Assembly (NCBI GenBank): GCA_031370645.1
Contig: JANMQV010000021.1
Coordinates: 1 to 24,567, forward strand
Length of the DNA: 24,567 bases
DNA from: Candidatus Eiseniibacteriota bacterium
GTDB lineage: Bacteria > Eisenbacteria > RBG-16-71-46 > SZUA-252
Direction: 5' to 3'
Positions within the stretch are counted from its first letter, which is position 1. Every line of letters begins with the position of its first letter. Below are positions 1 to 24,567 of this stretch, one piece after another. Position numbers and translations under genes: made by a program. The notes under the pieces were generated by a model. That model saw only the letters and a list, made by a program, of their open reading frames with translations. It was not told where the DNA came from and searched no databases.

Positions 1-349
1 GCGCGAGCGGCTGAAAGGCATCGTCGAGCGCCTGCGAGACCATCGGGGCGGAGAACGTGCCGGTGCGACCGAGCGCGTCGATCGCCTCCCGCCGCTGCTT
101 GGAGCGCGGATCGAGATAACGCTCCACCACGCGATCGAGCGACTGAAGCGTCGCGGCGATGGGGCGCGTGGCAAGGTGCTTGGCTCGCGCCGCGCGAAGG
201 TGGTCGATCCAATGCGCGAGCGACTCCGGGGTCAGGAGCGGGAGTCGAATCTCGAGCGGCTCGGGCGGCGGCCCGAAGCGCTGAAGGGTCGTCTCCACGG
301 AACTCGCGAGCGCCCGCGGAAGGTAGAAGGCGTCGAGCGGCAGTTTCAC
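1..349 (-). CDS. Probable LuxC-family acyl-CoA reductase, N-terminal part (runs off window)
   Basis: Not in the ORF track. GTG at 349-347 overlaps the luxE-like TGA (GTGA) and the frame is open to the window edge: MKLPLDAFYLPRALASS...RPIAATLQSLDRVVERYLDPRS...GTFSAPMVSQALDDAF. Resembles LuxC-like N-termini; position next to luxE supports this. Catalytic region not visible. Confidence 0.65.
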   Translation of the reverse strand, partial: MKLPLDAFYLPRALASSVETTLQRFGPPPEPLEIRLPLLTPESLAHWIDHLRAARAKHLATRPIAATLQSLDRVVERYLDPRSKQRREAIDALGRTGTFSAPMVSQALDDAFQPLA

Positions 350-1377
350 GCGCCCCCCTCGGCGAGGAACTTCTCGAACGGGAGCGAGCAGCCGCGCGCC
401 TCGGCGCCAAGGAGGCGGCCTTCAAGATGGAGGCGGTTGCCAATGCGGAATCCGATATCTTCGGTTTGAATGGCCAGCGGGATGTCGACGTTCGCGAGGT
501 CGTAGTGCACGAGGATGCCGCGCTCTCCATCGGGTTGCTCTTCGAGCGTCTCGGGATGAAGCACGCGCGTGCGAACCCAAGGAGGAATTTGCTTCCCCGC
601 GAGGCGTGCGCGGCCTTCATGGCGCGCGAGCAAGTTGTCGTCGTAGAACTGGCTCCCCAGTTCCGCCATGCCGTACTCGTTCACGAGGTGCGATGGCGGA
701 ATGCCGAGACGGTTTGCGAACGCCGCCTCGACTTCCTCGCGCTCGTATTCGGTGCGTAGGCCCTTGGCACCGCCGGTGTCCATGGCGCGCGAGCCGGAAG
801 GAAGCGAAAACGTGCGGCCCTCACGCTCCAGGTACTCGAAGTAGGCCATGAAGAAAAGTGACGTGCCGAGGAGGAGCGTCGGCGCGCCTTGAGACTCCGC
901 GCGCTTGAGCACGGAATCCGCCTCGCTCCACCGCGGCTCCCCGCCGCGGACGAGGTAGACGGCTGCCGGGGCTAGCGTCGATACCACTTTGTCGATCATA
1001 AACCAGAGCGAGGAACGCGGGGCCTCCACGTATCGCGGCCCGAAGACGATTGCAGGAAGGCGCGCCCCGTCGGGGAGAAGATGTCGCTGGAAGCTTTGAA
1101 GCAGCGACGTCTTATAAGCCTTTGTGGAACCAAGCCGAACGAGGCCGGTTCTCGAAACCGAGGTTCCACTCGTCTCGAAAATCGCGACCTCGTCTCCGTG
1201 TGGTGCGGCGCTCATGTCGTGAGTCTTGAACGCGGACGCGGGCACCGGCGGAATGTCGCGCCAGTCCGTGACGTTGTCGGGCGTTCGGCCGAGGTAGGCG
1301 CAATATGACGCGTAAGCCTTGATACCTTTGTAGTTCTGCGCGAAGCGGAGAAGCAGATCCTCGGAGTCATGTGCCAA
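346..1377 (-). CDS. luxE: LuxE-family acyl-protein synthetase
   Basis: IPPVPASAFK, adenylation loop ETSGTS, DTGGAKG, EYGMAEL, IQTEDIG and C-terminal RGCS acylation Cys. Start moved to TTG at 1377 (GGGGGG 8 nt upstream) to avoid overlap with the LOG gene. Confidence 0.85.
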   Translation of the reverse strand: MAHDSEDLLLRFAQNYKGIKAYASYCAYLGRTPDNVTDWRDIPPVPASAFKTHDMSAAPHGDEVAIFETSGTSVSRTGLVRLGSTKAYKTSLLQSFQRHLLPDGARLPAIVFGPRYVEAPRSSLWFMIDKVVSTLAPAAVYLVRGGEPRWSEADSVLKRAESQGAPTLLLGTSLFFMAYFEYLEREGRTFSLPSGSRAMDTGGAKGLRTEYEREEVEAAFANRLGIPPSHLVNEYGMAELGSQFYDDNLLARHEGRARLAGKQIPPWVRTRVLHPETLEEQPDGERGILVHYDLANVDIPLAIQTEDIGFRIGNRLHLEGRLLGAEARGCSLPFEKFLAEGGA

Positions 1378-1382
1378 CGCGA

Positions 1383-1916
1383 CTACCCCCCGCACGCCAA
1401 CCGCGCGGCGTCGTCGGGATCGCGCGCGATCGTGATCAAACTGAGCACGGCGTCGTTCACCTCGAACCGCTGCTTCAGGAAATCCATCAGTTCCTTCCAC
1501 TGATCGCCGAGCAGCACGAGTCCCTGCGGCCCGTCGTCGCGGTCGAACATCAGCAGCGTCCAGACCCAGAACAATTCATTCAAGGTCCCGACGCCACCCG
1601 GCAAAATGATCGCCGCACGGGTTCCGCCCAGGAGGCATCGAATCCTCGCATGCAGGTCGGGCGACTCGTGCACCTCATCCAAGAAGGTGTTCGGCTTCCG
1701 CGCCTCGGAGAACCACCGAAGCGTGCACCCCACGACGCGTCCGCCTTCCGACTTCGCCCCGCTCGCCACGCCCTCCATGATCCCGCCGTACCCGCCGCAG
1801 CGAATAATCGCGCCGCGCTTCGCCAGCGCCTTTCCGAGCGACTCTGCCAGGCGGTAATGAGGCGCGGCGTTCGTGGCCCGGCTGCTGCCGAAGACGGCGA
1901 CCGACACGGCGGACAT
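1383..1916 (-). CDS. LOG-family nucleotide 5'-monophosphate phosphoribohydrolase
   Basis: VAVFGSS, GGYGGIME and signature PGGxGTxxE (PGGVGTLNE); SD AAGGGGAGG upstream of the ATG. Confidence 0.9.
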   Translation of the reverse strand: MSAVSVAVFGSSRATNAAPHYRLAESLGKALAKRGAIIRCGGYGGIMEGVASGAKSEGGRVVGCTLRWFSEARKPNTFLDEVHESPDLHARIRCLLGGTRAAIILPGGVGTLNELFWVWTLLMFDRDDGPQGLVLLGDQWKELMDFLKQRFEVNDAVLSLITIARDPDDAARLACGG

Positions 1917-1930
1917 GATGGCCTCCCCTT

Positions 1931-1947
1931 ATGCTAGGATCGTTGCG
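1931..1947. promoter_or_regulatory. Putative bidirectional promoter with overlapping -10 hexamers
   Basis: + strand TGcTAGGAT (1932-1940) ends 7 nt before the nadE ATG at 1948; - strand TAGCAT (1936-1931) lies just upstream of the LOG SD. Only 31 bp separate the two starts. Confidence 0.5.
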
Positions 1948-3723
1948 ATGAATCCCACCCCGGCGGCGCACGATCGCGCCCGAGCCCCCCGCGTGGTCCG
2001 CATCGCCCTCGCGCAGGTGAATCCTGTCGTCGGCGACCTTCCCGGAAACACCAAGAAGGTCATCGAGTTCATCGAGCGTGCCCGGTCCCAGGGTGCCGAA
2101 TTGGTGGCGTTTCCGGAACTGGTCCTCACGGGGTATCCGCCCGAGGACCTCCTCCTCCGACCGGAGTTCATCGAGCAAAACCAGGCAGCCCTGGACGAGG
2201 TGGTGCGCGCCACGCGCGGGATCACCGCCATCGTCGGCTTCGCGCAGCGCGCGGGCGACGTCTACAACGCGGCGGCCATCGCGCATGACGGTCAGATCGC
2301 TGCAGTTTATCAGAAGAGTCACCTGCCGAATTACGGCGTCTTCGACGAAGTCCGCTACTTCCGCCCGGGTCGCGACCCCTTCCTCTGTGTTCGCGGGCCG
2401 CTCCGCTTCGCCGTGAACATCTGCGAGGACATCTGGACGCCGTCCGGACCGATGGCGCTGGCGCTTTACGGCGAGGCGGAACTGGTGATCAATCTCTCGG
2501 CATCGCCGTTCCACGCCGGGAAATCGATCTCTCGCGACCGCATGCTCGCGACGCGCGCGGCAGACGGCGTGGCGTTCGTGGCGTTCGTGAATAACGTTGG
2601 CGGGCAGGACGAACTCGTCTTCGACGGAAATAGCCGGCTTTTTGGACCGCGCGGCGAGGATCTCGCGCGCGCCGCGGCATTTGAGGAAGATCTCGTGCTC
2701 TTCGATCTCGATCTCGACGCCGTGTTCCGCGCGCGGCTCAAGGACCCGAGAAGCCGCGAAGCCGCGCAGACCGACAACGGCGATTCGGCCCTTCGGTCGG
2801 TGACGCTCTCGGACATCGCGCTCTCGCCAAAGCCGGCGCTCCCGGCGCGGAAGACGCGCACGCCCGAAGGCACCGAGGAGATCTACCAGGCGCTCGTCCT
2901 CGGAACGCACGACTACATCGTGAAGAACGGCTTCAAGCGCGTGGTGCTCGGTCTGTCGGGAGGCGTCGACTCCGCCCTTACCGCCGCCATCGCTGCCGAC
3001 GCACTGGGCGCCGAGAACGTAACGGGCACCTTCCTGCCGTCGCCCTACACCTCCAAAGAAAGCGCCGAGGACGCGGAGGCGTTGGCGCGAAACCTCGGCC
3101 TCGACTACCGATCGCTTCCGATCGGCGATGAGATGGCGTCCTACAAGAAGACGCTCGCCACCATCTTCGCGGGCCGCCCGGAAGACACGACGGAGGAGAA
3201 TCTCCAGTCGCGCATTCGCGGCAATCTCTTGATGGCGCTCTCGAACAAGTTCGGCTGGATGGTTCTCACCACCGGCAACAAGAGCGAGTACTCCTGCGGC
3301 TACGCGACGCTCTACGGCGACATGGCGGGAGGATTCGCGGTGCTGAAGGATGTCTTCAAGACGCTGGTGTACGACCTTTCGAATTATCGGAACACGCTCG
3401 CCGGAAAACCGTGGATCCCCGAGCGCACCATCAAACGCCCGCCGACCGCGGAGTTGAAGCCGGGCCAGTTAGACACCGACTCGCTCCCCCCCTACGACGT
3501 GCTCGATCCGATTCTTCGCGCTTACGTCGAGGAGGATTGGGAGGTGGAGCGGATCATGGCGCTCGGGCACGATCGCGCGCTCGTTCGGCGTGTGATTCGG
3601 ATGGTGGACAAGGCGGAGTACAAGCGGCGCCAGGCGCCGCCCGGAATTCGCATCACGCCGAGAGCGCTCGGCAAGGATCGGCGCCTGCCGATCACGAATC
3701 GCCACCAACCCTGGCGCGACTAA
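1948..3723 (+). CDS. nadE: Glutamine-dependent NAD+ synthetase
   Basis: N-terminal nitrilase-fold glutaminase (FPEL, K-S-HLPNY, ICEDIW triad) and synthetase domain (LGLSGGVDS, ENLQSRIRG, TGNKSE, YATLYGD, PTAEL, EYKRRQAP). Start ATG 1948 (alternative GTG 1993). Confidence 0.96.
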   Translation: MNPTPAAHDRARAPRVVRIALAQVNPVVGDLPGNTKKVIEFIERARSQGAELVAFPELVLTGYPPEDLLLRPEFIEQNQAALDEVVRATRGITAIVGFAQRAGDVYNAAAIAHDGQIAAVYQKSHLPNYGVFDEVRYFRPGRDPFLCVRGPLRFAVNICEDIWTPSGPMALALYGEAELVINLSASPFHAGKSISRDRMLATRAADGVAFVAFVNNVGGQDELVFDGNSRLFGPRGEDLARAAAFEEDLVLFDLDLDAVFRARLKDPRSREAAQTDNGDSALRSVTLSDIALSPKPALPARKTRTPEGTEEIYQALVLGTHDYIVKNGFKRVVLGLSGGVDSALTAAIAADALGAENVTGTFLPSPYTSKESAEDAEALARNLGLDYRSLPIGDEMASYKKTLATIFAGRPEDTTEENLQSRIRGNLLMALSNKFGWMVLTTGNKSEYSCGYATLYGDMAGGFAVLKDVFKTLVYDLSNYRNTLAGKPWIPERTIKRPPTAELKPGQLDTDSLPPYDVLDPILRAYVEEDWEVERIMALGHDRALVRRVIRMVDKAEYKRRQAPPGIRITPRALGKDRRLPITNRHQPWRD

Positions 3724-3729
3724 CGCCGG

Positions 3730-4401
3730 CTAAGACTTTCCCGAGGAAAACTCCCGCTCCAGAAACGCACGCGCCGCATCGACGTCGCCGCGCGTGAGGT
3801 GATGTCCCGACGGCTCGCGATGAACCGTGACGCGCGCTCCCCCGCTCTCCAGGACAGACTTGAGGTGTTGGGTCTGTTGGGGGGTTCCAAAGGGATCGGT
3901 GTCCCCCGCTGCGATCAGGACCGGAACGCCGGCCAGGCGCGGAGGCGATTTCATCTCGTAAGGCACCATCGGACGGAGAAGCACCGCGCCCTGCAGGGCG
4001 TTGCCGTGTCCGAAAAGAAGCCCTCCCGCGATGTTCGCGCCGTTCGAAAATCCGACGGCCACGATCGGCCGATCACCGAGTTCGTAGGCGCCGCGGGCCG
4101 CCACGATGAACTCGGCCAGTTCCTTGGCGCGCGCCTTGAGATCCGGAACATCGAAGACACCCTCGCTCAGCCGCCGAAAGAATCGCGGCGCGGAGCCCTC
4201 GTTGACACGACCGCGCGGACTCAGGATCGCCGCGCCATGGGAGATCATCTCACCGAGCTGCAAGAGATCGTTCTCGTCTCCGCCGGTTCCATGAAGGAGT
4301 AAGAGCACGATGCCGGAGCCTTCGACGCCATCACGCGCGGGGACGAATCGGTGAACGAATCGGGTGAGTGCTTCGGGTGCCGGAGATTCGGAGAGGGTCA
4401 T
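3730..4401 (-). CDS. Alpha/beta hydrolase, phospholipase/carboxylesterase family (MhqD-like)
   Basis: LLHGTGGDE, RFFRR, nucleophile elbow GFSNG, D-P-F and GHHLT. ATG at 4401 overlaps the upstream TGA (ATGA). Confidence 0.88.
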   Translation of the reverse strand: MTLSESPAPEALTRFVHRFVPARDGVEGSGIVLLLLHGTGGDENDLLQLGEMISHGAAILSPRGRVNEGSAPRFFRRLSEGVFDVPDLKARAKELAEFIVAARGAYELGDRPIVAVGFSNGANIAGGLLFGHGNALQGAVLLRPMVPYEMKSPPRLAGVPVLIAAGDTDPFGTPQQTQHLKSVLESGGARVTVHREPSGHHLTRGDVDAARAFLEREFSSGKS

Positions 4402-6827
4402 TTGAGTACCAGGAATGGGGTCGTGCCGCCGACGGTATCGCCGTCGGAGCGAAGGCGGGCCCAGTATCGGCCCGAAGGAACGCGGCGGCCGGCGCGATCG
4501 CGGCCGTCCCAATTGAGACGTAGCTCCGCGACGCCGGATTCAGGGGCGCCCCCAGCTGCCGCGGCGGCGGGTGTCCGCAAGGTCCGAACGACTCGTCCCT
4601 GCACGTCGAGAATATCGATCTGAGCGCTCACGCGAAGGAGTTTCACCGCACCGTAGCTCCCGGCGCCATGCGCCGTTGCCCGCGCGCGCAGAACTGCCTC
4701 CCCGCTCACGGGATTCGGGCAGACGTCGAGCCGCACACGTCCGAACGCCGGCGGCGCCTGATGCGGCTCCCGTTCCACGCCCGTCACCGTCATCGCCCCC
4801 GGGCGAAGCACCAGAATCCTCGAACTGTCGGAGACGAAAAGATCCGGGAGCGGGCCGGCCGTCGGTTCAAACGCGAGGGCCGTCGGTCCGCCTGCGGGAT
4901 TTTGGAAGTGCGCGCGCTCGAGCGGCAGGCCGCTGGGCCAATTGGAGCCACGGGCGAGCGTCACGGGGGCGGTGTAAGGCGCGGCCGCCGCCGGCGTCAC
5001 GAGATCGAGCGCGGCGCGGCCCGGCGCCTGAAATAGCGCGACACCGCCGCTCGACTGCGCCGCGGCGATCACGCCAGTCCAGGCCGTCGCCACACCGCAC
5101 GGGGAACCTGACGTCTGCTGCGCCAGGATGAGTCCCGACGTCCCCACCAGCGGAACGCGCGCGATCTGAAGGCCCCCACCTGCCGCGGCGATGGCCACGT
5201 ACGTGCTCTCACGCGAATGGGCGATCCAAGCGACATCGCGTGCATAGGGCGATCCCCACGCGGTCGAGAGAGGCACGCCCGCTCGAGGGGTGAACGCCGC
5301 TGTCGTCGGTACGCCGCCACCTAGAACCACATCCGCGACGGCGAGTCCCGCCGCACCATCCGCCACCGCGAGCGTCACCGAAGCGCCGCCTCCGCGCACT
5401 TCCACGTCGAGAGCGTTCCCTGGCGTGCTCCAGGTACCCGCCACGACCGGAAGGCCCGAGAGCGAATCGATCGCGGCGGAAATGTCGATCGCCACGATCC
5501 CTGCTCCGGTTCCGACGACCGTCGAAAACGGATCGAACGTACCGCCCACCGGAACCGAGCCGGTATCGGCATCGGCCACGAACGCCACGACGCGTCCCGA
5601 TGGCGCAACGGTCCATGCCACGTCGGTGGCGAAGCCCGGCAGCGGGATCGTCCGGAGAATGCGATCGTCCACGCCATTCTGATCGGAGTCGAAGAAATCC
5701 TCCCACGATCCGAAGATCGGATCCTCGATCACGCGAAGATCGAGCAGCATGAGACCGGCGCGCCCCGCGGCGAGAAGCCCGACGTCCAGTGTCTCGCCTC
5801 CCGCCGCGACGAACCCGGGTACGACCGAAAGCGCGGCGGCGAAGGAAGGAATCCGGAATGTTCCAACCAATCGATCGTCACCGCCGTCGCCGTCGGCATC
5901 GGTGAGACCGATCGAATCGGTCGAGGTCACACGGAAGACTTCGATGCCACCCAATCCCTCCGGCGCCAGCCAGGCGCCGCGGTTCGAAAGAAGCGCGGGG
6001 CCGTCGCGTCCCGTCGCGCCTTGGTCGAGCGGCGTGACGCCGATCGGCCGAAGCGCCATGGGAAGCGAATCGGGATTTGCGCTCTCTACGATCGCGAGCG
6101 CCGTCGCAGTCGAAATCCCGCCCGAGCTCGTGAGGCTGACCTGGTAGGCGTTGGAGTTCCCCGCCCAAGCATTTCCCGCAAGCGTTCCGGCAACGTTGAG
6201 CGGAACGGTGCCGCCACCCGGAACGAATAGAGTCGAGGGGACCGAACCACCCGGCGGGAAGAGGACGCCGATATTGTTCGGATCGGGATTCGACTTCCCC
6301 GCGGTGACGACGACGGTTTCGGACCCGCCGGTTCTGCTTCGAACCGAGAACGCTGCCACTCCCGATGTGCCTCCCGCGCCCGACCAGGTCGGAGTGAGGG
6401 GCCAGATTTCGGGGCGGCCGTCGGTGGCGGCAATGATCGAAGACGTTACCTTCGCCCCGAGGGTTCCACCGTTCGCATAGACGACCGATATCGAAACGCT
6501 GCCGAGGCCGAGCGAAGCGGGGGGGACGGCGACCAAGAGCGGGATGCGAGCGATCGTTCCCGCCTGGAGAACGAGCGCCCCAGACGAAGGCGTCACGGTG
6601 GAGAGAAATCCGCCGGAACTCGCGGCGGTCCACTGGACGGATGCGGACGCGCCCTCGGCGCGCAGCACTAGTTCCAGCGTCGCCGAGCTGCCGGGGGCGA
6701 TGGTCGCGCCGGGGAACCAAGCGGTGATCGGGCGCGGCGGGATCCACTCGCTGGCGTGGGCGCGAAGTGGCAACATCGACGCGGGCAACGCCGCCAGCAT
6801 TGCCGCGACGACGATCCACCGGCGCAA
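4398..6827 (-). CDS. Secreted protein: Ig-like N-terminal domains, LVIVD-like beta-propeller repeats, C-terminal FlgD-Ig/T9SS-CTD-like domain
   Basis: Signal peptide if started at TTG 6827 (MRRWIVVAAMLAALPASMLPLRAHA). Repeats AAGRAGLMLLDL, AGIVAIDIS, ADGAAGLAVADV, AAAGGGLQIARV. Tail PNPVSG...ILDVQGRVVRTL...WDGRDRAGRRVPSGRYWARL. The ORF-track start at 6893 would read through a terminator hairpin. Confidence 0.75.
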   Translation of the reverse strand: MRRWIVVAAMLAALPASMLPLRAHASEWIPPRPITAWFPGATIAPGSSATLELVLRAEGASASVQWTAASSGGFLSTVTPSSGALVLQAGTIARIPLLVAVPPASLGLGSVSISVVYANGGTLGAKVTSSIIAATDGRPEIWPLTPTWSGAGGTSGVAAFSVRSRTGGSETVVVTAGKSNPDPNNIGVLFPPGGSVPSTLFVPGGGTVPLNVAGTLAGNAWAGNSNAYQVSLTSSGGISTATALAIVESANPDSLPMALRPIGVTPLDQGATGRDGPALLSNRGAWLAPEGLGGIEVFRVTSTDSIGLTDADGDGGDDRLVGTFRIPSFAAALSVVPGFVAAGGETLDVGLLAAGRAGLMLLDLRVIEDPIFGSWEDFFDSDQNGVDDRILRTIPLPGFATDVAWTVAPSGRVVAFVADADTGSVPVGGTFDPFSTVVGTGAGIVAIDISAAIDSLSGLPVVAGTWSTPGNALDVEVRGGGASVTLAVADGAAGLAVADVVLGGGVPTTAAFTPRAGVPLSTAWGSPYARDVAWIAHSRESTYVAIAAAGGGLQIARVPLVGTSGLILAQQTSGSPCGVATAWTGVIAAAQSSGGVALFQAPGRAALDLVTPAAAAPYTAPVTLARGSNWPSGLPLERAHFQNPAGGPTALAFEPTAGPLPDLFVSDSSRILVLRPGAMTVTGVEREPHQAPPAFGRVRLDVCPNPVSGEAVLRARATAHGAGSYGAVKLLRVSAQIDILDVQGRVVRTLRTPAAAAAGGAPESGVAELRLNWDGRDRAGRRVPSGRYWARLRSDGDTVGGTTPFLVLK

Positions 6828-6838
6828 GAAGACCCCCG

Positions 6839-6874
6839 AAAAGAAGCGGGGGCCGGCGGTACGCGCCGGCCCCC
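6839..6874 (-). terminator. Intrinsic terminator after the matrixin gene
   Basis: - strand GGGGGCCGGCG-CGTAC-CGCCGGCCCCC (11-bp stem) followed by GCTTCTTTT, ~23 nt after the stop at 6898. Confidence 0.7.
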
Positions 6875-6897
6875 CGAGTAACTGGAAGATCACGAGA

Positions 6898-9618
6898 TCA
6901 TTTCAGAATCGTCACGTTCGCCGTGGACATCCACGACCCCGCGTTGATCCGAGCGAAGTAACGGCCCGAGGAAACCCCGACGCCGCGATCGCTCTTGCCG
7001 TCCCAGATCGCCGTGTGCGGTCCGACGGCCTGGAAACCGTTCACAAGCGTGCGAATCATGCGTCCGCTCACGTCATAGATACGCATCGTGACGTGCGCGC
7101 CGGCGCCCGCGCCCCGCGGAATGGCGTAGAGGAACTTCGCGGTCGGATTCGCCGGGTTCGGCCCCGAATTGGCGAAGAAGAACTCGTTCGGATCGATCTC
7201 CCGTCCGGAGCGGCCGGCCAAAGCGATCGGCGCGGTCACGGCCGCGGAGAAGACGTACCCCTGCCCCGTGCGAACCTGCGGCGGAGCGGTCGGCGCGAAC
7301 GCCGATGAGGTGATGTCCGAGACGAGAATCTTAAACGTGCGAGCCGCCTTGCTGTTCGAGTTCCCCGACGATGGCGGCACGACGAACGTGACCCGCGGAT
7401 TCAACCCCGAGAAGTCGTCGTTCGCGGCAACCAGGTCGCCGTTGTTGTCGAGCAAGAACATGACGAGATCCATGTTGTTGTTGCCGTCCTGCCCGACCGC
7501 CGCCGCGCTGGCGTCGATCATGTCGCCCGGTTTGGCCTGGACCGAGAAGAAGTCCTGGTCGCCGGCCGGCGAGTAGGTCTCCACACGGGACGCAACCGGC
7601 GTGGTCAGAGGCTTCGCCTCGTTGACGCGGCCGTTCGGCTCGTCGGCGTCTTCATTGAAGCCGACGATCGTCACGTTGGAAGTGAGGCTCCGGTTTCCGT
7701 TCTTGTCGATCGCCTGCACCGCCCAGATCGTCGGAATGGTGCTCGACGGCTGCGGGCTGTAGTGGAACGTGTTCGTTCCGGCTCCCGCCGTGTCCTTCAC
7801 CGCGTACGAGAAGTCGCTCACGACGCCGCGCGAGACGAGTTCGGTGCGGTCGAGCGAATTCGACGGCATGGAGAATCCGTCGGCGCGTGTGTTCGTCGGC
7901 GCGACGCGGTAGGAAAACTCCATCTGCGTGACGCGCCGATTCCCGCCGAACGAAGCGGGGTTCACGATCGGAACGCCGCTCTCCGGAAGCTGGCACGTCA
8001 TTTCGACCGCGTAATTGCGATCAATGGCGAGCGTCGTGGCGCCGGCGAGGCTGATGCTGTAGCTATTCGCGAAGAGCCCCTTATCCAGCTGGGTGAAGTC
8101 CATCCGGATGAAGGGGTAGTTGTTCGGGAAGCCCGGGGTTGTCTGTGTCGGGAATTGCAGTACCCAGAAAAAGGTCTTCCCCGCGTCGTTCACGGCCAAG
8201 TTGATCGGGACGATGTTATTCCCGTTCGGGTTGCCGTTGAACGGCGTCTGGCTGAAAAGTGGGTTCGCGATGTCGGGACTGCCCGTCGCCGGGTTCATCG
8301 GGCAGAGCTTGGCGCTCAGAAAAGGCGCCGGGATCCCGTTGAACGTGAAGGACGGGAATTGGATGTTCGAGATCGTGTAGGGCGGCGCGAACGGCGGATC
8401 GAAGCGAACCGCCAGATAGCCCGTGTTCCGGAAGGTTACGAAGTTCTCGAACGATCCGTGCTGCGCGATGAGAACGCGGCCCGGATAGGTGTTCGTCTGG
8501 AAAGCGATGCCTCCGCTCGTCGCGCCAGCCGTCACGGAGACCGGCGAGAAGCTGTTCGGCGGATCGGTGAAGCCGTTCGCGCTTTCCGACGCGCCGTTCC
8601 AGAATTCCGGTTCGTAGCCGATATCGAGACCGTTGTAGACGCCGCCGATGTTGGCATCGGCCGCCGTCGTGTTGATTCCGTCGAGCGGAACGATGCGGAT
8701 CGCATAGGTGCCCGGCGGAAGACCGCGGATCGAGAAGTCGCCCTGCCCGTTCCGAAGCGTGTACTCGCCCGAGATATTGCTGATGGAGTGGGCGGCGTCC
8801 GGAATGGCGAGGTTGTACGCTTCGACGTGCGCGCCGAAGATGGCCGAGCCGTTGAAGCCGTTCAGCACGGTGCCGCTGATGACGCCTGTCGTGGCGCGGA
8901 AATCAGTAGCTCCGACCGAAAGACCGCGAGCGAAGGACTCGGGGTAGACGTCCGAGAGTCCGGCCTGATCGTCGAGTTCCAGCGTGCGCTGCGAGATGTT
9001 GCTCGAAATGAACGGAATCATCGTCGCGCCAGTGACCGACGTGTGATCGAGTCCGAAATAGTGGCCGTATTCATGCGTGCAGACGGACTGGAGATCGACG
9101 CTCGTCTGACCCGCCGGCGCCGGCGTGAGGCCCGGAGACGACACGGAGGAGTAGAAGTCGCGATCGTTGAATACCATGTCGGCGTCCAGCGTCTGCCCGT
9201 CGACCAAGTTCACGATGGAACGAACGAAGGCAATGACCCCGCTGCCAGGAGCGAAATTCACGCCCGGGCCGTCGAAGAACATGCTGTTCTGTCCGTCGAA
9301 TGCGAGAGCCGGAGCAATCTCGGCCCCTCCCCACTGATGGACGTCCGCGGTGAAGTAGCACGTATTGATGTCCACCCACGACTGCGCGGAGGCCTGAACC
9401 GTGGCCAATGCCGTCGCGGGGGCAATGTCGTTATTGGTCGGATTGACGGCGCTCTTCAGAGGAAGATCGCTATCGAGCCAATGCGCCTGCGTGACCGGAC
9501 TCGCCGCGTCAACCTGGCGTCCGAGTCGGATGTAGGCCGCGGCCGGGTCGGCGTTCGCGACAACGAACGCGCCGACGAGGAGCGCGGTGACGATGAAGCG
9601 GAAATGATTCGTCTTCAT
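6898..9618 (-). CDS. Secreted matrixin (M10-like metzincin) metalloprotease with carboxypeptidase-regulatory-like, PPC-like and FlgD-Ig/CTD-like domains
   Basis: Signal peptide; HEYGHYFGLDH zinc motif (9075-9043); Met-turn ATMIP; LELDDQAGL helix; ISGTV...IRGLPPGTYAI; DQDFF...AANDD PPC-like segment; C-terminal PNP...IYDVSGRMIRTL...WDGKSDRG..VSSGRYF. SD AAGGAGG. Confidence 0.88.
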   Translation of the reverse strand: MKTNHFRFIVTALLVGAFVVANADPAAAYIRLGRQVDAASPVTQAHWLDSDLPLKSAVNPTNNDIAPATALATVQASAQSWVDINTCYFTADVHQWGGAEIAPALAFDGQNSMFFDGPGVNFAPGSGVIAFVRSIVNLVDGQTLDADMVFNDRDFYSSVSSPGLTPAPAGQTSVDLQSVCTHEYGHYFGLDHTSVTGATMIPFISSNISQRTLELDDQAGLSDVYPESFARGLSVGATDFRATTGVISGTVLNGFNGSAIFGAHVEAYNLAIPDAAHSISNISGEYTLRNGQGDFSIRGLPPGTYAIRIVPLDGINTTAADANIGGVYNGLDIGYEPEFWNGASESANGFTDPPNSFSPVSVTAGATSGGIAFQTNTYPGRVLIAQHGSFENFVTFRNTGYLAVRFDPPFAPPYTISNIQFPSFTFNGIPAPFLSAKLCPMNPATGSPDIANPLFSQTPFNGNPNGNNIVPINLAVNDAGKTFFWVLQFPTQTTPGFPNNYPFIRMDFTQLDKGLFANSYSISLAGATTLAIDRNYAVEMTCQLPESGVPIVNPASFGGNRRVTQMEFSYRVAPTNTRADGFSMPSNSLDRTELVSRGVVSDFSYAVKDTAGAGTNTFHYSPQPSSTIPTIWAVQAIDKNGNRSLTSNVTIVGFNEDADEPNGRVNEAKPLTTPVASRVETYSPAGDQDFFSVQAKPGDMIDASAAAVGQDGNNNMDLVMFLLDNNGDLVAANDDFSGLNPRVTFVVPPSSGNSNSKAARTFKILVSDITSSAFAPTAPPQVRTGQGYVFSAAVTAPIALAGRSGREIDPNEFFFANSGPNPANPTAKFLYAIPRGAGAGAHVTMRIYDVSGRMIRTLVNGFQAVGPHTAIWDGKSDRGVGVSSGRYFARINAGSWMSTANVTILK

Positions 9619-9633
9619 GGTGCTCGCCCTCCT

Positions 9634-10227
9634 TTACTTGTCGGTCGGTTCGATCTGCACCTTGCCGGCTTCATTGAGCTCGGTGCGCAGACCATCGAGG
9701 AACGACTGGAGCGGCTGCGCCTTACCGGCGTCCGCCTCCGTCGCCTTGCCACCCGGCGTCACGAACGTGAGTCCGCCGCCGATTTCGTTTCGGACGCTCT
9801 TCTGCCCCTGATCGTCCGACGTCACGGAGTACTTGCCCTGCTGGAGCCCCATGACCCACGGATAGCCGGCGACGTCCTTCTGCGTCAGGAAGAGCACGAC
9901 TTCCTCATTCTTCCGGAAGGTCGGGGTGCCGGGGACGATCGAAGCGATCCTGTCCACGGTGCCGCCAAGTTGCCGGATGGTGATGATTTCGTCCTTCTTC
10001 GGACCCTTCACGGGCTCGAGGACGCGAAGCGTGATGTAGGTGAAGATTTCCTTGTTGGCTTCGTAGCGGGCGGATGCGTCTTCAACGCGGGCGAGTACGA
10101 TGGATTCGGACTTCTTGGCGAGATCCTTGAGGGACATCTTTTCGACCGTGGTGGCGGCAGCGTAGCTCGCGGTGATCATTGCGAGCGCGGCAATTGCCAG
10201 CACGACCGTTCGACGGACGCGATTCAT
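9634..10227 (-). CDS. Secreted uncharacterised protein, candidate partner (pro-domain/inhibitor-like) of the matrixin
   Basis: Sec signal peptide (..YAAA|TTVEKMSLKDLAKKSESIVLARV), beta-rich core with GGTV and F-x-x-x-EEVVLFL; SD AGGAG; 15 nt from the matrixin start. Confidence 0.75.
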   Translation of the reverse strand: MNRVRRTVVLAIAALAMITASYAAATTVEKMSLKDLAKKSESIVLARVEDASARYEANKEIFTYITLRVLEPVKGPKKDEIITIRQLGGTVDRIASIVPGTPTFRKNEEVVLFLTQKDVAGYPWVMGLQQGKYSVTSDDQGQKSVRNEIGGGLTFVTPGGKATEADAGKAQPLQSFLDGLRTELNEAGKVQIEPTDK

Positions 10228-10453
10228 CGCCAGTTCTCCTGAGGTGCGTCGTCAGTTCGGCGGACCGGGATCCGTTGGCCCGCCCGATGGCTTGCGTGGC
10301 GTGAACGGCAAGCAGAGGTCGTCGTGGGCTCGGTTTTCACCCCCCTTGGTGGCCGATTGGCCGAGACTTGAGATGAACCTTCTCGGAGCAGGTCGCGTGT
10401 GAGGAACTGCGTGATCCGACCCAGGATCAACGCTAGACCTGAACAAGAGCGGA

Positions 10454-10482
10454 AGTATATCAAATTGTGGGAGTTAAGTCAA
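10454..10482 (-). promoter_or_regulatory. Near-consensus sigma70 promoter for the secreted-protein operon
   Basis: TTGACT (10482-10477), 17-nt spacer, TATACT (10459-10454), with extended TG; an AT-rich island in GC-rich DNA. Confidence 0.85.
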
Positions 10483-10549
10483 GCGGCTTGATGCTTCATT
10501 TGCGGCTCCGAACACGGGCCGTCCCCGCCGGTGGATAAACTTTTCCGCC

Positions 10550-11434
10550 TCAGTCGGTCGACGCGAGTCGTTCCCGGTGGCGCTCCCGGATCGAATGCGG
10601 GGGCGATCGGAGATCCCACACCAGGCCGACCCACGAAAGTCCGACGAGCCCGTAGTACGTGAGATCGATCTCCCACCAATAGAAGCCCTGTCGCGTGGAG
10701 CCGGGATAGTAGTGATGGTTGTTGTGCCATCCCTCGCCCAGCGTGAGGAGCGCGAGCAGCCAATTGTTCCGGCTGTCGTCGGCCGTCTCGTAACGACGTC
10801 CCCCCACGACATGCGCCACCGAGTTGATCGTATAGACCGCGTGATAGAGCACCACGGTCGAGATCAGAAATCCCCAGACGAACATCTGCCATCCGCTCGT
10901 CCCGAGCCCCGGCGCCACCGCCTGCAAGAACGCTCCGAGCCCGTACGTGAAGAAGGCGAGCAGAAGCGGCACGATGTAGTGGTGGCGGTCGAGGAAGACG
11001 AGTTCCGGAAAGCGCGTCAGGTCGCGCACGGAGCGGAAGTTCGTGACGGCGTTCTCACGCGTCATGAACCACCCCATGTGGCTCCAGAAGAATCCGATCT
11101 GGCGCGGCGAGTGAATGTCCTCCGCCTCGTCCGAATGGCGGTGATGATGGCGGTGGTGCGCGGCCCACCAGAGCGGACCCCGCTGAATGCACGAATTCCC
11201 CATGACGGCGGCCACGAATTGAAACCAACGCGACGTGCGGAACGTGCGGTGCGAGAAATAGCGGTGATAGAACGCGGTGACGGCGAACATGCGGAAAAAG
11301 TAGAGCGCGGCCGCGACGGCGACCGCCACAGGACTCCAGCCGACCCAGATGACGGCGAAGCAGCCGAGGTGGAGTGCCGCGTAGGGGATGAGTCCGACCC
11401 AGTCGATGGTGCGGGGCGCGGCTAGAGTGGCCAT
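10550..11434 (-). CDS. Membrane fatty-acid (delta-9 acyl-CoA/acyl-lipid type) desaturase
   Basis: Three His boxes HRYFSH, HRHHH, HNNHH, plus HSP, INSVAH and GEGW; hydrophobic segments. Start ATG 11434 with GAGG upstream. Confidence 0.92.
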   Translation of the reverse strand: MATLAAPRTIDWVGLIPYAALHLGCFAVIWVGWSPVAVAVAAALYFFRMFAVTAFYHRYFSHRTFRTSRWFQFVAAVMGNSCIQRGPLWWAAHHRHHHRHSDEAEDIHSPRQIGFFWSHMGWFMTRENAVTNFRSVRDLTRFPELVFLDRHHYIVPLLLAFFTYGLGAFLQAVAPGLGTSGWQMFVWGFLISTVVLYHAVYTINSVAHVVGGRRYETADDSRNNWLLALLTLGEGWHNNHHYYPGSTRQGFYWWEIDLTYYGLVGLSWVGLVWDLRSPPHSIRERHRERLASTD

Positions 11435-12312
11435 GGTGCGACCTCGAGGTGCGTCGTCGTGGTGTCTTGAATCGCGAGAACCTCCACGGGATTTTGTAAG
11501 GCTTCCGTCGTCAGGTAGCCCATGCCCAAGCCGCGTCCCGTTCCCGGCTCGAGCGCCGTGCTGGTGATGAATCCGGAGGGCGCGCCTCCCGCCCTGAGTT
11601 CGGTGCCCCGCGGCAGAATGCCTGCCTGCGCGGAGTAAAGAAAGCCGATTCGTCGGCGCCGGACCGCTCCGCGATGTGTCGTGCGCGCCACGACCTCCTG
11701 GCCCACGTAACATCCCTTGTCGAGTGAGATCGCTTCGGGGAGAGAAAGCTCGGTCGCGATGCGATCGGAATCGAAGTCGACCCCGGCCCGTGGAATTCCC
11801 GCGGAGATTCTCCACGCTTCGAGCCATTCGGGCGATGCCGCTGAGGCGAGTAGGCTCATCACTCCACCTGGCTTCTCCGCTCCCGGCGGAAGAAGCAGGA
11901 ACGTGACTTGGGCGGCATGGATCGCTTCCGCGCCGGGGAGTGCCGTCGCCCAGTTGCGCGCGACGGCACTTCGATCGCGTCCGGCGACTCCGTAGAGACG
12001 GGGCATCCCGTTTGGCCCTGTAATGGTGACGTCCTCCATGACCCTCAGGCGCTCTAGATGAGGGAGAAGCGCTTCCCGGCCACCCGGCTCCACGAAGAGC
12101 GTCACGCCCTCCCCTTCCCGATCCAGAACCACCCAGGCCAACGCCACCGGCCGGCCCTTCTCCGACAGGAAGAGGGTCGGTGATGCGACATCGGGGCGAA
12201 AGGTCGTTATGTCTTGTGTTCCAACGCCTTGCAGGAACTCACGGGCGTCCGGCCCGGTGAGCCGAACGAGGGCCCAGTCGTAGAAATCGAGGAGGAATGC
12301 GGGTCGATCCAT
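11422..12312 (-). CDS. ygfZ: YgfZ/GcvT-family folate-binding Fe-S repair protein
   Basis: GPDAREFLQG..TQD and signature KGCYVGQE. Start ATG 12312; the longer ORF-track extension overlaps the arsR promoter. Confidence 0.88.
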   Translation of the reverse strand: MDRPAFLLDFYDWALVRLTGPDAREFLQGVGTQDITTFRPDVASPTLFLSEKGRPVALAWVVLDREGEGVTLFVEPGGREALLPHLERLRVMEDVTITGPNGMPRLYGVAGRDRSAVARNWATALPGAEAIHAAQVTFLLLPPGAEKPGGVMSLLASAASPEWLEAWRISAGIPRAGVDFDSDRIATELSLPEAISLDKGCYVGQEVVARTTHRGAVRRRRIGFLYSAQAGILPRGTELRAGGAPSGFITSTALEPGTGRGLGMGYLTTEALQNPVEVLAIQDTTTTHLEVAPWPL

Positions 12313-12343
12313 GAGCCAGGACCATACCATTCGCGGATACCCC

Positions 12344-12372
12344 TTGACGCAGAGAGACTTAAATCGTATATT
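12344..12372 (+). promoter_or_regulatory. sigma70 promoter of arsR-arsM
   Basis: TTGACG (12344-12349), 17-nt spacer, TATATT (12367-12372); SD AAGGAGG before ATG 12399. Confidence 0.85.
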
Positions 12373-12379
12373 TACGATT
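12362..12379. promoter_or_regulatory. Probable ArsR operator (7-4-7 inverted repeat)
   Basis: AATCGTA-tatt-TACGATT perfect inverted repeat covering the -10 and start site of the arsR promoter. Confidence 0.75.
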
Positions 12380-12398
12380 AACGATGAAAGGAGGCGCG

Positions 12399-12749
12399 AT
12401 GGGTACCCAGAAGTCGATTTCAATCCCGCTCGGCCCGCTCGAGCGAGAACCGGACGGGAACGACGATGAGCTCGCACGGATGGCGAAAGCGCTCGGGCAT
12501 CCCGCGCGTGTCGCGATCGTGAGGCTTCTTCTCGAAGGCGGTGAGTGCGTCTGCGGCGGCATCGTCGATCGATTGCCGCTCGCGCAGGCGACCGTGTCGC
12601 AGCATTTGAAGGTGCTGAAGGAAGCAGGCTGGATCAGCGGTGAAGTGGACGGTCCGCGCGTTTGCTACTGCGCCCGTCCCGAAGCACTACGGCGGTTCAT
12701 TGAATTGGCTCGAGGGTTGGAGCCGGCTACGGAAAGGAGCAAGTCATGA
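12399..12749 (+). CDS. arsR: ArsR/SmtB-family metalloregulator
   Basis: [16 protein letters not shown] (Cys pair in the alpha3 region), [15 protein letters not shown]; upstream of arsM. Confidence 0.92.
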
Positions 12750-13537
12750 GCACGATCGACATTCGGGAAACGGTGCGCGAGCGGTACGGCAAGGTGGCGG
12801 AGACGACGGGCGGCGAGCCGCAGGGTTGTTGCGGGAGCGACTGCGGATGCGGCTCGACCGTGTCGCTCGAGGAACTCGGGTACAGCGCGGAACAGCGCGC
12901 CGGTGTCCCCGAGGGGGCGGACTTGGGGCTTGGCTGCGGCAATCCGCTCGGACACGCCGCGGTGAGGCCGGGGGAGACAGTGCTCGATCTCGGTTCGGGC
13001 GCCGGAATCGACGCCTTTATCGCGTCGCGCGAGGTCGGGCCGACCGGCCGCGTCCTTGGCGTCGACATGACCGCCTCGATGATCTCCCGCGCGCGTAGTA
13101 ACGCCGTCAAGGGGGGCTTCACCAACGTGGAATTCCGCCTCGGCGAGATCGAGAACCTTCCGGTCGCCGACGGCACCGTGGACGTCGTGATCTCCAACTG
13201 CGTCGTGAATCTCTCGCCCGACAAGCCGCGCGTTTTTCGCGAAACGCTTCGCGCGCTCCGGCCCGGTGGCCGGGCGGTGCTGAGCGATCTCGTGTTGGTC
13301 GCTCCCCTTCCCGAGGCGGTGCGCACGTCGGTTGAAGCCTACGTCGGCTGCGTGGCGGGCGCGTCGATGAAGGACGAGTACGTTTCGCTCATGCGGGAGG
13401 CCGGATTCGAGAAGGTCGAGGTGTTGGAGGAGAAGAAGTACGGCCCCTCGGCGTTCGGCCCCGATGAGAAGGCGGCGTCTCAGACACTCGAGGCCGTTCG
13501 TTCGGTGAAGGTCCGGGCGTACAAGCCCGCGGCGTAG
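12746..13537 (+). CDS. arsM: Arsenite S-adenosylmethionine methyltransferase
   Basis: N-terminal [21 protein letters not shown] motif [28 protein letters not shown] overlap with arsR. Confidence 0.93.
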
Positions 13538-13583
13538 GCGCCCGCCGCGAAAGAGTCACAGTCACAGCGCGGCGGCTGCGGCA

Positions 13584-14159
13584 CTACTCGGCGACGCGGG
13601 CGCGGCCGTCGCCGTCGAAGACGATGACCGAATGAACCGGAGCGAGCGCGTTGAGTTTGGCGCGTCCACCTAGGTAGTCGAGTTCCACGATAAACGCGAA
13701 GGCGATCGGCGTGCAGCCGGTCGCCTTCGTCAATTGATACGCTGCCTCCGCGGTGCCGCCGGTCGCGATGACGTCGTCCGCGATGAGGACCCGCGTCCCT
13801 GGCCGGAGGAGATCGGCGAGAGTTTCGAGCGCCGCGCGTCCGTACTCGAGATCGTATTCCTCCTTGAAGGTCTTCCCCGGTAATTTCCCCGATTTCCGCG
13901 CGAGAAGAATTCCACGGTTCCAATGCGCGCCCAGTGCCGCCGCGACCAGAAATCCGCGCGCCTCGATGCCGAGGATGAGATCGGGGGGTGCGGCGTCGAA
14001 CGGCTTCGCGAGCGCGCGCACGGTCCGAGCCCACGCGCCCGCATCCGCCCAGAGCGGCGTGAGGTCGCGAAAGAGAACGCCCTTCTTCGGCCAATCGTGA
14101 ACGGGGCGCACCCAGTCGGAGAGCGGCGCGTCGGAGCGAGCGGGCGGGGTCCACATCAT
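13584..14159 (-). CDS. apt: Adenine phosphoribosyltransferase
   Basis: DWPKKGVLFRDLTPL, GIEARGF, RKSGKLP, YDLEYG and PRPP motif IADDVIATGGT. Confidence 0.95.
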   Translation of the reverse strand: MMWTPPARSDAPLSDWVRPVHDWPKKGVLFRDLTPLWADAGAWARTVRALAKPFDAAPPDLILGIEARGFLVAAALGAHWNRGILLARKSGKLPGKTFKEEYDLEYGRAALETLADLLRPGTRVLIADDVIATGGTAEAAYQLTKATGCTPIAFAFIVELDYLGGRAKLNALAPVHSVIVFDGDGRARVAE

Positions 14160-14166
14160 GGCCGCG

Positions 14167-14196
14167 AGGCTACCTGCCGGAGCGCCGCGGGCGCAA
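14167..14196 (-). promoter_or_regulatory. Putative leaderless promoter of apt
   Basis: TTGCGC, 18-nt spacer, TAGCCT, 7 nt, ATG; no SD upstream. Confidence 0.5.
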
Positions 14197-14236
14197 TTCC
14201 TCTCTGGGGGTAGAGGGCATCGAGTAGACTCGGAGC

Positions 14237-15181
14237 ATGCGGATCTTGATCGGCGGCGCGAGCGGAATGATCGGCGGCGCGCTGATGCGTCGCCTCACCG
14301 AAGGCGGGCATGAAGTGGTGAGGCTCGTTCGCGACCGTGGTACTACCGGTGGTGGCGGCGACGGCGGAGCGCCACGCGCCAGCACGAACGCGGGGACCAT
14401 TCCCTGGGATCCCGATCGCGGCATCCTCGAACCATCCGGACTTCGCGGCATCGACGTGGTGATGCACCTCGGCGGCGTCAGCATCGCTTCGGGCCGCTGG
14501 ACCACCGAACGAAAGCAGTTGATCCTCGAGAGTCGCGTCCGCTCCACACTCCTTCTCGCGGAACGAATCGCCGCCGCCCCTGCTTCCAATCGACCACGCG
14601 CATTCGTGCTCGCCTCGGCCACCGGCTATTACGGAAACCGCGGCGACGAAGCGCTTCCTGAGACGAGCGGGCCAGGCGAAGGATTTCTAGCCGACGTCTG
14701 CCGCGCGTGGGAAGCCGCGGCCGCTCCCGCCTCGCGTGCGGGTACGCGCGTCGCCCACGCGCGGACCGGCATGGTGTTGAGCCGAGAGGGGGGCGCGCTC
14801 GACGCGATGCTCCTCCCCTTTCGGCTCGGACTCGGCGGTCCGCTCGGTAGCGGCCGGCAGTGGTGGCCGTGGATCTCGATCGACGATGCGGCCGCGGTCT
14901 TCGCGCGCCTGGCCGAAGACGATTCGCTGTCGGGGCCGGTAAACGCGGTGGCGCCCGAACCGGTCACCTGCGCCGCCTTCGCGCGAGCGCTCGGGAGGGC
15001 CCTCCATCGCCCGGCCATTCTTCCTGCTCCTGCCTTCGCGCTCCGACTCCTGCTCGGCGAGATGGCCGACGCGCTCCTCCTCGCCAGCACGAAGGTCATC
15101 CCCGAGCGGCTCACGCGCGCCGGATTCGCATTCCAGCACGCGCGACTCGACGACGCGCTCCACGCGGCGCTCTTGCGCTAG
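14237..15181 (+). CDS. TIGR01777-family NAD-dependent epimerase/oxidoreductase (YfcH-like)
   Basis: GGASGMIG, RWT...I.ESRV, SATGYYG, FLADVCRAWE, LGGPLGSGRQWWPWI, GPVNAVAP, LGEMA. Confidence 0.93.
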   Translation: MRILIGGASGMIGGALMRRLTEGGHEVVRLVRDRGTTGGGGDGGAPRASTNAGTIPWDPDRGILEPSGLRGIDVVMHLGGVSIASGRWTTERKQLILESRVRSTLLLAERIAAAPASNRPRAFVLASATGYYGNRGDEALPETSGPGEGFLADVCRAWEAAAAPASRAGTRVAHARTGMVLSREGGALDAMLLPFRLGLGGPLGSGRQWWPWISIDDAAAVFARLAEDDSLSGPVNAVAPEPVTCAAFARALGRALHRPAILPAPAFALRLLLGEMADALLLASTKVIPERLTRAGFAFQHARLDDALHAALLR

Positions 15182-15190
15182 AATCGGAAC

Positions 15191-16534
15191 ATGGCCGGAA
15201 AACGATTGGTGATCCTGGGAGGCGGATTCGCCGGGCTCGACGTGGCCCGGGCGATCGGCCGTTCGCGCGTGGCGCGCGAATACTGGGACACCCTCCTCAT
15301 CGACAAGGAAAACTTCTTCCAGTTCAATCCGCTCCTCCCCGCCGTGGCGGTCGGCGCGGTTGAAACGCGGCACATCGTCTATCCGCTCCGACAGATGGCG
15401 AAGCACCGCCACATCCGCTTCCACAAGAACAAGGCGATCCGCATCGACCTCTCCCGCCGCGAGGTCGTGCTCCACAACAATCTCGTGCAACCGTTCGACG
15501 TCCTCGTGGTCGCGGTCGGGAGCGTCACGAACTACTACGGTGTTCCGGGGGCCGAGGCGTACGCGCGCCCCTTCAAGACGGTGATCGACGCCATGACGCT
15601 CCGCGCCCGCGTGGTGGAACTGTTCGAGATGGCGGAGCAGGCGGAATCGGTGGCGCAGCGGAGGCGGCTCCTCTCCTTCGCCATCGTCGGCGGCGGCGTG
15701 ACGGGCGTGGAAGTGGCGGCGGAGTTGATCGAGATGGCTCGCGACACCCTGCTGCCGCGCTACCCGAATCTTTCGCCGCGGGAGCTGACGATCACGATCG
15801 TCGAAGGGGGCGACCGGCTCGTGCCGAGCGCGAAGCCGGAACACTCCGAGTACGTTCACCGCTTCCTCGAGCGGCGGGGCGTTCGCATTCTCCTTGGCTC
15901 GCCGGTGAAGTGCGTGGAGCCGAAGCGGCTCTTCCTCCCCGACGGAAGTGAGGTGGATGCCTTCACGCTACTTTGGACCGCGGGGATTCGCCCTCCCGAC
16001 CTCGTGCGCGATCTTCCCCTTTCGTTTCACAAGGACGGCCGCGTGCTCGTGGACGAGGAGCTTCGCGCGCGACGCGCGGACGGCACGGTGCTCGTGGACG
16101 TCTATGTTCTCGGCGACTGCGCCGCCTCCCTTCGGCCCGACGGGACCTTTCAACCGGCGCTGTCGCAAACCTCGATCGCCATGGGCGGCCACATCGGCGA
16201 GACATTGACCCGCCGCGCTCACGGAAAGCCGCCGCTTCCCTTTAGGTTCAAGGACGCGGGCTACATCATCTCGCTCGGAAAACACTCGAGCGTCGTCTCG
16301 CTCTTCGGGATCTCGTTCTCGGGCAAACTCGCGTGGCTCCTCTGGGCGGGCGCCTACCTCGTCAAGATGGTCGGCCTCCGGAAGCAGATCGAGGTCGGCA
16401 TCGACCATCTGACGCATTTCTTCTTCGACCATGACATGTCGCAAATCCTGAACCGCCGCGCGGTTCTGTCGGACGAGGAACTCAATTTGTCGCTCGCCGC
16501 CGAGCCGGTTGCGCCCCCCTCCCGGGAGGCGTAG
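15191..16534 (+). CDS. ndh: Type II NADH:quinone oxidoreductase-like flavoprotein (NDH-2)
   Basis: Two Rossmann motifs (LGGGFAG, VGGGVTGVE), FNPLL..VA.G, WTAG, YVLGDCA and a C-terminal amphipathic region AWLLW...YL. Confidence 0.85.
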   Translation: MAGKRLVILGGGFAGLDVARAIGRSRVAREYWDTLLIDKENFFQFNPLLPAVAVGAVETRHIVYPLRQMAKHRHIRFHKNKAIRIDLSRREVVLHNNLVQPFDVLVVAVGSVTNYYGVPGAEAYARPFKTVIDAMTLRARVVELFEMAEQAESVAQRRRLLSFAIVGGGVTGVEVAAELIEMARDTLLPRYPNLSPRELTITIVEGGDRLVPSAKPEHSEYVHRFLERRGVRILLGSPVKCVEPKRLFLPDGSEVDAFTLLWTAGIRPPDLVRDLPLSFHKDGRVLVDEELRARRADGTVLVDVYVLGDCAASLRPDGTFQPALSQTSIAMGGHIGETLTRRAHGKPPLPFRFKDAGYIISLGKHSSVVSLFGISFSGKLAWLLWAGAYLVKMVGLRKQIEVGIDHLTHFFFDHDMSQILNRRAVLSDEELNLSLAAEPVAPPSREA

Positions 16535-16604
16535 GCTGGTGGCGGGAGGAAATCCAGCACGCCGGCCGCGGAGCGGTCGGCGCCCCTACAAAGGAGGAAG
16601 CACG

Positions 16605-17000
16605 ATGAAGCGTTTGTTCACGGTCGTACTCGCCCTGGCGTTAGTGGCGCTCTTCGCTTTCTCGGGCGCATTCGCGGCCGAAGGAAAGAAGGAAGCCAAG
16701 CCCCAGAGCTGGACCGGAGAGGTTGTCGATCTCGGCTGCTACATGGGGAAGGGCGCGAAGGGCGAAGGGCACAAGGAGTGCGGGATGAAGTGCGTCTCGA
16801 ACGGCATGCCGATGGGCCTATTGGTCGGTGGGAACAGGGTGTTCGTTCTCACGATGAATCATGACAACGGCGATCCCTTCACTGCGTGCAAGGGCATGGT
16901 TGGGCAGCAGGTGAAGATCGGCGGCACGATGTCCGCCAAGGGTGGGGTGCAAGCGATCCAAGTGACGAGCGCCGAAGCGGCGGCGTCACCGGCGAAGTAG
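16605..17000 (+). CDS. Secreted small Cys/His/Met-rich protein, paralogue 1
   Basis: Strong SD AAGGAGG; signal peptide ending AFA; GEVVDLGCY...HKECGMKCV..GMPMG...NH..DPF. Confidence 0.85.
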   Translation: MKRLFTVVLALALVALFAFSGAFAAEGKKEAKPQSWTGEVVDLGCYMGKGAKGEGHKECGMKCVSNGMPMGLLVGGNRVFVLTMNHDNGDPFTACKGMVGQQVKIGGTMSAKGGVQAIQVTSAEAAASPAK

Positions 17001-17008
17001 ATTCGATT

Positions 17009-17046
17009 CGCGCGCGGGAACTCGAACGGTCCCGCGCGCGTTTTTT
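17009..17046 (+). terminator. Intrinsic terminator-like hairpin after paralogue 1
   Basis: CGCGCGCGGGA-N10-TCCCGCGCGCG (11-bp stem) followed by TTTTTT. Confidence 0.8.
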
Positions 17047-17050
17047 GGTG

Positions 17051-17821
17051 ATGATCCGACGCTTTATCCCCCTCCTCATCGTCTCCGCGGTCATCCTGGC
17101 ATTCTTTGCCGGGGCCGACGCGTTTCGTCCTCGGCTTACGCCCGTCGAGCGAGGACGCCGTGTGGCGGAAGCGAACGGCTGCTTCTCCTGCCACGGTCCG
17201 GAAGGGACGAAGGGAATTCCGAATCCCGGCCGCGCTGATCTCACGGTTCCCGCCTTCCCCGGCGCTCTGATGATGTACGCGAAGAACGCGGAGCAAGTAC
17301 GCGAGTGGATCCGGGACGGCGGCACCAAGGCTCGGAAGGCGAGCAAGACGTGGCGCGAGGATCGCCAGAAGGGGACGCTCCGAATGCCCGCGTTCGGGAA
17401 GCGGCTCACGGGGCGCGAAATCGACGACCTCGTCACGTTCGTCCTCGCCGCCGCCGGCGAACCCGCCCCCGAAGATTCCCTTCCCGCCGCCGGACTCGAA
17501 CGCGCTTCCACGCTCGGCTGTTTCGGATGTCACGGCATCGGCGGCCGCTTCGCGCGACCGAATCCCGGATCGTTCAAGTCGTACGTGCCGCCCTGGGACG
17601 GCCCCGATTTCGCCGAATTGGTGGCCAGCCGGGGCGAGTTCGAGGAGTGGGTGGAGGACGGCGTGAGCCGCCGGTTCGACGCGAACCCGGTCGCACGGTT
17701 CTTCCTCAAGAGAGCACCGCTCCGCATGCCCGAATACGAGAAGCACTTGGAGCCCGGAGACTTGAACGCGTTGTGGGCCTATGTGACATGGCTCCGAACG
17801 CCCATTCCGCCTACGCCGTAA
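17051..17821 (+). CDS. Dihaem class I cytochrome c, exported or membrane-anchored
   Basis: N-terminal hydrophobic signal; CFSCH and CFGCH, each followed by LRMP (distal Met). Start ATG 17051 (or GTG 17048). Confidence 0.88.
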   Translation: MIRRFIPLLIVSAVILAFFAGADAFRPRLTPVERGRRVAEANGCFSCHGPEGTKGIPNPGRADLTVPAFPGALMMYAKNAEQVREWIRDGGTKARKASKTWREDRQKGTLRMPAFGKRLTGREIDDLVTFVLAAAGEPAPEDSLPAAGLERASTLGCFGCHGIGGRFARPNPGSFKSYVPPWDGPDFAELVASRGEFEEWVEDGVSRRFDANPVARFFLKRAPLRMPEYEKHLEPGDLNALWAYVTWLRTPIPPTP

Positions 17822-17864
17822 GGACCAGGGATTTGCGGCCGCGGCCCGCGGTAACATCCAGGGC

Positions 17865-18320
17865 ATGAAACGACTCCTCTTTCTCTTGGTCGCGGCCGTG
17901 CTGCTGATGCCCGCCGGCGACGATCCCGCCGCTCAAACCGGCGGAGTGCCCGCCCCCAAAGGACCCAAGAAGACGATCAAGGTCGTCGGAGAGCTGCTCG
18001 ACATGGGCTGCTTCATCTCGCGCGGCCTTCGCGGAGAACTGCACCGCGAATGCGCCACCAAGTGCGTCAATGCCGGCGTGCCGATGGGCGTGATGACCGC
18101 CGACAGCACCGTCTACGTCCTCACGCAGAATCACGATCGCGCCATGGATCCGAAGAGTTTCGCCGGAGCGCCCGATCCCTACCAACAGATGAAGAACTGC
18201 GCTTCGTTCCGAGTCGAGGTGGTGGGGCTCAATTGGGAGCGAAACGGCGTGAAGTTCCTGGAATTGAAGTTCGCCAAGCAACTGCCCGCCGCCGGCGCCG
18301 CGCCGAAGCCGGGCTCGTAA
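17865..18320 (+). CDS. Secreted small Cys/His protein, paralogue 2
   Basis: Signal peptide; GELLDMGCF...HRECATKCV..GVPMG...NH...DPY. Confidence 0.85.
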   Translation: MKRLLFLLVAAVLLMPAGDDPAAQTGGVPAPKGPKKTIKVVGELLDMGCFISRGLRGELHRECATKCVNAGVPMGVMTADSTVYVLTQNHDRAMDPKSFAGAPDPYQQMKNCASFRVEVVGLNWERNGVKFLELKFAKQLPAAGAAPKPGS

Positions 18321-18339
18321 CCCACCGAGGAACGACATC

Positions 18340-18894
18340 ATGCGCCGCACCGCCGAATCAGCCGCTCGTACCAACTCCTCGCCATGGATCCGCCGCGCTT
18401 CGTTCACGGCCACCGTCGTGATCGCGCTGGCCGCGGGAGCCGCGATTGGATCGAGCACGTCCCCGCCGCCCCCTCCGAAGAACGTGGCGCCCGCCAAGGC
18501 TGCACCCGCCAAAGGCGCGTCTTCGAAGAACGCGGCCGGACTTCAGGTCTCGAATCGGCATCTGGTCACGGTTCGGGGCGAGGTGGTCGACTACTACTGC
18601 TTCATCGAGAAGGGGCTTCGCGGACCGGGGCATCTCGAGTGCGCGGTAAAATGCGTTTCGGGCGATATCTGCATGGGGATGTTCACGCAGCAGGGCGAAC
18701 TCTACATGATATCGGTGAATCACCTTCGCGCCATGGATCCACTCGCGTTCAAGGGGATTCCCGATCCGTTCAACCGCGCCCGCGGGCTACTCTGTCAGAC
18801 AGTTGATCTGACCGGCTACGCGATGGAGCGTCATGGTCAGAAAGTCCTCGAGATCATGGACGTCAAGCCGGTGGGGCCGGGAACGCGAGGATAA
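18340..18894 (+). CDS. Secreted small Cys/His protein, paralogue 3
   Basis: SD GAGG; long signal region and Pro/Ala/Lys linker; GEVVDYYCF...HLECAVKCV..DICMG...NH...DPF. Confidence 0.82.
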   Translation: MRRTAESAARTNSSPWIRRASFTATVVIALAAGAAIGSSTSPPPPPKNVAPAKAAPAKGASSKNAAGLQVSNRHLVTVRGEVVDYYCFIEKGLRGPGHLECAVKCVSGDICMGMFTQQGELYMISVNHLRAMDPLAFKGIPDPFNRARGLLCQTVDLTGYAMERHGQKVLEIMDVKPVGPGTRG

Positions 18895-19642
18895 GAATCT
18901 CGTCGAGATAGAAACTCAAGCGGCCCTCGTGCTCTTCCGGCGCGAGGGCCGTTTTCGCGCCCGGCGGCGCGTCGCGAAACATGGCGCGAAGCCGCTCCTT
19001 CGTGGGTGCATCCACCCCCTGCATTCCCGCCCAGAACTCGAATTCGCGCCGCTTTCTGAAGTGCTCCACGCGCTCCACGCGAAGGCCCGCGCCGCGGAAG
19101 AAGGAGACCCACTCCGCCTCGTTGATCGCGCGCTGATGGCTGGGGTCGCGGGTTTTTTCGAGGGCATTGAAATAGGCGGCCGACGAGGCGTCGTCGGGAG
19201 CGAGGTTGTCGATCACGATCACGCGTCCGCCCGGCTTCACGACCCGCGCGCACTCGCGGACAAAACGGCCGACGTCGGCGAAGTGGTGCGGCGCCACGCG
19301 GCACGTGACGAGATCGAACGAGGCGGCCGCGAAGGGAAGATCGCAGGCGTCGGCCTCGCGGAAGGTGACGTTCGAGACGCCCTTCCCCCGAATGAAGCGC
19401 TCGGCGGCGCCGAGCATCTCCCGCGTGAGGTCGGAGGCCACGACGTCCCGCACGTGAGGCGCGAGGGCGAGGGCCGTGTGGCCCCCGCCCGTCGCGATAT
19501 CAAGAGCGCTCCAGTCAGATTGCGGTTCGGCGAGCGCCAAGAGCCGGTCAAGGCTTTCGCTCGTCTGGTGGTCGCGGCTCGTCACGTACTGCTCGGCGTG
19601 CGCGCCGAACTGACGCCGCGAGAGCTCGCGCGCGTCTTCCAC
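18863..19642 (-). CDS. Class I SAM-dependent methyltransferase (Methyltransf_11 type)
   Basis: QFGAHAEQY..S..H, LDIATGGGH, DACDLPF..ASFDLVTCRVAPHHF, RVVKPGG, RDPSH. Start GTG 19642, 4 nt after the upstream stop. Confidence 0.9.
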   Translation of the reverse strand: MEDARELSRRQFGAHAEQYVTSRDHQTSESLDRLLALAEPQSDWSALDIATGGGHTALALAPHVRDVVASDLTREMLGAAERFIRGKGVSNVTFREADACDLPFAAASFDLVTCRVAPHHFADVGRFVRECARVVKPGGRVIVIDNLAPDDASSAAYFNALEKTRDPSHQRAINEAEWVSFFRGAGLRVERVEHFRKRREFEFWAGMQGVDAPTKERLRAMFRDAPPGAKTALAPEEHEGRLSFYLDEILILAFPAPPA

Positions 19643-19646
19643 GAAC

Positions 19647-20258
19647 CTAGGCCGCCTTGGCGCGGCCCATCCGCTTGGCCGCCCCACGACGCGTCCGCCT
19701 CTTCGCGGCGCGCGGTGCCCGCTTCTTCGTGGCGGCGCGGCGCGTCCGCTTCTTTGCGGTCGCGCGGCGCGCGCGCTTCTTGGCGGCCGGCTTCGTGGCG
19801 CGCTTCTTCCGCTTCCCGCGCGCCGGTGCGGCGACTCCCGCCAGGGCGCGGAGTTCGCGAGCACCCTTCTTCCGAAGATCCTGCCACGCGAGTACCGTCT
19901 GGCGGCGCGGCTTCGTGCGGCCCGCTTCCCAGAGATAGATCGAGAGGCTCGACACGCCGAGAAGGTGCGAGTAGGCCTTCCGGCTCATGCCGAGCGAGTC
20001 GCGGTGCTTCCGCATGAGTGCCGCGGAGAATCGGGCGCGGCGTCCGTCCGCGCCCTTGCCCGCGGCCACCGGACGTCCCACCCGGCCCTTCATACCCGCC
20101 GTGACCGTGGCCACACCGGTCAGAAGCCGCCGCTCCAAGAGCGTGATCGATTTCCGGATCGCCTGCAGTTCCGTCCTAAGCGAGTCCACCACTTGCTTCG
20201 ATTCCCCACGTGCCGCGTGGCGCATTTCGTCGCGGAGCGCCTTTGTTAGATTCGACAT
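19647..20258 (-). CDS. Xre-type HTH DNA-binding protein with N-terminal coiled coil and histone-H1-like K/R/A tail
   Basis: MSNLTKALRDEMRHAAR coiled-coil start; RFSA..MRKHRDSLGMSRKAYSHLLGVSSLSIYLWEAGRTKP HTH; ~55-aa basic tail. Confidence 0.85.
   Translation of the reverse strand: MSNLTKALRDEMRHAARGESKQVVDSLRTELQAIRKSITLLERRLLTGVATVTAGMKGRVGRPVAAGKGADGRRARFSAALMRKHRDSLGMSRKAYSHLLGVSSLSIYLWEAGRTKPRRQTVLAWQDLRKKGARELRALAGVAAPARGKRKKRATKPAAKKRARRATAKKRTRRAATKKRAPRAAKRRTRRGAAKRMGRAKAA
19650..19820 (-). repeat. Coding tandem repeat (about 5 degenerate 8-9 aa units)
   Basis: AAKKRARRA / TAKKRTRRA / ATKKRAPRA / AKRRTRRGA / AKRMGRAKAA. Confidence 0.75.
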
Positions 20259-20276
20259 ATCGTTCGTCCTACTTTC

Positions 20277-22622
20277 TCAGCCGGAGCTGGTTCCATGCTC
20301 GGGGGGCGGTTCCGGATGGAACCGTCCTCCCGCGAGCGCCATCCATTGGAGTCGTGCGCACGGACCGCCGGGAGTTCCTTGGTGGTGCCGACGCTGCAGC
20401 CGTTCCACGATCGCCGACACGCCGACGGCATCGGCGTGACGGAGGAGTCCGCCGCGAAACGGCGGGAACCCGGTACCCAACACCATCGCCAGATCGACGT
20501 CGCCCGCGGAGAACGCGACTCGTTCCTCGAGCGCCATCGTCGCCTCGTTGATCATGGCGTCCACCAACCGCTCCACGATCTCTTCCGCCGGAGGGCCCGC
20601 GGCCGCTTCGGCGCCCTTCTTCGACGTGGGTGCGGCGAGCGCGGGATTCACGCCGGCGCGTTTCCCGTTCTCGTACCGGTAGAAACCACGTCCCGACTTC
20701 TTTCCGAGCGTTCCCTCGGATACCAATTTGTCGAGCAGCCCAGTGCGCGGCATCCGCTCGCCGAACGCCTCTTCCAACACGTGCGCGACCTTCCGCGCCA
20801 CGTCGAGCCCGATCTCGTCGAGGAGTTCGCAGGGCCCGAGCGGCATTCCAAACCCTCGGAGCGCGCGATCGATCGATTCGACGGGCGTTCCCCGTTCCAC
20901 GAGCGAGACGGCTTCCCCGAGATACGGCATCAAGATCCGATTCACGAGAAAGCCCGGTTCGTCGCCCACCACGATCGGGGTCTTCCCCATCCGCCGCGCC
21001 AGCGCCACGACCGTTTCGACCGCGGCTTCGTCGGAGCCCTCGTGGCAAATCACCTCGACCAGCGGCATTCGCGTGACCGGGTTGAAGAAGTGCATCCCCA
21101 CGACGCGCTGCGGGCGGATGCAATTCTTCGCGATGGCGCGAACGGAGAGCGACGAGGTGTTCGTGGCCAGCACGCAGGTTTCCGGGACGAGCGCCTCGAG
21201 TTCGCGGAAGATTCCCTGCTTGATCGCGAGGTCCTCCACCACCGCCTCGATGACGATGTCCGCGCGTCCCAACCCGTCGAGCGCGAGGGTCGGTTCGATG
21301 CGCGCCATTGCTTGTTCCAGTTCCGCCTTCGTCAGCCGGCCGCGGGAGGCTTCCTTATCGAAGAGTTTCTTCGCGTGCGTGAGCGAATGCAAGATCGGCT
21401 CCGGCTTGATGTCGCGGAGCCGGACGTGAATGTCCCGCGAGGAGAGGAGATAGGCGATCTCGCCACCCATGGTGCCCGCACCGAGCACCGAGGCGCGGGA
21501 AACGGAACGCGCGTGGAGTGCGGGTGGTTCGCGCTTGGCGGCTTCCCGAAGGAGGAAGATGCGGCGAAGGTGGATCGAGGCCGCGGTGAAAAGCAGTTTC
21601 GCGACCGCCTTCCGCTCGGTCTTCAGTCCCTGCGCGATCGGTTTTCCCAACGTGCTCTCCAGCACCCGAAGAATTTCAAGCGGCGCGGGATAGTGGCCCC
21701 CGCTTTGCGCCATGACCTTCTTTCTGGCCTGCTCGAGGACGTAGGAGCGGAATGGCGGCAGCGATTGTAGGAGTTTCTGGGCGAACGAGACGCGCACGAC
21801 GCGCGGCTTCTTGCCGGCCAAGAAGGCTTCCACCCAAACCGCGGCGCGCTCATTGAATCGCTCGCGCGGGATGATGTCGTCAATCACGCCCACGCGCCGC
21901 GCACGCTTCGAGTCGAGCGCGCGACCGCTGAGGAGGAGATCGAGCGAGGCGATGAGGCCGATTCGTTTCGGAAGCCGCTGCGTTCCGCCGAAGCCGGGCA
22001 GGATTCCGAGCATCACCTCGGGGAGCGCAATGCTGAAAGAGCGGGAATCGGAGGCCAGGCGGAAGTCGAAGGCGAGCGTGAGTTCCGTGCCGCCCCCCAT
22101 GCAAGGCCCGTTGATCGCGGCGATGAGGGGATAGGGGAGTTCCCGAATCTCCTGGAAGAGAAGTTGGGCATCCTTCGCTTTCGCCTCCGCCTCCTGCGGC
22201 GATTCGAGTTTCTGAAATTCGTTCACGTCGGCGCCGGCGATGAACTGATTCTCCTTGCCGCTCACGAGGAGGAGCGCGCGCGGCGCTACCCCTCCCTTCG
22301 CCTTCAGCGCGGCCACGGTGGCGCGGAGCGCGTCGAGCGATTTCGAGTCGAGGAGATTCACGCGGCGATCCGAATCGTCGAATGAGAGGACGTAGACACC
22401 GGACGGACGCGCGTCGAGGCGGAATGGGCCATAGACCCCGGCGCCGATCGACAGCGGCTCCGCGTTTGCCGTACGTGATGGCCGTGGCGCCGGTCTCGGT
22501 GGGCTATCCCGTGGCGGCAATTCGAGATCCGCCACCGGTGGAATCGCGGTGGACGGCAGGCCGCCGGCTGCTGGTTCGCCGGGAGCACCCGCCGGGAAGA
22601 GATCCCGCTGTTCGGAACTCAC
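20277..22622 (-). CDS. fadJ: Fatty-acid oxidation complex alpha subunit (enoyl-CoA hydratase / 3-hydroxyacyl-CoA dehydrogenase)
   Basis: FIAGADV, GGGTE and LPEV (both hydratase Glu), GHYPAP, GAGTMG, TNTSSL, GMHFFNP, PGFLVNR, GFPPFRGG. GTG overlaps the thiolase TGA. Confidence 0.93.
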   Translation of the reverse strand: MSSEQRDLFPAGAPGEPAAGGLPSTAIPPVADLELPPRDSPPRPAPRPSRTANAEPLSIGAGVYGPFRLDARPSGVYVLSFDDSDRRVNLLDSKSLDALRATVAALKAKGGVAPRALLLVSGKENQFIAGADVNEFQKLESPQEAEAKAKDAQLLFQEIRELPYPLIAAINGPCMGGGTELTLAFDFRLASDSRSFSIALPEVMLGILPGFGGTQRLPKRIGLIASLDLLLSGRALDSKRARRVGVIDDIIPRERFNERAAVWVEAFLAGKKPRVVRVSFAQKLLQSLPPFRSYVLEQARKKVMAQSGGHYPAPLEILRVLESTLGKPIAQGLKTERKAVAKLLFTAASIHLRRIFLLREAAKREPPALHARSVSRASVLGAGTMGGEIAYLLSSRDIHVRLRDIKPEPILHSLTHAKKLFDKEASRGRLTKAELEQAMARIEPTLALDGLGRADIVIEAVVEDLAIKQGIFRELEALVPETCVLATNTSSLSVRAIAKNCIRPQRVVGMHFFNPVTRMPLVEVICHEGSDEAAVETVVALARRMGKTPIVVGDEPGFLVNRILMPYLGEAVSLVERGTPVESIDRALRGFGMPLGPCELLDEIGLDVARKVAHVLEEAFGERMPRTGLLDKLVSEGTLGKKSGRGFYRYENGKRAGVNPALAAPTSKKGAEAAAGPPAEEIVERLVDAMINEATMALEERVAFSAGDVDLAMVLGTGFPPFRGGLLRHADAVGVSAIVERLQRRHHQGTPGGPCARLQWMALAGGRFHPEPPPEHGTSSG

Positions 22623-23905
22623 GCCGCACGCTCCAGAACGAACGCCGCGCCCTGTCCGCCGCCGACGCAGAGCGTGGCGAGCCCGAGCGAGACGTCCTTG
22701 TGGCGCATTTCACGAAGAAGCGTGAGGACCAGGCGCGTCCCCGAAACCCCGACCGGGTGCCCCAGCGCGATCGCGCCACCATTCACGTTCAGGATCGAGC
22801 GATCGATTTCGCCGACCGCCGCATCGAGACCGAGTTTTTCGCGCGCATACGCGGCGGAACCCATGGCGACCTCGTTCGCGATCACCTGCGCGGCGAAGGC
22901 CTCGTTCATTTCGATGAGGCCGAGATCGGAGAAGCGCACTCCCGCACGGCGTAGCGCCACCGGCGTCGCGTGCGTGGGCCCGAGCCCCATGTGCGCGGGG
23001 TCGAGCCCGACGAAGGCGTAGCCGCGAATTCGTCCGACCGGTGCCAGGCCGAGCGCTTTCGCCTTCTCCGCCGAAGCCACGAGAATCGCCGCGGCGCCGT
23101 CGGTGATGGGACAGGAATTCCCGGCCGTTACCGTGCCGGTGCGTCGATCGAAGAAGGGACGAAGTTTCGCCAGCGCTTCGAGCGACTGTGTCTTTCTCGG
23201 TCCCACGTCGTCCGCCACAACTTCTCGGTAAGGCGCAGGGAAAACGGGCGCGATTTCTTCGGCGAAGCGGCCCGACTCCTGCGCCGCGGCGGCGCGGCGA
23301 TGGCTCTGGAGCGCGAAGTCGTCCTGCGCCTCTCGCGAGATTCCGAACTCGCGCGCCAGGAGTTCCGCCGTCTCCCCCATGTTGAGACCCGAAATCGGAT
23401 CCAGCAGCCCTTCCATCAACGCGATCTTTGGTGTGAGGTCTTTCGGGCGGAAGCTCGCCATCGCGCCGACGCGTTGCACCGGACTCTTCGCTTTCATCAA
23501 CCGCTCGAAGACGCGCGTCATGCCGTCGCTCACGTGAAGCGGAATGCGGCTCATCGACTCCGTGCCGCCCGCGACAACGAGGTCCGCCTGTCCCGACGCC
23601 ACGCGCTCGTACGCCTGCGCAATCGACTCCATACCGGAGGCGCAATTTCGATGCACGGTGACGGCGGGGACATGTTTTGGAATTCCCGCGAGGAGTGCGA
23701 CGACGCGGGCGATGTTGGCGGAATCGGATGGGCCAGCGACATTGCCGATGATGACGTCGTCGACTTCGCTGGGAGAGACTCCGGAGCGGGCGAGGAGTTC
23801 GGAAATGGCGATGCGCCCCAGTTCCCGGGCGGGGACACGCGCGAGCGCGGTGCCCGCCTTCGCGAACGGAGTACGGAAGCCGTCAAGAAGTACGACGTCG
23901 CGCAT
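22619..23905 (-). CDS. fadI: 3-ketoacyl-CoA thiolase (FadI/FadA-like)
   Basis: RTPF, RNCASG, NEAFA, GHPVG, LCVGGGQG; start ATG 23905 with SD TAAGGA. Confidence 0.93.
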   Translation of the reverse strand: MRDVVLLDGFRTPFAKAGTALARVPARELGRIAISELLARSGVSPSEVDDVIIGNVAGPSDSANIARVVALLAGIPKHVPAVTVHRNCASGMESIAQAYERVASGQADLVVAGGTESMSRIPLHVSDGMTRVFERLMKAKSPVQRVGAMASFRPKDLTPKIALMEGLLDPISGLNMGETAELLAREFGISREAQDDFALQSHRRAAAAQESGRFAEEIAPVFPAPYREVVADDVGPRKTQSLEALAKLRPFFDRRTGTVTAGNSCPITDGAAAILVASAEKAKALGLAPVGRIRGYAFVGLDPAHMGLGPTHATPVALRRAGVRFSDLGLIEMNEAFAAQVIANEVAMGSAAYAREKLGLDAAVGEIDRSILNVNGGAIALGHPVGVSGTRLVLTLLREMRHKDVSLGLATLCVGGGQGAAFVLERAA

Positions 23906-23960
23906 CGGTTCCTTATCGCCTGAAGTCGTGTAAGGGATTGCGTTTGTCCTTTTCGCGCGG

Positions 23961-23989
23961 AGTGTGTCACAGTGCGCGGAGGAGGTCAA
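23961..23989 (-). promoter_or_regulatory. Possible promoter of the fadI-fadJ operon
   Basis: TTGACC, 17-nt spacer ending TGa, CACACT. The -10 is non-consensus at its first position; the -35 abuts the fadD SD. Confidence 0.35.
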
Positions 23990-23992
23990 CGG

Positions 23993-24567
23993 ATGGACGT
24001 AAGAACCGCACCCGACCTATTAAACTATGCAGCCGAGGTCCGCCGGAAGCCTGACGCCTTCCTGGTTAAGCGGGAGGGGAGCTGGGAGCCGGTGCCGATC
24101 GACGCCGTGGTGCAGCAGGTCACCGCCATGGCCCGCCAGTTGCGAGCGCGGGGCCTCGGAAAAGGCGATCGCGTCGCCATTTTGGCCGAAAGCTGCTTGG
24201 AATGGGGCATGGCCGACATGGCCATTCTGGCGGTCGGCGGCGTCACCGTCCCGATCTACCCGACGCTCCCCACGAACCAAGTCGCGCCGCTCCTGGCCGA
24301 CTCCGGCGCGGTGGGCGCCTTCACCTCCACCCCGGCGCAGCGCGCCAAGCTGGAGGAGGCCCGCGCGGCCGGGGCCCCGTCGCTTCGCTGGATCCACGCG
24401 TTCGACGTTGATCCTTGGCCCGCTGCCCTACCCGGCGCGGTTGATCCAGGCGTTCCCCTCCAGCCCGACGATCTCGCCACGATCATCTACACCTCCGGCA
24501 CGACGGGCGTGCCGAAGGGCGTGATGCTGACGCATGGCAACATCGTTTCCGAGGTGTTGCTCGCGCT
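23993..24567 (+). CDS. fadD: Long-chain fatty-acid--CoA ligase, N-terminal part (runs off window)
   Basis: Not in the ORF track. SD GGAGGAGG; MDVRTAPDLL...GLGKGDRVAIL...VPIYPTL...DLATIIYTSGTTGVPKGVMLTHGNI (AMP-binding motif). Confidence 0.92.
   Translation, partial: MDVRTAPDLLNYAAEVRRKPDAFLVKREGSWEPVPIDAVVQQVTAMARQLRARGLGKGDRVAILAESCLEWGMADMAILAVGGVTVPIYPTLPTNQVAPLLADSGAVGAFTSTPAQRAKLEEARAAGAPSLRWIHAFDVDPWPAALPGAVDPGVPLQPDDLATIIYTSGTTGVPKGVMLTHGNIVSEVLLA

Follow-up and report, generated by a model that had tools for sequence, protein, structure and literature searches.

What would a bacterium do with three small exported proteins of one unnamed family, encoded together with a dihaem cytochrome c and directly downstream of a type II NADH dehydrogenase gene? 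The question is raised by the window analysed here, a 24,567-nt stretch of DNA from Candidatus Eiseniibacteriota. What is known of periplasmic copper handling comes largely from a small number of proteobacterial proteins (CusF, CopC, PCuAC and CueO). The reading favoured here on sequence evidence, at a probability of roughly 0.5, is that the three paralogues belong to a family that binds copper in the periplasm and has a cytochrome c of its own as redox partner. The relevant features are these.

14237..15181, + strand: SDR/epimerase-family gene (Pfam DUF1731, 8e-20; Epimerase, 7e-15)
15191..16534, + strand: NDH-2-like flavoprotein, type II NADH:quinone oxidoreductase, 447 aa (Pyr_redox_2, two GxGxxG motifs)
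16605..17000, + strand: paralogue 1, 131 aa, unnamed Cys3His family, candidate exported OB-fold protein
16737..16793, + strand: paralogue 1 motif C45-x10-H56-x2-C59-x3-C63, proposed metal site, translation CYMGKGAKGEGHKECGMKC
17009..17046, + strand: GC-rich stem-loop of 11 bp (17009-17019 pairs with 17030-17040) plus U6 (17041-17046)
17051..17821, + strand: dihaem class I c-type cytochrome, 256 aa (CFSCH 17180-17194, CFGCH 17519-17533)
17865..18320, + strand: paralogue 2, 151 aa, Eisenbacteria-only subfamily (motif C49/H60/C63/C67 at 18009-18065)
18340..18894, + strand: paralogue 3, 184 aa, Eisenbacteria-only subfamily (motif C87/H98/C101/C105 at 18598-18654)

The five genes from ndh to paralogue 3 are co-oriented and closely spaced, in the order given by the first-pass annotation, with spacers of 70, 50, 43 and 19 nt. 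The starts of paralogue 1 (16605) and the cytochrome (17051) are internal ATGs, chosen as giving N-terminal hydrophobic segments. In the translations, all three paralogues and the cytochrome begin with a basic stretch followed by a hydrophobic one, which agrees with the export signals predicted earlier for the last four genes; paralogues 1 and 2 have no twin-arginine motif. The N-terminal segment of the cytochrome may anchor the protein in the membrane or may be a signal that is cleaved off (AGA/DAF). The SDR/epimerase-family gene, 9 nt upstream of ndh, may open the transcription unit, a link seen at the level of position. The 3' end of paralogue 3 overlaps a convergent methyltransferase gene by 32 nt. 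No copper pump is encoded in the window, where the neighbours are housekeeping genes and a gene for ArsM.

Against paralogue 1, identity is 37% for paralogue 2 and 31% for paralogue 3. The alignment of the three has 25 invariant columns, C45, H56, C59 and C63 among them, and a profile built from it retrieves each of them in a genome search at E-values of 2e-56 to 2e-74. Searches returned no Pfam, NCBIfam or solved-structure relative, and the earlier statement that no named pathway was recognised holds to the extent that the paralogues match no named family. The family comprises 2384 clusters at 50% identity. The C, H, C and C of the motif are invariant in an alignment of 15 diverse members, and C-x(8-14)-H-x2-C-x3-C is present in 147 of the 150 top family representatives. 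DUF5818 (PF19135) was considered as an identity and rejected, having no match to the window's paralogues; four of 41 distant members reach 17.7-23.6 bits against a cut-off of 27, over the C-terminal strands alone. In the Atlas, DUF5818 is carried by 13% of one cluster.

The AF2 model of paralogue 1 (pLDDT 83.9) is a five-stranded OB barrel preceded by a low-confidence helix at residues 5-19. The Cys3His site lies on a predicted two-helix insert between strands 1 and 2, with H56, C59 and C63 on one helix (54-65) and C45 on a short helix before it. VIA matches of the model include RPA (Z 7.0), YgiW (Z 5.6) and SilF-Cu(I) 8bwv_B (Z 5.5; rmsd 2.9 over 70 residues), although the OB-fold match is generic, with all Z below 8 and nucleic-acid binders ranking first. 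The paralogues are predicted to be OB-fold barrel proteins with an invariant C-x10-H-x2-C-x3-C site.

In the family tree, each paralogue falls in its own clade: 18 rows for paralogue 1 (SH-aLRT 96), 14 for paralogue 2 (99) and 15 for paralogue 3 (100), the last two being sisters. It is the paralogue 1 type that accompanies the cytochrome from phylum to phylum. Paralogues 2 and 3 form a pair restricted to Eisenbacteria, which also occurs by itself at two loci. Met/His-rich linkers occur in five of 26 paralogue-1 orthologues, the window's own paralogue 1 having none, and one family member (P0070) consists of the family domain fused to a C-terminal HMBD.

The cytochrome matches Cytochrom_C (54.9 bits, cut-off 21.3) and Cytochrome_CBB3 (43.2 bits, cut-off 27). 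It has two CXXCH motifs, each with a conserved distal Met; C44, C47, H48, C157, C160, H161, M112 and M226 are among 49 columns invariant in 27 orthologues. It shares with CcoP and cytochrome c4 a pair of class I haem c domains carrying CXXCH and conserved MPAF/MPxY methionines, along with a possible N-terminal anchor. However, the similarity is weak (the best match to CcoP and c4 sequences in the PDB has an E-value of 1e-5 over 77 residues), no ccoNOQ genes lie alongside, and the protein and its orthologues make up a separate group linked to the Cys3His family. Its assignment as the CcoP subunit of a cbb3 oxidase was rejected, with TIGR00782 at 43 bits against a cut-off of 179.95 and no cco genes in the window. 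A homologous dihaem cytochrome adjoins a family member in 42 of 59 species loci from several phyla, and, conversely, of 26 loci of the cytochrome in relatives, 24 have a family member right beside it. Paralogue precedes cytochrome in Eisenbacteria-type loci; in Acidobacteriota the order is reversed. The conserved cross-phylum core is paralogue 1 plus the cytochrome.

The case for copper comes from relatives. In Acidobacteriota, Eisenbacteria, Verrucomicrobiota and Elusimicrobiota, family members take the CusF position of CusA/CzcA-CopA operons, which often also hold the same cytochrome along with YHS, HMBD, cupredoxin, NosL-like or multicopper oxidase genes. Of 40 Acidobacteriota loci, 10 have a CusA/CzcA RND gene within 6 kb, six a CopA-type ATPase gene and 10 the homologous cytochrome, with RND-CopA-cytochrome-paralogue as a recurring order. 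Nine of 10 RND proteins tested reach the cut-off of TIGR00914, a model that lumps Cu/Ag pumps with Zn/Co/Cd pumps; the exception (L062) is multidrug-like. Five full-length ATPases reach the TIGR01511 cut-off, and a sixth, whose gene is cut by the locus end, scores 363.6 against 397. Two Eisenbacteria loci have the order MFP-RND-paralogue-cytochrome-CopA, followed in one (L066) by a cupredoxin. Other neighbours are YHS/TRASH proteins (three loci), a multicopper oxidase with an OEP (L127), a NosL-like protein and a CusB-like MFP with HMBD (one locus each). In two genomes, the sole CusA-family RND above the cut-off adjoins a family member. Members in copper operons are dispersed across the family's phylogeny, with 4-6 label changes, which argues that the copper link is family-wide. 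Such operons account for part of the loci. In the first census of 59, a CusA-like RND occurs in six, and 49 have neither RND nor ATPase; 29 of the 40 Acidobacteriota loci are without an RND, L127 alone adding a multicopper oxidase. Neither RND nor homologous cytochrome is present in 26 of the 40, where the two immediate neighbours of each were scanned (49 of 104 listed ORFs). The contexts there vary and include thioredoxin-reductase-like flavoproteins, AhpC/TSA and c7 cytochromes as well as unrelated genes. The genome studied here has its CopA and CusA cluster on another contig, with no family member there.

These comparisons bear unevenly on the envelope redox/metal module that the first-pass annotation had proposed. 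A lack of enrichment of homologues beside cytochromes or other redox genes would have counted against it; the reverse was found, with strong enrichment beside c-type cytochromes and metal-handling genes, and the suggested role in metal trafficking fits the comparative gene context, which points to copper. The idea of five genes as a single unit does not survive, as the cross-phylum core is two genes, paralogues 2 and 3 are confined to Eisenbacteria and NDH-2 is attached in one taxonomic family.

Since relatives of the paralogues lie inside copper-export operons, a role in handling copper beyond the inner membrane is probable for this unnamed family. The Cys3His site on the helical insert would most likely bind a soft metal, probably Cu(I), and the protein may act as a periplasmic metal carrier in the manner of CusF. 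The dihaem cytochrome could be its dedicated partner, exchanging electrons with the cysteine site or with the copper held by the protein (Cu(II)/Cu(I) conversion); in that way, copper handling in the periplasm would be coupled to the respiratory chain. Here the pair lies away from the genome's copper pumps and has been joined by two further, lineage-specific paralogues. The analysis establishes how the genes are built, their paralogy, how far the motif is conserved, the predicted fold and the genes nearby; metal binding, the identity of the metal, electron transfer and its direction are inferred. A more specific version, tentative and on balance doubtful, is that the two proteins form a respiratory-chain-coupled periplasmic copper redox system, which would either do the work of multicopper oxidases independently of oxygen or act as a dedicated cupric reductase supplying Cu(I) to CusCBA, working with CopA/CusA-type pumps in several poorly studied phyla; Eisenbacteria would have three carriers, with NDH-2 as an electron source. 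If the pair does perform copper redox chemistry, it would explain how Cu(I)/Cu(II) is controlled outside the cytoplasm without a usable multicopper oxidase, including under anoxic conditions. More immediately, thousands of exported proteins now called "hypothetical" gain an annotation, and two small soluble proteins become available for direct testing.

Several known copper proteins offer partial analogies. Sco/SenC copper chaperones have a CxxxC pair and a distal His, and the family likewise has CxxxC and a histidine as candidate copper ligands. A Sco-type identity was rejected, as the family is predicted to be an OB barrel and Sco has a thioredoxin fold; Sco is also membrane-anchored, and the family has a fourth invariant residue, an extra Cys. 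The OB-type fold of CusF and its role are described in a review (PMC7558416). CusF and SilF, periplasmic Cu(I)/Ag(I) metallochaperones, resemble family members (on the family side, by prediction) as small exported five-stranded OB-type barrels, and some relatives of the paralogues, though not those of the window, are encoded in CusCBA-type operons beside the RND pump and MFP. However, CusF binds copper via His/Met/Met/Trp inside the barrel, whereas the family has Cys3His on a two-helix insert, with no conserved Met pair or Trp among its members, and has a conserved cytochrome c partner, which CusF lacks. Membership of CusF_Ec was rejected: neither the three paralogues nor 15 members (the latter at E<=10) match it, and those 15 have no Pfam match at all, even at E<=10. 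CopI and CopJ of Rubrivivax gelatinosus are described in the accessible text of PMC4600104 as small copper-induced periplasmic proteins beside copA, required for copper tolerance or connected with it, including in anaerobiosis. By description they differ from the family, CopI being a cupredoxin and CopJ having a CxxC motif; the same text describes no dedicated dihaem cytochrome.

It may be instead that the paralogues are respiratory electron carriers with redox-active Fe or Cu on Cys3His, in a chain running from NDH-2 through quinone, bc or ACIII and the cytochrome to the paralogue, their presence in copper operons reflecting copper-stress back-ups or their own need for copper. The tight cross-phylum pairing with a CcoP/c4-like cytochrome would suit such a role, as would the NDH-2 gene upstream of the pair, c7-type cytochromes beside members at two loci, a second dihaem cytochrome at another, a PQQ dehydrogenase with a cytochrome c domain at a fourth, and the genome's fifth paralogue near a multihaem cytochrome and a cytochrome b561-like gene. 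Yet in annotated loci the pair has no oxidase, bc or ACIII genes next to it, and what recurs nearby is metal exporters and copper-binding domains instead of respiratory complexes. Because the paralogues look Sec-exported, any redox-active metal centre would also have to be loaded in the periplasm. This explanation is considered unlikely.

A rather improbable alternative makes the Cys3His proteins periplasmic redox or zinc-switch chaperones that shield c-type cytochrome assembly from copper, with the adjacent cytochrome as client. Such assembly is a copper target in the periplasm, and small periplasmic proteins are encoded beside copA, according to the portion of PMC4600104 available; thioredoxin-like, AhpC/TSA or thioredoxin-reductase-like neighbours occur at six loci. 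However, five RND operons contain members without any cytochrome, and the family has no CXXC thioredoxin motif and, in the predicted model, no thioredoxin fold.

A three-thiolate site suits coordination of As(III), Hg or Cd, and the family might carry Ag(I), Zn/Cd, Hg(II) or As(III) in place of copper. The gene for ArsM (NF008823, 337 bits; cut-off 263) is located 1.7 kb upstream, methyltransferases adjoin members at three loci, an ArsR-type regulator is near the pair at four, and a CDF transporter and a CzcCBA-like pump are encoded 3-7 kb away from the genome's fourth paralogue. This is nonetheless very improbable: the ATPases above cut-off are of the P1B-1 copper type, the remaining neighbours (multicopper oxidase, cupredoxin, NosL-like protein, CusB-like MFP) are copper-specific, and none of the genes seen next to members belongs to ars, mer or aio. 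That the genes are neighbours by descent, with no shared function and an unrelated periplasmic role for the family, fits the synteny of the surrounding block but is scarcely credible, as paralogue-cytochrome adjacency persists across phyla with inverted order and changing flanks, which purely inherited order does not explain.

Inherited order is, by contrast, probably all that links NDH-2 to the pair. The ndh product resembles a type II NADH:quinone oxidoreductase in sequence (Pyr_redox_2, E 1.5e-40; GGGFAG at residue 10 and GGGVTG at residue 167; NDH2_C at E 1.1e-4 and 22.8 bits, below the 27.7 cut-off) and is the sole match in the genome at E<=1e-30; it could feed the quinone pool. Its gene is upstream of the pair in 20 of 24 relatives from one Eisenbacteria family (f1), to which the adjacency is limited; it is missing from the locus in one species (L038) and unlinked in two sister-family genomes. 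Within that family, a 12-gene block is syntenic (apt, epimerase, ndh, paralogue, cytochrome, two paralogues, methyltransferase, FadB-like and thiolase genes are listed), the SDR/epimerase-family gene being kept upstream of NDH-2 (cluster 5) and unrelated housekeeping neighbours being equally syntenic, so conserved order there is weak evidence. Confinement to one family, a housekeeping synteny block and absence from one species indicate that the link is probably incidental, and the earlier caution to that effect was the better-supported half of the first reading. E. coli NDH-2 is among the bacterial cupric reductase activities in Table 2 of the review (PMC7558416). It is an unspecific quinol-dependent Cu(II) reductase, and in the window an NDH-2 gene stands directly upstream of copper-linked genes, although this linkage occurs in one family and is lost in some species.

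The conserved stem-loop between paralogue 1 and the cytochrome gene, with its U6 tract, ends 4 nt before the cytochrome start and has a minimum free energy of -25.3 kcal/mol (z -2.49). In seven relatives, 98.7% of cells are paired, with compensatory changes at four of 11 pairs; by its sequence, the element is terminator- or attenuator-like.

The genes under study and their neighbours are laid out as follows, with gene starts set at internal ATGs that yield N-terminal hydrophobic segments.

Gene and element positions in the window
12746-13537, + strand: ArsM arsenite methyltransferase (NF008823, 337 bits against a cut-off of 263), two genes upstream
14237-15181, + strand: epimerase-family gene (Epimerase and DUF1731), 9 nt 5' of ndh
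15191-16534, + strand: ndh, 447 aa
16605-17000, + strand: paralogue 1, 131 aa
17009-17046, + strand: GC-rich stem-loop followed by U6, within the 50 nt that separate paralogue 1 from the cytochrome gene
17051-17821, + strand: cytochrome, 256 aa
17865-18320, + strand: paralogue 2, 151 aa
18340-18894, + strand: paralogue 3, 184 aa
18863-19864, - strand: SAM methyltransferase gene, convergent with paralogue 3 (32-nt overlap)

The first-pass annotation had described five co-oriented genes, and five plus-strand ORFs are indeed found between 15191 and 18894, separated by spacers of 70, 50, 43 and 19 nt. The ndh product has a Pyr_redox_2 fold (E 1.5e-40) and two GxGxxG motifs, with an NDH2_C match below threshold, and the cytochrome carries CFSCH and CFGCH motifs and exceeds the Cytochrom_C cut-off. 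Other genes in the window are of a housekeeping type (NAD synthase, desaturase, FadB-like protein, thiolase and a secreted metalloprotease), and no metal pump is present within it. A 203-aa protein without a Pfam match, encoded on the minus strand at 19647-20258, has a C-terminal tail very rich in lysine, arginine and alanine, and is kept in the family-level synteny block (cluster 9).

Paralogues 1-3 are 31-37% identical to one another and have no matches in Pfam or NCBIfam; against PDB sequences, their profile returns a single chance match (E 0.77). The nearest homologues are all labelled 'hypothetical protein', several of them from Candidatus Eisenbacteria MAGs. A 15-member profile retrieves 2384 clusters (50% identity) at E<=0.001 and 698 at E<=1e-10. 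Residues G38, E39, D42, C45, G50, H56, C59, C63 and G114 are invariant, and the pattern C-x(8-14)-H-x2-C-x3-C is present in 147 of the 150 best representatives. In the AF2 model (pLDDT 83.9, pTM 0.71), a five-stranded barrel has two helices inserted past strand 1, and these bear all four invariant ligand-type residues. Structure searches return OB folds exclusively: the best Foldseek matches are RPA and LysRS (E about 2e-3, with none in the pdb set at E<=0.001), and VIA gives Z scores of 7.0 for RPA, 5.6 for YgiW and 5.5 for SilF-Cu(I). Such scores on a predicted model indicate a common fold, not a function. The family consists of predicted exported OB barrels with an invariant Cys3His cluster. 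The search for longer or fused family proteins found three tandem forms of two members and nothing else; in one protein, P0070, the family domain is joined to an HMBD. Met/His-rich linkers, minor evidence for copper, occur in 5 of 26 orthologues and are absent from the window copy.

The dihaem cytochrome recurs beside family members. Among 40 related genomes and the source genome, the Cys3His family is present in all 24 same-family genomes, mostly in multiple copies. The cytochrome occurs at 26 loci (27 rows, owing to one split gene), and at 24 of them the nearest family member is no more than a few hundred bases away, the exceptions being G013:C73 and G008:C7. Gene-neighbourhood tabulation, which the first-pass annotation had proposed, was extended to a one-genome-per-species collection, in which the motif GE[IVL][LV]D[MLY]GC[FY] defined 59 loci with a bias to paralogue-1-like members. 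A homologous cytochrome adjoins the family member at 42 of these, including contigs labelled Zixibacteria, Ignavibacteriales, GN15 and Krumholzibacteriia, and in the 38 clean pairs in which the cytochrome follows, 9 to 223 nt separate the two genes. Across 27 cytochrome orthologues mean column identity is 58%, and both haem motifs and the MPAF/MPxY methionines are invariant. This dihaem cytochrome c gene is a dedicated partner of the family. Prediction of a complex between the cytochrome (residues 28-256) with two haems and paralogue 1 (30-131) gave scores of 0.04 and 0.03, which favour neither outcome.

A quick IQ-TREE run places paralogues 2 and 3 in clades of 14 rows (SH-aLRT 99) and 15 rows (SH-aLRT 100), nearly all from Eisenbacteria; the one exception in each is from L078, a contig labelled Acidobacteriota that is taken to belong to Eisenbacteria and to have been misbinned. 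These clades are sisters (support 88) and nest within the cytochrome-adjacent members, and the paralogue 2-paralogue 3 pair stands alone at two loci (L085 and L086). The window therefore combines three separable units: ndh, paralogue 1 with the cytochrome, and paralogues 2 and 3. The proposed five-gene module does not hold as one unit, although its paralogue 1-cytochrome core is recurrent. Like L078, two other loci, L041 (labelled Hyphomicrobiales) and L046 (Limnocylindrales), carry an Eisenbacteria-type block despite their labels, with an NDH-2 77-83% identical to that of the window; all three are probably misbinned Eisenbacteria contigs.

Some family members lie in copper-export operons. In the 59-locus census, an RND pump lies just 5' of the family member at 8 loci and a copper-type P1B ATPase is present at 4. 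The RND proteins of L063, L090, L093 and L076 score above the CusA/CzcA cut-off; that of L062 is multidrug-like, and that of L075 is similar to it (28% identity to a CusA-like query). Two loci, L063 and L066, share the order MFP, RND, family member, cytochrome, CopA, with a cupredoxin next in L066. A NosL-like gene separates the RND gene from the family member in L092, and the CusB-like MFP of L093 bears an HMBD. A second, independent sample was drawn from the Acidobacteriota, where the family is found at E<=1e-10 in 59 of 201 genomes (a tally that includes the unpublished genome G069). It comprises 40 of the 71 listed places, taken by E-value ranking without consideration of context, and omits G069 and any place closer than 6 kb to the start of its contig. 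Within 6 kb, a homologous dihaem cytochrome occurs at 10 of the 40 loci, a CopA-like ATPase at 6 and a CusA/CzcA-like RND at 10, the profile in question (TIGR00914) not discriminating Cu/Ag from Zn/Co/Cd pumps. The six RNDs and three ATPases that were tested all exceed their curated cut-offs. The order RND, CopA, cytochrome, family member repeats in L095-L098 and L100, and L102 has MFP, RND, cytochrome, family member. YHS/TRASH proteins neighbour members in L102, L111 and L119, an OEP and a multicopper oxidase in L127, and a two-component system in L105; in L101, a second, unrelated dihaem cytochrome precedes CopA. Five of these genomes, of 2.9-6.4 Mb, each encode 1 to 4 CusA-family RNDs that exceed the cut-off, and we therefore estimate that a random 12-kb window would contain one about 1 time in 100, against the 10 in 40 observed. 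In G098 and G149, the single CusA-family RND is the copy adjoining the family member. The copper-operon members are scattered across the family tree, and placement in the position of CusF is recurrent.

Homologous proteins of about 460-490 aa without a Pfam match also occur 3' of family members, before a CopA-type ATPase in Eisenbacteria (L061:6499-7872) and after an OEP gene in Elusimicrobiota (L087:6470-7933).

We read the family as a candidate periplasmic copper carrier with its own cytochrome. Its nearest functional analogue is CusF/SilF, which has the same fold class, compartment and operon position. However, there is no sequence relation, the ligands differ and are at a different site, and CusF/SilF lacks a cytochrome partner. 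Sco proteins have a CxxxC-plus-His arrangement, which the Cys3His site recalls, and the site would bind Cu(I). The protein may pass copper to CopA and CusB/CusA, or receive it from them, while the cytochrome could reduce carrier-bound Cu(II) to exportable Cu(I), or oxidise Cu(I), in a step that would draw on or feed the respiratory chain. In the Eisenbacteria lineage of the window, the system may comprise three carriers and stand by itself. Literature on DUF5818, OB-fold periplasmic copper/CusCBA proteins and Eisenbacteria cytochromes yielded no description of the family, an unnamed family being hard to find. Membership in CusF_Ec, DUF5818, Sco or CcoP was ruled out by feature tests for each.

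Metal genes are missing at most family loci. At the 26 Acidobacteriota loci with neither RND nor homologous cytochrome, a scan of the two directly adjoining genes (49 of the 104 ORFs listed) found a mixed set with many unrelated genes; c7-type cytochromes adjoin members in L099 and L104, thioredoxin-reductase-like flavoproteins in L117, L125 and L129, AhpC/TSA proteins in L131 and L132, and in L108 a PQQ dehydrogenase that carries a cytochrome c domain. In the source genome, the CopA-CusA cluster (contig C43) has no family member, and the fourth paralogue has a CDF and a Czc-like pump 3-7 kb away, not adjacent. In the region 4167-9301 of L136 (G000:C94:66000-75313), the fifth, truncated at a contig end, is followed on the same strand by cstA, a multihaem cytochrome c of 694 aa and a membrane protein resembling cytochrome b561. 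This may be a quinol-linked module whose upstream part is hidden by the contig break. Less probably, a metalloid is the ligand of the family, since the ArsM gene (12746-13537) and other methyltransferases are close to some members, the latter as neighbours in L072, L090 and L133.

A functional link between ndh and the family is unlikely. In 20 of the 24 same-family genomes, the gene directly 3' of an ndh orthologue (70-92% identity) encodes a family member, and of the 59 species loci, 14 have ndh upstream (15 with a contig-end fragment). In G013, G022 and L059, ndh precedes four family members and the cytochrome is located elsewhere. However, the apt, epimerase, methyltransferase, FadB-like and thiolase genes keep the same order in the same genomes, and the adjacency of ndh is no stronger than that of these plainly unrelated genes. 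In L038 (JBBTHR010000006.1, a 73-kb contig), ndh is cleanly missing at 5797-6001 from an otherwise intact block, the epimerase gene ending about 200 nt 5' of paralogue 1. In two sister-family genomes (G032 and G039), the ndh orthologue and the paralogue-cytochrome pair are on separate contigs, and in G031 no ndh orthologue was found. The earlier caution that the ndh link might be incidental is the better supported view, and NDH-2 as an obligate part is rejected as the main reading. It is the sole NDH-2 of the genome at E<=1e-30, as expected of a housekeeping enzyme. The one outside hint of a link comes from Table 2 of PMC7558416, which includes E. coli NDH-2 as a Cu(II) reductase that is unspecific and depends on quinol.

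A second, independent pyridine-nucleotide flavoprotein is found beside the family in low-GC Acidobacteriota genomes, where a thioredoxin-reductase-like protein of about 310 aa (Pyr_redox_2) directly adjoins the family member (L117, L125 and L129).

The hairpin between paralogue 1 and the cytochrome gene pairs 17009-17019 with 17030-17040 in an 11-bp stem with a 10-nt loop, and its U6 tract (17041-17046) ends 4 nt 5' of the cytochrome start (MFE -25.3 kcal/mol, z -2.49). A scan between the genes detected 6 terminator-like sites, against 4.9 expected, and no promoters; it missed this hairpin because of the 10-nt loop. An Rfam scan of 12000-20500 gave one sub-threshold chance match and no family for the hairpin. 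The sequencing runs listed comprise 8 DNA runs from 2 studies and no RNA run. Among seven relatives at genus to family level, pairing holds in 98.7% of cells, compared with 22-76% in slid controls, and compensatory changes occur in 4 of 11 pairs, although this covariation evidence is modest because the aligned sequences are close kin. From its sequence, the element reads as a putative intrinsic terminator, attenuator or mRNA stabiliser, and it may set different expression of ndh and paralogue 1 on one side and of the cytochrome, paralogue 2 and paralogue 3 on the other.
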